Positions 1 to 60,216 of a DNA stretch of 60,216 bases are shown here, piece after piece. The notes beneath the pieces are model-generated. The model made no database searches, had not been told where the DNA came from, and saw only the letters and a list, made by a program, of their open reading frames with translations. The stretch is from assembly GCA_947624705.1 (NCBI GenBank), contig CANQLL010000001.1, positions 1 to 60,216 on the forward strand. Direction: 5' to 3'. Both the position numbers and the translations under genes were made by a program. Positions within the stretch are counted from its first letter, which is position 1, and each line of letters begins with the position of its first letter. The stretch comes from an uncultured Bacilli bacterium. GTDB lineage: Bacteria > Bacillota_I > Bacilli_A > RF39 > UBA660.

Positions 1-243
1 AAGATTTTGATATACTTTGTTCTCATATTAATAGTTTATATAGAGAATCTTTAAATGGTAAATGTCCTTTTGATTTATATTCCTCTAGATAAAATTAAAA
101 AGTTAAATTTAGCTAAAATTAATCCTTTAAATGTTTCTTTAATACCTGAACTACTTGGTGAGAAAAATATTAATAATATTAAAAAATATTTAGATAAAAG
201 TGAGATTAAAAAAGCTAATATTTCTTTTATTAAAAATGACTAG
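1..243 (+). pseudogene. Possible 3' remnant of a DDE-type transposase/integrase gene, split over two frames (3..92 and 55..243)
   Basis: Frame 3 reads DFDILCSHINSLYRESLNGKCPFDLYSSR* (3..92). This resembles the C-terminal N-x-R-x-R-x-x-L-x-G-x-x-P block of rve/IS30-like transposases. The likely continuation LDKIKKLNLAKINPLNVSLIPELL is in frame 1. The gene is cut by the window edge and the similarity is weak. Confidence 0.25.
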
Positions 244-250
244 TTTTAAA

Positions 251-373
251 TTGCATTTACTTTTAGAATATTCAAAAATTTGAAAAAAACGATGATTTAT
301 TTTACATCGTTTTTATATTGCATTTACTTTTAGACTTAATTTACTTGATTTGTTGGTTGCATTTACTTTTAGA
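251..373. repeat. Three direct copies of the 17-bp motif TTGCATTTACTTTTAGA (251-267, 318-334, 357-373)
   Basis: Exact 17-mer read three times in the same orientation, directly downstream of the transposase-like remnant. Confidence 0.9.
285..316 (+). terminator. Rho-independent terminator-like hairpin
   Basis: AAAAACGATG (285-294) pairs with CATCGTTTTT (305-314) across a 10-nt loop. A/T runs on both sides suggest it could work in both directions. Confidence 0.55.
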
Positions 374-426
374 ATTCACCTATTATAAAATAAGTTTATA
401 GGTGTCATTTTAGTAAAATAGGGTGG

Positions 427-455
427 TTGACAAGCAAAATTTAAAAGTTTATAAT
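427..455 (+). promoter_or_regulatory. Consensus sigma-A promoter of the ileS leader
   Basis: TTGACA (427-432), 17-nt spacer, TATAAT (450-455). Confidence 0.7.
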
Positions 456-461
456 AAAAAG

Positions 462-690
462 CGAAAAAACAAATGCGGGAGAGGGCAATATATTAGTACT
501 TAATAGAGAGTTATTGATTGGTGGAAAATAACAAGAAAAATATATTGTAGATCACTTCCCAATGTGTTACTTTGAAAAAAAAGTAGAAGTAAACGTAACC
601 TCGCGTTAAGAGATAAAGTGTATGATAAAATCATAAATTAAGGTGGTACCACGCGTAAATGCGTCCTTAAATTTATGATTTTTTATTTAT
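462..690 (+). promoter_or_regulatory. T-box riboswitch leader (Ile specifier) upstream of ileS
   Basis: AGAGA-type stem I element around 505-512. Candidate specifier AUC followed by A at 551-554. T-box core AAGGTGGTACCACGCG at 640-655. Terminator-like arms 628-643 and 665-681 are followed by a T-tract just before ileS. Confidence 0.85.
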
Positions 691-706
691 ATAGGAAGGT
701 GAAGAA

Positions 707-3700
707 ATGAAAAATTTTAAAGAGTTAGACAAAAGAAAAGTAAGTGAAGTAGAAGAATCGATTTCTACTTCTTGGCAAAGCGTTAATGTTATGCACGATA
801 AACAAGTAAACTTGCGAAGTAAAGATAAAACCTTTGTCTTTTATGATGGGCCAGCTTTTGCCAATGGTTTTCCTGGTTTACATCACATGGTATCTAAAAA
901 TTTAAAAGATACAATAACTAAATATCATGTTATGAATGGCCAAAAAGTAATTCGGAAAATTGGTTGGGATACCCATGGCCTACCAATTGAAAATCATGTT
1001 GAGAAAAAATTAGGTATATCTTCTAAAAAAGAAATTGAAGCTTTAGGAGTAGCTAAATTTAATCAGGAATGTCGCAACAGTGTGCGCGAAAATGAAAGTG
1101 CTTTCACCAATTTAACTAGGAAAATGGGCCAATTTTTTGATGTTGAACATCCATATTTAACTTATAAAAATGAATATATTGAAACCGAATGGTGGATTTT
1201 AAAAGAAATGTTTAAAAAAGATATGTTCTATGAAGGAACACGCGTTGTTCCTTATTGTCCGCATTGTGGAACAGGCCTTGCCACCCATGAAGTTGCTCAA
1301 AATTATCAAACTGACACGGCCATTACGGTTTATGTCCCTTTTAAGAAAAAAGATGAAGATATTTACTTTTTAGTTTGGACCACTACCCCTTGGACTTTAT
1401 GTGCTAATGTCGCTTTATGTGTTCATCCTGATTTAGATTATGTTTTAGCCGAATCAAAAGGAACAAAATTTATCTTAGCAAAAAGTTTAGTGAATAAAGT
1501 TTTAGGGGAAGAAGCAAAAGTTTTAGATACTTTTAAAGGTAAAACTTTAGAATATCAAGAATATGAACAATTAATTGATTCTTTTGAAGTTGATAAAAAA
1601 GCGTTTTATGTAACCTGTGATGATTATGTCACAGCCGAAGACGGAACTGGTATTGTTCACATTGCGCCGGCTTTTGGTGAAGATGATGCTAATGTCGGTA
1701 AAAAATATGATTTACCATACCTAAATCCCGTTGGTAAAGACGGTTGTTATGTGGGCGGATTATGGGACAAAAAGTTTGTTCATGATGTTAATGAAGAAAT
1801 TGTTGCTTATTTAAAAGAAAATGGTAAATTATTTAAACGTCAAAAAGTATCGCATGAATACCCACATTGTTGGCGTTGTGATACTCCTTTAATTTACTAT
1901 TCAATGCCAAGTTACTATATTAAAGTTTCCCACATGCGTGATGATTTAGTAAAAGCCAATGCTAAAGTTAATTGGTATCCGGCTTATGTAGGCGAAAAAC
2001 GTTTTGCCAATTGGTTAGAAAATGCGCGGGATTGGAATGTTTCTCGGAGTCGTTACTGGGGTAGTCCAATACCTTTTTACAAATGTAGTTGTGGACATAC
2101 CCATATGATTGGTTCGATTGCCGAGTTAAAAGAAATGGCTACGACTAAAGTAAATGATGATTTAGATTTACATAAACCATATATTGATGAAATAAAAATT
2201 AAATGTCCAAAATGTGGGGGCGAAATGAAGAGAATTGCCGATGTTTTAGATTGTTGGTTTGATTCTGGTTCAATGCCTTTTGCGCAATATCATTATCCTT
2301 TTGAAAATAAAGAATTATGGGAAAGTCAATTTCCAGCTGATTTCATCTGTGAGGGTATTGATCAAACACGGGGTTGGTTCTATACTTTAATGGTTATTTC
2401 AACTTTCATTAAAGGGTGTTCACCTTTTAAAAATGTTTTAGTTAATGATTTACTTCTTGATAGTGAAGGTAAAAAAATGAGTAAATCTAGAGGCAATATT
2501 GTCGAACCATTTACAACTATTAAAGAATATGGGGCTGATACCGTAAGATTTTACCTTCCTTATGTTTCACCCGTTTGGACTCCTTTAAAATTTGATATCG
2601 CTGGTTTAAAAGAAGTTTATTCGAAATTCTTTAATCCTTTAAAAAATACTTATAGTTTCTTTTGTACTTATGCTAATATTGATAAAATCGAAACTGATGA
2701 TTGTCAAATTGCTTATGAAAAAAGAGAAGAAATTGATAAATGGTTATTATCTAAATATAATCGTTTAGTTAAAAATGTTCGGGCTTCTTTTGATGAATAT
2801 GATTTAAATAAAGTAGTACATTTCTTAGCTAACTTTGTTTCTGATGATTTATCAAATTGGTATATTAGACGTAATCGTAATCGTTTTTGGCAAAGCGAGT
2901 TTAATGATTCGAAAAAAAGTGTTTATATTACAACTTATGAAGTATTAGTGGGTTTAGCCAAACTAATCGCCCCAATTACACCATTTATATCGGAAGAATT
3001 ATATCGTAATTTAACTAATGAAGAATCAGTTCATTTAACTGATTATCCAAAAGTTAACCAAAAATTAATTAATGAGACAATTGAGACCAAAATGGATTTA
3101 GTTCGCGATTTAATTAGTATCGGTCGCCAAGCCCGGGAAGAGGCAAAAATTAAAGTGCGTCAACCATTAAGTGAAGTTATTCTTGATGGCAAGAATAAAA
3201 ATATTTTAAAAGATTTAGTGGATTTAATTAAAGAAGAATTAAATGTTAAAGAAGTTATCTTTGAAGATGATTTAGCTAAATATATGAATTTTACAATTAA
3301 ACCTAATTTTAAAACAGCTGGACCAATTTTAGGAAATCATATTAAAGATTTAGTTAATCTTTTAAATAATTACACCGAAGAACAAATAATGGAACTTAAA
3401 AATAACCAAGAACATTATTTAGAAATAGAAAAACAAAAATATCCAATTACTTTAGATATGGTTGATATCCGAATTAATTCTAAAGAAGGTTTTGATGTTG
3501 GTACGAATAATAATGATTTTATTATCTTAAATACGAATTTAACTCCAGAATTAATTGAAGAAGGTATAGCGCGAGAATTTATATCTAAAGTTCAAAATTT
3601 ACGGAAAACTAAAGATTTTGACATTGAAAATCGCATTAACATATTATTTAATGCTAGTGAAGATTTAAAACAAGCGATTTTCAATAATTTAGATTATATT

Positions 3701-3805
3701 AAAGGAGAAACTTTAGCTGTTAATTTAGACTATACAAATGAAAAACAAAATGATATTATAGACATTAATAACAACGAGGTAAGTATTACGATTAAGAAAA
3801 TTTAG
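707..3805 (+). CDS. ileS: Isoleucine--tRNA ligase, type 2 (about 1030 aa form)
   Basis: 1032-aa ORF with a class I HIGH-like segment (PGLHHMV), KMSKS, the CP1 editing region and typical IleRS blocks (WDTHGLP, GWFYTL). Preceded by an Ile T-box. Confidence 0.97.
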   Translation: MKNFKELDKRKVSEVEESISTSWQSVNVMHDKQVNLRSKDKTFVFYDGPAFANGFPGLHHMVSKNLKDTITKYHVMNGQKVIRKIGWDTHGLPIENHVEKKLGISSKKEIEALGVAKFNQECRNSVRENESAFTNLTRKMGQFFDVEHPYLTYKNEYIETEWWILKEMFKKDMFYEGTRVVPYCPHCGTGLATHEVAQNYQTDTAITVYVPFKKKDEDIYFLVWTTTPWTLCANVALCVHPDLDYVLAESKGTKFILAKSLVNKVLGEEAKVLDTFKGKTLEYQEYEQLIDSFEVDKKAFYVTCDDYVTAEDGTGIVHIAPAFGEDDANVGKKYDLPYLNPVGKDGCYVGGLWDKKFVHDVNEEIVAYLKENGKLFKRQKVSHEYPHCWRCDTPLIYYSMPSYYIKVSHMRDDLVKANAKVNWYPAYVGEKRFANWLENARDWNVSRSRYWGSPIPFYKCSCGHTHMIGSIAELKEMATTKVNDDLDLHKPYIDEIKIKCPKCGGEMKRIADVLDCWFDSGSMPFAQYHYPFENKELWESQFPADFICEGIDQTRGWFYTLMVISTFIKGCSPFKNVLVNDLLLDSEGKKMSKSRGNIVEPFTTIKEYGADTVRFYLPYVSPVWTPLKFDIAGLKEVYSKFFNPLKNTYSFFCTYANIDKIETDDCQIAYEKREEIDKWLLSKYNRLVKNVRASFDEYDLNKVVHFLANFVSDDLSNWYIRRNRNRFWQSEFNDSKKSVYITTYEVLVGLAKLIAPITPFISEELYRNLTNEESVHLTDYPKVNQKLINETIETKMDLVRDLISIGRQAREEAKIKVRQPLSEVILDGKNKNILKDLVDLIKEELNVKEVIFEDDLAKYMNFTIKPNFKTAGPILGNHIKDLVNLLNNYTEEQIMELKNNQEHYLEIEKQKYPITLDMVDIRINSKEGFDVGTNNNDFIILNTNLTPELIEEGIAREFISKVQNLRKTKDFDIENRINILFNASEDLKQAIFNNLDYIKGETLAVNLDYTNEKQNDIIDINNNEVSITIKKI

Positions 3806-3813
3806 GTGATTTT

Positions 3814-5010
3814 ATGTTAGAGGGTTTTAGGTTTAAAAAATTTAGAGAATTGTATCAAGCTAAAAATTATAATCAAGGAATAGTTTTAATTGAAAAAGGT
3901 TTAATTGTTACTAATCGTTTAAAATATAAACGATTAGTAACGAGATTACTTAAAATTGATATTTATAAAAATAATAAAAAGCCTTATATAACATTTGATT
4001 TATTAAATAATTTTAATGAAGAATACTTACAAAATTTAAAAGATAATTATTTAATAAAATATAATAAATGTTTAGAATATCAAAATTTTATTTATGCTTC
4101 ATTAATTTTAAATGTTTTATTAGAACTTGTTAATTTAGGTTATTTAAACTTAAATGATATTCCTAATATTAATGATTACCATGATTATGTATTAAAACAA
4201 AAACAAGAATTAGAATATATTCAAAAAATAAAAGAAGATTTAGATAATAATACTTCTTGTGTTTTAACAAAGCCATTAGCCGAAAATAGAATAAATATTT
4301 TATATCAATACATTCAAGAAGAGCCTGGTTTAAAATCTTTTAAAATAAAAGATGATAAAGGTCAACATTTAGTAATTCATAAATTAATAAGTGAAAAAAT
4401 AGATTTTGATAAATATAAATATAAAATTCAAAAAGCTAAAAGTAATGAAAACTATCAAAAAGCTTTAGCTTATAATTTTAAATTATTAAATTATAATTAT
4501 ATTCCTTCTGCTTCAATATATGCTAATACTGGTTTATTATATTTAAAGCTACGTAATATTAAAGAAGCTGTTAAATATTTAACCATTGCTACTTATCATC
4601 CTTTTGAAAATAAATTTGACTTTACGAAAATTATTGAAGATAATTTAAATTTTGAATTTAATGATAAGAAAGCTTTAGCATTATTTAAGTTAGAGGAATT
4701 TAATGAAGATGATATAACTAAAAAATATAAAAATCTTATTATTCAATTTAATGAATCAAAAGATAATTTGGATACTTTTGCTTTAAATAATAATTTAAGT
4801 AACGAAGATAAGTTAATAATGAAAATTATTATTGCTAGACATTATTATGCAAATAATTTTTCTAAATTAGCAGAAAATTTATTAAGAAAAATAGAAAAAG
4901 ATTTAAATAATAATAGTTATATAACTGAATTAATAAAAGAGACTAGAAAAAATAAAAATTTTTATCGCAATAAAAAAGCATATCAACAAATATTGAGGTT
5001 AAATATATGA
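3814..5010 (+). CDS. Hypothetical protein with TPR-like helical repeats
   Basis: 398-aa ORF tightly packed after ileS. Asn/Lys-rich, with TPR-like segments such as YQKALAYNFKLL...GLLYLKLRNIKEAVKYL. No enzyme motif recognised. Confidence 0.5.
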   Translation: MLEGFRFKKFRELYQAKNYNQGIVLIEKGLIVTNRLKYKRLVTRLLKIDIYKNNKKPYITFDLLNNFNEEYLQNLKDNYLIKYNKCLEYQNFIYASLILNVLLELVNLGYLNLNDIPNINDYHDYVLKQKQELEYIQKIKEDLDNNTSCVLTKPLAENRINILYQYIQEEPGLKSFKIKDDKGQHLVIHKLISEKIDFDKYKYKIQKAKSNENYQKALAYNFKLLNYNYIPSASIYANTGLLYLKLRNIKEAVKYLTIATYHPFENKFDFTKIIEDNLNFEFNDKKALALFKLEEFNEDDITKKYKNLIIQFNESKDNLDTFALNNNLSNEDKLIMKIIIARHYYANNFSKLAENLLRKIEKDLNNNSYITELIKETRKNKNFYRNKKAYQQILRLNI

Positions 5011-5477
5011 AAATAGTTCATCCATTAAAACCAATTTATGATAAAAATTCAAAAATTTTAATACTGGGATCATTTCCAAGTATTATTTCACGTGAAAAAA
5101 ATTTTTACTATGCTAATAAACAAAATCGGTTTTGGCAAGTGTTAGAAAACGTTTTTATGGAGGAGATAGATAATAAAGAAGAATTTTTATTAAAACATCA
5201 TATTGCTTTATGGGATGTTATTCATTCTTGTGAAATAATAGGCTCAAGTGATAGTAGTATTAAAAATGTAAAAGTTAATGATATTAGTTTTTTACTTACT
5301 CAAACTAATATTAATAAAATATATGTTAATGGGAGAAAAGCCTATGAGTTATATCAAAAATACCTAAAAGATAAAATAAATATTGAAGCAATTTATCTAC
5401 CTTCCACTTCTCCTGCCAATGCCAAATATAAATTAAATGATTTGCTTAAAGCATATGAAATAATAACAAGAATTTAA
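5007..5477 (+). CDS. Uracil-DNA glycosylase superfamily protein (DNA-deoxyinosine glycosylase-like)
   Basis: N-terminal ILILGSFPS..S....FYYAN..NRFW block typical of family-6-type UDG/hypoxanthine-DNA glycosylases. ATGA overlap with the upstream gene. Confidence 0.7.
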   Translation: MKIVHPLKPIYDKNSKILILGSFPSIISREKNFYYANKQNRFWQVLENVFMEEIDNKEEFLLKHHIALWDVIHSCEIIGSSDSSIKNVKVNDISFLLTQTNINKIYVNGRKAYELYQKYLKDKINIEAIYLPSTSPANAKYKLNDLLKAYEIITRI

Positions 5478-5708
5478 TACAAAATGTTTTAAGGGTTGTA
5501 ATACTAAAATGAAATGAAAAATGAAACTAGAATATAATTGAGCAAAATTATGGTAAACATTATAGAATAATTCATCAAGTAACAATATATTTATTTTTAC
5601 TACGATAAGTTATTAATTTAAAATAATGTTTTTTTACTTAAACTAGTGAAAGAGTAGATAAAAATCATTTATTAATGAGTAAAATCTTAGTGAAAATTTT
5701 GTAAAATA

Positions 5709-5737
5709 AAAGACCAATAATAGTAATTGGTCTTTTT
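5709..5737 (+). terminator. Hairpin plus T-tract in the intergenic region before the AI-2E transporter gene
   Basis: AAAGACCAAT (5709-5718) pairs with ATTGGTCTTT (5726-5735), followed by T's. It lies about 230 nt after the nearest upstream stop codon. Confidence 0.5.
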
Positions 5738-5773
5738 AAGTGTTATAATCTTTTTATAAGGAAGTGGTTTTAA

Positions 5774-6922
5774 ATGCCGGTTAAAAAAGATGATAAAGAA
5801 AAATTAGATATTAAAAGTATTAATGAATCAGTTATTTTATCTAAAAAAATATTAAAAATAGTACATATTTTTATGATAATAGGAGCTATTTTATTATTTA
5901 CTATCGTTGTCAAAGAATGGCGAATTCCAACTTTTTTAATAACTTTTGTAAAAATATTAACTCCTTTATTTATTGGATATATTATTGCATGGTTATTTCA
6001 TCCTTTAGTTAATTTTTTACACCGTAATGGTTTTAAAAAAGGTTTAGCTGTTGTAATAGTTTATCTTGGTTTTATTGCTTTATTATACTTATTTTTAAGT
6101 ATGTTAGTACCAACGGTTATCAATCAGTTTAATGATTTAGTTTCATCTATTCCCAACATATTTAATAGTATAAAAGGTTTTATTAATGAATTCTTTGCTA
6201 ATATTAAAAATATTAGCCCAAGTACGATAAATAATATCCGTAATGGAATTTATAATAATATTGGTCATTTTATGAATGGAATAGTTAAGGATTTACCAAA
6301 TACCGCTATTAGTTTAATAGGTTCATTATTTAGTGGTTTAGGAACTTTTGTAATAAGTTTAATTATTGGTTTTTATATGTTATTTGATTTTGATTCAATT
6401 AAAAAACATTTTATAAAATTAATTCCGAAAAAATATCGTTATGAAATAAGTGAATTGACAGAAGAAGTTGGAACTCAACTACGCAAATATGTTAATGGTG
6501 TTTTTGGCGTTGCTAGTATTATTTTAGTTGGTTGTTCAATTGGTTTTGCCATTATTGGTTTAAAAGCACCTTTACTATTTGGTATGTTTTGTGGTATAAC
6601 AGATTTAATTCCTTATATTGGTCCCTATATTGGCGGTGCCGCTGCAGTTGTGGTTGGCTTTTCGCAAAGCCCTTTAACTGGAATTTTAGCTTTAGTGGTA
6701 ATAATTATTTTCCAAACTTTAGAAAGTTATATAATTCAACCAATAGTTATGAGTAAAACGATGAAATTACATCCAGTTACTATTTTAATTGGTTTAACTG
6801 TTTTTGGGGCTTTCTTTGGAATTGTCGGAATGGTTTTAGCTACGCCAATTATTGCCTTTATGAAAATAATATTTAAATATATTAATAATAAATTTAATTT
6901 AATTGATTTAGAAATTGAATAG
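5774..6922 (+). CDS. AI-2E family transporter (PerM/YtvI-like permease)
   Basis: 382-aa polytopic membrane protein with the family block GITDLIPYIGPYIGG. An extended -10 TGTTATAAT lies at 5741-5749. Confidence 0.85.
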   Translation: MPVKKDDKEKLDIKSINESVILSKKILKIVHIFMIIGAILLFTIVVKEWRIPTFLITFVKILTPLFIGYIIAWLFHPLVNFLHRNGFKKGLAVVIVYLGFIALLYLFLSMLVPTVINQFNDLVSSIPNIFNSIKGFINEFFANIKNISPSTINNIRNGIYNNIGHFMNGIVKDLPNTAISLIGSLFSGLGTFVISLIIGFYMLFDFDSIKKHFIKLIPKKYRYEISELTEEVGTQLRKYVNGVFGVASIILVGCSIGFAIIGLKAPLLFGMFCGITDLIPYIGPYIGGAAAVVVGFSQSPLTGILALVVIIIFQTLESYIIQPIVMSKTMKLHPVTILIGLTVFGAFFGIVGMVLATPIIAFMKIIFKYINNKFNLIDLEIE

Positions 6923-6924
6923 GA

Positions 6925-8688
6925 GTGACACATATGAATATTAAAGATTTATACATCGAGTTTTTTAAAGAAAGAAAGCATAAACAAATTCCTAGTGCTC
7001 CCGTAATTCCGGAAAATGATCCTTCTGTTTTGTTTAACACTGCCGGAATGCAACCTTTAATTCCTTATTTAATGGGTCAACCTCATCCTTATGGTACGAG
7101 ATTAGTTGATTATCAAAAATGTATTCGGACTAATGATTTAGATTCAGTTGGTGATAAAACTCATCATACTTTTTTTGAAATGTTAGGTAATTGGTCTTTA
7201 GGAGATTACTTTAAAAAAGAAAGTTTAACTTGGAGTTTTGAATTCTTAACCCAAAAATTACATATTGATCCCAAAAGATTAGCTGTTACGGTTTTTGCTG
7301 GGAATGATAAAATTGAAGAAGATAAAGAATCAATTGCCATTTGGCAAAGTTTAGGAATTAAAGAAGAAAAAATAGCTAAAACCAAAAATGATAATTTTTG
7401 GATTGCGGGGGAAACTGGTCCATGTGGACCAGATTCCGAAATTTTCTATTTTAATAGTAAAGATGAAATCCCCGAAGTTTTTGATCCCGAAGATGAGCGT
7501 TATGTAGAAATATGGAATAATGTCTTCATGCAATATTATAAAGATGAAAATGGTAATTTTAGCGATTTACCGAAAAAAAATGTTGATACAGGAATGGGTT
7601 TAGAAAGAATAACAGCAGTTTTAGAAAATGTTGATGATAATTATAGGTCGAGTATTTGGCAAGATGTTATTAAAAAAATCGAAGAAATAACTAATTTAGA
7701 TTATCAAAATCATGAAAAAAGTATGCGTATTATTGCTGATCATCTTAGAACGGCTGTTTTTATAGCAGCTGATAATAGTGGAATTAAACCAAGTAATACT
7801 GACCAAGGTTATATTTTAAGAAGATTAATTAGAAGAGCTATACGTCATGCCAAAAAATTAAATATTGATATTAATAGTAATTGGGAAGTAGAAATAGCTT
7901 TAGTTATAATGAATAAATATGCTAAATATTATCAAGAGCTAGTAACTAATAAAGATGTTGTTTTAGAGGTTTTAACGAATGAAAAAATAAGATTTAATAA
8001 AACTTTAGAAAAAGGTTTAAGAGAGTTTGAAAAAATAACGGCTAAATTAGAAGGTAATGTTTTAAATAAAGATTTAGCTTTTAAATTATATGATACTTAT
8101 GGTTTTCCAATTGAGTTAACCCAAGAATTATCGCAAGAAAAAAATATTGAAGTTGATGTTGAAGGCTTTAAAGAAAAATTTAAAGCTCATCAAGAATTAT
8201 CTCGAGCTGGAGCTAGTCAAAAATTTAAAGGCGGCTTAGCGGGGAATAGTGAGATTGAAACCAAATATCACACTGCCACCCATTTACTAAATGCGGCGTT
8301 AAAAGTGGTAGTTGATCAAAATGTTCATCAAAAGGGGAGTAATATTACTTCCGAAAGAATGCGTTTTGACTTTTCTTGCGACCATAAGTTAACTGAAGAA
8401 GAAAAGAAACAAACTGAAGATTTAGTTAATAAATGGATTGATGAGGGACTTGATGTAACGGTGGAAGAAATGCCTAAAGAAGAAGCTTTAAAGTCTGGAG
8501 CAGAATGTATGTTTATTGAAAAATATCCCGATATCGTTACTGTTTATTCAATTGGGGATGTATCTAAAGAACTTTGCGGTGGCCCACATGTGAAAAGCAC
8601 TAAAGAAATAGGGCATTTTAAAATAAAAAAAGAAGAAGCATCTAGTGCTGGAGTAAGAAGAATAAAAGCCGTTATTCAAGATGATTAA
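6925..8688 (+). CDS. alaS: Alanine--tRNA ligase, short form (587 aa; minimal editing core, no C-Ala domain)
   Basis: AlaRS N-terminal blocks are present (DPSVLFNTAGMQP, FFEMLGNWSLGDYFK, DTGMGLERI, LYDTYGFPIEL). The editing-site zinc motifs HTATH and CGGPH are both present. About 290 aa shorter than typical bacterial AlaRS. Confidence 0.85.
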   Translation: MTHMNIKDLYIEFFKERKHKQIPSAPVIPENDPSVLFNTAGMQPLIPYLMGQPHPYGTRLVDYQKCIRTNDLDSVGDKTHHTFFEMLGNWSLGDYFKKESLTWSFEFLTQKLHIDPKRLAVTVFAGNDKIEEDKESIAIWQSLGIKEEKIAKTKNDNFWIAGETGPCGPDSEIFYFNSKDEIPEVFDPEDERYVEIWNNVFMQYYKDENGNFSDLPKKNVDTGMGLERITAVLENVDDNYRSSIWQDVIKKIEEITNLDYQNHEKSMRIIADHLRTAVFIAADNSGIKPSNTDQGYILRRLIRRAIRHAKKLNIDINSNWEVEIALVIMNKYAKYYQELVTNKDVVLEVLTNEKIRFNKTLEKGLREFEKITAKLEGNVLNKDLAFKLYDTYGFPIELTQELSQEKNIEVDVEGFKEKFKAHQELSRAGASQKFKGGLAGNSEIETKYHTATHLLNAALKVVVDQNVHQKGSNITSERMRFDFSCDHKLTEEEKKQTEDLVNKWIDEGLDVTVEEMPKEEALKSGAECMFIEKYPDIVTVYSIGDVSKELCGGPHVKSTKEIGHFKIKKEEASSAGVRRIKAVIQDD

Positions 8689-8713
8689 AAATCGATAGCT
8701 TATATCGATTTTT
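8688..8713. terminator. Bidirectional terminator between alaS and the Fic/Doc remnant
   Basis: AAATCGATA (8689-8697) pairs with TATCGATTT (8703-8711), flanked by A- and T-runs. Confidence 0.65.
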
Positions 8714-8758
8714 AATTTGCTTTTAATCTGCAACACTATTATTTATTTTTGCTTTTTA

Positions 8759-9432
8759 TTATTTCCGATTCAAATCAATCCCATCAATGCTAGTATCATA
8801 AATCCATTGTTTTAAATCTAAATTATCTCCTGTTTCATAAAATTTAGTTAATTTTTCAAAGAATATTGGTTGATTTTCTTGTGAAATAGTTATTATTCCA
8901 CAACCATTGTCAATCATTATTTTATTAACAAATAACGTAGCAACTCTTTTATTGCCATCAATAAACATTTGTCTTCTCATAATCCAAAGCATTATTTCAA
9001 TAGCTATTTCCGTTTTTGTTTTTTCCGGTTGATTTAATAATTCTTTTAGTTCTTCTTTTATTTGACTTTCAATAGGAAATTGAGGTTTCCAAAATGTTCC
9101 CCAATATTTACAGGTGTACTTCTTAATTTTCCTAAATCTTGATCTAAAACTAATTTATCACAAGTTAATTTATGTAAATGGCTTAAAGCTTTAAAATCAT
9201 AATTTATATCATTGTTTTCCAGTATAAATTCCCAAGAATATTTTAAATTATTAATAGCAATGATGTTATTAACAATAAGTCCATTAACAACACCACCATC
9301 ATATATTACTTGAGTTTCTTGATATGTAACGTCAATACCATCTAAATTAGCACTTTTCCAAATATAATCTACAATATTTCTTTTTGCTACAAATATATTT
9401 TATTCTCTTGTTAAATTAAATTTATTTTTCCT
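8759..9432 (-). pseudogene. Fic/Doc family protein gene, disrupted
   Basis: The C-terminal ORF 8759..8992 carries a degenerate Fic/Doc core (FIDGNKRVATL). Hand translation upstream gives Fic-like sequence (AKRNIVDYIWKSANLDGIDVTYQETQVIYDGG...QDLGKLRSTPVNIG). It is interrupted by an in-frame TAA near 9390 and a frameshift at the C/G run near 9098-9101. Confidence 0.7.
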
Positions 9433-9749
9433 AAAAATTTTCTCCTACCATTTAATGTAAATAAAATCCAAAGTGGTTATTAGCTTTACAGGTAAAGTTT
9501 TTAGGATTTAAAACTAATTTATTTTCTAACTTATATTAGCACAGGAATGAATTCTATGCAATTAATTGGGCAGCTTTATTATAACTTTAAAAAACGTAAA
9601 ATCAAAAATTAAATTCTCAATTTAAGAAAAATATAAATTTATCCTAAAAATGAATTTTAGCCTAAAATTTGAAAACAAAAAACGTTTTTCTGGTTAGCAA
9701 AAAAAGCTTTTTAGCACGATTTTTGAAGCTAAAATCCATTTTTAGCAAT

Positions 9750-9778
9750 TTGCTATTCATTTTTAAATATGGTAATTT
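9750..9778 (+). promoter_or_regulatory. Extended -10 promoter of small-peptide module 1
   Basis: TTGCTA (9750-9755), 17-nt spacer ending in TG-n, TAATTT (9773-9778). The inferred start is at GGATGCA (9786). Confidence 0.45.
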
Positions 9779-9844
9779 TTGAGACGGATGCATTGAAGCA
9801 CCCGGACTAGTGTTTTCCTTAATTTTTAAGGAGGGCTGATAATT

Positions 9845-9916
9845 ATGCGAGAAAAATTTTTTTATCAAGTAATTATTGTGCTACTTTTGCTAGCACTAAT
9901 ACTACTTACTATTTAG
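9845..9916 (+). CDS. 23-aa hydrophobic peptide MREKFFYQVIIVLLLLALILLTI (candidate type I toxin)
   Basis: ATG 9845 to TAG 9914-9916, with AAGGAGG at 9828-9834. The SD lies inside a perfect 7-bp hairpin, TCCTTAA (9816-9822) with TTAAGGA (9826-9832). Below the ORF-track size cut-off, and paralogous to the peptide at 19978..20055. Confidence 0.5.
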   Translation: MREKFFYQVIIVLLLLALILLTI

Positions 9917-9991
9917 TAGAAGCTAGACATCTTAGATTTTTCAACTAAACAACTTAGATTTAACATAATATTGGTTTGGTTGATACATTTT

Positions 9992-10083
9992 AAAATAAAT
10001 TAAAAGAGCACCGAATGCCACAGGGGGTCATACGGTGCTTTCCCAAGAAGGAAAGCACTAGGCCTTAAAGGCTTTGTGTATCC
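9992..10083 (-). ncRNA. Candidate antisense sRNA of module 1 (about 90 nt)
   Basis: TTGACT (10119-10114), 18-nt spacer, TAAAAT (10095-10090). The start is near GGATACA (10083). Two hairpins compete for AGCAC: 10035-10043/10050-10058 and 10006-10012/10033-10039. The distal one is followed by CTTTTAATTTATTTT on the minus strand. Confidence 0.4.
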
Positions 10084-10191
10084 ATTTCCATTTTAATATA
10101 TATTTTTATTTAAAGTCAATAAAAATAATACTCAAAAATTTTTTATTTGGAAATATAGACTAAAAACATAATCATTATAATTTTAAATATT

Positions 10192-11214
10192 TTAATTTTT
10201 TCTTTTAATCATTCCTAATACTAAACAGATACTTAATATAAATCCTCCTAAAATATAAGATTCAATTTTGTATAAACCTAAAGCATAATAATAATGTTTA
10301 TTAAATATACAAACGCCGATAAACATAATGGTAAATAACCATAAAACATATATAAATTTGGAAATATTCTTCTTTTGAGAAAAACAACTTTTAATAATCT
10401 TTTTAATATTATAAGCACTCATAAAAGCTAAAATTATTAAATCAAATAACCAGGTAAACATTAAAATATTTTCAATATTTTCAATAAAATTATAAATTCT
10501 TAATTTCTTTAAAGTCATATATTCAGGAAATCTTAAAATATTAGCTAAAGTTGGACCTAAAACACCATTTATAGAAATTAAGGTTAAAATAATAGTTAAG
10601 CTGCCAATTAAATATCCTAAAATAGCATCTTTATATTTTAAATTATCTTGTTTAACATTTACAAGTAATAAAGAAGGAACACTACTTAATAAAGCATAAA
10701 CAATACTAGCTTTTAATATTCCTAATTTATGACCATAAAGAATTGGTAAAAAATTATTATAATCAGTTATAATTAAACTAGATATAACTTTAAAACTAAA
10801 GATTACTATACTTATTGGTAAAAGCATTTCAGCTACCTTAGCAAAAGAAATAACGCCTTTATAATTGCCATAAATAACTGCTACTAAAATCGTTATTCCA
10901 ATTACAAAAGAGGGAGTTAAAGGAAGTAGAAAAGAACTAGTCATAGTTGTTAAAGAAATTATCACATCATGTAAACAAAAACTTCCTAAAAGAAATAAAA
11001 GAATTTTAAGGAAAATATTATTTTCTACCTTTATTTTTTTCTTTCTAATAAAATATAGAAAAGATATAACTATTAAACCTAGAAGAGTTCCAACTAAACC
11101 ACTTAACCAAGCATCATTATAACTTAAATGAAATATTTTAGTTATCCCTAAACCAAAAAATAATGATCTTGTTAAAAAATAACTTAAAATTATATATTGT
11201 TTTTTTGTTATCAA
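10192..11214 (-). CDS. Spore germination protein, GerAB/GerKB-type permease
   Basis: 340-aa polytopic membrane protein. Last gene of a gerA-type operon and overlaps the upstream gene by 4 nt. Confidence 0.8.
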   Translation of the reverse strand: MITKKQYIILSYFLTRSLFFGLGITKIFHLSYNDAWLSGLVGTLLGLIVISFLYFIRKKKIKVENNIFLKILLFLLGSFCLHDVIISLTTMTSSFLLPLTPSFVIGITILVAVIYGNYKGVISFAKVAEMLLPISIVIFSFKVISSLIITDYNNFLPILYGHKLGILKASIVYALLSSVPSLLLVNVKQDNLKYKDAILGYLIGSLTIILTLISINGVLGPTLANILRFPEYMTLKKLRIYNFIENIENILMFTWLFDLIILAFMSAYNIKKIIKSCFSQKKNISKFIYVLWLFTIMFIGVCIFNKHYYYALGLYKIESYILGGFILSICLVLGMIKRKN

Positions 11215-12281
11215 TTTATCACCTCAAATGCTTGACCATTTCGATTTACTTCTAAATTTACTTCAACTTTATAATTTAAATCTTTCCAACTATTTTTAGA
11301 ATAACTTTTAGGATAAGTTCGATAAACTAAATTTCTTATGCCTAAAAAATCACTATTAAGTTCAATTGATTTTTCCACTAATTTTTGAATATCTTTTTTT
11401 ATTAATTTTGCAAAATCTTGCGATAGTTTTTTATTAATTTCCCCATTTCTTAAAACATATTTTTCATTTAAACATCTAACTAAAGCCTCAGCATTAACTT
11501 TTATATAAACAGTATTATCTTTTAAAGATATTTTACTTTTATTTTTATAAATAGATATGGCAATATTTTGTTTACTATATAAAGCATTATCAACTTGACT
11601 AGTTAAAAGATTAAAGGTTTGACTTTCAGTTGGCGTAAGATAAGCAATTAACTTGTCTTTAATAAAAGCTCCGGATGTATATAAAGCAATATTTTTATCT
11701 TTGATTTGAATAGAAGGAATAATAATATCACTTTTATTATCTTTCATTTGCACGTAGAGATAATCAAACTCATCATGTAAATCAAAGATTTCAACATCAT
11801 TTTGATTTTTAAATAAACCCATAATAGCATCACTAACTATTGGTTGATTTTTAATTTTCGTATTTAAAACTTTTTGAATCGTAGTATCTTTAACTAAAAC
11901 ATAATAGAAATTATTACTAATATGAATATCTCGAAATAAATAATTAGAAATATGAGTTATACCTTCTTTTTGGGCTAAGTTTTCTTCTAATAAAACAATT
12001 TGAACATGGTCAAAAACAACCTTTTTATCAACTTGACTAATTGTATCGTTAAAAGCCCGAGCAGGGTTAGTTCCGGAACCCGTTACTAACATAGTTTGAC
12101 TTTCTTCTTGCTGCCCGCTATCGTTTTTTTTCGTTACAATTATTTCAAAAGTTACTTCATATTTATTCTTGTTATACCCAACGCCAATAGCGGAGACGAT
12201 AGCGGTGTCATTAAGTTCGGTATAATCATAACAACCAGTTAATAAAAACAAAGATAGTAAAATTAAAATGATTTTTTTCAT
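11211..12281 (-). CDS. Ger(x)C family spore germination lipoprotein
   Basis: Lipobox LLTGC followed by the family N-terminus YDYTELNDTAIVSAIGV. 356 aa, sitting between the A and B subunit genes. Confidence 0.85.
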   Translation of the reverse strand: MKKIILILLSLFLLTGCYDYTELNDTAIVSAIGVGYNKNKYEVTFEIIVTKKNDSGQQEESQTMLVTGSGTNPARAFNDTISQVDKKVVFDHVQIVLLEENLAQKEGITHISNYLFRDIHISNNFYYVLVKDTTIQKVLNTKIKNQPIVSDAIMGLFKNQNDVEIFDLHDEFDYLYVQMKDNKSDIIIPSIQIKDKNIALYTSGAFIKDKLIAYLTPTESQTFNLLTSQVDNALYSKQNIAISIYKNKSKISLKDNTVYIKVNAEALVRCLNEKYVLRNGEINKKLSQDFAKLIKKDIQKLVEKSIELNSDFLGIRNLVYRTYPKSYSKNSWKDLNYKVEVNLEVNRNGQAFEVIN

Positions 12282-13711
12282 TTATTTTCCCCCTGACTTA
12301 TAAAATTTTTATCAGTTAACATTTTACTTCGCAACCGGTCTTTAGCTTTGGGTTTTTGATATAATTCTTTTCGTAAATAATTTAAATCAAATGGGGCAAA
12401 AGGATAAGAATAAGGTTTATCATAAGAAGTTGTATTACATAAATGGGTTAAGAAAATTACGCCTGCTACAACAATACCAAATAAACCAAAAAAGGAAGCT
12501 GCTAACAAAAATAAGAAACGAAAATGCCGAATAGAATTAATAAATTCCAGTTCGGTAAAGATTAAAGAAGTTATGAAAGTTAAAGCGACCACAATAATCA
12601 TAATGGGCGAGACTATTCCGGCCGTAACGGCAGATTCACCCAAAATTAATGCCCCTAGAATCGAAATTGAACTGCCATAAGAAGAGGGAAAACGAATGTC
12701 ACTTTCTCTTAAAACTTCACAAATTAAAAGCATAAATATCGCCTCAATGGCGGCGGGGAAAGGAACACCATCTCGTTGCGTAGAAAAACTAACAAGTAAA
12801 TTAAGGGGAATAACCTCCGGGTTATAATTAATAATAGCAATATATAAAGCCGGAACTAAAATAGTTAAAATTAAACAAATAAAACGTAAAACTTTTAAAA
12901 AATTGATATTAATACTTTTACTATAATTATCAACTTGGGGATTAATATAATCGGCAAAAAAGACTGGCATTATTAAAGCAAAAGGGGAAGTATCAACTAA
13001 AATAACAATTCGCCCTTCTAACAAATTGGAAGAAGCATAATCCGGTCTTTCGGTGGCTCTAATTGTTGGGAAAGGGGATTTATTTTCTTTTTCTAAAAGT
13101 TGATGAATATTGCCGGCATCAATAATGCCGTCAATATCAATTGTTTCTAATTGTTGTTTAATTTTATTAACAGTTTTTTCTTCAGCTATATCTTTTAAAT
13201 ATAAAACACTAACTTTAGTAGAAGTTTTTCTGCCTATAATAAAATCTTCATTAATTAATGTATTAGATTTAATTCTTCTTTTAATTAACCCTAAATTATT
13301 TTGTATATTTTCATTAAAAGCATCTTTCGGTCCATAAATGGCCGGTTGAGTTTCTGGAGTAGATATACTTCGGGATATATCAGCTTTAACCTCAACCGCA
13401 TATACTTCATGATGATAAATAATTAAAACAAAACCATTTGTTAAAAAATAAGCTAATTGATCATATTTTTTAACTTCAACAGTTGTGGGTCCAGCTATTA
13501 AAGATTCTAAATTTTTTCCATTTTTTTTATTAGTTAAAGAAAGTTCTTTTAAAACATAATCATTAATTTTATCACTACTAGAAACACTTTCTAAAAATAA
13601 AACATATATATCATTAACCTGTTTAATAATTAAATCACTGGTATTATTAAATTCTTCTTGCAAACGCTTAACTATTTTATTCATAACCTCACCATTTGTT
13701 ATTCTAAGCAT
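12278..13711 (-). CDS. Spore germination protein, GerAA/GerKA family
   Basis: 477 aa. Soluble N-domain plus C-terminal membrane domain with family blocks (RSIStPEtqP, GPkdaF, DGVPFPaaiEa). The true start may be the internal MNKIVKRL. Confidence 0.85.
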   Translation of the reverse strand: MLRITNGEVMNKIVKRLQEEFNNTSDLIIKQVNDIYVLFLESVSSSDKINDYVLKELSLTNKKNGKNLESLIAGPTTVEVKKYDQLAYFLTNGFVLIIYHHEVYAVEVKADISRSISTPETQPAIYGPKDAFNENIQNNLGLIKRRIKSNTLINEDFIIGRKTSTKVSVLYLKDIAEEKTVNKIKQQLETIDIDGIIDAGNIHQLLEKENKSPFPTIRATERPDYASSNLLEGRIVILVDTSPFALIMPVFFADYINPQVDNYSKSININFLKVLRFICLILTILVPALYIAIINYNPEVIPLNLLVSFSTQRDGVPFPAAIEAIFMLLICEVLRESDIRFPSSYGSSISILGALILGESAVTAGIVSPIMIIVVALTFITSLIFTELEFINSIRHFRFLFLLAASFFGLFGIVVAGVIFLTHLCNTTSYDKPYSYPFAPFDLNYLRKELYQKPKAKDRLRSKMLTDKNFISQGENK

Positions 13712-13753
13712 TTTAAATAAAGATATTCACTTAAAAATAAAAACTTTAACAAA

Positions 13754-13984
13754 TTATTTCGTTAAAGTTCTTTTTTTCCTATTTTCATAAATACTAATAT
13801 ACTCTTCACATAAAGTTCCACAAACTAAATCAATTATTTGACATTTAGAACATCTTCTTTGATAACAAGCTTGAGGACCTACAATTGGTATCCCTGCTAT
13901 TGTCTTACTATTTATATAACCTTCACTAGGTAAACTTTTAACATAAACTTTAATGTAAGGTCCAAATTCATGATCACATTTCAT
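13754..13984 (-). CDS. Small Cys-rich hypothetical protein (about 76 aa from MKCDHEF)
   Basis: AAGGAG lies 9 nt upstream of the internal ATG at 13984. Seven Cys residues including a C-x-x-C pair. Sits 42 nt upstream of the ger operon on the same strand. Confidence 0.45.
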   Translation of the reverse strand: MKCDHEFGPYIKVYVKSLPSEGYINSKTIAGIPIVGPQACYQRRCSKCQIIDLVCGTLCEEYISIYENRKKRTLTK

Positions 13985-14094
13985 AATCTTCAATCTCCTT
14001 GTATAGATATTATACAAATATTATGAAAAAAGTAAAGACAAAATAATTGCTAATTTAAATAATATTTTATATTATTAGTTTAGGTGATGTCCAT

Positions 14095-15294
14095 ATGGTA
14101 AAAGTGGAAAAATTAGATCATTATGGTCGAGGGATAACTTACATAGATGATAAAATAACTTTTTTAAATAATGCTTTACCTAATGAAGAAGTAAAATATA
14201 AAATTACTAAAAGTAATAATAAATTTCAAGAGGGAAAAGTAACTAAAATAATTACTAAAAGTAAAAAGCGGGTTGAACCGCCTTGTCCTTTTTATGATAT
14301 ATGTGGTGGCTGTAGTTTACAACATTTAACCTATGAAAAAACTTTAGAATTTAAAAAACAAAAAGTTCAAGAAATATTATCTCGTTATGCTCATATAAAT
14401 GAAAAAATAAATATTATTAAAAATCCTTCTCCTTATCAATATCGTAATAAATTATCTTTAAAAATTAAAGATGGGAAAATTGGTTTTTATGAAGCGAAAA
14501 CACACAAAATAGTCGAAATTACGAAATGTTTATTAGCCAAAGAAGAAATAAATAATTTTTTAAAAGATCTTAAATATTTTGAGCTAAATAATGCTGAGGT
14601 TACGATTCGAAGTAATTATAATCAAGAATTATTAATTGCCATTAAAACTAAAGATCAAATTACTAATTGTTATAAACAATTAGCAAAGCTTCATAAAATA
14701 GTGGGTATCATTGTCAATGATAAATTAGCTTATGGCGAGGATAAATTTATAGATATTGTTGATCATAAGCTTTTTCAAGTAAGTTATAATTCTTTTTTTC
14801 AAGTTAATTCTTTAATTAATCAAGAAATATTTCAAATAATAAAAAAAGAAATAAAAAAAGAAAAAGTAGTAGCTGATTTATATTGTGGAGTAGGAACTTT
14901 AGCGATTGTGGCGTCAGACAAAGCTAAACAAGTTTATGGCATTGAAATAATTCCTAATGCCATTAAAAATGCTTTAGTTAATCAAAAAATGAATAAAGTT
15001 AATAATGTTAATTTTTGTTTAGGTGATGCTAAAGATATTATAAAAAAAATAAAGACTAAAATAGATACAATTATTATTGATCCACCACGTAGCGGTCTTA
15101 GTGTTGAGGCTTTAAATAATATTTTAAAAATAAAACCAACGGATTTAATTTATATTTCTTGTGACCCCATGACTTTAGCAAGAGATTTAAATACTTTAAA
15201 ACAATTTTATAAAATAACAAAATTATATATTGCTGATATGTTTAGTTATACTTATCATGTAGAAAGTATTTGTATTTTAAAATTACTTAATTAA
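14095..15294 (+). CDS. 23S rRNA (uracil-C5)-methyltransferase, RlmD/RumA (TrmA) family
   Basis: TRAM-like N-terminus, Fe-S cysteine cluster CPFYDICGGCSLQHL, SAM motif DLYCGVGT and catalytic SCDP. Confidence 0.85.
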   Translation: MVKVEKLDHYGRGITYIDDKITFLNNALPNEEVKYKITKSNNKFQEGKVTKIITKSKKRVEPPCPFYDICGGCSLQHLTYEKTLEFKKQKVQEILSRYAHINEKINIIKNPSPYQYRNKLSLKIKDGKIGFYEAKTHKIVEITKCLLAKEEINNFLKDLKYFELNNAEVTIRSNYNQELLIAIKTKDQITNCYKQLAKLHKIVGIIVNDKLAYGEDKFIDIVDHKLFQVSYNSFFQVNSLINQEIFQIIKKEIKKEKVVADLYCGVGTLAIVASDKAKQVYGIEIIPNAIKNALVNQKMNKVNNVNFCLGDAKDIIKKIKTKIDTIIIDPPRSGLSVEALNNILKIKPTDLIYISCDPMTLARDLNTLKQFYKITKLYIADMFSYTYHVESICILKLLN

Positions 15295-15369
15295 AACTTA
15301 TATTTTTTTCTTAAATTTACATTATAATGATATAAATGTTATAATTTAAAAAATAAAAGGAGAATTTAT

Positions 15370-16260
15370 ATGTATGATGTTATTGTAATTGGGGCCGGTC
15401 CCGCCGGACTAACTAGTGCTTTATATTTAAGAAGAGCTAATAAAAAAGTATTAGTTTTAGAAGCAAAAACTTATGGAGGCCAAATAGTTAAAGCTAATAA
15501 AGTAGAAAATTATCCGGGAATAATTTCGATCAGTGGTTATGATTTTGCCAAAAATTTATATGAACAAGTTAAAAACTTAGGAGCGGAGATTAAATTTGAA
15601 ACAGTTTTAAAAGTAACGGAAGATAAAAAGGTTATAACTAGTCAAAATCAATATCAAGCTAAAGCTATAATTATTGCCACTGGTTCGGAAAATCGAAAAT
15701 TAAATATTGAAAATGAAGAAGATTTTGTCGGCAAAGGAATTTCTTATTGTTCTAATTGTGATGGACATTTTTATCAAGATAAAATTGTCGCTGTAAATGG
15801 GGGAGGAAACACTGCTTTAGATGATGCTTTATATCTCGCTGATATTGCGAAAACTGTTTATCTAATTCATCGTCGCGAAGAATTTAGAGGCGAAGATAAA
15901 AGATTAGCCGAAGTAAAAAATAAACCTAATATTAAAATTATTTTAAATTCGACCATAGTTTCTTTAAAAGGTCAAGATTGTTTAGAAGAAATAATTATTA
16001 AAGATAATCAAGATAATAAACAAACTTTAAAAGTAGACGGTTTATTTATAGCTATTGGTCAAGAACCTAAAAATGAAATATTTAGTAATGTGGTTGATTT
16101 AAACGAAAAAGGTTATATTAAAACAACTGATGGTGTTCATTCTAAAACAGAAGGAATTTATATAGCTGGTGATACTCGAGAAAAATATTTAAGACAATTA
16201 ACGACAGCTGTAAGTGATGGCAGTATCGCTGCGACGATGGCTATTAAAGAAATGAATTAA
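15370..16260 (+). CDS. trxB: Thioredoxin-disulfide reductase
   Basis: FAD motif VIVIGAGPAG, redox CSNCDG (CxxC), NADPH motif GGGNTA...HRREEFR, and C-terminal GIYIAGD. Confidence 0.85.
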   Translation: MYDVIVIGAGPAGLTSALYLRRANKKVLVLEAKTYGGQIVKANKVENYPGIISISGYDFAKNLYEQVKNLGAEIKFETVLKVTEDKKVITSQNQYQAKAIIIATGSENRKLNIENEEDFVGKGISYCSNCDGHFYQDKIVAVNGGGNTALDDALYLADIAKTVYLIHRREEFRGEDKRLAEVKNKPNIKIILNSTIVSLKGQDCLEEIIIKDNQDNKQTLKVDGLFIAIGQEPKNEIFSNVVDLNEKGYIKTTDGVHSKTEGIYIAGDTREKYLRQLTTAVSDGSIAATMAIKEMN

Positions 16261-16328
16261 AGAGGCAATATTTATGAAATTAAAAAAATTTAAAGATTTA
16301 ACAGATGAACAATTAAATATGTTAATTA

Positions 16329-16736
16329 ATGTTCATTACAATCATTGGAAGAAATATAGTGAATTTATTACCGAAGAAAAAACTTCTCAAAAATTTATAT
16401 ACAACGGATAATTTACCATTAGGCTTAGCTTTGTTTAATGAAGAAAATAATATTGTCGGTTTTTGCGTGTTAAAAATTGAGAATTTAAAATTATATCCCG
16501 AAATATATCCTTGGTTATCTGATGTCATGATTTTAAAAGAATATCGAAATTTAGGTTATGGAAGAATTTTAGTAAATGAAGCTTTGAAATATTTGAAGAC
16601 TTTAGGTTATGATAAAGTTTATGTTTGGACAGACCAAGCGCCTTTGTTTTATGAAAAATTAAATTTTAAATTTGTTCAAAAAGTAGAGAAAAATAATGGC
16701 GGATATGGTAAACTATATTCGAAAGAAGGAATTTAA
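16329..16736 (+). CDS. GNAT family N-acetyltransferase (N-terminus apparently displaced by a frameshift; likely original start 16274)
   Basis: GNAT core with the acetyl-CoA motif YRNLGYGRILV. A 45-codon ORF with an AGAGG SD starts at 16274 in another frame and reads like the missing N-terminus. The frames meet at the A6 run 16377-16382. Confidence 0.75.
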   Translation: MFITIIGRNIVNLLPKKKLLKNLYTTDNLPLGLALFNEENNIVGFCVLKIENLKLYPEIYPWLSDVMILKEYRNLGYGRILVNEALKYLKTLGYDKVYVWTDQAPLFYEKLNFKFVQKVEKNNGGYGKLYSKEGI

Positions 16737-17552
16737 ATGAAAAAAGTTATTAGTATATTTTTAACTATTATAATGTTTTTTACAGCAATGGAAATTATAA
16801 TTACTTATTCTTTAAGGAGTATTTTAGCTAGTGATGCGATGCAAAAATTAATTAAAGAAACTAATGTTACGGAAATAGTTGAAGAAGTTAAAGAAAGTGG
16901 TGATTTAGATTTTGTTTATGATGAAGCCCAAAAATATGGAGTAAGTGAAGAAAAAGTTGATGAAGTATTAGCTTCTGATGAAGCAAAAGAATATTATGGA
17001 GCTATTTTACAAAAATATTTAGACGGAACTGATACAACTTTAGATGCTGATACCCAAAAATTTATTGAAGAAGCTACAGAAAAATATAATATTGATATAA
17101 CCGAAGAACAAAAAGAAGAATTAAAAAATAATATTAATGAAGCAGTTATTGTAAATAAAAAAGAAGTAGTTCATAATGATTTAGCTAATAATATCAATAA
17201 ATATACAAGTTTTGTGAAAAATAATGCTATATTTATAATTGCTATTGTTAGTTTATTAGTCCAAATATTATTAATTGTTATTTTAAATATTAAAAAACAA
17301 AACTTTGTGAGTTATTTTGGTGTTTGTTTGTTATTATTAGCAATCTTTACTGCTTTATTTACTTTTGGTTTACAAATAATTTTAGCTATTTTAAATCAAG
17401 ATATAAGTATTAATTTAGTCAAATTATTTGGAAGTATGTTACAAAAAGGATATATTTTAAGTTTAATATTATTTGTTTTAATGATTATTTGCTTTATCAT
17501 TAATAAAAATATTAAAGTAAATCCGAAAGGAAAAGTTATCAATGAAGATTAA
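16737..17552 (+). CDS. Hypothetical membrane protein
   Basis: 271 aa. N-terminal TM, acidic helical middle and several C-terminal TM segments. Abuts the GNAT stop codon. Confidence 0.5.
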   Translation: MKKVISIFLTIIMFFTAMEIIITYSLRSILASDAMQKLIKETNVTEIVEEVKESGDLDFVYDEAQKYGVSEEKVDEVLASDEAKEYYGAILQKYLDGTDTTLDADTQKFIEEATEKYNIDITEEQKEELKNNINEAVIVNKKEVVHNDLANNINKYTSFVKNNAIFIIAIVSLLVQILLIVILNIKKQNFVSYFGVCLLLLAIFTALFTFGLQIILAILNQDISINLVKLFGSMLQKGYILSLILFVLMIICFIINKNIKVNPKGKVINED

Positions 17553-17922
17553 AAATAATTATGTTGATTCACAGAAGATTAAATATAATTATGTTTATGA
17601 TGTAGAATTAACTATTGAAAATTTGATAAAAGAGCTTATTAAAAATAATATATCTTATGTTTTTATTAAGCCTAACGAAATTCATTGCAATGATAAAATA
17701 ATTCGATTTTATGAAAAAGGAATTAAATTGAAAAAAAATAAACAAACAAGACAAGAATATCGAGATACTTTAATTAAATTATTCTTAAATATGGAAAAAG
17801 AAAGTTTAAAAAGCTTAGTAACTTTAGAAAATAAACAATTTCCGAAAAAAGATAACTATCATAAATTTAATAATTATTATCAAAGACAAAATAGAGTTTC
17901 AACTTTAAGAAAGCATTATTAG
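17542..17922 (+). CDS. Hypothetical protein (basic, 126 aa)
   Basis: ORF overlapping the upstream gene by 11 nt. No recognisable motif. Confidence 0.4.
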   Translation: MKIKNNYVDSQKIKYNYVYDVELTIENLIKELIKNNISYVFIKPNEIHCNDKIIRFYEKGIKLKKNKQTRQEYRDTLIKLFLNMEKESLKSLVTLENKQFPKKDNYHKFNNYYQRQNRVSTLRKHY

Positions 17923-17930
17923 AGGTATTT

Positions 17931-19115
17931 ATGCAAAAATATAAAATACCTTTTTTTATTCTTTTAGGTTGTTTAAGTTTAATAATAATTATTTTTCTAT
18001 ATCAATTTATTAGACTTTTAACAGCTAAAATTGAAGTAGATTTAGTAGATAATTTAGAAGTAGAATTTAATAGTAAAGTTAAAGTATCCGATTTTATTAA
18101 AAGTATTAATGGAACAATTTTAGATGATTATCAAATTGATACCACAAAATTAGGAAATAAAGAAATAGAATTTAAATTTAAAAATGATGATAATATTAAA
18201 GTTAAATATCAATATAATATTAATATTGTTGATAAAACAAAACCTTTGATATGGTTAGATGATATTTACAAAGTTGCCGTAAATAGTGATATTAAGTTAG
18301 AAGAAAAAATTTTATGTGGTGATAATTATGATTCTAAACCTAATTGTTTTATTGAAGGTGATTATGATTTAAATACTATTGGCGATTATGATTTAGTTTT
18401 TAAAGCTTTGGATAATAGCGGTAATGAGGCAATTCAACCCTTTACTTTAAAAGTATATGAACCAACTTCTGAAGAAAAAGGAGAAAAAGAAAATTATCCA
18501 TTTAGTCAAGCTATTTCTCAATACAAAACCGCAAATAATAAAATAGGAATTGATGTTTCAAAATGGCAAGGTGATATAGATTTTGCTAAATTAAAAGAAA
18601 ATGGGGTTGAATTTGTTATGATTAGAGTTGGGGGAACAAGAGGGAAAAATGGAAAATATTTTGTGGATGAAAAGTTTAAACAAAATATCAAGAATGCTAA
18701 TAAAGAAAATATTCCTGTTGGTGTTTATTTTTACTCTTACGCTGATTCTTCTAAGAAAGCAAAAGAAGAGGCAAAATGGGTTTTAAACCAAATAAAAAAT
18801 TATCAAGTAGATTTACCAATTGCTTTTGATTGGGAAGAATGGTCTAATTTTAATGAATATAATTTAAGTTTTTTTGGGCTTACATCAATGGCCGAAGAAT
18901 TTTTAAAAGTAATTGAAGCTAATGGTTATAAAGGTATGCTTTATAGTAGTAAAAATTATTTAGAAAAAATATGGTTAGATTCTAAATATGATATCTGGCT
19001 TGCCCACTATACTTTAAAAACTGATTACACAAAAGATTTTAAAATGTGGCAAATATGTGATAATGGCCAAGTTACGGGGATAGAGGGCTTTGTAGATATT
19101 GATGTTCTTTATTGA
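17931..19115 (+). CDS. Membrane-anchored GH25 muramidase (lysozyme) with Ig-like N-terminal domain
   Basis: N-terminal TM. The C-terminal domain has GH25 blocks: GIDVSKWQGDIDFAKLKENGVEFVMIRVG, YFYSYA and DxxxW. Confidence 0.8.
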   Translation: MQKYKIPFFILLGCLSLIIIIFLYQFIRLLTAKIEVDLVDNLEVEFNSKVKVSDFIKSINGTILDDYQIDTTKLGNKEIEFKFKNDDNIKVKYQYNINIVDKTKPLIWLDDIYKVAVNSDIKLEEKILCGDNYDSKPNCFIEGDYDLNTIGDYDLVFKALDNSGNEAIQPFTLKVYEPTSEEKGEKENYPFSQAISQYKTANNKIGIDVSKWQGDIDFAKLKENGVEFVMIRVGGTRGKNGKYFVDEKFKQNIKNANKENIPVGVYFYSYADSSKKAKEEAKWVLNQIKNYQVDLPIAFDWEEWSNFNEYNLSFFGLTSMAEEFLKVIEANGYKGMLYSSKNYLEKIWLDSKYDIWLAHYTLKTDYTKDFKMWQICDNGQVTGIEGFVDIDVLY

Positions 19116-19165
19116 CAAATCAAAAAAATCTATATAATATAGACAAAAAGAAATGAGGAATTAGA

Positions 19166-19798
19166 ATGTTAAATGATAATAATCGTCAAGAATTAATTGC
19201 TAAAATAGAAAAATATCGAGAAGCGGGTTATGATCAAAGTAAATTATTAGAAATTGAAAAAGAAATTATTTGGTTTGAAAATCCCGAATTATCTTTATAT
19301 TTTGCGAAAAATATTAAAGATAGTGATATAGCAGTTCATAAAAGTATTGTTTGCCAAAGTAAAAATGCCAATTTGATGTGGGAATTCATGCAAAAAGTCT
19401 GCTTATGTGGTGAGTATCGAAATGAGTTAGCCGCTCATATAATTGATACTAATGATGAACATTTTATTGCTTTATTATGTGAAGATGATCAAATAAGTTC
19501 TATAATAAGAGAAAATGCTATAAAATGGTTGCTTAATAATGGTCATAAATTTCACATTTATGATTATCTAATAGGAAATGGTGAGTACATTAATAGTAAT
19601 GGCGATTATATTGATAATGATAGAATTTGTACTAAAATGATTAAAAAAATTTATCAAGATTTAACTGATGCTGAAAAAGAACATTTACGTTATTTATATC
19701 CTCTTACTATGCAAGCAATTGAAAAAACGATAGAAGAAAATGAAGCATTTAATGATATACAAAAATTGGTTAAAGCGATAAAACCAATAGAAAGCTAG
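19166..19798 (+). CDS. Hypothetical protein
   Basis: 210-aa ORF with an AGGA SD. No motif recognised. Confidence 0.45.
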   Translation: MLNDNNRQELIAKIEKYREAGYDQSKLLEIEKEIIWFENPELSLYFAKNIKDSDIAVHKSIVCQSKNANLMWEFMQKVCLCGEYRNELAAHIIDTNDEHFIALLCEDDQISSIIRENAIKWLLNNGHKFHIYDYLIGNGEYINSNGDYIDNDRICTKMIKKIYQDLTDAEKEHLRYLYPLTMQAIEKTIEENEAFNDIQKLVKAIKPIES

Positions 19799-19892
19799 TT
19801 TTAAAATGGCTGTTCGAAACAAAAAACAGCTTGTAAAACAATTATTTTTATGATACTATGAATATGTCAAGGAAACTTGCATAAAATAAAAA

Positions 19893-19984
19893 GGATACAT
19901 TTGATTGGGTGAATCAGATGTTATCCCTTAATTGGGTTTCATCTGAAATCAACGGTTGTTGAAATCAGATGTTTTTGCTATTTT
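19893..19984 (+). ncRNA. Candidate antisense sRNA of module 2 (about 90 nt)
   Basis: -10-like TAAAAT (19882-19887), start near GGATACA (19893). TCAGATG (19914-19920), CATCTGA (19940-19946) and TCAGATG (19965-19971) can form alternative pairings. The terminator hairpin 19940-19953/19958-19971 plus T-tract overlaps the stop codon of the peptide ORF on the other strand. Confidence 0.45.
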
Positions 19985-20055
19985 AGAAGTAAAATAATTA
20001 CTACTAAGAATAGGAGTAATATTATAATAAATTGAGAAAATTCTCTCTTTGTCAT
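19978..20055 (-). CDS. 25-aa hydrophobic peptide MTKREFSQFIIILLLFLVVIILLLK (candidate type I toxin)
   Basis: Internal ATG at 20055 of the 73-aa track ORF, preceded by AAGGTGGTGG (20070-20061). An ungapped alignment to the 9845..9916 peptide gives identities at M1, F6, Q8, I10, I11 and L13-15. Confidence 0.5.
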   Translation of the reverse strand: MTKREFSQFIIILLLFLVVIILLLK

Positions 20056-20131
20056 AAATACCACCACCTTTCTCTTATCGTTTGATAATTGAAAGGGAAA
20101 GCATCTGATAAATTCAAATGTATCCACAAGC

Positions 20132-20160
20132 ATTATATCAAACAAATGTTTTAAAAACAA
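20132..20160 (-). promoter_or_regulatory. Extended -10 promoter of small-peptide module 2
   Basis: Minus strand TTGTTT (20160-20155), 17-nt spacer, TGATATAAT (20140-20132). Inferred start at GGATACA (20125). Confidence 0.5.
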
Positions 20161-20360
20161 TATTTTTTCTAAATTTTTTGTTGCGTTTTTATTTAACATT
20201 TAATTATCAAATTAACTTTTAAAAATAATCATTTATAATAAAATGTAACAAAAAGAAGGAGAAAAAATATCTAACATTATTCTTACTTATCAATTAAAAA
20301 CAAAACAAGCTTAAATACTAGTTAAAACTAGTATTTTTTGTTATAATCTTTAAGAAGGAT

Positions 20361-21305
20361 ATGATTACATTGAAAGATTTAAAAGTTATATTTATGGGAA
20401 CTCCTGATTTTGCTGTGCCTGTCTTAGATGTTTTAATAAAAAACACTAAGGTTATTTTAGTAGTATCACAACCGGATAAATTAGTAGGTCGTAAACAAGA
20501 ATTACAAAAAACACCAATTAAAAAATTAGCAGAAGCTAACAAAATTGAAGTATTTCAACCAATTAAAATTAGAGAAGATTATCAAAAAATTATAGATTTA
20601 AAACCGGATATAATTATTACGTGTGCTTATGGGCAAATAATTCCTAAAGCATTACTTGATTTACCTAAACTAGGTTGTATCAATGTCCATGCTTCATTAC
20701 TTCCTAAATTGCGGGGTGGAGCTCCTATCCATCATGCTTTAATTGATGGTTATCAAAAAACGGGAGTAACTATTATGTATATGGATGAGGCTATGGATAG
20801 TGGCGATATTATTGCACAAAAGGAATATGAAATAAAAAATTCTGATAATGTTGGAACCTTGCATGATAAATTATCTTTAATGGGAGCTAATCTTTTATTA
20901 GAAACAATCCCCGCTATAATTAATAAAACTAATAATAGAATTAAACAAAATAGCCAAGAAGTAACTTTTGGTTATAATATAAAAAGAGAAGAAGAACATC
21001 TTGATTTTCATAAAACTTGTCAAGAAATATATAATCAAGTACGGGGTTTAAATCCTTGGCCTTTAGCAAATATTATTATAGATGATAAAGAAATGAAAGT
21101 TATAGAGTGTACTTATGAATTAAAAGAAATTAATCAAGAAGTAGGAGTAATTTGCGAAGTATCTAAAGATAAATTAGGGATAACAGTCCAAGATGGTATA
21201 GTTTATTTAACTAAAGTTAAACCTTTTGGTAAAAAAATAATGGATATAAGTGCTTATTTAAATGGTCAAAATAAAGAGGATTTATTAAATAAAAAAATAA
21301 AGTAG
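20361..21305 (+). CDS. fmt: Methionyl-tRNA formyltransferase
   Basis: FMGTPDFAVP N-terminus, the HASLLPKLRGGAPI catalytic block and a C-terminal OB-like domain. Confidence 0.95.
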   Translation: MITLKDLKVIFMGTPDFAVPVLDVLIKNTKVILVVSQPDKLVGRKQELQKTPIKKLAEANKIEVFQPIKIREDYQKIIDLKPDIIITCAYGQIIPKALLDLPKLGCINVHASLLPKLRGGAPIHHALIDGYQKTGVTIMYMDEAMDSGDIIAQKEYEIKNSDNVGTLHDKLSLMGANLLLETIPAIINKTNNRIKQNSQEVTFGYNIKREEEHLDFHKTCQEIYNQVRGLNPWPLANIIIDDKEMKVIECTYELKEINQEVGVICEVSKDKLGITVQDGIVYLTKVKPFGKKIMDISAYLNGQNKEDLLNKKIK

Positions 21306-21314
21306 GTGAGTTAA

Positions 21315-21980
21315 GTGTTTAACAAAAAAAATAAATATAAACAAACCAATGAAGATGATACATGGTTAACTAAAACTTGGAATACTCCGCGAGGCAGAGC
21401 TAGTATTAAATTAGCTTTTTATGGTTTGTTTGTTTTAGTCATTTTCATCACTATAATATTTAGTGCTGATAAAAGACCTACAGTTTATAAATCAACTTAT
21501 AATGTTAAAACAGTATCTAAAGATTTTAATGAAAAAATAAAAGAATTAAAAGCTAATAATTATGCTTTTAATTACAACTTAAATATTGCTAGTAATCATA
21601 TTTTAATCTATGGTCAAAAAAAGTTAAATCTAGAAACTGGTTATAAAGAAAATAATCAAGGAATAATTCGATATTTAAAAGAAAATGATAAAATATATAA
21701 AATTGGTATAGATAATGAAAAAGAAGAAATGCCTGATTTATTTAGTGATATTAATAGCAATTATTTAAATATCAATTATTTATTAGAATTAATTAATAAT
21801 CAAACTCCAATTGAAGAAGATAATAAAAAGATCTATAATTTAGAAAATAATATTGCCATCGAAATTGAAAGTGATAGTCAAAATATTACTAAAATAACGA
21901 TAAAAGAAAATGAAAATACTTATGAACTTGACTTTAGTGAGATTGGGAAAATTGAAAAAATTGATTTAGAAACAAAATAG
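21315..21980 (+). CDS. Hypothetical membrane-anchored protein
   Basis: 221 aa with one TM (AFYGLFVLVIFITIIF). It occupies the slot between fmt and rlmN. Confidence 0.5.
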   Translation: MFNKKNKYKQTNEDDTWLTKTWNTPRGRASIKLAFYGLFVLVIFITIIFSADKRPTVYKSTYNVKTVSKDFNEKIKELKANNYAFNYNLNIASNHILIYGQKKLNLETGYKENNQGIIRYLKENDKIYKIGIDNEKEEMPDLFSDINSNYLNINYLLELINNQTPIEEDNKKIYNLENNIAIEIESDSQNITKITIKENENTYELDFSEIGKIEKIDLETK

Positions 21981-21987
21981 GTGATTT

Positions 21988-23010
21988 ATGGAAAATATAT
22001 TTAATAAAAGAATTGATGAGTTAGAAGATTATTTTCTAAGTATAAATGAAAAGAAATTTAAAGCTAGTCAAATTTATGATTGGTTATATAAAAAAAGAGT
22101 TTATGACTTTTCTAAAATGACTAATTTAAAAAAAGAATTAATTTTAAAATTAGAAAATGATTTTAGTAATGAATTGATAACGATTGTAAAAAAACAAAGT
22201 GATAAAGATACAGCTAAATATTTATTTAAATTAGAAGATGATAATTTTGTTGAGTCAGTTTTAATGTATCATAATTATGGAATTAGTGTTTGCGTATCTT
22301 CTCAAGTAGGTTGTAATATGGGGTGTAAATTCTGTGAAAGTGGACGTCTTAAAAAGGTTAGAGATTTACAAACTTATGAAATGGTAGAACAAATTTTATT
22401 AATTGAAGAAGATATTAAACAAAGAATTTCCTCAGTAGTTATTATGGGAATAGGTGAACCTTTTGATAATTATGATAATGTCATGAACTTTATTAAAATA
22501 ATTAATCATGATAAAGGGATTGCCATTGGGGCTAGACACATAACTGTTTCCACTTGTGGAATTATTCCCAAAATTAAACAATTAATGAATGAACCATTAC
22601 AAATAAATTTAGCTATTTCTTTGCATGCTCCGGATAATGAATTAAGAAGTAAACTTATGAAAATTAATAAAGTTTATAATATTGAACAGTTGATTGCGAC
22701 TTTAAAAGAATATATCCAAAAAACTAATAGACGAGTAACGATAGAATATGTTACACTTAAAGGTGTAAATGATAGTCATTCTCACGCTTTAAAATTAGCA
22801 AAACTTTTAAAAGGAATGAATGCTTATGTTAATTTAATTCCTTATAATGAAACTAATAATATTGGTTTTAAAAAAAGTGATAAGCAAACAATTTTAGAAT
22901 TTTATGATATACTTAAGAAGCATAATATAAATGTCACCATAAGACGGGAATTTGGTTCCAAAATAGATGCCGCTTGTGGGCAATTAAGAAGCAAAGAGGT
23001 GGATGCATGA
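21988..23010 (+). CDS. rlmN: 23S rRNA/tRNA (adenine-C2)-methyltransferase RlmN (radical SAM)
   Basis: CVSSQVGCNMGCKFCESG radical-SAM cluster, the GEPFDNYDNV block and a C-terminal CGQL. Confidence 0.95.
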   Translation: MENIFNKRIDELEDYFLSINEKKFKASQIYDWLYKKRVYDFSKMTNLKKELILKLENDFSNELITIVKKQSDKDTAKYLFKLEDDNFVESVLMYHNYGISVCVSSQVGCNMGCKFCESGRLKKVRDLQTYEMVEQILLIEEDIKQRISSVVIMGIGEPFDNYDNVMNFIKIINHDKGIAIGARHITVSTCGIIPKIKQLMNEPLQINLAISLHAPDNELRSKLMKINKVYNIEQLIATLKEYIQKTNRRVTIEYVTLKGVNDSHSHALKLAKLLKGMNAYVNLIPYNETNNIGFKKSDKQTILEFYDILKKHNINVTIRREFGSKIDAACGQLRSKEVDA

Positions 23011-23756
23011 AAACATTTTATTTAACAGATGCCGGAAGAGTGCGAGATCATAATGAAGATAGTGTAACAATTTTAAAAAATATTAGTAATGAATATTTAT
23101 TAATTGTTGCTGATGGAATGGGAGGACATCGTGCGGGAGAAGTAGCATCTTCTTTAGCCGTTACGCATTTAGGTAAACGTTTTACTGAAATTTCTTCGGT
23201 CGGTTCGAAGTTAGATGCAGTTAATTGGCTTAATGATAATATTAATGAAATTAATAAAGGAATTATTGATTATACGAAAAAATATCCCGAAACCACAGGG
23301 ATGGGAACAACTTTAGTTGTCGCTTTACTGACGCAAGATTATTTAATTTTTGGTAATATTGGCGATTCACGTGGATATGTGTTAAAAAATAATAAACTGC
23401 ATAAAGTCACTAAAGAACATACATTGGTTAATTTACTAGTAAGTACAGGAGAATTATCCGAAGAAGAAGCTGTTAATCATCCGAAGAAAAATGTTTTAAT
23501 GAAAGCTTTAGGAGCTACGGAATCATGTGAATTAGATATTTTTGATGTAGATAAAGATATTGATGGCATTATGCTATGTAGTGATGGTTTAACAAATATG
23601 TTAACTAAAGAGCAAATCGAAAGAGTTTTAACTGATGATGAATTAGATATGGAAAGTAAAGTTAAAAAGTTAATTAGAAAGAGTAATGCTAGGGGTGGCA
23701 CTGATAATATAACAATAGCTTTTTTAGAAAAAGAAAGTGAGGATACTAGTTTATGA
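23007..23756 (+). CDS. prpC: PP2C-family Ser/Thr protein phosphatase (PrpC/Stp)
   Basis: RDHNEDS, VADGMGGH, GTTL and DNITI motifs. The likely start is MKTFY at 23007, an ATGA overlap with rlmN, rather than the track start at 22974. Confidence 0.9.
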   Translation: MKTFYLTDAGRVRDHNEDSVTILKNISNEYLLIVADGMGGHRAGEVASSLAVTHLGKRFTEISSVGSKLDAVNWLNDNINEINKGIIDYTKKYPETTGMGTTLVVALLTQDYLIFGNIGDSRGYVLKNNKLHKVTKEHTLVNLLVSTGELSEEEAVNHPKKNVLMKALGATESCELDIFDVDKDIDGIMLCSDGLTNMLTKEQIERVLTDDELDMESKVKKLIRKSNARGGTDNITIAFLEKESEDTSL

Positions 23757-25525
23757 TAATGAAAGGCCAAAAGATTAATGATCGATATCAAATTATAAAA
23801 ACTATTGGTGAGGGCGGCATGGCTAATGTTTATTTAGCTTATGATACGATTTTAGATCGCAATGTTGCTGTTAAAGTTTTAAGAGGCGATTTAGCTACCG
23901 ATGAAAAGTTTGTGCGTCGTTTTCAAAGAGAAGCTTTATCAGCTAGTAGCTTATCTCATCCAAATATAGTTGAAGTTTATGATGTTGGTGAAGATAATGG
24001 ACAATATTTTATTGTCATGGAATATATTGAAGGAAAACATTTAAAACAATTACTTAAAAAAAGAGGAAATCTAACAATAACAGAAGTTATTGACATTATG
24101 TTGCAAATTACCGATGGTATTGCGGTGGCTCATGATTCTTACATCATTCATCGCGACATCAAACCGCAAAATATTATGATTTTAGAAAATGGTTTAGTCA
24201 AAATTACTGATTTTGGCATTGCCATGGCGATGAATGCTGCTCAGTTGACGCAAACTAATTCCGTTATGGGTTCCGTTCATTATTTACCACCAGAGCAAGC
24301 AAGTGGTACGGGAGCAACTTTACAAAGTGATATTTATTCCATGGGTATTTTAATGTATGAACTTTTATGTGGTCATTTGCCTTATCGCGGGGATAATGCA
24401 GTCGAAATTGCTTTAAAACATTTAAAAGAACCACTTCCATCTATTCGAGAATATCTTCCGACCTTACCTCAAAGTGTGGAAAACGTTATCTTAAAAGCGA
24501 CGGCTAAAAATCCTAAAAATCGTTATGCCGACGCGCGAGAGATGCACGAAGATTTAAAAACTGTTATGGATGACTCGCGTATTAATGAAGCACCTTATGT
24601 TTATCCTTATCCGGAGGATGATATGACTAGTGAAGAATTATCTAGTGAAATCAAAAACCCACCAAAAGAAGAGGAAGAAGAAGTAATCGCTAAGCAAATA
24701 ACTAAAGATGATTTAAAAAAGCAAAATAAATTATTAATTATATTGGGTTCAATTTTTGCCGGTTTAATTGTTATTACGACGACCATTGTTGTCTTTTTGC
24801 CGATGATAACGGGTGGCAAGGAAGTCACGGTTCCCGATGTGGCTGGGATGTCGGTTAAAAAAGCCATTAAAGAATTGCAAAATAAAGGCTTTAAAATCGC
24901 CGATGATCAAAAAGAAGTTTCCTCTGATGAAATTGATGAGGGTAAAGTAGTTAAAACTAATCCGGCCGGGGGCTCTAAAAAAGTTAAGGGAAAAGAAGTA
25001 ACTTTATATGTTTCTACTGGTAGTAGTCAAATTACAGTCGAAGATTATACTGGTCAAAATTATATTGAAGTAAAAGCTAAATTAGAAGTTCAAAATATTT
25101 ATGTTGCGATTGAAAAAAAAGATGTTGAAAATAGTGAGAATATTAGTGACACGCAAATTATTGGCCAATCGGTAGAACCTGGTAAGAAAATTTCTCAAAA
25201 AGAAACAATTACTTTATATATACCAAATATTACAACCAAATTTCCAGACTTTTCTAGAGGCTATACAGTTGAAAGTGTTCAAAAATGGTGTGATACTTAT
25301 GGCATAACTTTAAATGTCGAATATGTAGAAACAACTGATTATGCTCCAGGTACAATCTATTATCAAAGTAAAACAGTTGGTTATACCGTTTCCTCTGGTA
25401 CTAGTCTATCCATTAAGGTTGCAAAAACTAAAGAAGAAGAACAAGCCGAAACTCCAAGTGATGTTGCACCAGCCGGGGGAATAGATGGCCGAGAAACTCC
25501 AGAAATTGGTGAAGGATTAGAATAA
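23753..25525 (+). CDS. prkC: Ser/Thr protein kinase with PASTA repeats (PrkC)
   Basis: Hanks kinase motifs (GEGGMANVY, HRDIKPQN, DFGIA), one TM, and three PASTA-like repeats in the C-terminal half. Confidence 0.93.
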   Translation: MIMKGQKINDRYQIIKTIGEGGMANVYLAYDTILDRNVAVKVLRGDLATDEKFVRRFQREALSASSLSHPNIVEVYDVGEDNGQYFIVMEYIEGKHLKQLLKKRGNLTITEVIDIMLQITDGIAVAHDSYIIHRDIKPQNIMILENGLVKITDFGIAMAMNAAQLTQTNSVMGSVHYLPPEQASGTGATLQSDIYSMGILMYELLCGHLPYRGDNAVEIALKHLKEPLPSIREYLPTLPQSVENVILKATAKNPKNRYADAREMHEDLKTVMDDSRINEAPYVYPYPEDDMTSEELSSEIKNPPKEEEEEVIAKQITKDDLKKQNKLLIILGSIFAGLIVITTTIVVFLPMITGGKEVTVPDVAGMSVKKAIKELQNKGFKIADDQKEVSSDEIDEGKVVKTNPAGGSKKVKGKEVTLYVSTGSSQITVEDYTGQNYIEVKAKLEVQNIYVAIEKKDVENSENISDTQIIGQSVEPGKKISQKETITLYIPNITTKFPDFSRGYTVESVQKWCDTYGITLNVEYVETTDYAPGTIYYQSKTVGYTVSSGTSLSIKVAKTKEEEQAETPSDVAPAGGIDGRETPEIGEGLE

Positions 25526-26355
25526 TGGAAGGAAAAATAATACGAATTATTAGTAATTTATATACGGTTAAAGTTAATAATCAAGAATATGAATGTCGGG
25601 CAAGGGGTAAATTTCGTAATGAAAAAATTACCCCTTTAGTTGGGGATAATTGTTTAATTGATGCCGATAATAATTATATTTTAGAGATAAAAAAAAGAAC
25701 CAACTTCTTGACACGTCCTGCTGTTGCTAATGTTGATTATGCCGTTATTGTCACAAGTTTAAAAGAACCAGATTTATCTTTAAATTTACTTGATAAAATG
25801 ATTAGCATCATTACGTTAAATAAAATAAAACCTATCATTTGTTTTACTAAATTAGATTTAGCTAATAAAAAAGAATTAAAAGAAGTTAAAAAATTAACTA
25901 AATATTATCAAAAATTAGGTTTAATCGTTTTAAATAATCAAAAAATTAATAAATTAAAAAAAATTCTGCAAAATCAAGTGACAGTTTTTACCGGCCAAAC
26001 TGGGGCAGGTAAATCAAGTTTACTTAATAAAATGGATAAAAATCTAAATTTAAAAACTGGAGAAATTTCTCAAGCTTTAGGCCGGGGACGGCATACAACC
26101 AGACATGTGGAATTATTTTCCGTTGGTAAATGTTTTATTGTAGATACTCCTGGTTTTTCAGCTTTAGATTTTCAAGATTTTACGGATGAAGAAATTCGTA
26201 ATTCTTTTAAAGAATTTGCGAATTTCCCTTGTGAATTTAAAGATTGCAAACATTTAAAAGAACAAAATTGTCAAGTTAAAAAAGCCGTAGATCAAAATTT
26301 AATCTTAAAATCTCGTTATGAAAATTATAAAAGTTTTTTAAGTAGAAAGGACTAA
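25525..26355 (+). CDS. rsgA: Ribosome small-subunit-dependent GTPase A
   Basis: OB N-domain, circularly permuted GTPase (TKLDL, GQTGAGKSSL, DTPGF) and a C-terminal zinc-knuckle cysteine/histidine cluster. Confidence 0.92.
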   Translation: MEGKIIRIISNLYTVKVNNQEYECRARGKFRNEKITPLVGDNCLIDADNNYILEIKKRTNFLTRPAVANVDYAVIVTSLKEPDLSLNLLDKMISIITLNKIKPIICFTKLDLANKKELKEVKKLTKYYQKLGLIVLNNQKINKLKKILQNQVTVFTGQTGAGKSSLLNKMDKNLNLKTGEISQALGRGRHTTRHVELFSVGKCFIVDTPGFSALDFQDFTDEEIRNSFKEFANFPCEFKDCKHLKEQNCQVKKAVDQNLILKSRYENYKSFLSRKD

Positions 26356-26358
26356 TTA

Positions 26359-27927
26359 ATGAAAGTATCAGTATCATTTTTAAAGTCTAAAACTTCCCGA
26401 AATAATACGATTAAACAAATTGACCAAACTAATTGTGATTTTTTACATGTTGATATTATGGATGGTCAATTTGTTTTGGAAAAAACTGATAATATATATG
26501 AAGATATAAAAAATACTTCTAAAAAATTAGAAATTCATTTAATGTGTGCTAATCCTTTAGAATATATTAATAAATATCAAGATTTAAAACCTGAATATAT
26601 AACTATTCATTTTGAAATAGAAAAGAATATCGAAGAGTTAATAAATATTATTAAAAGTAAAAATATTAAAGTAGGTTTAGCTATTAACCCGGAAACTGAT
26701 GTTGAAAAGTTAAAACCTTATTTAAGAAAAATAGATCAAGTTTTAGTATTAAGTGTGCACCCTGGTAAAGGGGGACAAAAATTTATTAAAGAATCAGTTT
26801 TAAAAGTGCAAAAATTAGCAAGCTTGCGGCAAGAAGTTAATGGTAACTTTTTAATTAGTATTGACGGAGGAATAAATAATAAAACTATTAAGTTACTTAA
26901 AAATACTGGTCTTGATATGTGTGTAGCTGGTTCTTATGTATGTATGTCTAAAAATTATCAAAAAAGAATAAATCAGTTAAAGAATCAAAAATCTAATATT
27001 AGAATTTTTAGCTTGATTATAGTAATTTTTATATTCTTAATAGCATTAGCATCTTTTTTTACATATAATTTTATCAAAAAGGAAAAAATAGATAATGAAT
27101 ATAATTCTATTTTAAATAATGCTAAGGAAGTCTATGATTTAATAACAAATAATGAAAGTTATTATCAAAAAGAAAATGGGATCTTTAAAAACATTAATAT
27201 TATTTTAGATAAAAATAAAAAATGTGAAAGTGATGAAAAAAATATTTGCTTAGATAAAAATTATAGTTTATTTAGTAAACTTAATACTATATATGCCAAT
27301 ATAAATAATGACGGAAAAATATTATTGTTAATAAATTATGGTAATTTTGGTTGTTATAATAAAGATACGGAAATGGTTTGTAAAAATAAAATAAAGCAAA
27401 ATGAAATTTATAATGAATATGAAAAATATCCCAAATATCAAACAGGTGATTATGTCCAATTAATGGATAATACTTATTGGTATGTAATAAATGATAGTTT
27501 TAAAGCTGATCCTTACATCACTTTATTAAAAGCCGAAACTATTGGCCAAAAAGCTTTTGATACAACAGGAATAGATGAATATAATCCTACTTTATCTACT
27601 AATATTGGTAATTACTTAGAAAATGAATATAAAAACTCTTTGAATTATAAAAATTTAAAATATGTTAGTTTACTAACATATGAAGATGCAAATAATTTAA
27701 CTTCAATTCTTGGTGATAATTGGGCAAATGAAATATTAACAAAAATATGGTTAAAAGATTTTAAGAATAAAGAAGGTACTTTAAAAATTATTTTAAAATA
27801 TGAAAATAATAATGGTAATAGACTTGTTAATATGCCTGATGTAAATGCTATGGATTTGTATGAAGTTAAACCAGTTATTACTATTTCTAAAGATAATATA
27901 AAGGAGATAAATATTAATGAAAAATAA
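26359..27927 (+). CDS. rpe: Ribulose-phosphate 3-epimerase fused to a TM segment and a ~280-aa C-terminal domain of unknown function
   Basis: Residues 1-215 carry Rpe blocks (HVDIMDGQFV, HLM, IHFE, VLSVHPGKGGQKF, IDGGIN). A TM segment follows (IRIFSLIIVIFIFLIALASFF), then an Asn/Tyr-rich domain. Confidence 0.75.
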   Translation: MKVSVSFLKSKTSRNNTIKQIDQTNCDFLHVDIMDGQFVLEKTDNIYEDIKNTSKKLEIHLMCANPLEYINKYQDLKPEYITIHFEIEKNIEELINIIKSKNIKVGLAINPETDVEKLKPYLRKIDQVLVLSVHPGKGGQKFIKESVLKVQKLASLRQEVNGNFLISIDGGINNKTIKLLKNTGLDMCVAGSYVCMSKNYQKRINQLKNQKSNIRIFSLIIVIFIFLIALASFFTYNFIKKEKIDNEYNSILNNAKEVYDLITNNESYYQKENGIFKNINIILDKNKKCESDEKNICLDKNYSLFSKLNTIYANINNDGKILLLINYGNFGCYNKDTEMVCKNKIKQNEIYNEYEKYPKYQTGDYVQLMDNTYWYVINDSFKADPYITLLKAETIGQKAFDTTGIDEYNPTLSTNIGNYLENEYKNSLNYKNLKYVSLLTYEDANNLTSILGDNWANEILTKIWLKDFKNKEGTLKIILKYENNNGNRLVNMPDVNAMDLYEVKPVITISKDNIKEININEK

Positions 27928-28198
27928 AGATAATAAAAAACCTAAATTATTTGGTAATGTAACTCTTTTGATTATTAGTAGCATCCCTATAATTATATTT
28001 TTAGTAAGTGCGATTTATAATACCATTAGTGGTTGGTGCTTTATTGATTGTATGAGTAATGATGTTACGGGAATTAGTGCTTTTATTGGTTATATATTAA
28101 TAATGGGTGCAGTATTTAGTCCAATTCTATTTTTTTGCGGAGTAGGAGTAGTAATTAGTATTAAAAATATTTTAAAATTAAAAAAAGCAAAAAAATAA
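27917..28198 (+). CDS. Small membrane protein (93 aa, 2-3 TM)
   Basis: Hydrophobic ORF overlapping the rpe-fusion stop. No known motif. Confidence 0.45.
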   Translation: MKNKDNKKPKLFGNVTLLIISSIPIIIFLVSAIYNTISGWCFIDCMSNDVTGISAFIGYILIMGAVFSPILFFCGVGVVISIKNILKLKKAKK

Positions 28199-28240
28199 GA
28201 AAAAAATCTAAAAAATCTTAAAATAATAAAACTTTAATTT

Positions 28241-28618
28241 TTACATTTTAATAGAATGTTCTAGAGTCTTTTGATAAAGAATTTCATATTCACGCGTCTC
28301 AATTGCTTCATTACTTATGGCATTAAGAGTTGCTAAAGCAAATACTGCATATATTGCTAAGAAAAATATTTCCCCGCTACTAGGAACATTATTGAAATTA
28401 ATTTTACCAATATCATAAATACTGCCCAAAAATAATGCATGGACTAACAACCAACAAGATGTATGGGCATTATTTAAAGAAATATGATTTTTTAAAATTT
28501 CTAAATTTTCTTTTAGTCCCTCAATATCATTATTTTTAATTTGGACTTCAATCATAGTTTTCCAAGCCTTAATAGTATTATATTCGTTTATTCGTTTATC
28601 TTCCATATTTTTAAACAT
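28241..28618 (-). CDS. Hypothetical membrane protein (125 aa), intact copy of a duplicated gene
   Basis: ORF with a helical N-terminal part and two hydrophobic segments. Carries two units of the AAACGAAT repeat near codons 8-13. Confidence 0.55.
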   Translation of the reverse strand: MFKNMEDKRINEYNTIKAWKTMIEVQIKNNDIEGLKENLEILKNHISLNNAHTSCWLLVHALFLGSIYDIGKINFNNVPSSGEIFFLAIYAVFALATLNAISNEAIETREYEILYQKTLEHSIKM

Positions 28619-28751
28619 ATTGAATTCCTCTTTCTAATAAATATTATCTTAAAATAAAATAAAAAATAAATCAACAAAAAAACTGCGCTTAAGCAGCTTT
28701 TTTTATTTCACTCAGTTATATGAATAAAAATTAATCATAAAAGATTAATTT

Positions 28752-29121
28752 TTACATTTTAATAGAACGTTCAAGAGTCTTTTGATAAAGAATTTCATAT
28801 TCACGCGTCTCAATTGCTTCATTACTTATGGCATTAAGAGTTGCTAAAGCAAATACTGCATATATTGCTAAGAAAAATATTTCCCCGCTACTAGGAACAT
28901 TATTGAAATTAATTTTACCAATATCATAAATACTGCCCAAAAATAATGCATGGACTAACAACCAACAAGATGTATGGGCATTATTTAAAGAAATATGATT
29001 TTTTAAAATTTCTAAATTTTCTTTTAGTCCCTCAATATCATTATTTTTAATTTGGACTTCAATCATAGTTTTCCAAGCCTTAATAGTATTATATTCGTTT
29101 ATCTTCCATATTTTTAAACAT
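28752..29121 (-). pseudogene. Second copy of the 125-aa protein gene, N-terminally frameshifted (104-aa ORF 28752..29066 remains)
   Basis: Same sequence as 28241..28618 but with only one AAACGAAT unit. From the original ATG (29121) it reads MFKNMEDKRI then a stop. The track ORF restarts at an internal Met. Confidence 0.6.
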
Positions 29122-29185
29122 ATTGAATTCCTCTTTCTAATAAATATTATCTTAAAATAAAAAATAATTCAATAAAAAACTGCAA

Positions 29186-29344
29186 TTAAGCAGCTTTTTT
29201 CATTTCTCTTGCTGATATTCTAACACTTTTACCATTTATTTTTGTTTTTTGTAAATTTGGTTTTTGTTGCATTTTTGTTGCATTTAAAGCATGAGATCTT
29301 TTATTGCCAGTTAAAGGTTTTTTGGCAGTTGCTTTTTTTGCCAT
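29186..29344 (-). CDS. rpmB: 50S ribosomal protein L28
   Basis: Hand translation gives MAKKATAKKPLTGNKRSHALNATKMQQKPNLQKTKINGKSVRISAREMKKAA (52 aa), with the L28 signature G-N-x-x-S-H-A-x-N-x-T-K...PNLQ. GGAGG SD, and TTGACT-17-TAAAGT promoter upstream. Too short for the ORF track. Confidence 0.9.
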   Translation of the reverse strand: MAKKATAKKPLTGNKRSHALNATKMQQKPNLQKTKINGKSVRISAREMKKAA

Positions 29345-29440
29345 AGTTATACCTCCTTTTTTGTTAATTAATTACTTTAAGACTTTATCATAAATATTAA
29401 AATAAGTCAATTTATGATACAATATTTTATGTGATATTTT

Positions 29441-30148
29441 ATGAATTTAAGAAAAAATAAATGGTTAAAAAAAGATTATCAAGAATTAACTAGCTATTTA
29501 CAAACATTAAAAGATGAAAAATTTTTAGAATTTACGCAAAAAATTGTTTCTTCACATTATATAATGATAGGTATTAAAATTCCATTATTAAGAAAAATGG
29601 CTAAAGAAATTGCCAAAGGTGACATTCAATCTTTTTTAACAATTTTAGAAAATAAATATTACGAAGAAATAATGTTAAAAGGTTTTGTAATTGCTTATAT
29701 TACCGATTTAAGTTTATTAAAAGAAGAAATTCGGGAATTTATTTTTTTAATTGATAATTGGGCAATATGTGATTCTTTTGGTAATAGTTTAAAAATAATT
29801 AATCAAAATAAAAAAGAATTTTTTAAATTTATAAAACCTTTACTAAAAAGTAAAGAAGAATATATTGTCCGTTTTAGTATTGTCCTTTTAATATATTATT
29901 ATGTTGAAGAAAAATATTTAAAAGAGATATTTAATATTTGTTTAAATAATAACAATAATAAATACTATGTTAATATGGCTTTAGCTTGGTTATTATGTGA
30001 ATGTTTTATTAAATATCCTGATGAAACTAAAGAATTTTTAAAAAATAATAAAATTAATGATTTTGTTTTAAAAAAAACAATAAGTAAAATTAATGATTCG
30101 TATCAAGTTAAAAAAGAAAATAAATTAAAATTGGCAGATTTTGTTTAA
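29441..30148 (+). CDS. DNA alkylation repair protein (AlkD-like HEAT-repeat family)
   Basis: 235 aa. The N-terminal pattern (KDYQELTSYLQTLKDEKFLEFTQKIV...IKIPLLRKMAKEI) and all-helical repeats match the DNA_alkylation family. Confidence 0.7.
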   Translation: MNLRKNKWLKKDYQELTSYLQTLKDEKFLEFTQKIVSSHYIMIGIKIPLLRKMAKEIAKGDIQSFLTILENKYYEEIMLKGFVIAYITDLSLLKEEIREFIFLIDNWAICDSFGNSLKIINQNKKEFFKFIKPLLKSKEEYIVRFSIVLLIYYYVEEKYLKEIFNICLNNNNNKYYVNMALAWLLCECFIKYPDETKEFLKNNKINDFVLKKTISKINDSYQVKKENKLKLADFV

Positions 30149-30219
30149 ATATGGCGGAGTTTGTTTGCTATATTTAGTTTAGTTTGGTAAAATGGTATTG
30201 ACGATATAGAGGTGGTAAA

Positions 30220-30429
30220 ATGGATAATAAGAAAATCAAAACAATTTTACAAGAAGTATATACATCTTTAGAAAAAGGAAATTATGATCCAGTTAGTCAA
30301 ATAGTAGGTTATTTAAATAGCGGCGATCCGGGTTATGTTTCGAGTTATCAAGGAGCAAGAGAAAAAATTATTTCTTTAAATCGTTACGCTATTATTGAAA
30401 TTATGTTAAAGGAATTTTTACAAAAATAG
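30220..30429 (+). CDS. IreB/UPF0297 family regulatory phosphoprotein (YrzL-like)
   Basis: 69 aa with the family core GNYDPVSQIVGYLNSGDPGYVSS. Sits immediately upstream of ruvX, as in Bacillus. Confidence 0.85.
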   Translation: MDNKKIKTILQEVYTSLEKGNYDPVSQIVGYLNSGDPGYVSSYQGAREKIISLNRYAIIEIMLKEFLQK

Positions 30430-30851
30430 TGCGTTATCTAGGTTTAGATTTAGGAACTAAAACAGTCGGTGTTGCTTTAAGCGACAAAACTAATACTATT
30501 GCTTCAATCTTAAAAGTTATTCGCTATACGGAAGATAAATATAACCAAATGTTAGAAGAAATAAAGAAGATTGTAAAAGAGTATCAAATAATAAAAATTG
30601 TTTTAGGACTTCCTAAAAATATGGATAATTCTTTAGGCTTTGCCGCCGAAAGAAGTTTAAAGTTTAAAGAAGAATTTGCTAAAATTAGTAATGTACCTAT
30701 TGTTCTATTTGACGAACGTTTAACAACCATTCAAGCTGAAAATATCTTAATTACTGCTGATGTTAGTCGAAATAAAAGAAAAAAAGTTATTGATGGAATT
30801 GCTGCTGTCATAATATTAGAATCTTATATGAAGAAAGAGAAGGGAATTTAA
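30429..30851 (+). CDS. ruvX: Putative pre-16S rRNA nuclease / Holliday junction resolvase-like YqgF
   Basis: LGLDLGTKTVGVALSD N-terminus, VLGLPKNMDNS and DERLTT blocks. Non-ATG start. Confidence 0.9.
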   Translation: MRYLGLDLGTKTVGVALSDKTNTIASILKVIRYTEDKYNQMLEEIKKIVKEYQIIKIVLGLPKNMDNSLGFAAERSLKFKEEFAKISNVPIVLFDERLTTIQAENILITADVSRNKRKKVIDGIAAVIILESYMKKEKGI

Positions 30852-30852
30852 A

Positions 30853-31152
30853 ATGAAAGAAGAAAGTAAACCAAATAATGTTTTAACTTTAGTTAATGAA
30901 AAAGGAGAAGAAGTAACTTGTGATGTTTTATTCACTTTTGATAATGATAAAAATAAACAAAGTTATATCGTTTATACTGATAATACTACTGATGAAGATG
31001 GTAGTACAAAAGTTTATGCCAGTATCTATGACCCAAGTGGAAAAGATAATACTTTAAAACCAATTGAAAGTGAAGAAGAATGGGCTTTAATTGAAAATAT
31101 TTTATCTTCAATTCAAGAAAAAGTAGATGCTGAAGAAAGTGAAAATAACTAA
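30853..31152 (+). CDS. DUF1292 family protein (YrzB-like)
   Basis: 99 aa, acidic. Shows the pattern DEKGEE..CDVLFTF...YIVY...EEEWALIE typical of DUF1292, in the conserved position after ruvX. Confidence 0.8.
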   Translation: MKEESKPNNVLTLVNEKGEEVTCDVLFTFDNDKNKQSYIVYTDNTTDEDGSTKVYASIYDPSGKDNTLKPIESEEEWALIENILSSIQEKVDAEESENN

Positions 31153-32216
31153 TGAAGAAAATAATTATTGCCATAGTATGTTGTATTTTAGCTATAATTA
31201 TTTTTCTTGTTAGTCTTTACTTTTATTTTTTAACCCCAGTTAATAAAAATGATCATAAAAATATTTCTTTTGTAGTGAAACAAGGACAAAGTGAAAAAAT
31301 AATTATTAATAATTTAAAAAAAGAAAATTTAATTAAAAATAAAGAAAGTGCATATATTTTTAACCTTTTAAATCCTGATTATACTTTTAAAGTAGGAACA
31401 TTTACATTACAAAAGAGCATGAGTTTAAAAGAAATATTTAATACTTTAGATAGTGGTAAAACTAAAGAACAAGAAGGAATAAATATTACTTTTAAAGAGG
31501 GAAAAAGATATATTGATTATGTTAAATTAGCTTGTGAAACTTTTTCTTTAAAAGAAGAAGATTTTGCTAATTTAATGCAAGATGAAGATTATTTACAATC
31601 TTTGATTGATAAATATTGGTTTTTAACAGAAGATATTTTAAATAAGGATTTATATTATCCCTTAGAAGGTTATTTATTTCCTGATACATATAATTTCTTA
31701 AAAGATGTTAAAGCCCAGGATATTATTGAAGATATGTTAGATAATATGGAATTAAAATTAAAAGATTATCAAAAAGAAATACAAAAAAGTGATTTTAAGA
31801 TATCTGAAATTATGACTTTAGCTTCGATTGTGGAGTTAGAGGGCAAAGATGGTAGTGATCGCCAAGGTATCGCAGGCGTGTTTTTAAATCGGATTAATTT
31901 AGGAATGAGTTTAGGTAGTGATGTTACTACTTATTATGGGGCTAACAAGACTTTTAAAGATGATTTAAGTGTGGAAGAAATAAGTGAATGCAATGCTTAT
32001 AATACGCGTAGTACTTGTTTAAAAGGTTTACCAGCTGGACCAGTATCAATGCCGGGAATTGAGGCTATAAAGGCTGCAATTGAACCAGAAGATAACGATT
32101 ATCTCTTCTTTGTTTCTGATAAAAGTGGTAAAATATATTTTAGCAAAACCAATGCGGAACATGAAAAACAAGTAGCAACATTAAAACAAAATGATAACTG
32201 GTATGTTTATGAATAA
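31152..32216 (+). CDS. mltG: Endolytic murein transglycosylase MltG (YceG family)
   Basis: N-terminal TM, LASIVELEG, GVFLNRI and YNTR..GLPAGPV blocks. Confidence 0.92.
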   Translation: MKKIIIAIVCCILAIIIFLVSLYFYFLTPVNKNDHKNISFVVKQGQSEKIIINNLKKENLIKNKESAYIFNLLNPDYTFKVGTFTLQKSMSLKEIFNTLDSGKTKEQEGINITFKEGKRYIDYVKLACETFSLKEEDFANLMQDEDYLQSLIDKYWFLTEDILNKDLYYPLEGYLFPDTYNFLKDVKAQDIIEDMLDNMELKLKDYQKEIQKSDFKISEIMTLASIVELEGKDGSDRQGIAGVFLNRINLGMSLGSDVTTYYGANKTFKDDLSVEEISECNAYNTRSTCLKGLPAGPVSMPGIEAIKAAIEPEDNDYLFFVSDKSGKIYFSKTNAEHEKQVATLKQNDNWYVYE

Positions 32217-32236
32217 ATATACTATTAATAGAAAGA

Positions 32237-32842
32237 GTGAGTTTTATGAAACAATTTATCGAAGAAATGGAAGAGTATGCAAGAAGTAAAAATGTGCCAA
32301 TTATTGAAAAAGAATCTATAACTTTTATCATGAAATATATTAAACTTAATAATGTTAAAAACATTTTAGAAATAGGTTCAGCTATCGGTTATTCGGCTAT
32401 TTTAATGGCTAGTGTAGCTGAAGATGTCAAAGTAACAACAATTGAAAAAGATGAAAGTCGTTATATGGAATGTTTAAAAAATGTTAAAAAGTGTGGAATG
32501 GATAAAAAAATTAATGTCGTTTATCAAGATGCTTTAGAAGTAAATTTAATGGATCAAATTGAATATGATTTAATCTTTATTGATGCTGCTAAAGGTCAAT
32601 ATACTAAATATTTTGAAAAGTTTAAATATTTCTTAGCTCCTAAAGGTATAATAATTACTGATAATTTAAAATTTCATGGATATGTTGGTAGTAAAAAACC
32701 AATTGAAAGTAAGAATTTACGGGGAATTGTTAATAAAATTGAAAAATATATTATGTTTTTAAAAGAAAATGAAGAATTTGATACGAAATTTTATGATGTA
32801 GGCGATGGCCTTTCAGTTAGTGTAAAAAAAGAAACTCGCTAG
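32237..32842 (+). CDS. Class I SAM-dependent O-methyltransferase (YrrM/TrmR-like)
   Basis: O-methyltransferase family 3 pattern (ILEIGSAIGYSAI, IFIDAAKGQY). Its position after mltG and before the U32 pair matches Bacillus yrrM. Confidence 0.8.
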   Translation: MSFMKQFIEEMEEYARSKNVPIIEKESITFIMKYIKLNNVKNILEIGSAIGYSAILMASVAEDVKVTTIEKDESRYMECLKNVKKCGMDKKINVVYQDALEVNLMDQIEYDLIFIDAAKGQYTKYFEKFKYFLAPKGIIITDNLKFHGYVGSKKPIESKNLRGIVNKIEKYIMFLKENEEFDTKFYDVGDGLSVSVKKETR

Positions 32843-32857
32843 ATTAGCGAGTTTTTC
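32832..32857 (+). terminator. Rho-independent terminator overlapping the methyltransferase stop codon
   Basis: AAACTCGCT (32833-32841) pairs with AGCGAGTTT (32847-32855), followed by T's. Confidence 0.7.
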
Positions 32858-33060
32858 CATTGATTTTTTCTTCATAACGACGTCCTACTGATAAAATTAA
32901 TTCATCTAAATGGTCAATATCACGATTAAAAAATTGTTTGTAAAAGTCAATATGAAAATGTACAAAAAGTGGAAAATAGTTTAATATATTTACAAGCATA
33001 GCTAACATTTACTTTACATATAAAATTATGATAAGATTAATTTAATTAGGAGGCAAAACA

Positions 33061-34443
33061 ATGGATGTTAAAGAGATAATTAAGATTTGTGAAGGAAAAT
33101 TATTGGGTGGAAATGAAAATGTTTTTTGTCAAACATTTACAAAAGATACTAGAGAGTTAAAAGAAAAAGATACTTATATTGGGATTAAAGGTTTAAATTT
33201 TGATGGTAATTCTTTTTATGAAGAAGCTTTTAATAAAGGAGCAAATTGTGTTATCCTAGAGCAAGAATATGTTAAAAATCATAACATTAAAATAAGTGAT
33301 AAACCTATTATCGTGGTCGAAAATGCTTTATTAGCTTTAAAAAAAATGGCAGAGTATAAACGAAATAATTCTTCAGCTAAATTTGTCGGAATTACTGGTA
33401 GTGTTGGAAAAACCTCTACTAAAGATATGATTTATAGTGTTTTAAAAGAAGAATTTAAAGCTTTAAAAACGGAAGGTAATTTAAATAATAATATTGGTTT
33501 ACCTCTAACTTTATTAAGATTAACAGATGAACAAGCCGCCGTTATTGAAATGGGAATGAACCATTTAGGTGAAATTGATTATTTAACGAAAATAGCTCGT
33601 CCTAATATTAGTGTTATTACTAATATTGGGACGGCTCATATTGGCGAAGTTGGTTCTAGAGAAAATATTTTAAAAGCTAAATTAGAAATTTTAAACGGCA
33701 TGGATCAAGAGGGTATTTTAGTTATAAATAATGATAATGATTTATTACATCAATACTATGAAAATAGTGATAAAGCTAAAATAGTAACTATTGGTATTGA
33801 CCAAAAAAGTGATTTTATGGCTACGGATTTAAACTTAGAAAAAGAATATTCTACTTTTAAAATTAATTATCAAAATGAAAGTTATGATGTTTATTGTCCG
33901 ACACCCGGTCGAGTTTTTGTCTATAATAGTTTAATTGCATTTGCTGTTGGAAGTTTATTAAACATTCCTAAAACTAAAATAATAGCGGGGATTAAAAATT
34001 TTGAATTAACGAAAAATCGCTTAGATTATTTAAAAATAGATGATAATATAACATTAATAAATGATGCTTATAATGCCTCAGTTGATTCCATGAAATCTTC
34101 TTTAGAAGTTTTAAGTAAGTATCCAAATCGCAAAATTGCGGTCTTGGGAGATATGTTAGAATTAGGAAATTATACCCAAAAGTTACATGAAGAAGTAGGG
34201 AAATATGTTGTTTCTAATCAGATAGATATCTTAATAACTGTGGGTAAAAATGCCGAGTATATTGCCAAGAAAGCTACTCATTTAGGGATGCCTCAAGAAA
34301 AAATTTATTCTTGCTTGACAAATGAAGAAGCTACTTCTAAAATAAAAGAAATTTTAAAAGCAAATGATGTTGTTTTATTTAAAGCTTCTAATGGAATGAA
34401 ATTAAATGAAATTATTAAAAATTTAACCAAAAGTATTGAATAG
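33061..34443 (+). CDS. murF: UDP-N-acetylmuramoyl-tripeptide--D-alanyl-D-alanine ligase
   Basis: Mur ligase P-loop GITGSVGKTSTK, the NNNIGLPLTLL block and DAYNAS in the C-domain. Confidence 0.93.
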   Translation: MDVKEIIKICEGKLLGGNENVFCQTFTKDTRELKEKDTYIGIKGLNFDGNSFYEEAFNKGANCVILEQEYVKNHNIKISDKPIIVVENALLALKKMAEYKRNNSSAKFVGITGSVGKTSTKDMIYSVLKEEFKALKTEGNLNNNIGLPLTLLRLTDEQAAVIEMGMNHLGEIDYLTKIARPNISVITNIGTAHIGEVGSRENILKAKLEILNGMDQEGILVINNDNDLLHQYYENSDKAKIVTIGIDQKSDFMATDLNLEKEYSTFKINYQNESYDVYCPTPGRVFVYNSLIAFAVGSLLNIPKTKIIAGIKNFELTKNRLDYLKIDDNITLINDAYNASVDSMKSSLEVLSKYPNRKIAVLGDMLELGNYTQKLHEEVGKYVVSNQIDILITVGKNAEYIAKKATHLGMPQEKIYSCLTNEEATSKIKEILKANDVVLFKASNGMKLNEIIKNLTKSIE

Positions 34444-34482
34444 AGAACAAATGTATGCTAAGATTGTTTTAAAGGTGATTAG

Positions 34483-35283
34483 ATGAAAGATAAAATTTTA
34501 GTCAATATTAAAAGTGTAGAAGAAATAAATCAATATCAAAAAGCTAATCTTAATAATTTTTTAATTCCTTTAGCTAATTTTTGTGTGGGTTATGATACAT
34601 TAACTTTAAAAGAGATTTTAACTTTAAAAACACCTTTTTATCTTTTAATAAATCGGCTTTTAACTAAAGATGATTTAGACCAATTAAGTGATATTTTAAA
34701 CCAAATTAAACCTTTTATTAAGGGGATATTTTTAGAAGATTTAGGAGTTTTAGAAGTTATTGATAAATTAAATTTACCAGTGGAAAAAATATATTTTGCT
34801 AATCATTTTGGGACAAATTATGCTTCGATTAATGCCTTTTTAAAAAGAGGTTTTGATAGTATGGTGGTATCTAATGAAATAACCAAAGAGGAAATAAAAG
34901 AAATTTTAGCTAAAGTAGATAAAGAAGTAATATTACAAGTATATGGTTATAATCAAATAATGTATTCACGTCGTACTTTAATTACTAATTATAATCAAGA
35001 ATATGATTTTAATTTAGCTTTAGATAATACAATTGAAGAAAATATAACTAAGAAAAAATTAAAAATTAAAGAAAATCCTTATGGCACAGTTATTTTTGAT
35101 GAAAATATTTATAATAATCTTGAATTGTTAGAATTTAAAGAAAATGTTAAGTTTTATTATATTAATACAACTGATTTAAAAGTTGAAGATGTTTTAAAAG
35201 CCATAGAAAATAAAACAGATGCTAAAAGTAGTCGTTTTTTAAATAAAAAAACGATATATAAAATAGGTGATATCGATGAATAA
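34483..35283 (+). CDS. Peptidase U32 family protein, divergent (YrrN-like)
   Basis: 266 aa with weak U32-like N-terminal barrel pattern. Adjacent to and overlapping a canonical U32 gene, as in the Bacillus yrrN-yrrO pair. Confidence 0.5.
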   Translation: MKDKILVNIKSVEEINQYQKANLNNFLIPLANFCVGYDTLTLKEILTLKTPFYLLINRLLTKDDLDQLSDILNQIKPFIKGIFLEDLGVLEVIDKLNLPVEKIYFANHFGTNYASINAFLKRGFDSMVVSNEITKEEIKEILAKVDKEVILQVYGYNQIMYSRRTLITNYNQEYDFNLALDNTIEENITKKKLKIKENPYGTVIFDENIYNNLELLEFKENVKFYYINTTDLKVEDVLKAIENKTDAKSSRFLNKKTIYKIGDIDE

Positions 35284-36475
35284 AGTAGAGTTACTTGCTC
35301 CTGCTGGGGATTTAGAAAGATTAAAATTTGCTTTTTTGTATGGAGCTGATGCGGTCTATATTGGGGGAAAGGAATATAGTTTAAGAGCTAATGCCAAAAA
35401 TTTTACCTTAGAAGAAATCCAAGAAGGCGTTGAATATGCTCATAAACTTCACAAAAAAGTCTATGTTACCGTCAATATTGTTTTTCATAATGAAGATTTA
35501 AAAGGCTTAAAAGAATATTTAAAAAAGTTAGCTAAGATAAAAGTTGATGCTATAATTGTTAGTGATTTAGTGGTTATTGATATAATTCAAAAAGAAAAAA
35601 TAAATTTAGAAGTTCATTTATCCACTCAAGCTAGTACGTTAAATGCTAGTAGTGCTAAATTTTATTTAAAACAAAATGTTAAAAGACTAGTTTTAGCTCG
35701 GGAAGCCTCACGTGAAGATATCATTGATATTAAAGAAAAAACACAAGCTGATTTAGAAGTGTTTATTCATGGAGCCATGTGCACAAGTTTTTCGGGAAAA
35801 TGTGTATTATCGAATTGTTTTACCAATCGCGATGCTAATCGTGGGGGTTGTGCCCAGATTTGTCGGTGGATATTTGCTATTGAAAAGGGAACAAAACCTT
35901 TTTCCATTATGCCTAAGGATTTAAATATGGTTAAATATATCGAAGATATGATAAATATTGGCGTGAATTCTTTTAAAATTGAGGGAAGAATGCGTTCGAT
36001 TTATTATGTTTCTACTATTCTTTATGTTTATCGGCAAATAATTGATAAAATCATGAATAATACTTTAACTGCTGCATATGTTAGATATTATCAAGATATT
36101 TTAAATCGCTGTGCTAATCGGGAATCCACTCCGCAATTTTATGATAAATTGCCAACTAATAAAGAGCAATATTTCTTAGATCGCGAAGAAAAATCTAATC
36201 AAGATTTTATTGGTTTAGTTTTAGATTATGATGCTAAAACTAAACTCGCTACTATTGAACAAAGAAATTATTTTAAAGTAGGCGATGAGCTGGAATTATT
36301 TGGCCCAAATAAAGAACCAATTCCGATTAAAGTACATAAAATATTTGATGAAAATATGGAAGAAATTGAAGTCGCTCGTCACCCACAAATGCTGGTAAAA
36401 TTGGAAGTTGACGGCGATGTGTGTCAAAATGACATTGTCCGGTTGAAAGTATTTGACATTTCTTCCTATTTGTAG
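35276..36475 (+). CDS. Peptidase U32 family protein (YrrO-like)
   Basis: MNKVELLAPAGDLERLKFAFLYGADAVYIGG N-terminus and the E-x-F-x-H-G-A-x-C block (LEVFIHGAMC). Start chosen at 35276, which has an AGGTGA SD 5 nt upstream; the track start is GTG 35267. Confidence 0.85.
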   Translation: MNKVELLAPAGDLERLKFAFLYGADAVYIGGKEYSLRANAKNFTLEEIQEGVEYAHKLHKKVYVTVNIVFHNEDLKGLKEYLKKLAKIKVDAIIVSDLVVIDIIQKEKINLEVHLSTQASTLNASSAKFYLKQNVKRLVLAREASREDIIDIKEKTQADLEVFIHGAMCTSFSGKCVLSNCFTNRDANRGGCAQICRWIFAIEKGTKPFSIMPKDLNMVKYIEDMINIGVNSFKIEGRMRSIYYVSTILYVYRQIIDKIMNNTLTAAYVRYYQDILNRCANRESTPQFYDKLPTNKEQYFLDREEKSNQDFIGLVLDYDAKTKLATIEQRNYFKVGDELELFGPNKEPIPIKVHKIFDENMEEIEVARHPQMLVKLEVDGDVCQNDIVRLKVFDISSYL

Positions 36476-36503
36476 TAAACTTATGCAAGAAATTTCGAGG
36501 TGA

Positions 36504-36980
36504 ATGAAAATGACTCAAAAACAAGAAATCCTTTTAACTGCAGAAGGATATTTAGAGTTAGAAACGGAGTTAAATGATTTAAAAATAAATAAAAGACCGG
36601 AGGTTATTAAGGCTTTAAAAGAAGCAAGAGCTTTAGGCGATTTATCGGAAAATGCCGATTATGATGCGGCCCGGGATGAGCAAGCAAAATTAGAAGGTCG
36701 CATTAAAGAACTTGAATTTAAATTGGAAAATGCCAAGATAATTTCAGGTAATGACAAAAATATTGTTAATGTAGGTTCAACAGTGACCATTAGCTATATA
36801 GATGATGGGGAAAAAGAAGAATATAAAATTGTTGGTTCTTTAGAAGCTGATCCATTTAACAATAAAATATCTAATGAATCACCAATCGGAGCTGCTGTTA
36901 TTGGGAAAAAAGTAAATGAATTGGTAACAGTGGAAACACCAAATGGTTCATTTGATATTAAAATTGAAGCAATTGCTTAA
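36504..36980 (+). CDS. greA: Transcription elongation factor GreA
   Basis: LT.EGY..L..EL..L coiled-coil N-domain, ARALGDLSENADYDAA and the SNESPIGAA.IGK C-domain. The start may be the second ATG at 36510. Confidence 0.95.
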   Translation: MKMTQKQEILLTAEGYLELETELNDLKINKRPEVIKALKEARALGDLSENADYDAARDEQAKLEGRIKELEFKLENAKIISGNDKNIVNVGSTVTISYIDDGEKEEYKIVGSLEADPFNNKISNESPIGAAVIGKKVNELVTVETPNGSFDIKIEAIA

Positions 36981-37001
36981 AAACATGGGGTAATTGAGAA
37001 A

Positions 37002-38003
37002 ATGGATGATATTAAAAATCTAAAGATTGCTTTAGAAAATCATATATTAAAATCTAAAAGAGTAGTTTTAGTTCCCCATTTAGGTATTGATTTTGATGCT
37101 ATTGGAGCGACCTTAGGTCTTAGCTTATTAGCTAAAAAACATAAAAAAGATACAACTATTATCGTTAATGACGATGAACTAAAAATGGATCCGGGTGTAA
37201 AAACAATTATTGATGCAAATCGGGAAACATATAAAATCGTAAATTATGAGCAATTTATTAGAACTAAAAATCCTGATGATTACTTTATCTTAGCTGATGT
37301 TAATAAAAGTAATTTGATTGCTTTAAAAGAAAAATTAGAAAAGGAAAAAGTTTTAATTATTGATCATCATAATGAAGATGCTAACACTTTAATGGCGGAG
37401 TATAAATATGTTAATCCGCGTGTTTCCTCCGCTTGTGAAGTTGTCACTAAATTATTATGTATGAATCGGATTAAAATAACGCCCGAAATGGCAAATTATT
37501 TATTAGCAGGGATTTATTTAGATACCAAAAGAATGACAAGTAATAATGCTTCATCGGAAACATTTAGAATTGTTAGTAAATTAATAGAAAAAGGGGCAAA
37601 TACTAATTACGTAAATGATTTATTTATGGAAGATTTTAATAGTGATCGAAAGGTGCATAAATTAGTCTCTTTAGCCAATCTAGTTAATATAAGTTTTGCT
37701 TTAGCTAGTGCTAATGAAGATGTTATTTATACCAAAGAAGAATTAGCCAAAGTAGCCGATTATTTATTAAAATTTAAAATAGATGCTTCCTTTGCCATTG
37801 GGCATATTGATGAAAATATTATTTCTGTTAGTGCTCGAGCTAAAGGTAATATTGATGTTGGGAACATCATGAGTGAATTTGGTGGGGGCGGAAATGAATA
37901 TTCGGCCGCAGCGAAAGTCGAAAATACTTCTATTGCTGAGGTAAGTAATAAATTATATCGGATATTGAAACCACAATATTATAAAGATAATGTAACAAAT
38001 TAG
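37002..38003 (+). CDS. DHH family phosphoesterase (NrnA-like)
   Basis: DHH motifs (HLGIDFDAIGA, IIDHHN) and a DHHA1 GGGG-x-x-x-AA block near the C-terminus. Confidence 0.75.
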   Translation: MDDIKNLKIALENHILKSKRVVLVPHLGIDFDAIGATLGLSLLAKKHKKDTTIIVNDDELKMDPGVKTIIDANRETYKIVNYEQFIRTKNPDDYFILADVNKSNLIALKEKLEKEKVLIIDHHNEDANTLMAEYKYVNPRVSSACEVVTKLLCMNRIKITPEMANYLLAGIYLDTKRMTSNNASSETFRIVSKLIEKGANTNYVNDLFMEDFNSDRKVHKLVSLANLVNISFALASANEDVIYTKEELAKVADYLLKFKIDASFAIGHIDENIISVSARAKGNIDVGNIMSEFGGGGNEYSAAAKVENTSIAEVSNKLYRILKPQYYKDNVTN

Positions 38004-38022
38004 AAAAAATTTTGGAGGAATT

Positions 38023-39267
38023 ATGGAAAAAAATGTACATGAAATTGAAAAAGTATTTAAAGGGGAAAAATGGACAAAGCTTTTAGATGAAGTCTTTAAT
38101 AAAAAGAAAAAGGATATTAAAATGGATGGCTTTCGTAAAGGCGCAGTTCCTAAAGATATCTATCTAAAAAAAGTAGGAGTTGAAGTATTATTTCCTGATG
38201 CCGTAGATTTAGCTATTAATGAAGGATTAGGTGAAATATTAAAAGAAGGTAAAGTAATTCCGGTTATTGAACCTAGAATTGATATTACGGATATTAATCC
38301 TAATGAATTAAAAATTAAATTTACTATTATTACTAAACCCGAAATTAAATTAGGAGAATATAAAAATTTAGGGGTAAAAAAAGAAGAAGCTAAAGTTAGT
38401 AAAGAAGAACTTGATAAAGAAGTAAAAAGATTACAATCTAAATATGCCGAGATTGTTGAAAAAGAAAAAGGGAAGGCGGAAAATGGCAATACGGCTGTAA
38501 TTGATTTTACTGGTTATGTAGAAGGAAAAGAACTTGAGGATGGAAAAGGGGAGAATTATCCACTAGAATTAGGTTCTAATACATTTATTCCAGGCTTTGA
38601 AGAAGCTGTTGTCGGGATGGAAATTGGTGAAGAAAAAGAAATTAATTTAACATTCCCTGATAACTATACGGAAAATTTGCGAAATAAAGATGTTACTTTT
38701 AAAGTTAAATTACAAGGCTTAAAAGAAAGAGTGTTACCGGAAATAAATGAGGAATTCTTCCAAGATTTAGGCTATGATGATGTTAAAACTGTTGAAGATT
38801 TTTATCAAAAAATAGAAAATGATTTAAAGAAAGTTAAAGAAAAAGAATTAGATGATAAATATTTAAAAGATTGTTTAGATAAAGCTGTTAGTAACATGGA
38901 AGTAAATATTAATCAAGAAATTATTGATGATGAAATTCATCATATGATTCATAATATGGAAGAAAGATTACAAATGCAAGGTTTATCTTTAGAACAATAC
39001 ATGCAATTTACCGGGATGAAACATGAAGATTTACATAATCAATTTGCTGATGATGCTTTAAATCGAATTAAAAATACTTATCTATTAGAAAGTGTAGCTG
39101 ATCAAGAAAAAATTGAAATTGATGATAAGCAAATTGATGAAGAAATTAAAAGATTAAGTGATGAATATCATATGAGTGAAGAAGATATTGTTAAAGAAAT
39201 AGGAAATTGCGAAGTCATTAGATTCGATTTAAAAATGCGCAGAGCAATGGATATTATCAAAGGGTAG
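38023..39267 (+). CDS. tig: Trigger factor
   Basis: N-terminal ribosome-binding GFRKG motif (DGFRKGAVP), a central FKBP-type PPIase (DFTGYVEG...FIPGFEEAVVGM) and a helical C-domain. Confidence 0.95.
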   Translation: MEKNVHEIEKVFKGEKWTKLLDEVFNKKKKDIKMDGFRKGAVPKDIYLKKVGVEVLFPDAVDLAINEGLGEILKEGKVIPVIEPRIDITDINPNELKIKFTIITKPEIKLGEYKNLGVKKEEAKVSKEELDKEVKRLQSKYAEIVEKEKGKAENGNTAVIDFTGYVEGKELEDGKGENYPLELGSNTFIPGFEEAVVGMEIGEEKEINLTFPDNYTENLRNKDVTFKVKLQGLKERVLPEINEEFFQDLGYDDVKTVEDFYQKIENDLKKVKEKELDDKYLKDCLDKAVSNMEVNINQEIIDDEIHHMIHNMEERLQMQGLSLEQYMQFTGMKHEDLHNQFADDALNRIKNTYLLESVADQEKIEIDDKQIDEEIKRLSDEYHMSEEDIVKEIGNCEVIRFDLKMRRAMDIIKG

Positions 39268-39332
39268 AAAAATCTATTCTTTTTTCTTGTTTAAAAATCT
39301 AGTTCATGGTAAGATACTAATATAAGGAGGAT

Positions 39333-39899
39333 ATGATGAGTACAGGATTAATAATTTTAATTGTCGTTATTGCTTTAGTTGTTATATTAGCTTTATATGT
39401 TATAGCTACTCATAATAAATTAGTAGAACTTAAAAATAGAGTTAAAGATCAATGGGCGCAAATTGATGTACAATTAAAAAGAAGATTTGATTTAATACCT
39501 AACTTAGTAGAAACTGTTAAAGGTTATACTAAACATGAAAGTGAAACTTTAGAAAATGTTGTTAAAGCTCGTAATACTTATTTATCAGCAACAACTAATG
39601 AAGAGGCCATTAAAGCTAATAATGATTTAACTGGTGCCATTTCTAAATTATTTGCTTTATCAGAAAGTTATCCTGATTTAAAAGCAAATACTAATTTTTT
39701 ACAAATGCAAGCTGATTTAAAAGATGTTGAAGATAAAATTGCCTCAGCTCGACAATTTTATAATGATACAGTTTTACAATATAACAATAAAATTCAAATG
39801 TTTCCTTCCAATATTGTGGCAAGTATGTTTCATTACAAAGCTGAAGCTTTCTTTGAAGCTGCTGATACGGAAAGAGAAAACGTTCAAGTTAAGTTCTAA
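39333..39899 (+). CDS. lemA: LemA family protein
   Basis: N-terminal TM, then NKLVELKNRVKDQWAQIDVQLKRRFDLIPNLVETVKGY, the classic LemA pattern. Confidence 0.9.
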   Translation: MMSTGLIILIVVIALVVILALYVIATHNKLVELKNRVKDQWAQIDVQLKRRFDLIPNLVETVKGYTKHESETLENVVKARNTYLSATTNEEAIKANNDLTGAISKLFALSESYPDLKANTNFLQMQADLKDVEDKIASARQFYNDTVLQYNNKIQMFPSNIVASMFHYKAEAFFEAADTERENVQVKF

Positions 39900-39983
39900 A
39901 AAGAAAATAATTTTCTTTTTTCTTTTAAAATAATTGACATACAAAAGTACGTATGATATTTTGGTATTAAAGAAGGTGAAGTA

Positions 39984-42887
39984 ATGTATATTCCATTTGT
40001 TAAAACTGATCATAGTTTACTTAAAAGTTTAATTAAAATTGATAATTTAATTAATTTTTTAAAAAAGAATAATATTACTTCCTGTGGAGTTTGTGATGAT
40101 AATTTATTTGGAGCAATAGAATTTTATCATAAATGTTTGGAAAATAATATTAAACCGATTATTGGTTTAACTTTATCAATCAATGACCATGAAATTTATT
40201 TAATTGCTCAAAATTATGAAGGTTATCAAAATTTATTACAAATAAATACTTTAATGCAACAAGAAGAGATTGCTTTAGTTCATCTTGATAAATATAGTCG
40301 AAATTTAATTTGTATTATCCCTTATGAAAATTATAATTTATATACCAATTTAAAAGAAATATATTCTTATACTTATCTTGGTTATACAACTGAATATGAA
40401 AAGAATAATGCTTTAGTTTTTACAAATCAAATAATATTTTTTAATGTTTTAAAAGCTTTAAATTTAGAAGATACTAGATATTTAAAATATCTTCAAATGA
40501 TTGATAAAGGACAAACAATTAATAATTATGATAAAAAAGATTATGCTAAAAATTATTATTTAACGGAATATGATGAAGAAGATCAAGAAAGTATAATTAA
40601 AGTTAGTAATTTAATTGATTTAAAAATACCATATCATAATTTATATATTCCTAAATATAAAGAAGAAGATAGTGTAAAATATTTAGAAGAATTAACTCAT
40701 AAAGGTCTATTAAAAAGATTAAATATGGTTCAAGATGAAAAATATTTAAAAAGATTAGAATATGAACTTAGTGTCATTAAAGAAATGGGTTTTGTTGATT
40801 ATTTCTTAATAGTTTATGATTATATTTTATATGCTAAAAAAAATAATATTTTAGTGGGACCTGGTCGTGGTAGTGCGGCGGGTTCTTTAGTTGCTTATAG
40901 TTTAGGGATTACGGATATTGATCCTTTAAAATATAATTTATTATTTGAAAGATTTTTAAATAAAGAAAGAATAACGATGCCTGATATAGATGTTGATTTT
41001 GAAGATATAAAAAGAGGCGAAGTTATTGATTATTTAAAAAATAAATATGGAAATGAAAATGTGGCTAATATTATGACTTATTCTTCCTTAACTTCTAAAC
41101 AAGTTTTAAGAGATGTTGGTAAAATATTAGAAATAGAGGAAAAACAATTAAATAATTTATTAAATTTAATTGAACCTAAAAAAGAATTAATGGCTAACTA
41201 TAAAAGTAATAATCGTTTACAAATTCTTTTAAAAAATAATAAAAATTTACAAATTATGTTTAAAATAGCTTTAAAGTTAGAAGGGTTAAAAAGACAAATT
41301 TCGACTCATGCGGCAGGGGTAGTAATCTCCAGTGTTAAACTAGATAAAGTAATTCCGATTGTTAAAAGTGAAAATAATATTTCAACTGGTTGTACTATGG
41401 AATATTTAGAAGAATTAGGTTTAATTAAAATGGATATTTTATCAATACGTAATTTACGAACTATTCATGATATCTTAGATTTAATTGCTCAAAATACAAA
41501 GTATAAAATAAGTTTACCTAAAATTCCACTTAATGATGAGAAAACTTTAAAAATGTTTCAAACTGGAAATACGATTGGGGTTTTTCAATTTGAAAGTACA
41601 GGAATGAAAAATTTTTTACGGAAATTAAAACCAAATTCATTTAATGATTTAATTGCTGCTATTGCTTTATTTCGTCCGGGACCGATGGATAATATCGATG
41701 AATTTATTAAAAGAAAAGAAGGAAAAACTAAAATTGATTATATTGATGCCAGTTTAGAAGATATTTTAAAAGAAACTTATGGAATTATTGTTTATCAAGA
41801 ACAAATAATGCAAATATTAGTTAAAATGGGTAATTATAGTTTTGCAGAAGCTGATATTATTAGAAGAGCTATGAGTAAGAAAAAAGCAGAGGTTATTGCA
41901 AGTCAAAAAGAAATATTTTTAAAAAAATCGGTGGCTAATGGTTATAGTCAAGAATGTGCTATTAAAGTTTATGATTTAATTTTAAAATTTGCGGGTTATG
42001 GTTTTAATAAATCTCATTCGGTTGCTTATGCTTTAGTCGGTTATCAAATGGCCTTTTTAAAAGCGCACTTTCCGACTATCTTTTATACTAACTTATTAAA
42101 TATGAATGTTGCTAGTGAAGAAAAAACTAATGAATATTTACAAATATTAAAGAAAAATAATATTAAAATTATGGGTCCTCAGATAAATGAAAGTACTGAT
42201 ACTTATCAAGTAAAAGATAATAAATTATTAATGCCTTTTGGTGTTATAAAAAATTTAGGGACAAATGCAGCTTTAGAAATCCTAAGTGCTAGAAAAAAAG
42301 GAAAATTCACTGACTTTTTTGATTTTGTTCGCCGTACTCATGGGAAAAGTATTACTAAAAAAGTGATTGAATCACTAATCTATGCCGGAGCTTTTTTAGA
42401 GTTTTCCGAAACTAAACAAACTTTAATTAATAATTTAGAAAGTGCCATAACCTATGCCGAATTAACTAGTGAAATCGATTCTCCTTTAGTTTTAAAACCA
42501 GAGTTAGAAAAATTTAGTGAATATAACGAGGCTACTTTAATTGCTAAAGAAAAAGAAGTATTAGGTTTTTTTGTCACAAATCATCCAGCTAGTCGTTATC
42601 ATGATTCAAAGCTGGTAAAATTAGAAAACATCAATCAATATTTTGATAAATATATTAAAAGTGTAGTTTTAGTTACCAAAGTTTATAGTACAAATACTAA
42701 AACTGGAGATAAAATGTCTTTTGTAACCGGTGAAGATGAAACAGCTACTTGTGAATTTATTATTTTTCCTAAGAAAAAATCTTTATTAACTAAATTTAAA
42801 AAAGATGATTTAGTTTTAATTACGGGGAAAGTTGAAAGACGTTTAAATAAGTTACAAATAATAGTGTCTAATCTTGAAAAAGTATAA
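39984..42887 (+). CDS. dnaE: DNA polymerase III alpha subunit, DnaE type (967 aa)
   Basis: Pol III alpha palm and fingers blocks (GPGRGSAAGSLVAYSLGITDIDP, MPDIDVDF, HAAGVVIS, FRPGP, GYGFNKSHS) and a C-terminal OB fold. The N-terminal PHP motif is degenerate. Confidence 0.93.
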   Translation: MYIPFVKTDHSLLKSLIKIDNLINFLKKNNITSCGVCDDNLFGAIEFYHKCLENNIKPIIGLTLSINDHEIYLIAQNYEGYQNLLQINTLMQQEEIALVHLDKYSRNLICIIPYENYNLYTNLKEIYSYTYLGYTTEYEKNNALVFTNQIIFFNVLKALNLEDTRYLKYLQMIDKGQTINNYDKKDYAKNYYLTEYDEEDQESIIKVSNLIDLKIPYHNLYIPKYKEEDSVKYLEELTHKGLLKRLNMVQDEKYLKRLEYELSVIKEMGFVDYFLIVYDYILYAKKNNILVGPGRGSAAGSLVAYSLGITDIDPLKYNLLFERFLNKERITMPDIDVDFEDIKRGEVIDYLKNKYGNENVANIMTYSSLTSKQVLRDVGKILEIEEKQLNNLLNLIEPKKELMANYKSNNRLQILLKNNKNLQIMFKIALKLEGLKRQISTHAAGVVISSVKLDKVIPIVKSENNISTGCTMEYLEELGLIKMDILSIRNLRTIHDILDLIAQNTKYKISLPKIPLNDEKTLKMFQTGNTIGVFQFESTGMKNFLRKLKPNSFNDLIAAIALFRPGPMDNIDEFIKRKEGKTKIDYIDASLEDILKETYGIIVYQEQIMQILVKMGNYSFAEADIIRRAMSKKKAEVIASQKEIFLKKSVANGYSQECAIKVYDLILKFAGYGFNKSHSVAYALVGYQMAFLKAHFPTIFYTNLLNMNVASEEKTNEYLQILKKNNIKIMGPQINESTDTYQVKDNKLLMPFGVIKNLGTNAALEILSARKKGKFTDFFDFVRRTHGKSITKKVIESLIYAGAFLEFSETKQTLINNLESAITYAELTSEIDSPLVLKPELEKFSEYNEATLIAKEKEVLGFFVTNHPASRYHDSKLVKLENINQYFDKYIKSVVLVTKVYSTNTKTGDKMSFVTGEDETATCEFIIFPKKKSLLTKFKKDDLVLITGKVERRLNKLQIIVSNLEKV

Positions 42888-43007
42888 AAAGAAAGAAGTA
42901 GTTGGGAATGAAAATAATTACTAATTTAAATTTTGCTAATGAAACTATAGGAAAAAAATTACGATTTAGATTTAAGTGATAATAAAATTAAGCATACTTA
43001 TATAACC

Positions 43008-43541
43008 TTGCAAATGCCCTATATAAGAAAACAAAATTATTTTCATTCTATATGCTATCAATATAATAATATTAATGAATTAGAAAAGATTAAAGTTAAA
43101 ACTATTGGTCTTGATATAATTGATTTTTATTTAAATGGAGAATGTTGGCTATATCCAAATTGGAATAATGAAAGTAAGAATATTTATTTAAGTAAAAAAA
43201 TTATTAATGATCAAGAAATTACTATTTTAACCTTAGATTTTTGTCATGATTTTCAATATTATATAATTTTTAATAATTACTTATATTATATTTCTAATCA
43301 AACTAAATTAACTAAAGAACAATTATGTACTTTGGCTGTAAATTCTAATTTTAAGTATGATATAAAAAATAAGCAATTGTTAGCAACTGATAAAAACAGG
43401 GCAACATTTAAAATAATTTTAAATGTTTATCAGCAATATATTAAATTTATTAAAATGAATAATTATAGTCAAAAATTTTTACCAATAATTGAACAAGAAA
43501 TAGATGAATATATTAATAGTTATAAAAAATTAATAAAATAA
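43008..43541 (+). CDS. Hypothetical protein (possibly the 3' part of a gene starting at 42908 and broken at an A7 run)
   Basis: 177-aa ORF with a non-ATG track start. Its frame is open back to 42951 and abuts a 23-codon ORF (42908..42979) at the A7 run 42952-42958. Confidence 0.4.
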   Translation: MQMPYIRKQNYFHSICYQYNNINELEKIKVKTIGLDIIDFYLNGECWLYPNWNNESKNIYLSKKIINDQEITILTLDFCHDFQYYIIFNNYLYYISNQTKLTKEQLCTLAVNSNFKYDIKNKQLLATDKNRATFKIILNVYQQYIKFIKMNNYSQKFLPIIEQEIDEYINSYKKLIK

Positions 43542-43628
43542 ATTTCTTTCTTTTTCATGTGAAATTATTGCAAAAAAAATAAGAAATTTGTAAAATAAAT
43601 AGGGAGCATTAATAAGGGAGGTAACGGG

Positions 43629-46600
43629 ATGAATGAATTAGAAAGATTTTTTAAAAGTATAAATTTTATTGATGAAAATCAAGATTTTCAAACAGTAGAA
43701 ATAAAAAAAGTTGTAATTAATAAAAAAACAGAAGAATTTACCGTTTATTTAAAAGCTGAAAAAGTTTTAAAAAAAGATATTATTGATTCATTATTTAAAG
43801 CTACTAAAAATAAAATAAATGGGCAAAAAAAAGTAAAAATAAAAATTACTTATGAAAATATAACTGATGATGAAATATTAGATTATTTTAAAATTTTATT
43901 TAATGCTTTAATTAAAAAAAGACCTTCCTTAATCGCTTTAGCGGAAACTAAAATTACTTGTTTAAATAAAAATATTAAAATTGAAGTTGGAAATAAAATA
44001 GAAGAAGAACAAATTTTAGAAGAAATAAGTGCTTTACAAAAAGAATTAAGTAAATATGGTTTTAATGATGTAAGTATTGAAACTGACTTAAACGAACAAA
44101 TAGCTATAGATGTAAAAAAGAGTATTGAACAAACGGCTAGCGCCAGTTTAACTAAAACAATAGAAGAAAATAAAACAAATATTATAATGGGTAAACATAT
44201 TGATGGGGAAGTTTTAGCTATTGATAATATTATGAATGATGTGCGTAATATTATAGTAGAAGCATATATATTTGGTATTGATACAATGGAAAGAGATAAT
44301 ATTAATATTATTACTTTAAAAATAAGTGATAAAACTAATAGTATCTTAGCGAAAATATTTAAAAAAGATAAAGAAGAATATCATGATATTTTAAAAGAAC
44401 TAAAAGTTGGTTCTTGGTATCGAATTCATGGTAATGCCGAGTATGATAATTTTGCCAAAGATATGGTTATTGCTATACGTAATTTAGAAAAAATTACGAG
44501 TAAAGAGCAAAAATTGGTAGATAATGCTGAGGTTAAAAGAGTCGAGTTACATACTCATACATTTATGAGTACTATGGATAGTGTAGTTAATCAAAAAGAT
44601 TTAGTTAAATATGCTATATCTTTAGGACATAAAGCGGTGGCTGTAACAGATCATAACTGTTTACAAGCTTATCCCGAAATTTATCATGCTGTTTGTGATT
44701 ATAACAAAGGCAAAGAAGAAAAAGATCATTTTAAAGTTTTATATGGGGCTGAATTAAGTGTCGTTAATGATGATGTCGATGTTATTTTTAATCCTCAAAA
44801 TTATAATTTAATGGATCAAACTTACGTGGTATTTGATACAGAAACAACGGGTTTTCATCCTGGTAAAGATCAAATGATTGAAATAGGAGCTGTAAAAATA
44901 TGTAATGGGGAAATTACGGATCGTTTTGATGAATTAATTGATCCTGGTTATCCAATTCCCAAAAGAATTGTCGAGTTAACCCAAATTACTGATGAATTAG
45001 TTAAGGGAAAAGATAATGAAGAAAATGTCACTAAACGTTTCTTAGAGTGGACAGGGGACTTACCTATGGTTGCTCATAATGCTAAATTTGATATATCCTT
45101 TATGCAAGAAGCCATGCAAAAATATAATTTAGGTAAATTTACCAATACCGTAGTAGATACCATGAGTCTAGCTCGAATTTTAAATCCTGAATGGTCTAAT
45201 CACAAATTACAAACTTTAGTCCGAAGATATAAAATTGAATGGAATGAAGATGAACACCACAGGGCGGATTATGATAGTGAGGGAACAGCTAAAGCTTTTT
45301 ATAAAATGGCTAAAATTTTATACGATCGTAATCTAGAGACAACCATGGATTTATATAATTCAATTGATAAAGATGAACTAGTTAAATTTTCGGTTCCTTT
45401 TCATATTAGTATTATTGCTCAAAATAAAGTAGGATTAAAAAATTTATTTAAAATAATATCCATGGCTAATACTAAATATTTATTTAAAAATGATCAACCT
45501 AAAATACCTCGTCATGAAATATTAGAACATAAAGAGGGATTACTTTTGGGAAGTGGTTGTGTTAATGGCGAAATCTTTAATGCGGCTTTAAATAAAGAAG
45601 ATGATGAATTATCTAATATGATGCAGTTTTATGATTATATTGAAGTTCAACCCCTTTCCCACATGACACAATTATTAGAAAGTGATTCAAGTGGTTTTAA
45701 AACAAGATTAGATTTAGAAACTCATTTAAAAAAAATTATTAGAATTGCCAAAGAAGCGGGGAAATTAGTTTGTGCCACCGGGGATGTTCATAATTTAACA
45801 GATGAAGATAAAATATATCGAGATATAATATGTTCGCAAAGAATGAATGGACGTTTACATCCTTTAAATCGTCCAGGTATTCATATTCCTAACATGTCTT
45901 TTAAAACCACGGAACAAATGTTAGAAGAATTTAATTTTTTAGATGAAGATGAAGCTTATGAAATTGTCGTTACTAATACTAATAAAGTAGCTGATTTAGT
46001 CGAAGAAGTGGAAGTTATAATTGAAACAGGAGGAGTTCCTTTTTCACCTCGCATTGAGAATTCTAAAGAAACAGTGGAAAATATGGTTTATAATCGCGCC
46101 AAAGAGTTATATGGTGATCCTTTACCTGATTTAATTGCCGAACGCATTACCCAAGAGTTAAAAGGTATTATTGGTGGGGGATTTGACGTTATCTATTTAA
46201 TTGCCCAAAAATTAGTAAAGAAAAGTAATGATGATGGTTATTTAGTTGGCTCCAGAGGTTCCGTTGGTTCTTCCTTTGTTGCGACGATGATGGGGATTAC
46301 CGAAGTTAATCCTTTACCAGCTCATTACTTATGTCCTAAATGTCAAAATAGTATTTTTGAAATCGAAGGAGAATCTTTAGGGGCGACTTATTCTAGTGGT
46401 TATGACTTACCAGATATGAATTGTCCGAAATGTGGTGAAAAAATGCATAAAGAGGGTCAAGATATGCCTTTTGCTACTTTCTTAGGTTTTAATGCCGATA
46501 AAGTTCCTGATATCGATCTTAACTTCTCGGGTGAATATCAGTGGTTAGCTCATGAATACACTAAAGAATTATTTGGAATTGATAATGTTTATCGAGCTGG

Positions 46601-47948
46601 AACTATTGGTACTGTGGCAGAGAAAACCGCTTTTGGTTTTGTTAAACATTATTGTGAAGATAACAATATAATAATGCGTAATATTGAAGTAGAGCGTTTA
46701 GCTAAAGGTTGTACAGGAGCCAAAAGGACAACTGGTCAACATCCCGGCGGAATTGTAGTTATCCCTGGTTATATGGATGTTTATGATTTTACGCCTTTCC
46801 AATATCCAGCTGAGGATAATACTTCTTTATGGCGGACGACGCACTTTGATTATCATGCTATTGATCAAGATGTTTTAAAACTTGATATTCTTGGTCACGA
46901 TGATCCGACCATGTTAAGAATGTTACAAGATTTATCAGGTTTAGATGTGACGAAAATTGATTTAGGTGATAAAGATACGATGCGTATTTTTACGGGTCCG
47001 GAAGTTTTAGGAGTTACGAAAGACCAAATTGCTTGTGAAACTGGAACTTTAGGAGTTCCGGAATTTGGTACTAAATTTGTTATTGGTATGCTTACTGATA
47101 CCAAACCCAAAACATTTGCCGAGTTAATAAAAATCTCTGGTCTATCTCACGGAACTGATGTTTGGTTAGGAAATGCTCAAGATTTAATACGGAATCGAAT
47201 TTGTGAATTTAAAGATGTTATTGGTTGTCGAGATGATATCATGGTGTACTTAATGTATCATGGCGTAGAACCAATTAAAGCTTTTAAAATAATGGAATTT
47301 GTTCGAAAAGGTAAAGCTTCTAAAGATCCTAAAGGTTGGGCAGAATTTGTCCAAATTATGCAACAAGCCGATATTCCGGAATGGTTTATTGAATCATGTC
47401 ATAAAATTAAATACATGTTCCCTAAAGCCCATGCGGCGGCTTATGTTATGAGTGCATTTCGCATTGCTTGGTTTAAAGTTCATCAGCCTATTTATTATTA
47501 TGCTTCCTTTTTTAGCATTCGCTGTGATGATTTTGATATTGATTCGATGATTAAAGGATATGATGCCGTGCGGGCGAAGATTATGGAACTACAAGCTAAA
47601 GGTTATGAAGCAACTAATAAAGATAAAGCGGTGTTAGAAACTTTACAAGTTTGTTTAGAAATGCTTGCTCGCGGTTTTAGTTTTAAAAATATTGACATAG
47701 AAAAAAGTGAAGCGAATAAATTTGTAATAGATGAAGACGGTAAATCCTTAATTCTACCTTTTAAAACGATTGACGGTTTAGGAAGCACTGCGGCTAATAT
47801 GATTATTGAACAACGTAAAGATAAACCATATTATAGTATTGAAGATTTACAAAATCGCGGGAAAGTTAATAATACAACTTTAACTAAATTACGTTTACTT
47901 GGAGTTTTAAATGGTTTACCAGAAACTTCGCAATTAAGTTTATTTTAA
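43629..47948 (+). CDS. polC: DNA polymerase III PolC-type (with inserted 3'-5' exonuclease)
   Basis: 1439 aa with PHP (VELHTHT), DEDDh exonuclease (VVFDTETTG, HNAKFDISF, HRADYD), a zinc module (CPKC...CPKCG) and the PolC palm (PDIDLNF). Confidence 0.98.
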   Translation: MNELERFFKSINFIDENQDFQTVEIKKVVINKKTEEFTVYLKAEKVLKKDIIDSLFKATKNKINGQKKVKIKITYENITDDEILDYFKILFNALIKKRPSLIALAETKITCLNKNIKIEVGNKIEEEQILEEISALQKELSKYGFNDVSIETDLNEQIAIDVKKSIEQTASASLTKTIEENKTNIIMGKHIDGEVLAIDNIMNDVRNIIVEAYIFGIDTMERDNINIITLKISDKTNSILAKIFKKDKEEYHDILKELKVGSWYRIHGNAEYDNFAKDMVIAIRNLEKITSKEQKLVDNAEVKRVELHTHTFMSTMDSVVNQKDLVKYAISLGHKAVAVTDHNCLQAYPEIYHAVCDYNKGKEEKDHFKVLYGAELSVVNDDVDVIFNPQNYNLMDQTYVVFDTETTGFHPGKDQMIEIGAVKICNGEITDRFDELIDPGYPIPKRIVELTQITDELVKGKDNEENVTKRFLEWTGDLPMVAHNAKFDISFMQEAMQKYNLGKFTNTVVDTMSLARILNPEWSNHKLQTLVRRYKIEWNEDEHHRADYDSEGTAKAFYKMAKILYDRNLETTMDLYNSIDKDELVKFSVPFHISIIAQNKVGLKNLFKIISMANTKYLFKNDQPKIPRHEILEHKEGLLLGSGCVNGEIFNAALNKEDDELSNMMQFYDYIEVQPLSHMTQLLESDSSGFKTRLDLETHLKKIIRIAKEAGKLVCATGDVHNLTDEDKIYRDIICSQRMNGRLHPLNRPGIHIPNMSFKTTEQMLEEFNFLDEDEAYEIVVTNTNKVADLVEEVEVIIETGGVPFSPRIENSKETVENMVYNRAKELYGDPLPDLIAERITQELKGIIGGGFDVIYLIAQKLVKKSNDDGYLVGSRGSVGSSFVATMMGITEVNPLPAHYLCPKCQNSIFEIEGESLGATYSSGYDLPDMNCPKCGEKMHKEGQDMPFATFLGFNADKVPDIDLNFSGEYQWLAHEYTKELFGIDNVYRAGTIGTVAEKTAFGFVKHYCEDNNIIMRNIEVERLAKGCTGAKRTTGQHPGGIVVIPGYMDVYDFTPFQYPAEDNTSLWRTTHFDYHAIDQDVLKLDILGHDDPTMLRMLQDLSGLDVTKIDLGDKDTMRIFTGPEVLGVTKDQIACETGTLGVPEFGTKFVIGMLTDTKPKTFAELIKISGLSHGTDVWLGNAQDLIRNRICEFKDVIGCRDDIMVYLMYHGVEPIKAFKIMEFVRKGKASKDPKGWAEFVQIMQQADIPEWFIESCHKIKYMFPKAHAAAYVMSAFRIAWFKVHQPIYYYASFFSIRCDDFDIDSMIKGYDAVRAKIMELQAKGYEATNKDKAVLETLQVCLEMLARGFSFKNIDIEKSEANKFVIDEDGKSLILPFKTIDGLGSTAANMIIEQRKDKPYYSIEDLQNRGKVNNTTLTKLRLLGVLNGLPETSQLSLF

Positions 47949-47958
47949 GGGTGAGATT

Positions 47959-48636
47959 ATGAAAAAACCAATTATAGGTATTATCTGCCAACCTTTTGGT
48001 TGGCAAGATAATTCCGTTTTTACTAATCGTTATTATATTCTTGATAACTATTCCCAAGTTATTATGAAAAATGGGGGTATTCCAATTGGTATTATTATGA
48101 ATGATTTAGAGTTAATTGAAGATAGTTTAAAATTATGCGATGGTTTTTTAATAACCGGGGGAATTGCAATTAAAGATTATCATTTAAAAGTTATTGATTA
48201 TGCTTTAAAAAATAATAAACCTTTATTAGGTATATGTATGGGTATGCAAGCTTTAGCTTTATATTCTTTAGCTGAAAATAAGGAAGAAAAAGGATTAATG
48301 TTAATTCCGCAAAAACATATTCATAATGATGAGATAACTCAAGAAACTAAACAAAAAACTATTCATAAAGTTAATATTATCAAGAAAAATAGTCATCTTT
48401 ATCAAATTTTTAAAAAAGATCAATTAGAAGTTAATAGTTTTCATAATTATCAAGTAAAAAAAGTAGGAAAGAATTTTGAAATTGTCGGAAAATCTACGGA
48501 TGGTATTATCGAAATAATTGAACATATTGATAAAAATAAATTTATTGTCGGTGTTCAGTGGCATCCCGAATTATTAGATAGTATGCAACCTTTAATCAAA
48601 ACTTTTATTGAAAAGAGTAGGATAAATGAAAATTAA
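47959..48636 (+). CDS. Class I glutamine amidotransferase-like / peptidase C26 (gamma-glutamyl hydrolase family)
   Basis: Nucleophile elbow LLGICMGMQ and the GVQWHPE histidine block. Confidence 0.8.
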   Translation: MKKPIIGIICQPFGWQDNSVFTNRYYILDNYSQVIMKNGGIPIGIIMNDLELIEDSLKLCDGFLITGGIAIKDYHLKVIDYALKNNKPLLGICMGMQALALYSLAENKEEKGLMLIPQKHIHNDEITQETKQKTIHKVNIIKKNSHLYQIFKKDQLEVNSFHNYQVKKVGKNFEIVGKSTDGIIEIIEHIDKNKFIVGVQWHPELLDSMQPLIKTFIEKSRINEN

Positions 48637-49444
48637 TGTCGATAGAATTAATTTAAGTAATAATAAAATTAAAATTGGCGTTATTAGTGATATTCATCAT
48701 ATAAAAAAGTGTCATGATGATTTTTATCAACCAATTTTAAAACAAATGCAAAAATTAAAGGTTCAATACATTTTAATCCCGGGAGATATAGTAGACGACC
48801 CGCAAATTGTTTATACAAAAGAAATAAATTATTTGATTAATTTTTGTAAATCTTTAGCTTTAATAGCTCCAGTTCTTATTTCTAAAGGTAATCATGAAAT
48901 AAAAAATGAAAAATATCCAATTAATCATTTATATAATATTTTAAATAATATTCCTAATATTTATGTTTTAGATAATAAAAGTATTGAACTAAATAACATT
49001 CAATTTATTGGCTTTTCGCCTTCTAATCAATCTTACTTACGAAAATATAAAGATAAATGGCAACCAAATTTTATAACGGAATTTAATAATTGTCATTTTA
49101 AAATCAATCATAACAAAATAACTATTTTGTTATGTCATAGTCCGGAAGTTATTACTAATGAAAATGTTTACCCAAACTTAAATGATTTTAATAATATTAA
49201 TTATATTGTTTGTGGCCATATGCACAATGGTTTAGCTTTTAAAAAAATTGAAAAATATTTAAAAAACAGAGGTTTATGTGGACCCAATTATGTAATTTTT
49301 CCTAAATATTGTCGGGGTATATTTACTTTGGGAAATTCTAAACTAGTTGTATGTAATTCCGTCCGAACTTTAACAAAAGATATGCTAATCTTTAGATTAC
49401 TAGATAAAATGTATGCTACGAATATTTCTGTTTTAGAAATTTGA
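48626..49444 (+). CDS. Metallophosphoesterase
   Basis: Calcineurin-like motifs SDIHH, PGDIVDD, GNHE and GHMH. Confidence 0.8.
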   Translation: MKINVDRINLSNNKIKIGVISDIHHIKKCHDDFYQPILKQMQKLKVQYILIPGDIVDDPQIVYTKEINYLINFCKSLALIAPVLISKGNHEIKNEKYPINHLYNILNNIPNIYVLDNKSIELNNIQFIGFSPSNQSYLRKYKDKWQPNFITEFNNCHFKINHNKITILLCHSPEVITNENVYPNLNDFNNINYIVCGHMHNGLAFKKIEKYLKNRGLCGPNYVIFPKYCRGIFTLGNSKLVVCNSVRTLTKDMLIFRLLDKMYATNISVLEI

Positions 49445-49502
49445 CAAATAAGCTAATTTTTTATATAATAAGTCCCAGTTTAAAAAAAGGGGGCTTTTTA
49501 TT

Positions 49503-50231
49503 ATGGCTAATAAAAAATTAATAAGTGCTATTATTGCGGGGATTATTACTTTATCCTCAAGCATTAAAGCTGCGGATAAAGAAAATTCATTAAATTATCA
49601 ATTTGATGATGAAATTTTAAGGCAAACTTTACAAACTAAAAAAGAAGAAGAGTTAAAATTATATCAAGAAAAAATTGCATCCCAAATTGCTATTTTAGAA
49701 TATTATCATAAGTTAGAAAATTCTGAATTTCCAACTTATGATTTAACGCAAGAAGAATTAATTAGTATAGCTAGATTATGTGAACAGGAACAATATACTT
49801 TAGAAGGAGTTGCGGCCGAGGCATCTTTAATGGCCAATCGCTATGAACTTTATGGTAGTAATTATCAAAGTTTATATTCTTATGTACGTAATAGTGGCTG
49901 GTTTGCTAATGCTAGTTATTTTATGGATAATGGTCAAGTACGCGATGAGGCTATTTCAATTGTGAGAAAAGTTCTAATTGAGGGAAAAAGAACTATTCCA
50001 AGATATGTCGATAATCATGATTCTATAAGTGATGTAGCATCAATCAGTACGGGTGATGCTAGTGATAAAAATGACTATATAACTATGAAAACTAAGATTA
50101 ATAATGTTTATGGCAGTAGTTACACTTTTACTTCTTTTAATGGAAGTAATGATCCTTTTGGTTACACAAGTGCCCAAAATCGTGAAACTCTTGGGGAAGA
50201 TCATTATGAATTTACCAAAATTTTAAAATAA
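49503..50231 (+). CDS. Hypothetical secreted protein
   Basis: Signal-peptide-like N-terminus (LISAIIAGIITLSSSIKA). No motif recognised. Confidence 0.45.
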   Translation: MANKKLISAIIAGIITLSSSIKAADKENSLNYQFDDEILRQTLQTKKEEELKLYQEKIASQIAILEYYHKLENSEFPTYDLTQEELISIARLCEQEQYTLEGVAAEASLMANRYELYGSNYQSLYSYVRNSGWFANASYFMDNGQVRDEAISIVRKVLIEGKRTIPRYVDNHDSISDVASISTGDASDKNDYITMKTKINNVYGSSYTFTSFNGSNDPFGYTSAQNRETLGEDHYEFTKILK

Positions 50232-50292
50232 TTTATTTATTTTATCAATTTTATGTTAAAATAGAAACACTTTAACAAAGGAGGAAAATTAA

Positions 50293-50613
50293 ATGATAAT
50301 AAATATTGCTCAAGATTATACTAGTAATATAGGAGAAGGAAGATATACTGGTTTTGACTTCTTAGAAAGAATTCTACTTCCTAATTTAACTTTTGCTTTA
50401 GCTAATAATGAAAAATTAATTATTAATTTAGATAATCTTCAAAATTATTCAATAAATTTTTTTCAAGAATCTTTTGGTAATTTAACTTCTTATTTTACTA
50501 AAGAAGAAATATTTGCGACGCTTGAATTTGTTTTACATGATGATATTTTAGTTGTAAATATTATTAAAGAACTTATTACTAATAAAAAAGAAAGAATTTT
50601 AACTAGAAATTAA
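50293..50613 (+). CDS. STAS-like DUF4325 family protein
   Basis: 106 aa. The pattern of an N-terminal segment followed by LIINLDNLQNYSINFFQESFGNL resembles the DUF4325 STAS-like fold. Weak call. Confidence 0.4.
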   Translation: MIINIAQDYTSNIGEGRYTGFDFLERILLPNLTFALANNEKLIINLDNLQNYSINFFQESFGNLTSYFTKEEIFATLEFVLHDDILVVNIIKELITNKKERILTRN

Positions 50614-51013
50614 TTCTTTCTTTTAATTTTTGTAAACAAAAATTATTTATTTTATTATTGTTAAATGGTTCAGTATTATTTTTCATAATAGCTAATTTAT
50701 AATTATTAGAATCAATAAATACAGTATAAATAATATTATTTATAATATAAAAACAATTATTATCTTCTTTTAACTGATAATTAATTTTAAAAATTGTGGT
50801 TTGATTATCTAAAACTCCCGATATATAAGACTTATTTGAAGTAGAAATAGTTATTCTAGCTTTAAATTTATAAACAGGAATATCCATTATAGTGTGATTT
50901 TCTTATTGATAAATTGAACCAATAATTTCTTTATTACTTACAATTAAATGATTATCCATAATATTAGCATTAATATTAAATTTAGTTAAAATATAATTAT
51001 ATAAATCTAACAT
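50603..51013 (-). pseudogene. Hypothetical gene interrupted by one in-frame TAA (94-aa ORF 50603..50887 plus 36-codon N-terminal piece)
   Basis: ATG at 51013 with a GAGGA SD reads MLDLYNYILTKFNINANIMDNHLIVSNKEIIGSIYQ. A TAA follows at 50905-50903, and the same frame then continues ENHTIMDIPVYKF into the track ORF. Confidence 0.5.
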
Positions 51014-51252
51014 AAATATTCCTCATTTCTTGAGGAATATTCTAACACAAATTTAAAATTATTAATAGAAAAAATTGTTTCTTGGCTATGTATCTAAAAA
51101 CTATCTAAATCTTGAAGTGAAATTGATAATATGAGTCATGCTTAATTTTTAAGGATAATATTTATGTAAATTTATTTGTTTTTCGTCAAGCATTGCTCTC
51201 TAAAAGATTTGTAAAAAATATTTTAAAATTATTAAAAATTTTTATAAAATCA

Positions 51253-51281
51253 TTGTATAAAGAACAAATGTTTGACATAAT
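51253..51281 (+). promoter_or_regulatory. Extended -10 promoter of small-peptide module 3
   Basis: TTGTAT (51253-51258), 17-nt spacer, TGACATAAT (51273-51281). Inferred start at GGAATGCC (51289). Confidence 0.45.
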
Positions 51282-51342
51282 TGTTTTAGGAATGCCTAGT
51301 TAGTCTGGGTACTATTCTCCTTTTCTTTTTAAAGTGGAAGTT

Positions 51343-51441
51343 ATGAAAAAAACAGAGAAATATCTTTGTACTATCATAATACTCCTTAATCTTAATATTG
51401 TGATTTTAATCTTACTTATAAAAATAGTACCAACTGGATAG
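51343..51441 (+). CDS. 32-aa hydrophobic peptide MKKTEKYLCTIIILLNLNIVILILLIKIVPTG (candidate type I toxin)
   Basis: ATG 51343 to TAG 51439-51441, with a weak GGAAG SD. Charged N-terminus followed by a single TM-like stretch. Same module architecture as the loci at 9.8 and 20.0 kb. Confidence 0.4.
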   Translation: MKKTEKYLCTIIILLNLNIVILILLIKIVPTG

Positions 51442-51497
51442 GTCGGTACTAATCTAAGATTTGGAATAGTACCTAACTCAGCAAAATTAGGTATTCC
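51418..51497 (-). ncRNA. Candidate antisense sRNA of module 3 (about 80 nt)
   Basis: Minus-strand TAAAAT (51509-51504), start near GGAATACC (51497). Hairpin 51470-51476/51487-51493, then hairpin 51426-51431/51445-51450 followed by ATTTTTAT on the minus strand. It overlaps the peptide stop codon. The promoter block is 30/32 identical to that of the module 2 sRNA. Confidence 0.45.
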
Positions 51498-51541
51498 TTT
51501 TTTATTTTATGCAAATTTCTTTGACATATTAATCATAACAT

Positions 51542-51597
51542 AAAGACGACTTTTTTGACAAGTCGTCTTTTGCTATACTCGAAAGTTCGAGTTTTTA
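51542..51597. terminator. Two hairpins between module 3 and tRNA-Arg
   Basis: AAAGACGACT (51542-51551) pairs with AGTCGTCTTT (51561-51570). ACTCGAA (51577-51583) pairs with TTCGAGT (51586-51592), followed by TTTTT on the plus strand. Confidence 0.5.
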
Positions 51598-51602
51598 TCA
51601 AT

Positions 51603-51679
51603 CTGGCGTCCACAGTAGGATTCGAACCTACGACCGTACGCTTAGAAGGCGTATGCTCTATCCAGCTGAGCTATGTGGA
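51603..51679 (-). tRNA. tRNA-Arg (anticodon UCU)
   Basis: The reverse complement folds as a cloverleaf. Acceptor GTCCACA/TGTGGAC, D-arm GCTC-AGCTGGATA-GAGC, anticodon stem TACGC/GCGTA with loop CTTCTAA, T-arm GTAGG-TTCGAAT-CCTAC, and an encoded CCA. Confidence 0.93.
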
Positions 51680-51795
51680 CGTTTTTGCATTTGCAAATTG
51701 ATTATATCTTAATTTACTAAGATTTTCAATAACAATTTGCAATCTTTTTTAGGATTGTCTTAAAATTTAATTTTATACGTAAAAAAACTATCTTT

Positions 51796-52755
51796 TTAGA
51801 TAGATTTATCACAAACTTTTAAACATTTACTTATTTCTTCATCATTAACTCTAAAAATAACTTCATCAATATCTAAAGTATCTTTTAAAGATAATGATAT
51901 TGTATATTTAACTTCTTCTTGAATATTTTTCTTTTCTAAATCATTAAATAAATTTTCATTAAAACTTAAACTAATACTATTTTCTTTAATTTCATAATCT
52001 TCTAATTCAGCATTAGCTTTTAAATAACTCATTAAATTAGTTTGATAAATAGGATTACTTTTAAGTTCATTAATAATAATCTCCACTTTGTTTTGATTAT
52101 CATTACTAATTTTAGTAACTGGAACATAATAATAACTATTAGCATATTTAGATATATAATAAATAGTTGTTTTGGAAGTATCTTTAAAAGTTTTTAAATC
52201 ATAAACTTTATTTATGCCATAACTTCGATCTAAAACTTGTGGTAATTTTTTCTTAGAGTGGGGTAGTTCATTTAAAATTTCGCCTTCGACAAAAATCATT
52301 ACTTGTTTAATATCATCAATGGTTGTTAAAGAATAAACTATTGATTCTAACATTTTTTCTTCATTTTCCTCACTAATATTTAAGATATCTTTGGAAAAAT
52401 CAACTTTAATTAAATGATCTTTATAATCTATATTATTAATTTTAGTATTTTTAGGGATAATAGCTTTAAAACCATTAGGAATATATTCGCTTTTTTTACT
52501 ATCAATAATTAATGTTTCAATTAATTCTGTTGCTTTTTTTACGGTATCGGTACTAGTTGTTATAATATCAGTCATTGCTACATAATTGTTTTCATCAATT
52601 AAAAAAATACTACTTTTATTATCTTCTTTAGCAATATAATTGGTTTTTGTTGGATAATTTTCTTGATTTTTAGAAGGAAATAAATATAAAATACCGACTA
52701 TTAATAAAGCACAAGTAGCAATGGCAATTTTTCTTAACGACGCTTTTTTAAGCAT
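51796..52755 (-). CDS. gerM: GerM-like sporulation/germination protein (membrane-anchored, two GerMN-like repeats)
   Basis: N-terminal TM anchor and two repeated about 130-aa segments of GerMN-like pattern. Adjacent to gerE and spoIIIAH-like genes. Confidence 0.5.
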   Translation of the reverse strand: MLKKASLRKIAIATCALLIVGILYLFPSKNQENYPTKTNYIAKEDNKSSIFLIDENNYVAMTDIITTSTDTVKKATELIETLIIDSKKSEYIPNGFKAIIPKNTKINNIDYKDHLIKVDFSKDILNISEENEEKMLESIVYSLTTIDDIKQVMIFVEGEILNELPHSKKKLPQVLDRSYGINKVYDLKTFKDTSKTTIYYISKYANSYYYVPVTKISNDNQNKVEIIINELKSNPIYQTNLMSYLKANAELEDYEIKENSISLSFNENLFNDLEKKNIQEEVKYTISLSLKDTLDIDEVIFRVNDEEISKCLKVCDKSI

Positions 52756-52825
52756 AATTTATCACCTAATAAATTATATTTAAAAAAGCAAAAATTATTC
52801 CATAAGAAAAAAGTCGTTAAGACTT

Positions 52826-53032
52826 TTAAATTGATAATTCACCTAATTTTATCAGTTCCACAACTGCTTGAGCTCTTCCTTTGACGCCAAGTTTTTGCAT
52901 TGCATTAGAAATATGATTACGTACAGTTTTTTCGCTAATTCCTAAAAATTCCGCAATTTCTTTGGTTGATTTATTTAAAACTAAAAGTTCAAAAACTTCT
53001 TGTTCTCTAACCGTTAGAATATTTTTTTTCAT
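52826..53032 (-). CDS. gerE: LuxR/GerE-type sporulation transcriptional regulator GerE
   Basis: The 68-aa protein is nearly colinear with Bacillus GerE (LT.RE.EVFELLV..K.TKEIA..L.ISEKTVRNHISNAMQKLGVKGR.QAVVEL...GEL). Confidence 0.9.
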   Translation of the reverse strand: MKKNILTVREQEVFELLVLNKSTKEIAEFLGISEKTVRNHISNAMQKLGVKGRAQAVVELIKLGELSI

Positions 53033-53070
53033 GACTTAACCTCACTTTCATTTTATATCCGTATCCATTT

Positions 53071-53098
53071 TATTTTATGAACAATATTAAATTTAAGT
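53071..53098 (-). promoter_or_regulatory. Sigma-K-like promoter upstream of gerE
   Basis: Minus strand AC (53098-53097), 17-nt spacer, CATAAAATA (53079-53071). This fits the AC-N17-CATAnnnTA pattern. Confidence 0.35.
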
Positions 53099-53121
53099 GA
53101 GAGTTAAAGACCTAAATATAT

Positions 53122-53628
53122 TTAACTTTGAAATTTTACGGTTATATACATTCGGGTTTCAAAATTATTTTGAACAGTTCTAATTATTTGATTAGCTAAC
53201 TGTTCATTATGTTCTTTATTTGAAATTACGACTTGAACTTGATCTTGTTTTATTTTAACAAAACTTTTTAATTTATGATTTTCATAAATACTTTTTTCAA
53301 TTTCTTCTTCTTTTCCTTTATTTTGATTTAATTCTTTTAATGATTCATAAGCATCATTTTTTTCTTCAACCGTAGCACTTTCATTTAATAATACTTCTTG
53401 TAAAGTATTCATTTCTTTTAAAGTTTCTTCATCGGCTTCAACTCTTAAAGCCGCCAGGACATCATTACTTTCTACTTCAACTGTTTCAGCCGTATCATTA
53501 TTAGAATTTTTAATTGTTTGTAGAACTTCATCAGGCATAGTTAAATAATAAATACTTAAAACTAAGATTAAACTAAAAAGCGTCAAAAACCATAAATTTT
53601 GTTTGTTAATCAATGTTAACACCTCCAT
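53122..53628 (-). CDS. spoIIIAH: SpoIIIAH-like stage III sporulation protein
   Basis: NKQNLWFLTLFSLILVLSIYYL matches the SpoIIIAH N-terminus (KQTVWLLTMLSLVVVLSVYY). An acidic linker follows, then a C-terminal YscJ/FliF-like segment ending ...ITVKFQ. Confidence 0.7.
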   Translation of the reverse strand: MEVLTLINKQNLWFLTLFSLILVLSIYYLTMPDEVLQTIKNSNNDTAETVEVESNDVLAALRVEADEETLKEMNTLQEVLLNESATVEEKNDAYESLKELNQNKGKEEEIEKSIYENHKLKSFVKIKQDQVQVVISNKEHNEQLANQIIRTVQNNFETRMYITVKFQS

Positions 53629-53774
53629 GTATTTCTAATAATTCATATGAAAAAAATAAAAATATATTCCATTTTTCAATTAAAAAACCCTCTTGCTAAA
53701 TTTAGAAAATAATTTTATAATTAAGTTAGTAGATATTTATTATAAATGAATGTTTATTAAGAAGGAGGAAATAT

Positions 53775-55328
53775 ATGGGAATTTTTACATCACCCATTGT
53801 TTCTCTTTTGATTGGAATTTTAGCAGGTTCAGGACTTGTTGTGTTGATTGTTTTCATTCGAAACAATCAACTTGAAAATAAAGCTAATAAATTTTTAGAA
53901 AATGCCAAAAAAGAAGCTGATAAACATAAAAGAGATTCTTTACTAGAATTAAAAGAAGAATCTTTCCGTTTAAAACAAGAAACTGATAAAGAAGTTAAAG
54001 AAAAGAAACAAGAAATTGCACTTAATGAAGATAAATTAATGCAAAGAGAAGCAAGTTTAGATAAAAGAGAAGAAATGCTTCAAAATCGAGATTCTTTATT
54101 AGATCAAAAAGATAATAATTTATTAGCTAAACAAAAAGAATTACAAGAAAAAGAAGAAAAAATGGATGAACTATTAAAACAAGAAATAACAGAATTAGAA
54201 AAAATAGCAAAATATTCGAAAGAAAAAGCTCATGATGAAATCATGAAAAGAGTCGAAGAGACAATGGCTAAAGAAATTTCAAGTTATATTAAAGAAGAGG
54301 AAGCCAAAGCTAAATTAGAAGCTCATGAAATTGCTAAACAATTAATTGTGGGTAGTATGCAAAGATATGCTGGAGATGTTACTAATGAACAAACCGTTAG
54401 TACGATTGAGCTTCCTAATGATGAAATGAAAGGTCGTTTAATTGGACGAGAGGGTAGAAATATTCGTTCAATTGAAGCCGTAACGGGAGTAGATTTGATT
54501 ATTGATGATACTCCTGAGGCCATAGTTATTTCTTCATTTGATCCATTAAGAAGAGAAATGGCTAAGATAACAATTGAAACATTAATTAAAGATGGTCGTA
54601 TTCACCCCACAAGAATTGAAGAAGTTTACGAAAAAGTAACTAATGATATGAATACGAAAATTACCCAAATTGGTAATGAAGCTATTTATGAATTAGGTTT
54701 AACTAAAGTTGAACCAGAGTTAGTTAATTTAATTGGTAAATTACATTTTCGGACTAGCTATGGTCAAAATGCTTTACAACATTCCAAAGAAGTTGCGCAT
54801 TTATGTGGTTTAATGGCTAGTGAATTAGGCGAAAAGGTGGCTTTAGCTAAACGTGCGGGTTTACTTCATGATATTGGTAAAGCCATTGATTTTGAAGTTG
54901 AAGGAAGTCATGTGGAATTAGGCGAAATGATAGCAAAAAAATATCATGAAGATAAAGTAGTTTTAAATGCGATTATGTCGCATCATGGAGATACCGAACC
55001 TAATTCAGTTATATCGGTTTTAGTTCAAGTAGCTGATACTTTATCTGCAGCTCGACCTGGGGCACGAAATGATTCGCTTGAAAATTACATCAAACGATTA
55101 GAACAACTAGAAGAAATTGGCTCTTCTATGGGAGGTGTTGAAAAAACTTATGCGATGCAAGCGGGACGTGAACTTCGGGTTATAGTACGTCCAGAAGAAA
55201 TAAGTGACCAAGAAAGCCATAAGATTGCTCGGGATATTAAAGCTAAAATTGAAGAAGAAATGCAATATCCAGGAACTATTAAAATTAATGTTATAAGAGA
55301 AACAAGGGCAACAGAAGAAGCAAAATAA
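53775..55328 (+). CDS. rny: Ribonuclease Y
   Basis: N-terminal TM, long coiled coil, KH domain (GRLIGREGRNIRSIE) and HD domain (LLHDIGKA, HHGD). Confidence 0.97.
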   Translation: MGIFTSPIVSLLIGILAGSGLVVLIVFIRNNQLENKANKFLENAKKEADKHKRDSLLELKEESFRLKQETDKEVKEKKQEIALNEDKLMQREASLDKREEMLQNRDSLLDQKDNNLLAKQKELQEKEEKMDELLKQEITELEKIAKYSKEKAHDEIMKRVEETMAKEISSYIKEEEAKAKLEAHEIAKQLIVGSMQRYAGDVTNEQTVSTIELPNDEMKGRLIGREGRNIRSIEAVTGVDLIIDDTPEAIVISSFDPLRREMAKITIETLIKDGRIHPTRIEEVYEKVTNDMNTKITQIGNEAIYELGLTKVEPELVNLIGKLHFRTSYGQNALQHSKEVAHLCGLMASELGEKVALAKRAGLLHDIGKAIDFEVEGSHVELGEMIAKKYHEDKVVLNAIMSHHGDTEPNSVISVLVQVADTLSAARPGARNDSLENYIKRLEQLEEIGSSMGGVEKTYAMQAGRELRVIVRPEEISDQESHKIARDIKAKIEEEMQYPGTIKINVIRETRATEEAK

Positions 55329-55671
55329 TGCTTCTTTTTGTTTAGCAAAACTCATAATAAAAACGTTGAAACGGAATATATCATATATTTGCACAATGGA
55401 TATCAATTAAAAATAAATTGTTGATAGGTTAACATTATTATATGAAAAAATTATGAGAGTAAAAGCTGAATTATTTTAGATTTTTGATAAAGATGAAGTT
55501 TACTCTATATAATTTTGATTATATTTTTTATTTGATATAGTTACAAAAGAAATTTCATTTCAAATTAATTAAGTGTAATTTACATAACAAATGACAAACA
55601 ATTTGTAAATTGTACATTTTTAATTTACAAATCATTTTACTTTTGCTATGATATTTGTGCAGGTGGAGTAT

Positions 55672-56160
55672 ATGATTCAGTATTTAAATTTTTTAACCGA
55701 AATAATAGGTCAATTAAGTATTATAGATATGATTTTAATTATTGCTTTAATAACTTTTATCATCTTAATTATATCTGTTATCTATTTATATAAAATAAGC
55801 ACTATAGAAATTGAAGAGGAAGAAGAAAGCGAAGTAAATGATATGATGGATTTAAAAGAAATAAGTAGACAAATTGAAGAAAATCAAAGAACACGTAATA
55901 TTGAACTTACTCCTTATGAACAAGAACAGGAAGAAAAAGCTATTATCAGTTATGATGAACTTATTAAAAATAATAATTCCATGCGTATTAATTATGATGA
56001 TGAAGATGATACTTCGGGTATCTTAGTAAAAAAAGTAGATTTAAAAAATATTGCTGATATTGATGAAACTAGTAATGATACCGAAGTGCATGCGATTAGT
56101 TATAAAGAAGAAGAAGCTTTTTTAGAGGCTTTAAAGAATTTAAAAAATATGTTATCATAG
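55672..56160 (+). CDS. Hypothetical membrane-anchored acidic protein
   Basis: Start moved to ATG 55672, which has an AGGTGGAG SD 3-4 nt upstream. One TM, then a Glu/Asp-rich tail. Confidence 0.45.
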   Translation: MIQYLNFLTEIIGQLSIIDMILIIALITFIILIISVIYLYKISTIEIEEEEESEVNDMMDLKEISRQIEENQRTRNIELTPYEQEQEEKAIISYDELIKNNNSMRINYDDEDDTSGILVKKVDLKNIADIDETSNDTEVHAISYKEEEAFLEALKNLKNMLS

Positions 56161-56179
56161 GAACCTATGGTGATGAAAA

Positions 56180-57466
56180 ATGAAATTTAAAATTGTTACT
56201 TTAGGTTGTAAAGTAAATGCTTATGAAAGTGAAATAATCAAAGAAAAATTTTTAGAAAATAACTATATTTTAGATGAAAATAATCCCAATATCATTATTG
56301 TTAACACTTGTAGTGTTACCAATATGGCTGATAATAAATCTAAAAAATTAATTAGAAGAGAAAAAAAGAATCATCCACAAGCCATTTTAGTGGCTTGTGG
56401 ATGTATGAGTCAAAATCATCAAAATGATTTAGACGATTTAGGTATAAATATTTTAATTGGTAATAAAGATAAAAGCAAAATTGTTTTTTTAGTAGAAAAT
56501 TATTTAAATGAAAAACATAATATTAAAAATTTTTATGATATGCAAGAAATTGAATTTGAAAATATGCAAGTTAATAAATTTACTTCGCAAACTAGAGCTT
56601 TTTTGAAAATTCAAGATGGTTGCAATAATTATTGCTCCTATTGTGTTATTCCTTATTTAAGAGGAGTTGCGCGTTGTAAGAATTTTCAAAAAGCTTTAGC
56701 TGAAGCAAAAGCTTTAGTTAAAAGTGGTCATAAAGAAATTGTGTTGACAGGAATTCATACTGGTTCTTATTATGATAGCAATCATGATTTAACGGATTTA
56801 GTTATGGAATTAGCTAAAATAAATGGTTTAGAACGTATTCGTATTTCTTCAATTGAAATTGTAGAAATAACAGATAAATTTTTAGAAATGTTAAAAAATA
56901 CTCCTAAAGTTTGTAATCATCTTCATATTCCTTTACAAAGTGGCAGTGATGAAGTATTAAAAACCATGAATCGCCGTTATAATACGCAAAAATTTGTTAA
57001 AATAGTTAAAAAAATTAGAGAAGTTCGACCTGATATTAGTTTAACAACTGATTTAATAGTCGGTTTTCCCGGTGAAACTGAACAAAACTTTCAAGAATCT
57101 TATGAATTATGTCAAAAGTTAGAATTTAGTAAAATACATGTATTTCCTTATTCCAAAAGAGATAAAACTAAGGCGGCTGAGATGTCTAAGCAAATAGATG
57201 AAACAATAAAAAAACAAAGAGCTCATCAAATGCTAGAATTATCTAATCAATTAGAAGAAAAATATTATCAAAAATTTATTAATCAAAAATTAACCGTTTT
57301 AATTGAAAAAGTATATGATGATTATTCTATTGGTCATACTTCTAATTATATTCCTGTTACAATAAATGAAAAATTAAAAGAAAATACTGAATATGAAGTA
57401 ATTATTCAAAATATAAGTCAAAAAAATGTCAATGGAGTAAAAAGTAATTGCGTAATTTTAAATTAA
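56180..57466 (+). CDS. mtaB: tRNA (N6-threonylcarbamoyladenosine-37) methylthiotransferase MtaB (MiaB-like radical SAM)
   Basis: UPF0004 N-domain (TLGCKVN, NTCSVT, GCM), radical SAM CNNYCSYCVIP and a C-terminal TRAM-like domain. 428 aa is typical of MtaB/YqeV. Confidence 0.85.
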   Translation: MKFKIVTLGCKVNAYESEIIKEKFLENNYILDENNPNIIIVNTCSVTNMADNKSKKLIRREKKNHPQAILVACGCMSQNHQNDLDDLGINILIGNKDKSKIVFLVENYLNEKHNIKNFYDMQEIEFENMQVNKFTSQTRAFLKIQDGCNNYCSYCVIPYLRGVARCKNFQKALAEAKALVKSGHKEIVLTGIHTGSYYDSNHDLTDLVMELAKINGLERIRISSIEIVEITDKFLEMLKNTPKVCNHLHIPLQSGSDEVLKTMNRRYNTQKFVKIVKKIREVRPDISLTTDLIVGFPGETEQNFQESYELCQKLEFSKIHVFPYSKRDKTKAAEMSKQIDETIKKQRAHQMLELSNQLEEKYYQKFINQKLTVLIEKVYDDYSIGHTSNYIPVTINEKLKENTEYEVIIQNISQKNVNGVKSNCVILN

Positions 57467-57486
57467 TGTACTATACTAGGTAGTAG

Positions 57487-58173
57487 GTGATATATATGCG
57501 TTATGATGATAGTGTGAAGCGATATAGTATAGATCGAAGAAGTCCGCAAAAAAATGAACATTTAGGAAATGTTACTTATACTAATAAATTTACGAATTCT
57601 AAAAAGAGAAAGAAAAAATTACAACGGCGGAGGGCATTAGTAGCTGGTGGTGTTGCTGCTTACTTTTTGGTAGGTGGCATTTATATGGGAACTAAAATTG
57701 TAGATAAAACAAAAGATTTAATTGTAGAGCAAATAACGGAAATGCAAGAAGCTAACGAAGCTTATAGAGAAGCACAAAAACCTGTAATTTTTACAAATTA
57801 TACTAATGATGAAATTAGAGCGATGGATATTGATGCTAGAATTAATTTATATCAAGAGTATTTAGATTATATTAATGCTCATGCTGATATACCATATGCA
57901 TATCAACGAAATGGAATACCAGATAATTTAAATTTTTGGCGTATTTATAGTGATGCTAATTATTCTTATATCGAATATAAAAAATATGGAGCTGCTTATG
58001 ATGAAGAAGTTCAAAAAAAGACGATTTTAAGTATTTTAGATAGATATCAACAAGCCATGGATATTGTTACTGAAATGTATAATGGTAAATATAGTTTGAA
58101 TAGCCCTGAAGTGAATGATGATGTTAATTTAATCCATAATGTTAAAGTTGAAAAATTAGATATGACTCCTTGA
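57487..58173 (+). CDS. Hypothetical membrane-anchored protein
   Basis: 228 aa. Basic N-terminus, one TM (LVAGGVAAYFLVGGIYMG) and an extracytoplasmic domain. No motif recognised. Confidence 0.45.
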   Translation: MIYMRYDDSVKRYSIDRRSPQKNEHLGNVTYTNKFTNSKKRKKKLQRRRALVAGGVAAYFLVGGIYMGTKIVDKTKDLIVEQITEMQEANEAYREAQKPVIFTNYTNDEIRAMDIDARINLYQEYLDYINAHADIPYAYQRNGIPDNLNFWRIYSDANYSYIEYKKYGAAYDEEVQKKTILSILDRYQQAMDIVTEMYNGKYSLNSPEVNDDVNLIHNVKVEKLDMTP

Positions 58174-58288
58174 GTCTTTTTAATTTTCAAAAAATTTAAA
58201 GTATAAAATAAAACTATATTGTTACATAAATAAACAAAATTATAGTTGTAAAACATTTATCGTTTATGATAGTATAATCTTATGAGAG

Positions 58289-58942
58289 GTGACTAAAGTG
58301 GATAATAAAATTTATCAAAAAATTTATATTTGGTTATTTGTAGGCTTATTGATTACTTTTGGAACAGGATATTTTCTTTCCTTAAATGAAAATTTAGCTA
58401 GTCAAATACTTACTATTGGTATTTTACCTATAATAGTTATTGAATTAGTTGTTGCTTTGTTAATGGGAATTAGAATTAAAAAAATGCATCCTTTAACAGC
58501 TAAATTATTCTATTTAATTTATAGTGTAACAACAGGTATTACTTTTTCAATGTTATTTTTGTACTATAATTTATCTTCAATGATGTTTATCTTTTTAATT
58601 TCGGCTATAATTTTTATCGTATTAGCTATTTTTGGAGCTACGACCAAAAGAGATTTAAGTAAATTTGGCATGATACTCTTAACTTCATTGTTCGTCATAA
58701 TAATAGTTTCATTATTAAATGCTCTTATTTTTAAAAGTCCAATAACTGATATAGTTATATCTGGTATTTGCGTATTAATCTTTTGTGGCTTTATTGCCTA
58801 TGATATGCAAAAAATTAAAGTTATGCAATATATCGTGAGCGAAGAAAAAGCGGCGATTTTTGGCGCATTTCAATTATATTTAGATTTTATTAACTTATTC
58901 ATTCATTTATTAGAATTATTTGGTAAATCAAAAGATAATTAA
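58289..58942 (+). CDS. Bax inhibitor-1/YccA family membrane protein
   Basis: Seven-TM 217-aa protein with the family C-terminal pattern (AYDMQKIK......A.FGAFQLYLDFINLF). Confidence 0.85.
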   Translation: MTKVDNKIYQKIYIWLFVGLLITFGTGYFLSLNENLASQILTIGILPIIVIELVVALLMGIRIKKMHPLTAKLFYLIYSVTTGITFSMLFLYYNLSSMMFIFLISAIIFIVLAIFGATTKRDLSKFGMILLTSLFVIIIVSLLNALIFKSPITDIVISGICVLIFCGFIAYDMQKIKVMQYIVSEEKAAIFGAFQLYLDFINLFIHLLELFGKSKDN

Positions 58943-59021
58943 TTTCTAAAAAATCTAGAAAAATGATTTGACTTTTTCTAGATTTTTTATTATGATTTAA
59001 AAGAGGATAGAAGGTGTATAA

Positions 59022-59801
59022 ATGAAAAAGCAATTTGCTGAATTAAGTAGTTTTTTATTAATATTTATAGTGGGATCATTATTGTTGGTTGTTCCCACTT
59101 TAGGTTTTACAAATATTAATACTTTATTTTTTGCTATTATGATTTTTCATGGTTTGTTAAGTTATATTTTGTATATGATTATTAGAGAAAAAGATGATTA
59201 TGAATACTTATTTACTTCTTTAGCTTCTGTTTTAGCGGCTTGTGGAGGTATAGTTTTTCAAAATTATAATTCACAAATGGTATTATCTCTATCATTAATT
59301 GGATGGATAGCCATAGTAGCTATTATTAAATTAATAAAAATGGATTATTATCATGATCGTAATAATATTTTATGGTTTATTCGCACTATATCCTTTGTAT
59401 TATTTTTAATAGTTGGAACACTTACTTGTGTAAATTTATATTATAATATTGAAATTCAATCAGTTATGTTAGGTTTTTTCTTAATAATTGTGGCAATATT
59501 AGAAAGTTTAGATCCATTAGTTAAAATTATTCTTTCTCGTAGAGCTCGTAAAGTTTTAATTGCCAAAGAAGCAAAATTAGAACCAATAATGGTTCAAGAA
59601 AATGGAATTAAAGATATGAAAGAAGAAAAAACAGAAATCAAAAAGGTTTCAAAACCAGCAACTAAGAAAACAACACCATCAAAATCAAAACCAACTACTC
59701 GTAAATCTCATACTTCTAAAAGTACTAATACAAAAAAAGCAACAAAACCAAAAACCACAACATCTAAAACAACTAGCAAACCAACCACCAACAAAAAATA
59801 A
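59022..59801 (+). CDS. Hypothetical polytopic membrane protein with a Lys/Thr/Ser-rich tail
   Basis: About 180 aa of TM segments, followed by KVSKPATKKTTPSKSKPTTRKSHTSKSTNTKKATKPKTTTSKTTSKPTTNKK. Confidence 0.5.
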   Translation: MKKQFAELSSFLLIFIVGSLLLVVPTLGFTNINTLFFAIMIFHGLLSYILYMIIREKDDYEYLFTSLASVLAACGGIVFQNYNSQMVLSLSLIGWIAIVAIIKLIKMDYYHDRNNILWFIRTISFVLFLIVGTLTCVNLYYNIEIQSVMLGFFLIIVAILESLDPLVKIILSRRARKVLIAKEAKLEPIMVQENGIKDMKEEKTEIKKVSKPATKKTTPSKSKPTTRKSHTSKSTNTKKATKPKTTTSKTTSKPTTNKK

Positions 59802-59887
59802 GTTGTAAAATTTGCGTCAAAAAAAATAAAATAAATTGAATAAGTTTTAGAATATATAGTATATTACTATTGTAAGGACGTGATACT

Positions 59888-60085
59888 ATGCTTTATCCCT
59901 CAATAGATAAATTACTAAATATTGTGGATTCAAAGTATAAACTAGTTCATGTTGCTTCTTTTCGAAGTAAACAAATGTTGAAAAATAAACATTTTCAAAT
60001 GAAAGAAGAAGAATATAAGAATAAAAAGGAACTAGGAAGAGCTTTGGAAGAGGTAGAAAAAGGATTAATCATTGTGAAACAATGA
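59888..60085 (+). CDS. rpoZ: DNA-directed RNA polymerase subunit omega
   Basis: MLYPSIDKLLNIVDSKYKLVHVASFRSKQM matches the Firmicute RpoZ N-terminus (PSID.L......SKY.LV...A.RA..). Confidence 0.85.
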   Translation: MLYPSIDKLLNIVDSKYKLVHVASFRSKQMLKNKHFQMKEEEYKNKKELGRALEEVEKGLIIVKQ

Positions 60086-60216
60086 TTAATTTTTAAATTT
60101 TAGTTAATTTTAGTTAATTTTTACTAAAAAAGTTAACATTAATGTGAAAAATTTTTGAAAATGTCCCTTTTTAAAAAATGAATAATTATTAAAAATGTCC
60201 CTATAATAAGATGTAA

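Follow-up and report, generated by a model that had tools for sequence, protein, structure and literature searches.

Module 1 (M1) of the DNA analysed here, a stretch of 60,216 nucleotides that we call the window, is probably a type I toxin-antitoxin (TA)-like locus; it would belong, as a divergent member, to a small and so far uncatalogued family of uncultured gut Bacilli. Judging from its sequence and modelled RNA folds, we assign this joint reading a probability of about 0.6. The initial annotation had proposed a toxin and antitoxin-RNA pair at this site, and the proposal is now supported by paralogues, by covariation in a terminal helix (P1), by the pattern of strain alleles and by the accessory context of the locus. 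M1 has a short hydrophobic ORF with its own ribosome-binding site and a predicted mRNA structure that would block translation. For the antisense RNA, it has a convergent promoter-like site with a 10/12 consensus match and a hairpin followed by a U tract, while the extended -10 antisense promoter of its paralogues is not found in M1. M1 plausibly represents a new sequence family within a known kind of system and involves no new principle. Its elements are as follows.

9750-9778, plus strand: predicted toxin promoter (-35 box TTGCTA at 9750-9755, 17-nt spacer with a terminal TGG, -10 box TAATTT at 9773-9778)
9786 to about 10083-10090, plus strand: predicted peptide mRNA of about 300 nt, from fold evidence, with a 3' end lacking a canonical terminator
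from 9786, plus strand: mRNA 5' end GGATGCA, 7 nt past the -10 box
9786-9799, plus strand: 5' arm of terminal helix P1 (GGAUGCAU, then GAAGC), partner of 10071-10083
9807-9822, plus strand: anti-SD strand CUAGUGUUUUCCUUAA, whose alternative partners are the local SD or the 3' element at 10048-10061
9828-9834, plus strand: SD AAGGAGG, 10 nt upstream of the ATG
9845-9916, plus strand: peptide ORF of 23 codons and a stop, encoding MREKFFYQVIIVLLLLALILLTI
9941-9983, plus strand: 3' UTR hairpin with a 10-bp stem and a 23-nt loop, from the fold, with allele differences in the loop
9955-10047, no strand: hypervariable patch, the sole difference between two strain sequences of ~13 kb
10083-9995, minus strand: predicted antisense RNA of ~85-95 nt, complementary to the mRNA 3' UTR and stopping short of the ORF
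10006-10040, no strand: GC-rich hairpin B, followed on the minus strand by a U tract (10005-9990) and read as the antisense terminator
10035-10058, no strand: hairpin A (GUGCUUUCC / GGAAAGCAC), from the sequence, with an allele-variable loop (10042-10047) and a conserved stem
10048-10061, plus strand: 3' element AAGGAAAGCACUAG, able to form 13 Watson-Crick pairs and 1 G-U pair with 9807-9820; inverted repeat I11
10071-10083, plus strand: 3' arm of P1 (GCUUU, then GUGUAUCC), from the fold and covariation
from 10083, minus strand: antisense 5' end GGATACA, starting at G10083, 7 nt downstream of the -10 box
10119-10090, minus strand: predicted antisense promoter TTGACT-18-TAAAAT, a 10/12 consensus match without a TG extension

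All M1 sequence features listed in the initial annotation were found in the DNA, with one coordinate 1 nt off. Present as described were the extended -10 promoter (TTGCTA-17-TAATTT with TG), the 5' UTR start at GGATGCA (9786), the 23-codon ORF at 9845-9916 with its product MREKFFYQVIIVLLLLALILLTI, and the SD in a perfect TCCTTAA/TTAAGGA hairpin (9816-9822 / 9826-9832), which was lengthened to 11 bp in the ViennaRNA fold. The same holds for the minus-strand TTGACT-18-TAAAAT and GGATACA, for the GTGCT/AGCAC/GTGCT arrangement with a hairpin and then a U tract, and for TGTATCC at 10077-10083, the complement of GGATGCA, which lies inside P1. The plus-strand segment AAGGAAAGCACTAG is complementary to the 5' UTR as claimed, but its coordinates are 10048-10061 and not 10049-10062.

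The toxin -10 box TAATTT matches the consensus at three of six positions and depends on the TG extension, and a consensus promoter scan found the toxin promoter at 9750-9778 too weak to be reported. Promoter-like hexamers were not in excess, with 11 counted against 8.3 +/- 3.1 in shuffled sequence. A terminator scanner returned zero sites in the M1 region on either strand; both the 3' end of the mRNA and the terminator of the antisense RNA were therefore assigned by eye and from the folds.

The product MREKFFYQVIIVLLLLALILLTI consists of a polar MREK head and 19 mostly hydrophobic residues, and is predicted to be a single-helix membrane peptide of 23 residues. Among 837 small-ORF starts in the window, that of M1 alone had both a GGAGG SD and a hydropathy of >=3.0 over 17 residues. 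The peptide has no basic tail at its C-terminus; most type I toxins carry such a tail, with IbsC, ShoB and DinQ lacking one (PMC8309996). None of the seven Leu codons of the ORF is TTA, against 83% in host genes, and those used are the host's rarest, which could mean that the peptide is translated poorly or not at all.

This bacterium carries at least three modules of this kind, since M2 and M3 occur in the window besides M1.

51255-51565 (layout 51289-51512), plus strand: M2, with its mRNA from 51289 and a fold z of -5.81
51343-51441, plus strand: M2 ORF, encoding MKKTEKYLCTIIILLNLNIVILILLIKIVPTG
ending at 51497, plus strand: 3' arm of M2 P1, with a U tract next
51561-51532, minus strand: convergent antisense promoter of M2, with the antisense terminator at 51451-51425
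19827-20160 (layout 20125-19885), minus strand: M3, with its mRNA from 20125 and a fold z of -10.0
20055-19978, minus strand: M3 ORF, encoding MTKREFSQFIIILLLFLVVIILLLK
ending at 19893, minus strand: M3 P1 GGAUACAUUUGA / UCAAAUGUAUCC, with a U tract next
about 19831-19859, plus strand: convergent antisense promoter of M3, with a terminator hairpin at 19937-19968

Two modules of the same design lie in tandem in a related metagenome-assembled genome (MAG), L018, and are referred to as L018a and L018b. The common design comprises an extended -10 box, a GGA start 6-7 nt further on, an internal anti-SD (found in five of five modules), a hydrophobic ORF, a 5'/3' helix and a convergent antisense promoter. 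The promoter layout TTGCTA-N14-TGN-TAAT is repeated in both L018 modules, and the extended -10 boxes of M2 and M3 also lie 6-7 nt ahead of the GGA start. In all five modules P1 begins 6-7 nt after the extended -10 box, and the helix joins nucleotide +1 to the final bases before the 3' tail. This tail is a U tract in four of the five modules and is interrupted in M1.

Pairing and covariation in P1 were counted by script over the arms of the five modules. Of the 40 positions in cognate arms, 39 are paired; non-cognate arms pair at a mean of 5.7 out of 8, and the observed pairing total was matched by 2 of 120 permutations. Compensatory changes were found within the first 8 nt, where each of positions 4-8 has between two and four pair types across the five modules; the arms of M1 and M3 are interchangeable (8/8 pairs). 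Five diverged copies thus form a ready covariation set for the terminal helix.

The homology between M1 and M3 is statistically modest (peptide similarity z = 3.55, p = 0.003; 5' UTR similarity p = 0.03). BLASTP of the M1 against the M2 peptide gave an E-value of 4.1, and a global DNA alignment of these two modules was meaningless. M2, M3 and L018a-c have a common 3' element (nhmmer E = 1e-15 to 3e-22) of the form CC-U tract-AUUUUAUG(C/A)A(A/G)UUUCC, which bears an antisense extended -10 promoter, and nhmmer with this element did not recover M1 at E-values up to 1. The antisense promoter of M1 differs from this conserved one, and the predicted antisense RNAs of M2 and M3 reach the ORF end, unlike that of M1. 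Shared by M1 with M2, M3 and L018 are the extended -10 box, the GGA start, P1, the anti-SD and a hydrophobic peptide with a basic head.

The RNA architecture and the ORF would fit equally well an antisense-regulated, non-toxic small membrane protein, for example a regulator or stabiliser of a transporter or sensor kinase, whose expression the mRNA structure and the antisense RNA would merely adjust. The closest weak profile match of the peptide was to MgtU, a non-toxic small protein, at an E-value of 1.2. We consider this reading unlikely, since the modules occur as several divergent copies in one genome and in tandem arrays, a pattern typical of type I toxins and unusual in a dedicated accessory subunit. 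Furthermore, M1 has no partner operon nearby and lies in accessory DNA beside a pseudogene, and a translational lock with several layers suits a product whose synthesis has to be prevented.

The surroundings of M1 are accessory. M1 lies at a rearrangement junction, and the neighbouring Fic gene is broken by a frameshift and stop codons, which agrees with the accessory gap beside a decayed Fic/Doc gene suggested beforehand, as does the absence of the locus from the syntenic site of the nearest relatives. Downstream of the gerA operon, 14 related MAG loci have gerAB directly against tsf, leaving neither a gap nor a module. Downstream of alaS, gene order was not conserved in relatives whose AlaRS is 80-85% or 99% identical, and no module was found there. 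At E <= 1e-10 the Fic pseudogene has over 2,800 homologues, and the best 120 listed are 82-87% identical and apparently intact, with 221-230 residues. As a guide to further modules it was discarded, as the homologue contigs that were fetched show other contexts and never adjoin a module. DNA of this species is also present in the ENA assemblies ERZ27249032, ERZ27249041 and ERZ27249512 and in the Logan runs ERR10663722 and ERR10663723.

The predicted antisense RNA folds with an MFE of -27.5 kcal/mol (z = -2.67). Its 5' third is a same-sense repeat of the mRNA 5' UTR (GGAU.CA ... CUAGUG.UUUCCUU). It ends near 9995 and the ORF at 9916, so that it falls 75-90 nt short of the ORF and does not overlap it. 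Hairpin A is mutually exclusive with hairpin B and, on the mRNA, with the 5' UTR pairing. A covariance model of this RNA (R1) found no site but its own in 357 kb of related DNA. The pyrimidine motifs GCUUUCCUU and UCCUUCUU of the antisense RNA could pair with the SD in trans. We rejected this direct pairing as the main mechanism, as its 13-nt run compares with a shuffled 95th percentile of 12 and is weakened in the allele of strain L001.

Hairpin B is also the first terminator-like hairpin past gerAB, no other lying between it and the gerAB stop at 10192. The hairpins might therefore be the terminator or 3' UTR of the convergent gerA operon, possibly a bidirectional one, with no dedicated small RNA and with any antisense transcription over the 3' end of the peptide mRNA arising from gerAB read-through; a 10/12 promoter match is common in AT-rich DNA such as this. 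We regard this as improbable. In relatives that are 85-86% identical, gerAB stops 10-20 nt before tsf without any such hairpin structure, and M2, M3 and L018 carry their conserved extended -10 antisense promoter with no read-through operon nearby. In M1 itself, the 5'/3' complementarity stops precisely at the predicted antisense start, 10083. Read-through from gerAB would in any case alter the source of the antitoxin RNA and not the nature of the module.

The full-length plus-strand RNA (9786-10090) has an MFE of -89.5 kcal/mol (z = -5.43), equalled by none of 100 shuffles, and its reverse complement one of -71.4 kcal/mol (z = -3.58), so that the plus-strand fold is 18 kcal/mol better. The suggestion that the mRNA could close its ends was borne out by this fold (z = -5.43), in which closure involves 29 bp, comprising 25 Watson-Crick and 4 G-U pairs. 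The four G-U pairs exist on the plus strand only, their minus-strand equivalents being C-A. Nucleotides 1-35 are predicted to pair with nucleotides 263-298, the last 36 nt of the mRNA.

This folding predicts a bsrG/SR4-like switch in M1. The predicted unpaired fraction of the SD is 0.005-0.015 in the nascent RNA, 0.24 in the full-length RNA, and 0.005 when 9995-10083 is blocked. In other words, the SD is predicted to be 98.5-99.5% paired in every 3'-truncated form and still 76% paired in the closed full-length form. On the nascent mRNA, the local 11-bp anti-SD/SD hairpin would block translation. Once the 3' end has been made, AAGGAAAGCACUAG and the terminal helix would take the anti-SD strand and leave the SD in a weaker pairing, about 24% open. 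The closed form, at -89.5 kcal/mol, would be ~9 kcal/mol more stable than the open form, whose parts add up to -80.8 kcal/mol. The antisense RNA, having the same sense as the 5' UTR, would then rival the 5' UTR for the 3' region, and its binding would relock the SD; the resulting duplex of ~90 bp would be a likely RNase III substrate. The peptide, when made, is presumed to be toxic to the membrane. Opening of the SD that depends on the 3' end was predicted for M1 and weakly for L018b, and was absent for M2, M3 and L018a.

According to these models, the closest analogue of M1 is bsrG/SR4 and not hok/sok or fst, because the fold-back is predicted to open the SD and not to inhibit translation as in hok. 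In the 296-nt bsrG mRNA, nucleotides 1-35 pair with nucleotides 232-262, and binding of SR4 releases the 5' part and lengthens the SD helix (4 bp before, 8 bp after), besides promoting decay (PMC3834814). M1 likewise has an mRNA of ~300 nt, a small hydrophobic peptide, an SD in an internal helix, a convergent 3' antisense RNA and a helix P1 from nucleotides 1-35 to the 3' part, and relocking of its SD by the antisense RNA is predicted. The two differ in that SR4 has 183 nt and overlaps the ORF (T1TAdb), whereas the M1 antisense RNA has ~90 nt and lies off the ORF. A terminator stem-loop follows P1 in bsrG but not in M1. BsrG has a basic tail at its C-terminus, which the M1 peptide lacks. In profile libraries, as far as BsrG and SR4 are modelled there, no similarity to them was detected, either for the RNA in Rfam (at gathering score or at E up to 10) or for the peptide in Pfam and NCBIfam.

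Other known systems share fewer of these features. Fst/RNAII of the pAD1 par locus is Gram-positive and convergent, with an antisense RNA that overlaps the 3' end and not the ORF. In par, the RNAs share a bidirectional terminator, and complementary 5' repeats bring RNAII over the start codon. The 5' sequences shared by the two M1 RNAs are, in contrast, same-sense and not complementary, and the peptide has neither an Fst-type charged C-terminus nor a match to Fst_toxin. As in M1, an intramolecular stem-loop sequesters the SD of Fst, in this system until the antitoxin takes effect (PMC8309996). SprA1/SprA1as of Staphylococcus aureus resembles M1 in its 3' overlap without ORF overlap, and the M1 antisense RNA has the pyrimidine motifs that could pair with the SD in trans, but complementarity to the SD in M1 is at about the shuffled level and no sequence homology was found. 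Ibs is a 19-residue, almost wholly hydrophobic toxin without C-terminal positive charges and with several copies per genome (PMC8309996), and the M1 peptide is similarly very short, nearly all-hydrophobic, free of C-terminal positive charges and multi-copy. However, Sib RNAs span the whole ORF and belong to Enterobacteria, and M1 gave no profile match to Ibs/Sib.

In hok/Sok and AapA1/IsoA1, as in M1, the mRNA ends pair over a long range and local structures block translation during transcription. Their antisense RNAs work on the 5' part, their fold-back inhibits until the 3' end has been trimmed, and the systems are Gram-negative. M1 has its predicted antisense RNA at the 3' end, not the 5' end, its fold-back is predicted to loosen the SD, and no hok/Sok match was found in Pfam or Rfam. 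M1 might still follow a logic of this kind, with the closed mRNA as an inert, stable pool, activation by 3' trimming, and an antisense RNA acting on the trimmed form. A 5'/3' fold-back defines hok and aapA1 mRNAs (PMC8594479 and PMC6733600), and the SDs of M2, M3 and L018a are predicted to be equally sequestered with or without the 3' end; P1 may there contribute mainly to stability. Nevertheless, removing or masking the 3' part of M1 is predicted to lock the SD (0.005 open), and the antisense RNA could not act on a trimmed mRNA because its target is the very 3' region that trimming removes, which makes such a logic very unlikely.

Least probable of all is a non-coding repeat, miniature inverted-repeat element or recombination scar with 35-bp repeats at the DNA level and a fortuitous ORF: imperfect inverted repeats (9786-9820 / 10048-10083) do surround a 230-bp core, contigs of three other assemblies break within M1 and the ORF has a codon usage unlike the host, but each of the four non-Watson-Crick positions is a G-U pair on the plus strand and on that strand alone, where the fold is the better one, no flanking direct repeat is visible, neither the window nor 357 kb of related DNA yielded a further M1 copy, and the paralogues keep ORF, SD and anti-SD while their arms covary, for which reason selection would have acted on RNA and not on DNA.

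Database searches did not place M1 in any catalogued family. No Rfam 15 model matched M1 at any gathering score, which includes TxpA/RatA, SprA1/SprA1as, SprG/SprF, Ibs/Sib, OrzO and other antitoxin RNAs as far as these are modelled there. The sole antitoxin model found at E-values up to 10 was OrzO-P, with 18 bits against a cut-off of 60, at 9632-9689 outside the module. Pfam, NCBIfam, PHROG and PADLOC yielded no match for M1, and the peptide matched neither Fst_toxin nor Hok_Gef in Pfam at E-values up to 10. A tandem-copy peptide probe had no match in a collection of 5.8 billion proteins, nor did the M2 peptide among 1.84 billion protein representatives. In blastn searches of phage and plasmid collections, M1 and M3 had only marginal matches of ~30-45 nt. 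Pattern scans of JGI metagenome DNA gave three chance matches and no relative, and in IMG/VR four DNA patterns were without a match and the peptide probe without a confirmed relative. The family-A motif matched only two giant-virus MAGs, presumably by chance. The peptide string was not found in the literature and supplements searched.

Type I systems tend to be under-annotated: their peptides are too short for the thresholds of gene callers, and their rapid divergence defeats searches by homology. If real, the family of M1 would add a multi-copy example from an uncultured, AT-rich, spore-forming gut Bacilli lineage. It would also be a second, independently evolved instance of the bsrG/SR4 design, in which a 3'-acting antisense RNA relocks the ribosome-binding site from a distance. 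Its interest would lie in the annotation of small toxic ORFs in metagenome-assembled genomes and in the comparison of RNA switches.

Strain alleles provided a further view of the predicted fold. Two strains, that of the window and L001, are identical across 12.9 kb outside the 93-nt patch at 9955-10047, and the M1 ORF is the same in both. Of the 15 variant positions in the patch, 12 are unpaired in the predicted fold (P = 1.6e-3), and the three paired ones all fall in a weak A-U hairpin at 9988-10005. The patch thus alters loops of the mRNA and antisense hairpins and keeps their stems. None of these variants occurs in P1, in the 9807-9820/10048-10061 helix, at paired positions of hairpin B or in the 9941-9983 stem, and those at 9955-9970 all lie in the loop of the 9941-9983 hairpin. 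The L001 allele is predicted to fold into the same architecture at -95.7 kcal/mol. An origin of the patch from a diversity-generating retroelement was considered and rejected, as there is no reverse transcriptase in the vicinity and adenine bias does not exceed base composition. It is doubtful that the patch is a specificity cassette, in which recognition loops exchanged between strains or paralogues would yield orthogonal TA pairs (an immunity-type polymorphism) with an antitoxin RNA that mimics the sense of the 5' UTR and a 3' UTR element that activates translation. A patch that differs at the strain level nonetheless constitutes a natural experiment on antisense specificity. One of the 12 unpaired variants, A10032U in L001, mends an internal A-A mismatch of the hairpin B stem, and in another allele (L027), U9813C turns a G-U pair of the anti-SD strand into G-C.

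Module 1, a candidate type I toxin-antitoxin-like module (predicted mRNA 9786-10090, +; 23-codon ORF 9845-9916; convergent predicted antisense RNA 9995-10083, −), sits at the right end of the 1.5-kb non-coding gap that separates alaS from gerAB. The features that define its setting are as follows.

464-671, +, T-box leader (Rfam RF00230, 114.7 bits), upstream of an ileS-like gene
707-3805, ileS-like gene, 1,032 residues
6925-8688, +, alaS, left border of the gap
about 8759-9440, −, broken Fic-domain gene with a frameshift and several stop codons, filling the rest of the gap
10192-11214, −, gerAB, right border of the gap

The window has a G+C content of 26% and carries, besides the T-box leader, an operon of the gerA type. 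Among genome records, the nearest are MAGs labelled "uncultured Bacilli bacterium", many of them from rabbit samples; together with the gene content, related records point to a spore-forming, uncultured member of the Bacilli as the host. The initial annotation had seen a decayed Fic/Doc gene beside the module. The reconstructed 213-residue Fic product has more than 2,800 homologues (E ≤ 1e-10); the best 120 listed are 82-87% identical, apparently intact and 221-230 residues long. Two of their genomic contexts were fetched, yabP-yqfD-VanZ-Fic-ybeY-era and HK-Fer4-Fic-DAO. The alanyl-tRNA synthetase on the other side is only 584-587 residues long, with a catalytic domain and a second additional domain, and all 120 homologues listed from the clade are equally short (582-587). 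As bacterial AlaRS has about 870 residues, the usual C-terminal part seems to be absent from this enzyme.

Every sequence element first described for Module 1 was recovered in place, save that the 3′ element AAGGAAAGCACTAG occupies 10048-10061 instead of the reported 10049-10062, a one-base shift to the left. Among 837 small-ORF starts in the window, that of Module 1 is the sole one to combine a GGAGG Shine-Dalgarno (SD) sequence with a 17-residue hydropathy of at least 3.0. The promoter evidence is weak; matches to the hexamers are equally frequent in shuffled sequence, and the toxin −10 box TAATTT relies on its TG extension. A terminator scanner returned no site on either strand of the Module 1 region, so both RNA 3′ ends were read by eye and from folds. 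Hairpin B (10006-10040), read as the antisense terminator, is the first terminator-like hairpin past gerAB, and read-through from the sporulation-specific gerA operon could therefore be an extra source of antisense RNA.

Folding agreed with the earlier proposal that the peptide mRNA closes its 5′ and 3′ ends. A fold of −89.5 kcal/mol is predicted for the plus-strand RNA 9786-10090 (z = −5.43), a value matched by 0/100 shuffles. Four helices (8, 5, 2 and 14 bp) join its first 35 nt to its last 36 nt, and 25 of the pairs are Watson-Crick. The other four are G-U pairs available to the plus strand alone, since a minus-strand RNA would face C-A at each of them. The fold of the reverse complement is weaker by 18 kcal/mol (z = −3.58) and keeps little of the end-to-end pairing; the inverted repeat is therefore shaped for a plus-strand RNA rather than for DNA.

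Scanning the intergenic DNA of the window for hydrophobic small ORFs yielded two paralogous modules, M2 and M3, and follow-up blastn found further copies at L018, a locus of a related MAG whose GerAA is 56% identical.

51255-51565, +, M2: mRNA from 51289, ORF 51343-51441 encoding a 32-residue hydrophobic peptide MKKTEKYLCTIIILLNLNIVILILLIKIVPTG
19827-20160, −, M3: mRNA from 20125, ORF 19978-20055 encoding 25 residues MTKREFSQFIIILLLFLVVIILLLK, in a gap from 19798 to 20361
16590-17485 of CANRDF010000004.1, −, L018: two complete modules in tandem (L18a, L18b) and one 3′ remnant

In M2, which neighbours a tRNA-Arg gene (51604-51680, −), nt 1-13 form a 13-bp helix with the bases just before the U tract (fold z = −5.81); a convergent extended −10 promoter (TTGTCA-18-TGnTATGAT) would serve the antisense side, where the predicted terminator overlaps the ORF end. 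M3 has a perfect 12-bp terminal helix, GGAUACAUUUGA with UCAAAUGUAUCC, followed by a U tract (fold z = −10.0), and a convergent predicted antisense RNA whose own terminator lies across the stop codon. The L018 modules encode MDKRRTFVIKIFKYLLALATLFTICFLAFLYVMMQKGT and MSQNRKFILQIFDYIITILWQVIFILSIIKK between a thioredoxin-like gene and a 495-residue ORF; the copies agree at 84-89% identity in promoters and 3′ ends but diverge in the ORF cores. M2, M3 and the L018 copies have a 3′ element in common (nhmmer E = 1e-15 to 3e-22), which contains the antisense promoter and is absent from Module 1. In M2 and M3, this conserved element also holds a strong same-strand promoter-like site just past the toxin mRNA U tract, at 19841-19870 (−) in M3 (TTGACA-18-AATAAT, 11/12) and 51522-51550 (+) in M2. 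Module 1 shares the promoter layout TTGCTA-N14-TGN-TAAT with the L018 modules. Its closest relative appears to be M3, with similarity in the peptide (z = 3.55, p = 0.003) and the 5′ UTR (z = 2.4, p = 0.03) and interchangeable terminal-helix arms.

Covariation gives the strongest support for the end-to-end helix as a selected feature of the RNA. Taking 8 nt from either end of each predicted mRNA in the five modules (one bulged C dropped from L18a), we counted 39 pairs out of a possible 40 between cognate arms, against a mean of 5.7/8 for non-cognate arms. Only two permutations in 120 attain that total, namely the true assignment and the swap of Module 1 with M3. Pair types vary at helix positions 4 (U-A/A-U), 5 (G-U/U-A/A-U/G-C), 6 (C-G/G-U/U-A), 7 (A-U/C-G) and 8 (U-G/C-G/U-A). 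In all five modules, the 5′ arm begins 6-7 nt past the −10 box, the expected transcription start.

The fold also predicts a switch at the SD (9828-9834), whose accessibility we calculated by partition-function folding. In all transcripts truncated before 10048, the SD is predicted to be 98.5-99.5% paired to the local anti-SD strand (9807-9822) in an 11-bp hairpin, which would lock it in the nascent mRNA. Once 10048-10066 is included, the 3′ element would capture the anti-SD strand, leaving the SD partly open with a weaker partner at 9924-9931 (24% unpaired). The closed form is about 9 kcal/mol better than the sum of the separately folded halves (−89.5 vs −47.1 and −33.7). Sequence of the 5′ UTR recurs in the same sense in the antisense RNA (GGAU.CA ... 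CUAGUG.UUUCCUU), which would therefore compete with the 5′ UTR for the 3′ region. Its binding, mimicked by masking 9995-10083, would lock the SD again (99.5% paired).

This predicted switch matches one shown experimentally for bsrG/SR4. In the 296-nt bsrG mRNA, nt 1-35 pair with nt 232-262, and SR4 binding not only promotes decay but also releases nt 1-33 and lengthens the SD helix from 4 to 8 bp (PMC3834814). Antisense RNAs of Gram-positive type I families generally lie on the 3′ side (PMC8594479). A hok-like reading, with an inert closed form that 3′ trimming would activate, fits Module 1 poorly, because removing the 3′ end is predicted to lock the SD. Since the bsrG/SR4-like switch is predicted clearly only for Module 1, modestly for L18b and not for M2, M3 or L18a, it is a module-specific elaboration; the family-wide features are the terminal helix and the internal anti-SD.

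Database searches placed neither RNA nor peptide. No Rfam family reached its gathering score for the Module 1 RNA, and at E up to 10 the sole antitoxin model listed was OrzO-P, outside Module 1 (18 bits against a cut-off of 60). With the same limit of E up to 10, neither Pfam nor PHROGs nor PADLOC matched the 23-residue peptide, and NCBIfam gave only MgtU (E = 1.2). It is too short for protein search tools, and a tandem-copy probe used instead found nothing among 5.8 billion proteins; the M2 peptide had no match among 1.84 billion representative proteins. Pattern scans for Module 1 in JGI metagenomes and IMG/VR, and blastn against phages and plasmids, gave only chance matches or none. Module 1 did not fit the features tested for any named family checked. 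Very short toxins that lack a basic tail exist, such as IbsC with 19 residues (PMC8309996).

Leucine codon usage slightly weakens the coding argument for the small ORFs. TTA makes up 83% of leucine codons in host genes, against 0/7 in Module 1, 2/7 in M2 and 3/7 in M3 (pooled 5/21, P = 6e-9); Module 1 mostly uses CTA, which accounts for 4% in the host. The avoidance of TTA could stem from constraints of RNA structure, from foreign origin or from deliberately poor translation.

The comparative evidence from paralogues, covariation and alleles supports the toxin/antitoxin-RNA interpretation of the initial annotation. The best description is a family of type I toxin-antitoxin-like modules, so far uncatalogued and apparently bsrG/SR4-like in its working, of which Module 1 is a divergent representative: a new member of a known general kind. 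Its structured peptide mRNA is very probably real, and we put the probability that the peptide is a toxin neutralised by the antisense RNA at roughly 0.6.

The host species recurs in several ENA and Logan assemblies at 99.9-100% identity. One contig, L001, is 100% identical to the window over 12.9 kb save for a patch at 9955-10047, with 5,765 nt matching on the left of it and 7,167 nt on the right; in the patch, about 11 mutational events affect 15 positions (local divergence about 13%). The predicted fold leaves twelve of these 15 unpaired (P = 1.6e-3): they lie in the 9941-9983 hairpin loop, in the A/U-rich antisense U tract and in the loop of hairpin A (10035-10058); one of the twelve, A10032U, mends an internal mismatch of hairpin B. 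The L001 mRNA retains the whole architecture (−95.7 kcal/mol). A third allele, in L027, carries U9813C, by which the G-U pair in the 14-bp helix becomes G-C. In three other assemblies of the species, contigs end inside Module 1 (9850-10103), at these window positions.

9850, L027
9868, L026
10071, L002
10103, L003 and L004

These ends suggest repeats or strain heterogeneity and, together with the patch, several alleles or copies in the population. The patch may derive from a paralogue, another strain or an assembly chimera.

Because both flanks differ in relatives, the alaS-gerAB gap, Module 1 included, is a lineage-specific rearrangement junction. We compared window 8688-10192 with six loci of relatives (L011, L013, L015, L016, L023 and L028). 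The gerA synteny set comprised five full-length loci from seven relatives 85-86% identical in GerAA, plus one 79% identical. Every locus of this set keeps the trmA-gerAA-gerAC-gerAB block, and gerAB abuts tsf-rpsB with no gap, save for a short ORF in one locus. On the other flank, relatives with AlaRS 80-85% identical each have different DNA downstream of alaS. In one relative with AlaRS 99% identical (DNA 93-97%), alaS is directly followed by a T-box and ileS, the pair that opens the window.

Follow-up and report, generated by a model that had tools for sequence, protein, structure and literature searches.

A conserved, never-annotated intergenic gene for a predicted membrane peptide faces a candidate small antisense RNA gene in uncultured gut bacteria

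We describe here a locus, module 2, that by sequence comparison is a conserved and never-annotated intergenic gene for a predicted membrane peptide, facing a putative gene for a small antisense RNA, in uncultured gut bacteria (Table 1; the whole stretch of 60,216 nucleotides that was analyzed is referred to as the window). We consider it likely that module 2 is a type I toxin-antitoxin (TA)-like cassette of a new family outside the curated libraries, in which a 3'-overlapping antisense RNA would be combined with a closure of the mRNA ends like that of hok and aapA. The whole arrangement recurs at 19 other loci from other metagenomes, and the predicted sense RNA folds with -77.8 kcal/mol compared with -36.9 +/- 4.1 kcal/mol for shuffled sequences (z = -10); this combination of related copies and fold indicates that the arrangement is not due to chance.

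Table 1. Features of module 2 and of the two further modules in the window
Feature	Position	Strand	Remarks
Module 2, sense (peptide mRNA) promoter	20132..20160	-	-35 TTGTTT 20160-20155, 17-nt spacer, extended -10 TGATATAAT 20140-20132; from sequence and conservation
Module 2, predicted peptide mRNA	19883..20125	-	~242-243 nt; from fold, consensus fold and pair counts (13 distinct homologues); predicted ends
Module 2, 5' element	20091..20125	-	arm 1 GGATACATTTGA 20125-20114; arm 2 ATCAGATG 20109-20102; CU-rich box CCCTTTC 20097-20091
Module 2, long Shine-Dalgarno sequence (SD)	20061..20074	-	GAGAAAGGTGGTGG; from sequence and family comparison
Module 2, 25-aa ORF	19978..20055	-	MTKREFSQFIIILLLFLVVIILLLK; ATG 20055, TAG 19980-19978; candidate membrane toxin
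Module 2, spurious 73-aa ORF	19978..20199	-	peptide ORF extended in frame across its 5' UTR and promoter
Module 2, 3' element (inverted copy of 5' element)	19893..19929	both	mRNA 3' arm and terminator hairpin (-); antisense 5'-proximal hairpin (+)
Module 2, antisense promoter P1	19831..19859	+	-35 TTGTAA 19831-36, 17-nt spacer, extended -10 TGATACTAT 19851-59; predicted start ~19866
Module 2, mini-hairpin CAAG-GAAA-CTTG	19868..19879	+	5' end of predicted P1 transcript; present in fold
Module 2, P2 (-10 TAAAAT)	19882..19887	+	5 nt upstream of GGATACA; weaker antisense-promoter candidate
Module 2, predicted antisense RNA	19866..19984	+	~119 nt from P1, ~92 nt if start is 19893; candidate antitoxin
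Module 2, antisense terminator	19940..19984	+	stem 19940-19953/19958-19971 and TTTTTGCTATTTT; tail overlaps peptide stop codon
Module 1	9750..10119	+	sense promoter TTGCTA at 9750; start GGATGCA at 9786
Module 1, peptide	9845-9916	+	MREKFFYQVIIVLLLLALILLTI
Module 1, antisense terminator stem	~10005-10036
Module 1, inverted 3' element	10047-10083
Module 1, antisense promoter	10119-10090	-	TTGACT-18-TAAAAT
Module 3	51253..51561	+	promoter TTGTAT-17-TGACATAAT; start GGAATGCC at 51289
Module 3, peptide	51343-51441	+	MKKTEKYLCTIIILLNLNIVILILLIKIVPTG
Module 3, 3' arm end	51497		followed by T-tract
Module 3, P1-type antisense promoter	51561-51532	-

The predicted sense promoter is a conserved one of the sigma-A type with an extended -10, and TTGnnT-17-TGnTATAAT is found at the same position in the module-2-type copies that retain the sense 5' region. 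An A+T palindrome (TGTTTTTAAAACA) overlaps the -35 region. The predicted transcript begins at 20125 with GGATACA, 7 nt past the -10, and would end at the T-tract past the 3' hairpin. The GGTGG core of the SD is located 8 nt upstream of the ATG, and most family members have GGTGGTG here, where module 1 has GGAGGG. Promoter, start, SD, and ORF all lie at the positions proposed in a first-pass annotation of this DNA. Further, the SD is predicted to be mostly paired: the CU-rich box can pair with it (helix 94% paired, with changes of the G.U type only), and a predicted helix joining the SD/AUG to the ORF is 94% paired and almost invariant.

In the 25-aa peptide, a charged head precedes a single hydrophobic stretch of 19 uncharged residues. 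Across homologues, the variable sites of its ORF are distributed 9:2:14 over the three codon positions, and dN/dS is ~0.05-0.25 in diverged homologue pairs; as judged by this coding-type substitution pattern, the ORF is under purifying selection, and the peptide is the only conserved coding capacity of the predicted mRNA. The upstream part of the 73-aa frame, which appears as a called gene in public data, contains stop codons in one relative (L085), is frame-shifted in others (L083/L084), and is replaced by unrelated sequence in another (L086). We therefore agree with the first-pass annotation that the 25-aa ORF is real and the longer frame spurious. Among 15 billion protein sequences, none of the true family peptides is called as a protein and only extended ORFs are; the exact 25-aa peptide is absent from that collection, and searches of Pfam and NCBIfam returned no match to any family, toxin families included. 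The peptides of modules 1 and 2 had also been read as paralogous from an ungapped alignment. The eight identities were counted correctly, but the alignment is not significant when the charged-head/hydrophobic-tail design is kept (P = 0.27), and we rejected paralogy at the peptide level; the relationship of the two modules rests instead on the RNA/DNA-level model and their shared architecture.

With modules 1 and 3 left out of its construction, a covariance model (R1) still recovers both in the window, which bears out the proposal that the window holds three modules. Module 1 scored 41.2 bits (E = 2e-5), the match beginning exactly at its predicted start, and module 3 scored 35.8 bits (E = 1.7e-4; match 51289-51463). 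The covariance model was needed because nhmmer searches of the window with each module missed the other modules and found no third copy; scans of the intergenic regions of the window by peptide pattern and inverted repeat missed module 3. Module 3 abuts tRNA-Arg(tct) (51604-51680), and we note that several family copies adjoin tRNA genes of differing identity. In the closest relatives (L001 and L002), the fmt promoter block is kept and the site is without the module. The family occurs patchily, its copies occupy unrelated contexts, and three diverged copies are present within 60 kb here; some copies are decayed, with the ORF truncated in L092 and the sense 5' region missing in L086, L091, and L097. 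Several copies, unrelated contexts, empty sites, and decay are together behavior typical of type I TA loci. No Rfam family reaches threshold at the module 2 locus, and a permissive scan gave only chance-level matches (E > 2). Plasmid and phage collections gave no blastn match, and no viral contig fits an ORF-anchored pattern. The neighbors are ordinary chromosomal genes, with no mobile-element, transposase, or integrase gene nearby, and neither a 346-aa ORF between two modules of the more distant L056 type nor a 77-aa fragment near module 1 matches a Pfam family.

An alternative that deserves attention is that module 2 is an ordinary, non-toxic small membrane-protein gene, encoding for example a transporter or envelope regulator, with a structured mRNA tuned by a cis-antisense RNA and with no role in addiction. 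All our results concern gene structure and not function, and the ordinary neighborhood and the lack of a toxin-family match would suit such a gene. However, the three diverged copies in 60 kb and the patchy, partly decayed occurrence in unrelated contexts speak against it, as do the heavy predicted sequestration of the translation start and the predicted dedicated antisense RNA; these traits, taken together, are hallmarks of type I TA systems and not of housekeeping small proteins (PMC8594479). Overall, we regard a non-toxic gene as unlikely.

The predicted antisense unit opposite the 3' UTR is delimited by its conserved promoter and by a terminator that covaries and works in one direction only. 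At P1, a -35-like hexamer (TTGnnA in most), a 17- or 18-nt spacer, and TRTGnTAnnAT are present in every homologue with known upstream sequence, and they are kept even between unrelated flanks (L083 vs L084). The mini-hairpin shows compensatory variants, GAAG..CTTC in L085, L087, and L089 and TGGAA..TTCCA in L092. P2 has neither a -35 nor a correctly placed TG, its hexamer varies (TATAGT, TAGAAT), and it doubles as the U-tract of the sense terminator; in position, it is homologous to the antisense -10 of module 1. Because P1 is complete, better conserved, and followed by the covarying mini-hairpin, the antisense RNA probably starts at ~19866, is ~120 nt long, and hence would not begin with the 12-mer GGATACATTTGA. 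We thus depart from the first-pass annotation, which had the RNA start at 19893 from TAAAAT; of the two candidate starts, that from P1 appears likelier.

The other plus-strand elements of that annotation, namely TAAAAT, the TCAGATG/CATCTGA/TCAGATG series (19914-20, 19940-46, and 19965-71), and the terminator hairpin, are all present where it placed them, and its convergent antisense unit over the 3' part of the mRNA is upheld by the conserved promoter and by two properties of the terminator. First, the terminator stem is 96.8% paired with changes on both sides in 7 pairs, a level seen in 0 of 500 shuffles, although the 13 sequences compared are related and such shuffle counts overstate significance. 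Second, only the plus strand has the T-tract in 13 of 13 distinct homologues, and the hairpin therefore cannot terminate the sense RNA. As the predicted antisense RNA has a one-directional terminator of its own and would end with it on the stop codon, it would be perfectly complementary to the whole 3' UTR of the mRNA as well as the stop codon, and given the predicted ends, the overlap is ~100 nt (19883-19984). The antisense RNA is itself predicted to fold (z = -3.6 and z = -4.3), a consensus fold was obtained, and across it the plus strand holds no ORF of at least 20 aa. A candidate pairing in trans of the antisense RNA with the 5' UTR/ribosome-binding site, as in par, was rejected (z between -1.7 and +0.5, not better than in shuffles).

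A simple scan for consensus promoters and terminators returned 18 promoter-like sites (14.8 expected, hence no significant excess) and no terminator, and it did not flag the signals of module 2; given a weak -35, A+U-rich stems containing mismatches, and a silent scan, support for these signals comes from their conservation. The outcome of the scan, and the coincidence of TAAAAT with the sense U-tract, would fit a peptide gene without any functional antisense RNA, in which the plus-strand signals are by-products and the repeat serves mRNA end protection and termination. We consider this quite improbable, since a complete antisense promoter accompanies every homologue whatever its flanks, the plus-strand-only T-tract follows a covarying stem that cannot end the sense RNA, and the 3' element, plus-strand terminator, antisense -10, and mini-hairpin survive in L086, L091, and L097, which have lost the sense 5' region.

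The 12-mer occurs as an exact inverted repeat, with copies at 19893-19904 (plus) and 20125-20114 (minus), and makes up the outer portion of a longer, imperfect inverted repeat (~35 nt); on the minus strand, the 3' element is followed by the T-tract TTTTTATTTT (19892-19883). The earlier statement that both RNAs start with this 12-mer is thus right about the repeat but probably not about the antisense start. The first ~31 nt of the mRNA are complementary to its last ~35 nt. This closure comprises 25 pairs and is 94.2% paired (98.7% in its outer helix, compared with just 32-45% in slid controls), and 10 pairs are changed on both sides, compared with 3.9 +/- 1.3 in shuffles, none of 500 reaching this number; here too, relatedness among the sequences inflates the apparent significance. 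Covariation thus backs both the terminator and the closure. However, local hairpins on the same four arms fit almost as well (92.9% paired, 7 double changes), which qualifies the earlier claim that the mRNA ends pair: closure and local hairpins are probably alternative folds, supported about equally. The local 5' hairpin is 97% paired, with 8 G.U against 1 A.C mismatch; the local 3' hairpin, which serves both strands, is 89% paired and balanced (4 G.U, 5 A.C). Variants in the closure are again mostly G.U (11 vs 4 A.C), and the G.U excess in the closure and the 5' hairpin speaks for selection acting on the sense RNA. Part of the covariation signal could also arise if the two repeat copies evolve in concert. 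In module 3, the 5' end is likewise predicted to close on the 3' end (z = -5.8), and closure is also predicted for module 1. In the more distant L056-type relatives, the terminator past the ORF carries a T-tract on either strand, and their mRNA probably lacks the 3' arm; as the inverted copy is kept nevertheless, closure is not the only role of the repeat.

In predictions over 14 homologues, the unpaired fraction of the 5' end was 0.04 in the full-length mRNA, 0.41 with the antisense RNA bound, and 0.26 with the 3' arm removed. The AUG stayed at 0.03 in all three states, and the SD was at 0.17, 0.10, and 0.12, respectively; removing the 3' arm in silico opened neither SD nor AUG. As accessibility of the SD and AUG barely differs between states, we rejected an antisense switch in which a pseudo-SD in the 3' arm titrates the anti-SD box. 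That the repeats instead bound a miniature mobile element, or result from concerted evolution at the DNA level, without a function in RNA and with the peptide ORF as cargo, would agree with the many unrelated contexts, the tRNA-adjacent copies, and the concerted evolution of the arms, but is very improbable, because homology runs past both arms into both promoters (the arms being internal, not terminal), DNA-level identity would not yield the G.U bias among sense-strand mismatches, the predicted start of transcription coincides exactly with that of the arms, and no transposase or integrase gene lies nearby.

The type I TA-like cassette that we favor might operate as follows. A strong minus-strand promoter would drive a peptide mRNA of ~243 nt, and a convergent plus-strand promoter an antisense RNA of ~90-120 nt; the 3' hairpin would serve as mRNA terminator, and the same arms would also allow the local 5' and 3' hairpins. 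During transcription, the 5' hairpin, the pairing of the CU box with the SD, and the SD/AUG-ORF helix would hold the message untranslated; once the transcript is complete, its ends would zip, burying the 5' end and leaving the message stable and inert. The antisense RNA would then pair with the 3' UTR to form a duplex of ~100 bp, a potential RNase III substrate, and in doing so may displace the closure, exposing the 5' end and committing the message to degradation. When the antisense RNA falls, some messages would be translated after opening or trimming, and the peptide would enter the membrane.

We put forward more tentatively, as a possibility that we hold to be doubtful in its entirety, a joint reading in which the antitoxin gene is an inverted duplicate of the leader acting by strand displacement, the element has four roles, and the family is widespread and unannotated. 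If so, antitoxin and leader would compete for the mRNA 3' arm; the closed mRNA would open and both ends would meet RNase III and 5'-end-dependent nucleases; the four-arm element would be mRNA terminator, end protection, antitoxin 5' hairpin, and antitoxin target at once; and annotation would have overlooked a family that is widespread in uncultured Mollicutes-like gut Bacilli.

Type I TA systems are lineage-specific and routinely missed, and our literature search found no report of one from the uncultured low-G+C gut Bacilli ("Tenericutes"/CAG-type metagenome-assembled genomes) that carry the module. The missed true peptides and the called extended ORFs amount to a correctable annotation error that recurs across metagenomes. 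Further, the element is compact (~330 bp) and offers testable alternative folds in which mRNA end pairing, termination, and antisense control are combined.

Compared with known type I systems, module 2 is of the expected size: the class is defined by mRNAs of ~150-400 nt encoding small (20-60 aa) hydrophobic proteins (PMC8594479), and here a predicted 243-nt mRNA carries a 25-aa ORF with a single uncharged stretch of 19 residues. The peptide itself brings to mind the ShoB/Ibs-type toxins. These Escherichia coli toxins have ~19-26 aa, a short polar or charged N terminus, and an unbroken Leu/Ile/Val helix to the C terminus. The likeness is one of description, with no sequence relationship detected and a different phylum, and the arrangement differs from that of OhsC, which is divergent and non-overlapping, and from that of Sib, which spans the whole ORF (PMC8594479).

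The par locus of Enterococcus faecalis pAD1 (Fst-RNA I-RNA II, Fst/Ldr) likewise has convergent promoters and overlap at the terminator, and its toxin mRNA is stabilized by an intramolecular helix that hides the 5' end, the SD being hidden by a 5' stem-loop (PMC7472228); in module 2, the 5' end is predicted to be sequestered by the 3' end and the SD by the CU box. However, the bidirectional terminator shared in par is lacking in module 2 and its 13 close homologues and is present in the distant L056-type modules. The direct repeats of par (DRa/DRb) make its RNAs complementary at the ribosome-binding site, whereas the repeats of module 2 are inverted, and the two RNAs therefore carry the same-sense sequence. 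Fst/Ldr toxins have a hydrophobic domain with a PXXXG motif and a C-terminal tail that is charged; in the module 2 family, 0 of 10 peptides have a P...G motif, the C terminus has at most one Lys, and no Fst match was found in Pfam/NCBIfam.

In hok/Sok of Enterobacteria and aapA/IsoA of Helicobacter, a 5'-3' long-distance interaction is preceded by metastable hairpins (PMC6733600). Such an interaction is predicted for module 2, which also shares local CU-rich hairpins that mask the SD and are able to form first, as well as covariation support (PMC6733600). In contrast, the antisense RNAs of hok/aapA target the 5'/translation initiation region, and the predicted one of module 2 lies opposite the 3' UTR, on the 3' arm of the closure; the SD or a site of translational coupling is masked by their 3' element, whereas the closure of module 2 is predicted to hide the 5' end and not the SD. 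Activation in hok/aapA comes about by trimming of the 3' end, which abolishes the interaction; for module 2, as noted above, removal of the 3' arm in silico opens neither SD nor AUG. Their hosts are Gram-negative, and their peptides and RNAs are unrelated to those of module 2.

Gram-positive families have 3'-overlapping antisense RNAs whose duplexes can be cleaved by RNase III (PMC8594479, PMC8167048). Among these, TxpA/RatA and BsrG/SR4 of Bacillus subtilis (also BsrE/SR5 and YonT/SR6) are convergent with the antisense RNA on the 3' side, as predicted for module 2, and have a small hydrophobic peptide, as does module 2; their extensive perfect 3'-end complementarity and RNase III-cleavable duplex are likewise predicted for module 2 (PMC8594479, PMC8167048). 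Like module 2, txpA also has a very long SD (PMC8594479, PMC8167048). There is no peptide or RNA sequence similarity between this group and module 2. In the Bacillus toxins, a transmembrane segment at the N terminus is combined with a charged tail at the C terminus, whereas the 25-aa peptide of module 2 has a charged N terminus and a hydrophobic C terminus; the predicted antisense RNA of module 2 overlaps the stop codon only and not the ORF; and the reviews consulted on the Bacillus families report no conserved pairing of mRNA termini such as module 2 is predicted to have. In genetic layout and host phylum, the TxpA/RatA and BsrG/SR4 group is nevertheless the closest match. The cassette would thus join principles from different bacterial groups, namely an antisense RNA that overlaps the mRNA 3' end, as in Gram-positive systems, and an mRNA closed 5' to 3', as in hok/aapA, with the antisense RNA placed on the closing arm.

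We conclude, from comparison with related sequences, that module 2 is a real, conserved and unannotated small-peptide/antisense-RNA cassette, best explained as a putative new family of type I toxin-antitoxin-like modules whose function we infer. The core reading of the first-pass annotation holds, and every element that it listed was found where it had been placed; three points were corrected: where the antisense RNA starts, what paralogy rests on and how local and long-range folds relate.

Features of module 2, its relatives and their surroundings (window positions unless a locus is named)
Feature	Position (strand)	Remark
25-aa ORF	20055-19978 (-)	
12-mer GGATACATTTGA	19893-19904 (+) and 20114-20125 (-)	exactly two occurrences, inverted
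Antisense promoter P1	19831-19859 (+)	predicted start near 19866, RNA ~119 nt, fold z = -3.6
Candidate antisense -10, P2 (TAAAAT)	19882-19887 (+)	
Hairpin, then T-tract	19940-19971	T-tract on plus strand only
A+T palindrome TGTTTTTAAAACA	20146-20158	over -35 of the minus-strand sense promoter
A+T palindrome GAATTTTAAAATT(C/T)	L056 10963-10976 and 12409-12422	over -35 of the sense promoters; conserved TAGGGG before
Weak hairpin GCTGTT..AACAGC	19800-19830	runs into antisense promoter -35
Perfect 11-bp hairpin AAATACTAGTT..AACTAGTATTT and T-run	20313-20350	overlaps fmt promoter TGTTATAAT
Shared pair of spacer hairpins, ACGACTTTTTGACAAGTCGT and ACTCGAAAGTTCGAGT, then convergent tRNA gene	51540-51603 (module 3); L088, L093, L096, L097, L099 (module-2-type copies)	
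77-aa ORF fragment	8759-8992 (-)	in gene-poor 8689-9780, beside module 1
Two near-identical modules	L056 10994-12638	either side of 346-aa ORF (11329-12369)
T-box leader, ordinary	464-671	ahead of ORF 707-3805
RNase Y gene	53775-55328	

Relatives came from three sources. First, 80 fmt-centred loci of related genomes were scanned for SD-preceded short hydrophobic ORFs; modules sharing this architecture, each with an unusual GGTGGTG-type SD, turned up in L056 (three copies), L066 and L072. Second, the 73-aa ORF was used as a protein-search query and the DNA of its matches fetched; five other called ORFs were nearly identical in their C-terminal 25 residues and unlike in the length, sequence or frame of their N-terminal parts. 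Third, one metagenome scan with a pattern consisting only of SD, start codon and MTKRE, and hence independent of the repeat, added 13 loci. Combined, these sources yielded 13 distinct module-2-type sequences of full length, among which the L087 group and L089 are diverged. We note that L086, L091 and L097 carry unrelated sequence where the sense promoter and 5' element should be and keep the ORF, 3' element, plus-strand terminator and antisense -10 with its mini-hairpin, and that the ORF of L092 is truncated to 18 codons; we take these to be decayed or rearranged copies.

The claim that a 25-aa peptide is hidden inside a spurious 73-aa ORF was borne out. Among six distinct ORF sequences, variable sites at codon positions 1:2:3 number 9:2:14 and the length is invariably 25 codons, and dN/dS is 0.05-0.25 in diverged pairs (module 2 versus L082: dN 0.054, dS 1.08). 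Further, the upstream part of the 73-aa frame contains stop codons in L085, lies in another frame in L083 and L084 and is replaced by unrelated sequence in L086. On these grounds, we regard the 25-aa ORF as the gene and the 73-aa ORF as a gene-calling artefact. In a collection of 15 billion sequences, 0/10 family peptides were found as a called protein.

A covariance model of the sense unit, built from 16 sequences with the same-family copies in the window (modules 1 and 3) left out, recovered module 1 with its start exactly at 9786 (41 bits, E = 2e-5) and revealed one further, third copy (51289-51463; 36 bits, E = 1.7e-4). This third copy, module 3, has the same promoters, a 32-aa peptide (MKKTEKYLCTIIILLNLNIVILILLIKIVPTG) and a predicted pairing of mRNA 5' and 3' ends (closure; z = -5.8), and abuts tRNA-Arg. 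Paralogy is supported by the model and the common architecture, but not by the peptide alignment, as the 8/23 identities between modules 1 and 2 are not significant when the head/tail design is preserved (P = 0.27). Because the model detects no further copy among the 80 fmt loci and the module is absent from the fmt site in the closest relatives, the family distribution is patchy.

Downstream of several modules, a shared pair of spacer hairpins precedes a tRNA gene in convergent orientation. The antisense promoter -35 falls within the loop of the first hairpin, and the tRNA varies by copy (Arg-tct, Leu-caa, Thr-ggt), which suggests hot spots near tRNA genes or joint transfer of module and tRNA flank. 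The 77-aa fragment beside module 1 contains FIDGNKRVA, which resembles the Fic/Doc active-site motif, and is surrounded by ~1 kb of minus-strand coding sequence that seems to have decayed. The fragment has no match in Pfam and may be what is left of a Doc-type toxin gene.

The 12-mer forms the outer portion of a longer (~35 nt), imperfect inverted repeat. Wherever a copy retains its 5' region, the sense promoter is kept (TTGnnT, 17 nt, TGnTATAAT, 6 nt, GGATACA). The antisense start had been assigned to P2, which is indeed present, coincides with the sense U-tract and lies where module 1 and L056-type modules have their antisense -10. However, P2 lacks a -35 or TG element and varies in two homologues, whereas P1-type promoters are complete in all homologues (-35-like hexamer, mostly TTGnnA, 17-18 nt, TRTGnTAnnAT), are retained even between copies that have no DNA in common beyond them (L083 versus L084) and precede a mini-hairpin whose variants are compensatory (CAAG..CTTG, GAAG..CTTC, TGGAA..TTCCA). 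A start from P1 and one from P2 are both possible. The upstream 210-aa gene, which matches no Pfam family, ends at 19798 and is followed by a weak hairpin; read-through from it could supplement antisense-strand transcription. As for the A+T palindrome at the sense -35, a DNA-binding regulator could use it as an operator, or it may simply act as an UP-like element.

In the predicted fold of the proposed 242-nt sense RNA, the two ends pair with each other and the energy is -77.8 kcal/mol, compared with -36.9 +/- 4.1 for shuffles (z = -10); the short antisense RNA is predicted to form a 5' hairpin together with its terminator (z = -4.3). In an alignment of 13 sequences (A7), the 25 closure pairs were 94.2% paired (outer helix, 98.7%; slid partners, merely 32-45%), with 10 changed on both sides (shuffles 3.9 +/- 1.3; 0/500 as high), and the antisense terminator stem was 96.8% paired with 7 so changed. 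The fold-back claim of the first-pass annotation is supported, but two local hairpins formed by the same arms are also conserved (92.9% paired, 7 pairs changed on both sides). The CU box:SD helix (93.8% paired) shows only G.U-type changes and 0 on both sides, and the SD/AUG-ORF helix (94%) is near-invariant and hence uninformative. Non-Watson-Crick variants on the sense strand are G.U-biased in the closure (11 vs 4) and sense 5' hairpin (8 vs 1) and balanced (4 vs 5) in the 3' hairpin, which would serve both strands. In our interpretation, the sense RNA has two conserved folds that are alternatives to each other: local hairpins, which would be available during transcription, and end-to-end closure, which would form once the 3' arm is made. 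The documented parallel is aapA3 and hok, where local hairpins precede long-distance closure (PMC6733600).

In partition-function calculations on 14 homologues, the 5' end had an unpaired probability of 0.04 when the RNA was full-length, which rose to 0.41 when the 3' UTR was blocked, as the antisense RNA would do, and to 0.26 when the 3' arm was taken away; the values for the AUG (~0.03) and SD (0.10-0.17) stayed nearly constant in every complete form. Closure is thus predicted mainly to hide the 5' end and seems to serve for end protection or stability, in a role comparable with that of the 5' upstream helix in Fst RNA I (PMC7472228), rather than as an SD mask as in hok and aapA. In L056-type relatives, the terminator that follows the ORF carries a T-tract on each strand, which implies that the mRNA probably ends before the inverted copy; this copy is nevertheless kept and changes in step with the sense 5' element. 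Hence either the repeat has a further role as the 5' domain of the antisense RNA itself, or read-through transcripts matter, and for this reason we give only moderate probability to the strand-displacement reading, in which the antisense RNA would compete with the leader for the mRNA 3' arm. The 346-aa ORF between two L056 modules, whose peptides differ by a single residue, has no Pfam family, and in L072 a single module occupies the same place after fmt; the L056 arrangement looks like a duplication or an insertion bracketed by modules.

The window is a whole contig of 60,216 bp with a G+C content of 26%. Its Fmt is <=76% identical to that of uncultured gut "Bacilli/Tenericutes" MAGs (e.g. 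"Mycoplasma sp. CAG:956"). Its genes include those for spore-germination and sporulation proteins, AlaRS, Fmt and RNase Y, the last a nuclease that could act on module RNAs. Judging by these Fmt relatives and proteins, we consider the window chromosomal DNA of an uncultured low-G+C Firmicute that is probably spore-forming. The hairpin at the fmt promoter is kept just upstream of fmt in the two closest relatives (L001 and L002) despite different upstream genes and could be a terminator or regulatory element for fmt.

No Rfam family reached threshold, permissive matches being at chance level; six family peptides had no significant match in Pfam or NCBIfam, and no similar DNA was found in a plasmid collection, a phage collection or viral contigs. 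Among known systems, par/Fst has in common with module 2 convergent promoters and helices sequestering the 5' end and SD, but its PXXXG motif, direct-repeat pairing at the ribosome-binding site and bidirectional terminator are missing here (PMC7472228). The long-distance interaction is shared with hok and aapA, although their antisense RNA is positioned differently. The layout matches that of the Gram-positive 3'-overlap families TxpA/RatA and BsrG/SR4, whose duplex is cleaved by RNase III (PMC8594479, PMC8167048). As we read it, the cassette brings together an mRNA closed between its 5' and 3' ends and an antisense RNA that overlaps its 3' part.

Follow-up and report, generated by a model that had tools for sequence, protein, structure and literature searches.

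A near-invariant 32-nt block as the probable control and leader region of antitoxin RNA genes in a multicopy type I toxin–antitoxin-like family of gut Bacilli

Introduction

Why 32 non-coding nucleotides should remain almost identical at two loci of one small genome while the genes beside them diverge is the question raised by a stretch of DNA from an uncultured Bacilli bacterium. The window analysed here is the whole of that stretch, 60,216 nt of contig CANQLL010000001.1 (positions 1-60,216, assembly GCA_947624705.1); the draft genome to which it belongs comprises 1.28 Mb in 89 contigs with 26% GC, from an assembly that is 88% complete. The initial annotation of the window read the block, shared by the antisense RNAs of small-peptide modules 2 and 3, as a promoter belonging to a duplicated functional unit, possibly with the binding site of a shared regulator.

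[quoted passage not shown] Its near-invariance would stem from overlapping signals, several of which probably use the same 32 bases.

Results

The block occupies positions 19861-19892 of the plus strand in module 2 (AATATGTCAAGGAAACTTGCATAAAATAAAAA, followed by GGATACA) and 51499-51530 of the minus strand in module 3 (AATATGTCAAAGAAATTTGCATAAAATAAAAA, followed by AGGAATACC). The two copies are identical at 30 of 32 positions, exactly where the initial annotation had placed them. A degenerate pattern of the block matched exactly twice in the window and not once in 100 dinucleotide-preserving shuffles, which agrees with the earlier view that the resemblance is not chance AT-rich similarity. Compared segment by segment between modules 2 and 3, the block is 94% identical, against 51-70% for the upstream promoter, second hairpin, terminator, toxin ORF and toxin 5′ UTR. 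Shuffled controls gave 54-65%, so the divergence described for the RNA bodies and peptides reaches the level of shuffled sequence. Module 1 (9750-10119) lacks the block. A genome-wide search, which had been proposed as a check, recovered 17 copies with the same flanks in the draft genome, 13 of which face a short hydrophobic ORF on the opposite strand 150-250 nt away, the other four being orphan or decayed. The functional unit proposed for two loci is thus upheld as a unit, with its scope revised to 17 copies.

Copies with enough flanking sequence, taken from the draft genome and its relatives, faced a hydrophobic, Ile/Leu-rich ORF of 22-37 aa preceded by a Shine–Dalgarno (SD) sequence in 141 of 214 cases, compared with 7 of 214 on the same strand and 11 of 400 random windows, about 3% in these controls. 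This association bears out the proposal that the block is part of a duplicated functional unit with small-peptide loci. The peptides form about five subfamilies conserved across genomes and genera, represented by MTKREFSQFIIILLLFLVVIILLLK, MRKSEKYLCTIIILLIIVILIILIKIVPTV, MKTKTFIIKVLKLIAIILFLLIIMIVVIKK, MNKKDFLILSLVILIFLL... and MKKKDLLISFLILIIILLIVSLMILSIKK. The first of these is the 25-aa toxin-like product of module 2 (19978-20055, minus strand), which has the SD GGTGGTG upstream and whose subfamily recurs in other genomes. The 32-aa toxin-like ORF of module 3 (MKKTEKYLCTIIILLNLNIVILILLIKIVPTG; 51343-51441, plus strand) was compared with a close paralogue (copy C68); it lacks the paralogue's SD, GGAGGTGA, and has an extra 2-aa insertion containing Asn. 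Because of the lost SD and this insertion, the module 3 gene has probably been disarmed.

Searches of Pfam and NCBIfam with seven of the peptides returned no significant match, only noise. Rfam at the gathering score found only a T-box and tRNA in the whole window, and a scan of 19780-20180 at E ≤ 10 gave noise only. No model of the known type I families matched, including the Rfam antitoxin models and the Pfam and NCBIfam models of Fst, TxpA/BsrG, SprA1, Ldr, Ibs and others.

Immediately upstream of the block lies a candidate promoter, P1, 28 nt upstream of the hexamer TAAAAT within the block. In module 2 it spans 19831-19859 on the plus strand, with the -35 element TTGTAA (19831-19836), a 17-nt spacer and the extended -10 element TGaTACTAT (19851-19859). 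It scores 8/12, below the promoter-scan threshold, and its predicted start at about 19864-19866 falls within the block. In module 3 the P1 region spans 51532-51567 on the minus strand, with TTGTCA at 51561-51556 and the extended -10 TGtTATGAT at 51540-51532; the scan gave TTGTCA-18-TATGAT, 10/12, with the TG present. A logo of 150 distinct copies, aligned and anchored on the 12-mer TTGCATAAAATA, yielded TTGnnA, a variable 17-nt spacer and TATGnTATnAT. Conservation is 0.94, 0.90, 0.86 and 0.88 at the four specified -35 positions, and 0.90, 0.87, 0.98, 0.92, 0.99, 0.97, 0.83, 0.88 and 0.95 at the nine specified positions of the -10 region. TTGnnA-17-TATGnTATnAT is a textbook Firmicute sigma-A promoter with a TRTG '-16' motif, and P1 has both hexamers at the 16-18 nt separation, with TRTG at -16. 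It is kept in all 140 scorable toxin-bearing copies, and no toxin ORF could be detected in the few family copies whose P1 is damaged, a crude test on about eight copies at decayed loci.

Many copies also have a hairpin and T-run around the P1 -35 element, for example ACGACTT-GTAAAA-AAGTCGT-TTTTT, with stem sequences that vary between copies; in module 3, GACGACTT-GTCAAAA-AAGTCGTC and its T-run (51567-51545) wrap the -35 element. This structure looks like a bidirectional terminator insulating the module.

The antisense RNA is predicted to fold into three hairpins and an unpaired linker, with z scores of -3.95 in module 2 and -5.25 in module 3. The first hairpin, HP1, lies at the predicted 5′ end of a long antisense RNA (AUG(U)CAAG-GAAA-CUUGCAU, 19864-19882, plus strand, in module 2; a fold at 51527-51509, minus strand, in module 3) and is followed by the unpaired linker AAAAUAAAAA. 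The second, HP2, covers 19893-19926 of the plus strand in module 2 (GGAUACAUUUGAUU...AAUCAGAUGUUAUCC) and is complementary to the toxin mRNA's 3′ hairpin. The third is the terminator (19940-19976, plus strand), with a stem at 19940-19971 followed by UUUUU. The corresponding RNA body of module 3 (51418-51497, minus strand) comprises HP2 at 51497-51463, a terminator stem at 51451-51425 and a U-tract at 51424-51418.

The hexamer TAAAAT, at 19882-19887 on the plus strand in module 2 and at 51509-51504 on the minus strand in module 3 (followed there by an A-run at 51503-51498), is the -10 element of a second candidate promoter, P2. In module 2 the predicted P2 start is the GG at 19893/19894; across copies a GG 6-8 nt after the hexamer coincides with the first base of HP2. 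Variation in the hexamer was assessed by searching 401 family genomes with the hexamer unspecified and counting by hand the 149 family rows listed. About 121 rows have TAAAAT, 15 TACAAT, 7 TATAAT and 1 TAGAAT, and five have other variants (TAAACT, TAAATT, TATATT, TAAAAC and a 1-nt deletion). The difference is confined to position 3 in 23 of the 28 variant copies; each of the four bases occurs at position 3, across at least ten genera, and the bases at positions 1, 2 and 4 are constant. In an earlier collection made by the upstream part only, 31 of about 46 family members had the exact 12-mer, the variants including TTGAAT, TATAAT and TACAAT. This TAnAAT pattern across genera is the signature of a sigma-70-type -10 element and supports the reading of TAAAAT as the -10 box of the candidate P2. 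Copies with TAAACT, TAAATT or TAGAAT have an intact toxin gene, and two copies in which T6 is lost or the hexamer is shifted by an indel have none, a natural experiment of about six copies at decayed loci. P2 has no good -35 element; the weak candidates, at 17-18 nt, are TTAATA (TTAATA-17-TAAAAT, 9/12, in the module 3 scan) and aTGAat. Its TG misses the extended -10 register by one base.

The promoter assignment of the initial annotation therefore stands in part: TAAAAT evolves like a -10 hexamer with a suitably placed GG, but a near-consensus sigma-A promoter sits upstream, and from there most of the block would be transcribed. P2 could nevertheless be the only promoter of the antisense RNA, which would then start at the GG; the upstream bases would serve as spacer or -35 region, perhaps with an activator or repressor site, and P1 would be unused or have another role. 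The TAnAAT pattern and the GG at the base of HP2 fit this view, as does the toxin mRNA, which likewise begins GGAUACA/GGAAUA, equally far from the -10 element of its promoter. The copy on contig C30 retains only CTTGCAT onward, but its toxin ORF is altered and the locus may be decayed. Against the proposal, P1 is a far better promoter match than P2, which lacks a -35 element, and P1 is conserved across genera at exactly the consensus positions while its spacer varies. The GAAA tetraloop of HP1, the G-C/A-U exchange at its closing pair and its alternative pairing registers would also be unexpected in a spacer. We consider a P2-only arrangement unlikely, though by no means negligible.

The opposite simplification, with P1 as the single promoter, would make the block the leader of one RNA of about 115 nt, and TAAAAT a -10-like element in the initial transcript, acting as a sigma-dependent pause or an RNA motif. 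It draws on the consensus and conservation of P1 and on the hairpin at its predicted 5′ end, and a sigma-dependent pause site for P1 complexes would leave the same -10-like TAnAAT constraint on the hexamer. Classic sigma-dependent pause elements include those of lambda PR′ and lacUV5. Counted from the P1 start, the hexamer occupies about +17 to +22, further downstream than those elements, and the conserved A-run, the GG at the right distance and the hairpin beginning at that GG suit a start site, which makes this reading quite unlikely.

Other promoter and coding assignments within the block were rejected. TTGCAT as a -35 element has no conserved -10 element 16-18 nt downstream in the family, and a sigma-H type promoter (AGGAWWT, then GAAT) does not fit by inspection of the spacing. 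A minus-strand candidate, TTGACA-18-AATAAT at 19870-19841, shows no conservation among the other copies, and a tiny minus-strand ORF across the block, MQVSLTYS, has no SD and no conserved frame. In one unrelated locus (L022), TTGCAT does act as a -35 element.

The predicted hairpin HP1 lies inside the block, and its loop is GAAA in 173 of about 206 copies. Its closing pair is GC in 168 copies, AT in 24, GT in 11 and AC in 3; G-T outnumbers A-C, and a plus-strand RNA is therefore favoured over the complementary strand. Pairing was retained in 85.9% of cells, compared with at most 53% in slid controls. Compensatory change is limited to one of eight pairs (GC 49, AU 11 and GU 6 among 70 distinct sequences), half of the lower stem is register-dependent, and a DNA palindrome would yield similar counts. 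The 5′ arm has two common versions, AATATGT and TATTTGT/TATTTAG, each pairing in its own register with a shared 3′ arm. From the modelled fold and these substitutions, HP1 is likely to form in RNA.

The same imperfect palindrome (ATG-CAAG GAAA CTTG-CAT) could instead be a DNA operator for a transcription factor shared by all the antitoxin genes. Some copies (contigs C3 and C5) have a perfect 8+5+8 inverted repeat, TATGCAAA-GGAAA-TTTGCATA, and conservation between the two -10 boxes exceeds what the hairpin alone would demand. Most copies, however, have a one-base bulge in one arm, and the two left arms pair in different registers, which an RNA tolerates and a dimeric DNA-binding protein would tolerate poorly. 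The excess of G-T over A-C intermediates also argues against an operator, no candidate regulator is linked to the modules, and the sole recognisable operator, a LexA box, lies on the toxin promoter. An operator within the block is accordingly very unlikely.

The regulator site that the initial annotation had suspected within the block found no support, since the block contains no match to a known operator and no LexA box. The recognisable site lies instead on the toxin promoters, where GAAC-N4-GTTT overlaps the extended -10 element, as in AAGAACAAATGTTTGATATAAT. The motif is exact in 33 of 141 toxin promoters and present with at most one mismatch in 58 of 141, compared with 0.25% and 4% of control windows. 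The toxin promoter of module 2 (20125-20160, minus strand) reads TTGTTT-17-TGATATAAT at 20160-20132, with a predicted start GGAUACA at 20125, and contains a degenerate LexA-like box with one mismatch (AAACATTTGTTT, 20151-20140, minus strand). That of module 3 (51262-51289, plus strand) has the extended -10 element TGaCATAAT (to 51281), a predicted start GGAAUGCC at 51289 and an exact LexA-type box (GAACAAATGTTT, 51262-51273, plus strand) overlapping the extended -10. In this genome two occurrences of the motif precede lexA, and one lies immediately before a gene for a Y-family polymerase. From its presence at these genes and on the toxin promoters, the shared regulator of the modules is probably LexA, acting on the toxin side. 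The small RNA bodies of two copies (C30 and C54) match GAAC-N4-GTTY, a chance-like similarity.

For module 2, a toxin mRNA of 242 nt is predicted, from 20125 to about 19884, with a tight fold (minimum free energy -77.8 kcal/mol, z of -10). In this fold the 5′-terminal 12 nt are paired to the 12 nt that precede the tail, a 5′-3′ fold-back; the SD, GAGAAAGG, is base-paired to CCUUUC, and the final 9 nt are single-stranded U/A. This 3′ tail, UUUUUAUUU, is the complement of the block A-run, which thus also serves as a terminator U-tract when read on the minus strand (UUUUUAUUUU, 19883-19892). The first 12 nt of HP2 are the same as the 5′ end of the toxin mRNA, GGAUACAUUUGA, and the antitoxin would therefore compete with the toxin 5′ end for its 3′ partner. 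The genome encodes RNase III; genes for Hfq and CsrA were not found in the 88%-complete assembly. CsrA binding to GGA in the loop and Hfq binding to the A-rich linker were accordingly set aside as candidates for a shared binder.

In composition, the modules correspond to type I TA systems. They have a short ORF encoding a hydrophobic, membrane-type peptide and served by a promoter and a ribosome-binding site (the SD being lost in module 3), a toxin mRNA predicted to be folded so as to block translation and, in silico, an antisense RNA gene with its own promoter and terminator that is complementary to that mRNA and sits entirely within the toxin transcription unit, on the opposite strand.

Beyond the draft genome, the 16-mer TTGCATAAAATAWWAA was found in 23 of 61 relatives, 22 in the window's own family and one outside it. 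The single out-of-family match is without module context. A reversed control pattern gave three matches, all in other families. A scan of species-representative genomes found at least 118 stretches with the block, nearly all in metagenome-assembled genomes (MAGs) named uncultured Bacilli, Tenericutes or Mollicutes, the sources among the matches listed being rabbit, mouse, human, chicken (Candidatus Ventrenecus) and goat gut. A search that left the hexamer open found the block core in 122 of the 401 family genomes, which represent 87 of the 214 genera. Judged by sequence match, there are hundreds of further copies, spread over at least 87 genera within a single family of gut Bacilli with small, low-GC genomes, counts that are not independent events, as copies share descent and MAG assemblies break at the repeat. 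Many copies lie within 150 nt of contig ends because assemblers break at repeats of 60-90 nt, and the copy numbers are therefore lower bounds. Tandem arrays are also present, with five copies in 1.7 kb at one locus (L154). Where MAG records carrying the block are labelled Muribaculaceae, Roseburia, Clostridium or Clostridia, the contigs contain the complete module at low GC (24-36%) and are therefore mislabelled or misbinned; one match in Bacteroidota was dismissed as a chance match.

The multicopy state, the tandem arrays and the frequent positions at contig ends and near tRNA genes could recall the end of a mobile element or dispersed repeat (an IS end, REP or MITE) unrelated to peptide genes, but this reading, and with it chance AT-rich similarity, is already largely refuted and scarcely credible: shuffles gave no match, convergent peptide ORFs accompany 66% of copies against 3% in controls, no transposase was matched, phage and plasmid collections gave no match to the whole module in distant mode, and contig-end positions are what assemblers produce at any repeat of this length. 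A terminal inverted repeat was rejected likewise, the toxin-promoter end of the module having no inverted copy of the block. The dispersed repeat unrelated to small-peptide loci, against which the initial annotation had weighed its proposal, is thus not what was found.

Discussion

The combined evidence suggests that the block is read in several ways at once. P1 would start transcription at about the fourth to sixth base of the block, and the first two thirds of the block would then be RNA, forming a GAAA-capped 5′ hairpin followed by an unpaired A-rich linker. TAAAAT would act as the -10 element of P2, with transcription starting at the GG just past the block, at the base of the next hairpin. 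The tandem promoters would produce two antitoxin RNAs ending at one terminator, a long form of about 115 nt and a short form of about 85 nt. Read on the other strand, the A-run would provide the U-tract of the convergent toxin mRNA terminator. The antitoxin RNA would be fully complementary to the 3′ end of the tightly folded toxin mRNA, and if the modules work as bsrG/SR4 and txpA/RatA do, the two RNAs would form a duplex that RNase III cleaves, silencing the 22-37 aa membrane peptide. We infer both start sites, the two isoforms, the toxicity and its neutralisation from sequence, predicted folds and these known systems.

The modules belong to a well-known kind of system, with the architecture of bsrG/SR4, and form a new, undescribed family of it. 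In bsrG/SR4 the antitoxin acts by duplex formation and RNase III-dependent decay (PMC3834814), and 3′-side overlap is the Gram-positive layout in T1TAdb (PMC8594479). As in bsrG/SR4 of the BsrE-G-H group of Bacillus subtilis, and in txpA/RatA, bsrE/SR5 and yonT/SR6, a hydrophobic peptide gene faces a convergent antisense RNA lying over the 3′ end of the toxin mRNA, and the toxin mRNA is here predicted to sequester its SD as in the bsrG/SR4 group. Unlike that group, the modules share one near-invariant antitoxin 5′ cassette among at least five diverged toxin subfamilies, and the whole predicted short isoform lies within the toxin 3′ UTR. There is also no detectable similarity in sequence or model, with no match in Rfam, Pfam or NCBIfam. 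To our knowledge, 17 copies in 1.28 Mb is a number per small genome far above that of bsrG/SR4-type systems.

Other type I systems share single features with the modules. The tisB/IstR-1/IstR-2 locus resembles them in its tandem antitoxin promoters, here the predicted P1 and P2, and in a LexA-type box overlapping the toxin -10 element. In the tisB/IstR locus of Escherichia coli, as reportedly described by Vogel and colleagues in 2004, two antitoxin RNAs arise from tandem promoters and share a 3′ end, and the toxin promoter is LexA-controlled. Unlike the antitoxins of the modules, IstR is divergently encoded and pairs with the 5′ UTR, and its longer RNA is also LexA-controlled; the organisms are unrelated and the systems have no homology.

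The toxin mRNAs of hok/sok (plasmid R1) and aapA1/IsoA1 (Helicobacter pylori) are locked by 5′-3′ pairing, to which the 12 terminal base pairs predicted here (z = -10) correspond. In hok and aapA1, however, the target of the antisense RNA is the 5′ region, and the mRNA becomes active once its 3′ end is trimmed, whereas in the modules the antisense RNA covers the 3′ partner of the fold-back, with its own 5′ end mimicking that of the toxin mRNA. The par locus of Enterococcus faecalis pAD1 (Fst, RNA I/RNA II) is likewise a convergent pair from a Gram-positive host, with an overlap close to the terminator and with chromosomal relatives in multiple copies, but its RNAs interact via direct repeats at their 5′ ends, outside the overlap, and the peptides of the modules have no Fst family match.

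On this comparison, the block stands out as a control region of unusual compactness and conservation and does not represent a new mechanism. It shows how far signals can overlap in tiny AT-rich genomes, with two promoters, an RNA hairpin and a convergent terminator in about 60 bp. This dense overlap probably accounts for a non-coding stretch that is near-invariant across genera while nearby genes diverge. The block also provides a signature of 16-25 nt for finding hundreds of unannotated toxin/antisense-RNA modules in uncultured gut Bacilli, a host group formerly binned as Tenericutes or Mollicutes, about whose RNA biology almost nothing is known. As a repeat it breaks MAG assemblies, and it marks peptide genes overlooked by gene callers.

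A more speculative extension, and in our view an unlikely one, is that the block provides a universal antitoxin platform. The linker of the long isoform, AUAAAAUAAAAA, held open beside the GAAA-capped hairpin, would be a common toehold on the U-tails of toxin mRNAs, so that any antitoxin could first contact any paralogous toxin mRNA, and HP2 would give specificity. Together with the LexA boxes, the 10-20 modules per 1-Mb genome would then act as one SOS-triggered, cross-buffered membrane-toxin network and not as independent addiction cassettes. Irrespective of such cross-talk, the LexA boxes on the toxin promoters suggest an SOS-inducible set of membrane toxins in this Gram-positive lineage.

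Arrangement and copy number of the modules

At locus L154 of another genome (G095:C11:5800-8600), 1.7 kb holds a head-to-tail array of five modules at a spacing of 350-520 nt, in which identical blocks are followed by second hairpins and toxins of no fewer than three types. One copy, at C30:5343 in the draft genome of the window, retains homology only from CTTGCATAAAAT onward: the antisense promoter P1 and the 5' arm of the hairpin are replaced by unrelated sequence, and its toxin ORF has lost the stop codon and is six residues longer.

Many block copies lie about 150 nt or less from a contig end, including C49:144, C50:128, C8:521 and C32:14412 (149 nt from the end) and others in related genomes; the repeat therefore breaks MAG assemblies, and block copy numbers are lower bounds. 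The C32 and C49 copies share approximately 85 identical nucleotides, from the promoter through the second hairpin, and diverge completely beyond, which could be due to recombination or to an assembly chimera. Complete modules also occur on contigs of 24-36% GC in MAG records named Muribaculaceae, Clostridium sp., Clostridia or Roseburia (L035, L041, L043, L073 and L076); these contigs are likely misbinned or mislabelled and derived from the gut Bacilli lineage.

Sequences flanking the antisense promoter

The -35 hexamer of P1 lies in the loop of a hairpin followed by a T-run, as in ACGACTT-GTAAAA-AAGTCGT-TTTTT. Such a hairpin is present at 51545-51567 (minus strand) in the window and at many other loci (for example L013, L018, L021, L177 and L196), with stem sequences that vary by copy, such as CGTACTT/AAGTACG and GCGCACTT/AAGTGCGC, and is often immediately preceded by a tRNA gene. 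It looks like a bidirectional terminator insulating each module. A promoter-like match on the minus strand at 19841-19870 (TTGACA-18-AATAAT, 11/12), which makes use of the block's TGTCAA read as its complement, is probably fortuitous, its -10 part not being conserved in other copies.

Toxin genes and their promoters

An 8-nt Shine-Dalgarno sequence, GGAGGTGA, precedes the close paralogue on contig C68 but is missing from the toxin gene of module 3 (51320-51345, plus strand). The module 3 ORF (51343-51441, plus strand) also carries a two-residue insertion, so that its hydrophobic core contains Asn residues (LLNLNIV versus LLIIV). This toxin gene is probably disarmed, with the antisense RNA gene of the module intact.

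In toxin promoters the extended -10 is overlapped by a LexA-type box, GAAC-N4-GTTT; box and -10 together span 51262-51281 (plus strand) and 20151-20132 (minus strand) in the window, and the box is also present at C43:6243, C70:1771, C50:409 and C68:1341 elsewhere in the genome. The box is matched exactly in 33 of 141 toxin promoters (0.25% in controls) and with at most one mismatch in 58 of 141 (4% in controls). Between two ordinary genes, a 63-nt stretch (34409-34471, plus strand) containing AGAACAAATGTAT matches 51226-51288, the promoter region of the module 3 toxin, at 79% identity; it may represent a module relic or a further promoter with a LexA box.

The same box lies in two copies upstream of lexA and in one upstream of a Y-family polymerase gene. 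Given its presence both there and in toxin promoters, the toxins may be SOS-inducible, as are tisB and dinQ in E. coli.

Follow-up and report, generated by a model that had tools for sequence, protein, structure and literature searches.

Relation to described type I systems

[quoted passage not shown] An inert primary transcript, with an anti-SD and long-distance pairing, is a hallmark (PMC6733600). The locus analysed here lies beside a tRNA-Arg gene and is the third of three modules in a window of 60,216 nt (positions 1 to 60,216 of contig CANQLL010000001.1, GenBank assembly GCA_947624705.1) from an uncultured Bacilli bacterium (RF39; UBA660). Judged from its sequence, 51253-51570 is most likely (probability about 0.65) a copy of a multi-copy chromosomal type I TA-like family of uncultured low-GC gut Bacilli in which the toxin is disarmed and the antisense intact, the class assignment being one of architecture alone since no Pfam, NCBIfam or Rfam family was matched.

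Like txpA/RatA, bsrG/SR4, bsrE/SR5 and yonT/SR6, the present family has convergent RNAs with a 3′-side antisense overlapping the ORF end, and it shares with the 3′-overlapping systems of B. subtilis a small peptide with a single membrane segment and an SD buried in mRNA structure, but no peptide or RNA sequence similarity. Unlike those systems, it is not prophage-borne (0 matches in phage and viral collections), its mRNA is closed by a 5′–3′ helix of ~30 bp, one and the same invariant antisense promoter/leader serves its unrelated toxin cassettes, and its copies often follow tRNA genes at a set distance. With hok/Sok and aapA/IsoA it has in common a full-length mRNA that would be locked inert by a 5′–3′ interaction and an anti-SD (PMC6733600), repeated X/X′ segments permitting alternative, possibly metastable pairings, and chromosomal copies that are often inactivated. 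The antisense RNAs of hok/Sok and aapA/IsoA target the 5′ part or translation-initiation region and act on the 3′-processed mRNA, whereas the present one covers the mRNA 3′ end and mimics the mRNA 5′ end; both systems are Gram-negative, from another phylum, and the present peptide has no Pfam HOK_GEF match.

Fst/RNAII (par) is likewise Gram-positive, with convergent RNAs, a terminator region common to both transcripts, a toxin mRNA structured at its 5′ end and a membrane peptide of ~30 aa. The par RNAs pair via 5′ direct repeats (DRa/DRb) outside the overlap, whereas pairing in the present family would use the 3′ overlap itself, where the complementarity lies; the mRNA 5′ end is similar, not complementary, to the variable part of the antisense RNA. 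The present peptides also have no Fst signature or Fst HMM match, and their charged residues are N-terminal, not C-terminal. A LexA-box-like GAAC-N4-GTTT in the toxin promoter spacer recalls tisB/istR-1, dinQ/agrB and symE/symR, but these are proteobacterial, LexA control of the present family is suggested by the motif only, and the antisense RNAs of tisB/istR-1 and dinQ/agrB are divergent and non-overlapping.

Layout of the locus and its tRNA flank

Every feature of the locus listed in the initial annotation was recovered at the same coordinates when the sequence was read again. The features are as follows.

9845-9916, + strand: module 1
19978-20055, − strand: module 2
51253-51281, + strand: toxin-mRNA promoter, with −35 TTGTAT (51253-58), 17-nt spacer and extended −10 TGaCATAAT (TGACATAAT, 51273-81)
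51289, + strand: predicted mRNA start GGAATGCCTA (sequence read)
51289-51508, + strand: predicted toxin mRNA, ~220 nt, with the T-run 51498-51508 as its 3′ end
51318-51342, + strand: anti-SD CTCC (51318-21) and crippled translation-initiation region (alignments with relatives)
51343-51441, + strand: ATG ORF of a hydrophobic 32-aa peptide, MKKTEKYLCTIIILLNLNIVILILLIKIVPTG (ORF list and translation)
51416-51451, − strand: intrinsic terminator of the antisense RNA, stem 51451..51425 plus U-tract (terminator scan, fold)
51463-51497, − strand: antisense-RNA hairpin A, GGAATACCTAA...TTAGGTACTATTCC (fold, repeat search)
51470-76 and 51487-93, + strand: mRNA terminator TACCTAA/TTAGGTA, followed by the T-run (sequence read)
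51496-51545: conserved block CCTTTTTTATTTTATGCAAATTTCTTTGACATATTAATCATAACATAAAGA, found also in module 2 and in over 100 other genomes
51504-51532, − strand: alternative antisense promoter P2, that of the initial annotation, TTAATA-17-TAAAAT (51509-04), with GGAATACCTA at 51497-88
51532-51561, − strand: preferred antisense promoter P1, TTGTCA (51561-56), 18-nt spacer, TGt-TATGAT (51537-32)
51542-51570: hairpin 2, AAAGACGACTT/AAGTCGTCTTT, bidirectional terminator between tRNA and module (repeat search)
51577-51603: tRNA 3′ trailer GATTGATAAAA and hairpin 1 (ACTCGAAAGTTCGAGT) (sequence comparison)
51604-51680, − strand: tRNA-Arg(TCT), co-directional with the antisense RNA

A comparison of the tRNA-Arg flank among strains, proposed together with the first description of the locus, indicated that this flank is variable: the module is absent from a strain with 97% DNA identity, and synteny with module-free strains stops at the trailer/hairpin 1 region (51577..51603). 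The stem of hairpin 2 covaries between loci while its loop TTGNCAAAAAG is kept, and the −35 of P1 is located in this loop. The neighbouring gene (51013-50603, − strand), earlier called nonsense-disrupted, does carry a single in-frame stop that splits its reading frame.

Fold of the predicted toxin mRNA

The predicted mRNA of 220 nt has an MFE of −61.6 kcal/mol (z −5.4), with none of 200 shuffles as good, and its 5′ arm (51289-51318, nt 1-30) pairs with a 3′ arm (51463-51498, nt 176-209). The proposal that the 5′ UTR is complementary to the 3′ end of its own mRNA is borne out by this 5′–3′ closure and by the repeats themselves, GGTACTATTC being complementary to GAATAGTACC and GGAATGCCTAG... to ...TAGGTATTCC; the AGTACC (51426 and 51468) and GGTACT (51445) repeats were also located where they had been reported. 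The same closing helices recur across 80 modules and in a consensus fold computed from 11 members of the M3 subfamily, and in the 51253-51570 copy two U.G pairs have become C-G, which makes the closure slightly stronger. Pairing of anti-SD and SD is part of that consensus fold in 10 of the 11 members, and covariation within this subfamily is minimal (1 compensatory pair). As modelled, the predicted mRNA has the structured primary transcript of type I TA systems, its own SD being deleted in the tRNA-Arg-side copy.

Modules 1 and 2, which adjoin the core genes alaS and fmt, fold with the same 5′–3′ closure (z −5.4 and −10.4), and the claim that module 3 repeats their architecture stands, with the peptide/antisense layout and the closure present in all three. 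The further claim of structure conserved without sequence conservation holds for the RNA core but not overall: modules 2 and 3 are homologous, having both promoter regions and a near-invariant block of about 50-55 nt in common. An ORF beside module 1 (8759-8992) looked Fic-like by eye but had no Pfam match, and it was set aside.

Predicted antisense RNA and its candidate promoters

A terminator scan of a 2-kb region found 2 sites against 0.1 expected, among them the minus-strand hairpin 51451..51425 with its U-tract, which had been placed over the stop codon and indeed extends across the final codons of the ORF together with its stop. The antisense RNA folds with z −5.2, and its hairpin A, the complement of the mRNA terminator/3′ arm, is nearly identical to the mRNA 5′ end. 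P1 scores 10/12 matches plus TG, versus 9/12 and no TG for P2. The family form of the antisense promoter is TTGNCA-17/18-TGnTATNAT, and in 107 modules among the matches listed the TTGNNA −35 and the −10 with its TG extension reach 60-80% conservation or more; the P2 −35 has a poor family consensus (TGAATA), and variant leaders lack it.

Read on the minus strand, the conserved block contains the −10 TATGAT (51537-32), a mini-hairpin CAAA-GAAA-TTTG (51523-12) and an A-rich linker. A pair of the mini-hairpin covaries among the matches listed (G..C 91, A..T 11, A..C 3, G..T 1, G..A 1), and two variant leaders (L130 and L131) keep a hairpin of different sequence. An antisense start near 51525 from P1 appears more likely than one at 51497 from P2, since P1 is conserved and the stretch 51525-51497 holds a hairpin kept by compensatory changes; the start at 51497 from TAAAAT, as originally assigned, becomes the weaker candidate. 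In silico, the locus could specify a cis antisense RNA with its own promoter and terminator, as in type I TA systems. Two other elements were considered in the block and rejected. A leaderless micro-ORF (MSRKLA) in the leader has two covarying positions in its favour, which the hairpin explains equally well, and variant leaders retain the hairpin, not the ORF; the forward-strand TTGACA, taken as an outward promoter, has no conserved −10 after it.

State of the peptide ORF beside tRNA-Arg

The ORF has its own promoter and encodes a small (<60 aa) hydrophobic, putatively membrane-spanning peptide, with a core of ~20 hydrophobic residues in 32 aa. The exact peptide was not found in the gene-position catalogue; it had no Pfam match at E up to 10 and only chance-level NCBIfam matches, far below cut-off and to unrelated families, and no Fst, Ldr, Hok, TxpA/BsrG-like, Ibs, TisB or PepA1 profile in Pfam or NCBIfam was matched.

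Two changes, neither of which was mentioned in the initial annotation, set the window copy apart from its relatives. In the initiation region, where relatives read AAAGTGGAAGGAGGTGAAATTATG and the window copy AAAGTGGAAGTTATG, 9 nt (GGAGGTGAA) are deleted at about 51339/51340; a GGAGG or GAGGG SD is kept in 18 of 19 other assessable M3-type copies, and only a weak GUGGA remains 6 nt 5′ of the AUG in the window copy, which might still permit some translation of the 32-aa peptide. Relative to the 30-aa subfamily consensus MRKSEKYLCTIIILLIIVILVILIKIVPTV, a 6-nt insertion within codons 51388-51396 gives LNLN and places two Asn mid-way in the 20-residue hydrophobic membrane segment. The loss of the SD and the two Asn suggest that the copy is attenuated, and it is probably the remnant of a disarmed toxin gene with its antisense half intact.

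It is possible, though rather unlikely, that the copy is still a working toxin–antitoxin pair, translated from the residual GUGGA/AUG or from a GTG at 51334, with the NLN insertion tolerated. The ORF, both promoters, both terminators and the 5′–3′ closure are all intact, and the allele is identical in three independent assemblies, that of the window and two others. Against this, the window copy is the only intact-ORF copy without a GGAGG SD among the 20 assessable M3-type copies, whereas all of about 85 ORF-bearing modules of other subfamilies (among the matches listed) have a strong SD; the two Asn fall in the middle of the hydrophobic helix, and toxin decay with the antisense kept is common in the family, being found in about 18 of 107 copies among the matches listed. 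Such decay is an indirect hint that the peptides may be toxic.

A family in uncultured gut Bacilli

A 25-nt block common to modules 2 and 3 was used as a probe of species-representative genomes and matched at least 118 stretches, which come from MAGs of uncultured Bacilli, "Tenericutes" and Erysipelotrichaceae, all module-bearing organisms being uncultured MAGs. Relatives were anchored on this antisense-side block, to which toxin-only loci are invisible, and its invariance is partly an effect of ascertainment because the copies were collected by it. Among the matches listed, 85 of 107 complete copies contain an SD-preceded hydrophobic ORF of 24-32 aa, and the antisense terminator lies at the stop codon in 84 of 85 modules; the end of the terminator hairpin is a median of 3 nt from the stop codon and within 25 nt in 82 of 84. 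These ORFs fall in at least five sequence-unrelated subfamilies, several of which carry the same "type A" toxin promoter (ATTGTATAAAGAACAAATGTTTGATATAAT). Substitutions across the family number 107/51/134 by codon position, the sparing of position 2 being as expected for a hydrophobic coding sequence; within the M3 subfamily the distribution is flat (13/13/13), and all 10 unique genome copies, as well as 7 metagenome copies, retain the length and frame of the ORF.

The block had 0 matches in 2.9 M viral contigs, and blastn against plasmid and phage collections gave no meaningful match. At Rfam 15 gathering thresholds only a T-box and tRNA matched in the window, and a permissive scan of 51150-51620 gave only chance-level matches (E 0.15-9) to unrelated families. 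No description of the family was found in literature on type I TA with tRNA, Erysipelotrichia, Mollicutes, MAGs or LexA in Firmicutes, and the family is apparently undescribed.

One third of the copies lie ~100 nt after a tRNA gene, and in all 42 tRNA-adjacent copies the tRNA is co-oriented with the antisense RNA (both among the matches listed). The trailer (GATTGATA..) and hairpin 1 also occur 3′ of many module-free tRNA genes and hairpin 2 is a terminator, which would suit a reading of the conserved sequences as tRNA 3′ trailer or terminator furniture and of the small ORF as a chance frame in AT-rich DNA. This is hardly credible, as two thirds of the copies, module 2 included, are near no tRNA (among the matches listed), and conservation of the ORF, SD and paired RNA structure extends to copies remote from tRNA genes.

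The pairing itself bears on another explanation, that of a decayed MITE-like element whose ~30-bp inverted repeat represents terminal repeats and whose ORF is incidental. Inverted repeats do flank a ~150-bp core, and the element is multi-copy, adjoins tRNA genes and is present or absent between strains. The repeats are, however, wholly different between subfamilies yet complementary, which fits RNA pairing and not transposase recognition; the cognate 5′–3′ duplex has a mean of −34.4 kcal/mol versus −18.8 kcal/mol for non-cognate combinations (80 modules, 5 subfamilies, among the matches listed). Moreover, the conserved parts are promoters outside the repeats, ORF frame, length, SD and hydrophobicity are conserved as under coding constraint, and the phage and plasmid collections held no copies. 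No target-site duplication was seen by tblastx in the fetched loci, where module-to-module matches dominate and make insertion boundaries unusable. We regard such an origin as very improbable.

The toxin promoter spacer holds an SOS-box-like GAACAAATGTTT (51262-73), a perfect GAAC-N4-GTTT ending 2 nt before the −10 and one of three such boxes in the window. GAAC-N4-GTTY at 7/8 or more positions, with fixed offset to the −10, is present in 24 of 80 modules among the matches listed, versus a background of 0.9%, and the motif would allow LexA control of the putative operator. In a related MAG, a radical-SAM-like DNA-repair gene is preceded by a canonical box. Such an operator would also suit a damage-induced membrane peptide, and the module might encode a non-toxic small membrane protein, for example a stress-induced membrane modulator, under ordinary antisense control rather than an addiction or toxin module; the copies are chromosomal, none was in the plasmids, phages or viral contigs searched, and modules 1 and 2 stand beside core genes. 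We consider this improbable, because several divergent paralogues per genome, tandem duplicates, strain-level presence/absence, frequent decay of the ORF with the antisense kept, and a predicted triple lock (long-distance pairing, anti-SD and antisense) are what one typically sees in type I toxins and seldom in small proteins with housekeeping roles.

Proposed mechanism and implications

In the type I TA-like reading, a sigma-A promoter whose spacer holds an SOS-box-like operator would give a ~220-nt mRNA for a single-pass membrane peptide of 30-32 aa. The finished mRNA would close on itself, its first ~30 nt pairing with its last ~35 nt, and in intact members an upstream CUCC anti-SD would pair with the GGAGG SD, the AUG being paired too; because of these pairings, the primary transcript is proposed to be translationally inert. 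A strong conserved promoter, located where the tRNA-side terminator has its loop and tail, would produce a ~110-nt antisense RNA in which a mini-hairpin at the 5′ end is followed by a single-stranded A-rich linker, hairpin A and the terminator hairpin. Its complementarity to the final ~90 nt of the mRNA, a segment that takes in the stop and the 8 sense codons before it, would be complete, and the antisense RNA would probably nucleate on the mRNA U-tail and hairpin loops, after which the long duplex could trigger decay and/or free the 5′ anti-SD to stay on the SD.

More tentatively, unrelated toxin/RNA cassettes may sit between two invariant control blocks, namely the SOS-box-bearing toxin promoter and a ~55-nt antisense promoter and leader (GNRA mini-hairpin, A-rich toehold), with the units preferentially fixed at a set distance behind tRNA terminators and co-oriented so that read-through makes antitoxin. 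If true, this arrangement would imply that the units share a trans-acting factor or that cassettes are exchanged at tRNA 3′ flanks, and that antitoxin supply is coupled, as a fail-safe, to transcription of the tRNA.

For the window, annotation of 51253-51570 as a probable disarmed copy, not as an active toxin, is advised. The invariant antisense leader and the fixed tRNA placement provide handles for annotation, the 25-nt probe finding more than 100 loci, and for understanding how antitoxin supply is secured. The family combines a hok/aapA-style 5′–3′ mRNA lock with a Bacillus-style 3′ antisense overlap, and would add a large multi-subfamily type I TA-like group among uncultured Bacilli and "Tenericutes"-like lineages whose MAGs come from rabbit, mouse, chicken, goat and human gut.

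Module 3 and its counterparts in the window

[quoted passage not shown] All elements that the initial annotation had listed for it could be read in the sequence, and they are given here with an upstream antisense promoter and the positions of modules 1 and 2, two other loci of the window.

51253-51281, plus: toxin-mRNA promoter, TTGTAT-17-TGACATAAT
51289, plus: predicted mRNA start, GGAATGCCTA
51343-51441, plus: ORF of the 32-aa peptide
plus: mRNA terminator hairpin TACCTAA/TTAGGTA, then a T-run
51509-51504, minus: TAAAAT, antisense -10 of the initial annotation
51497-51488, minus: GGAATACCTA, antisense start region of the initial annotation
51451..51425, minus: antisense terminator, 10-bp hairpin with U-tract (sequence and terminator scan)
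51561..51532, minus: upstream antisense promoter TTGTCA-18-TATGAT, TG upstream (10/12)
9845-9916, plus: module 1
19978-20055, minus: module 2

The hairpin at 51451..51425 was recovered by an independent terminator scan (2 sites in 2 kb vs 0.1 expected). In the fold of the predicted 220-nt module 3 mRNA, nt 1-30 pair with nt 176-209 (-61.6 kcal/mol, z -5.4); the antisense RNA forms two hairpins (z -5.2). Such 5'-3' closure also occurs in modules 1 and 2 (z -5.4 and -10.4, respectively), in agreement with the architecture proposed for all three; the accompanying view that their sequences are unrelated was overturned by alignment, in which modules 2 and 3 are homologous, with a common toxin promoter (..AACAAATGTTTGAYATAAT..GGAAT/GGATA) and, 3' of the ORF, a block that differs little between the two. 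Module 1 (9740-10130; 23-aa MREKFFYQVIIVLLLLALILLTI) has a 5'-3' lock like the family's and is a more distant relative; it lacks the invariant antisense leader block, and from its antisense promoter (TTGACT-18-TAAAAT) the antisense RNA would stop short of the ORF.

Elsewhere in the window, a T-box leader (464-671) precedes a 1032-aa ORF (707-3805), and an AlaRS-like gene (6925-8688) encodes just 587 aa, the catalytic core and SAD domain. A near-identical ~510-bp tandem duplication (28241-29130) carries a 125-aa ORF (28241-28618, minus) and a second, 5'-truncated or frameshifted one (28752-29066, minus), with the same upstream and terminator sequences in both copies; the ORF had no match in Pfam.

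A family of peptide modules in gut Bacilli

A 25-nt probe (TATTTTATGCAANTTTCNTTGACAT) taken from the block common to modules 2 and 3 has just these two sites in the window, even at 3 mismatches, and at least 118 stretches in a species-representative genome collection, all in MAGs. The listed matches come from the gut of rabbit, mouse, chicken, goat and human and are labelled uncultured Bacilli, Tenericutes, Mollicutes, Erysipelotrichaceae and Candidatus Ventrenecus; a few under Clostridia/Clostridium, Roseburia or Muribaculaceae may be mis-binned MAGs. The probe matched none of 2.9 M viral contigs, and whole module 3 no sequence in plasmid and phage collections. The family sample is one of uncultured hosts, anchored on a single antisense-side motif among the matches listed.

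Of 107 complete copies among the matches listed, 85 have a hydrophobic 24-32-aa ORF, preceded by a strong SD, at 55-114 nt (mostly 64-110) 5' of the block. These ORFs sort into at least five peptide subfamilies:

M3 type: MRKSEKYLCTIIILLIIVILVILIKIVPTV
M2 type: MTKREFSQFIIILLLFLVVIILLLK
third: MKKRTFIIKVLRYIAIILLLLTLLVIAIKI and MKTKTFIIKVLKLIAIILFLLIIMIVVIKK
fourth: MSKKDFLIFSLIIIILLLIVLLFVILK
fifth: MKKKDLLISFLILIIILLIVSLMILCIKK

Within subfamilies, codon positions 1/2/3 carry 107/51/134 substitutions, so that substitutions are fewest at position 2, the one that sets hydrophobicity, and ORF length is constant, which together indicate that the ORFs are coding. Several genomes (L025, L043, L073, L075, L119) carry a tandem pair of modules, spaced 380-1200 bp and sometimes of different toxin subfamilies. 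Depending on the genome, one and the same toxin subfamily is found with either of two toxin-promoter types (SOS-box type and TTGTTCGCTTGTTT type), and such mixed combinations suggest cassette shuffling.

Conserved RNA architecture

Cognate mRNA ends (first 40 nt against the ~48 nt that precede the T-run) pair at a mean of -34.4 kcal/mol in 80 modules, against -18.8 kcal/mol for non-cognate ends from different subfamilies. On the antisense strand, 84 of 85 copies have a hairpin with U-run whose end lies at a median distance of 3 nt from the stop codon of the toxin gene (at most 25 nt in 82 of these 84) and whose stem sequence varies by subfamily; the suggestion that structure is conserved without sequence is thereby borne out. 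The inverted repeats could also be read as those of a MITE, a reading disfavoured because they change between subfamilies yet stay complementary, because conserved parts lie outside them, and because the ORF is under coding constraint.

For the M3 subfamily, the RNAalifold consensus shows closing helices between columns 1-13/217-229 and 17-30/195-208. The GGAGG SD of 10/11 members is base-paired to an anti-SD (CUCC/CCUU), and the AUG to a CAU further downstream; covariation inside subfamilies is weak. This fold agrees with the type I hallmark of a primary transcript that is inert and contains anti-SD elements, at times along with a 5'-3' long-distance interaction (PMC6733600), and the layout with the Gram-positive arrangement, in which the asRNA lies 3' and overlaps the end of the ORF (PMC8594479).

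Predicted start and leader of the antisense RNA

The conserved block reaches ~55 nt past the probe requirement (CCTTTTT-TATTTTATGCAAGTTTCCTTGACAT-ATTCATaATAaCATAaaaa.....TTTT..CAA) and reads TTGNCA-17/18-TGtTATTAT-GAATATGTCAAGGAAACTTGCATAAAATAAAAAAGG on the antisense strand. The promoter proposed initially, TTAATA-17-TAAAAT (9/12), lacks a TG and has a -35 poor in the family consensus; its sequence elements and terminator stand, and its start at 51497 is less favoured than one near 51525, predicted from the upstream promoter. The latter start is fairly likely, since the TAAAAT promoter's spacer would otherwise be invariant for no reason, since the leader stretch forms a mini-hairpin (CAAG-GAAA-CUUG) with a covarying closing pair (G..C 91, A..T 11, A..C 3, G..T 1, G..A 1), and since two metagenomic M3-type copies with a different leader retain both a hairpin (AUGAAG-CAAA-CUUCAU) and the upstream promoter. 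Both promoters may be active. From its 5' end, the long form folds into the mini-hairpin, a single-stranded A-rich stretch, hairpin A and the terminator. This A-rich stretch complements the mRNA U-tail, the sole mRNA part outside structure, and could serve as a toehold on it.

A probably disarmed window copy

Relative to its own subfamily, the window copy lacks the 9 nt GGAGGTGAA bearing the SD (AAAGTGGAAGGAGGTGAAATTATG in relatives, AAAGTGGAAGTTATG here) and carries a 6-nt insertion (..IIILLIIVIL.. to ..IIILLNLNIVIL..). The SD is present in 18 of 20 assessable M3-type copies, the only other exception, L013, being a clear pseudogene without start codon, and a GGAGG-like SD occurs in every ORF-bearing copy of the other subfamilies among the matches listed. 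The allele recurs in two other assemblies with 100% identity over 651 nt, which excludes an assembly error, and the copy is probably disarmed. About 18 of 107 copies keep the antisense half beside a truncated, frameshifted or start-less toxin gene, an asymmetry not quantifiable in a sample anchored on that half.

The tRNA flank

Comparison of related strains, proposed in the initial annotation, revealed presence-absence variation: in a strain of 97% DNA identity (L003; GerM 98%), the orthologous gerE-gerM-tRNA-Arg(TCT) locus comprises tRNA, trailer and hairpin 1 without the module, and synteny ends at 51576. The module is also missing in more distant relatives (GerM 76%), and at this tRNA gene two species (GerM 44% and 51%) have a module of another toxin subfamily. 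The neighbouring gene 51013-50603 (minus), broken by one in-frame stop into 36 and 94 aa (no Pfam match), adjoins a weakly DUF4325/STAS-like ORF (50293-50613, plus); this segment is missing from L003 and is thus part of the variable flank.

Among the matches listed, 42 of 125 blocks lie 68-158 nt from a tRNA CCA end (31 of the 42 at 98-105 nt), beside tRNA genes of 15 different anticodons, always on the antisense-RNA strand; read-through would therefore add only antitoxin-sense RNA. The interval comprises the trailer (GATTGATAGGAA), hairpin 1 and bidirectional terminator hairpin 2, which has a covarying stem and the antisense -35 within its loop. Trailer and hairpin 1 also follow module-free tRNA genes and so belong to the tRNA flank. 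At 51577-51603 and in the L011-L128 flanks, the trailer precedes hairpin ACTCGAAC..GTTCGAGT behind many tRNA identities, with or without module; at module-free sites a T-run follows, as in a tRNA terminator.

Possible SOS control and placement among known systems

The Firmicute LexA box is CGAAC-N4-GTTCG. The toxin-promoter spacer contains the SOS-box-like GAACAAATGTTT (51262-51273; GAAC-N4-GTTT); GAAC-N4-GTTY occurs three times in the 60 kb, this site included. In 24 of 80 modules, against a background of 0.9%, the motif (at least 7/8 positions) ends 2-4 nt 5' of the -10, which suggests LexA control of ~30% of family toxin promoters. In a related MAG (L090), a canonical GAACAAATGTTC (minus, about 7485) lies upstream of a gene whose product we judge, by eye from the N-terminal sequence, to resemble DNA-repair-associated radical-SAM proteins. 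The evidence throughout is computational, and LexA control, toxicity and the transcription starts are inferred from it.

Functionally, the module resembles B. subtilis 3'-overlap systems with an added hok/aapA-like mRNA lock. Unusual features are the sharing of one invariant antisense leader by unrelated cassettes and the fixed place behind tRNA genes. No sequence-based test placed the module in a known toxin or antitoxin family, and no description was found in the searchable literature, so that these modules would constitute a new family of an already known general kind.
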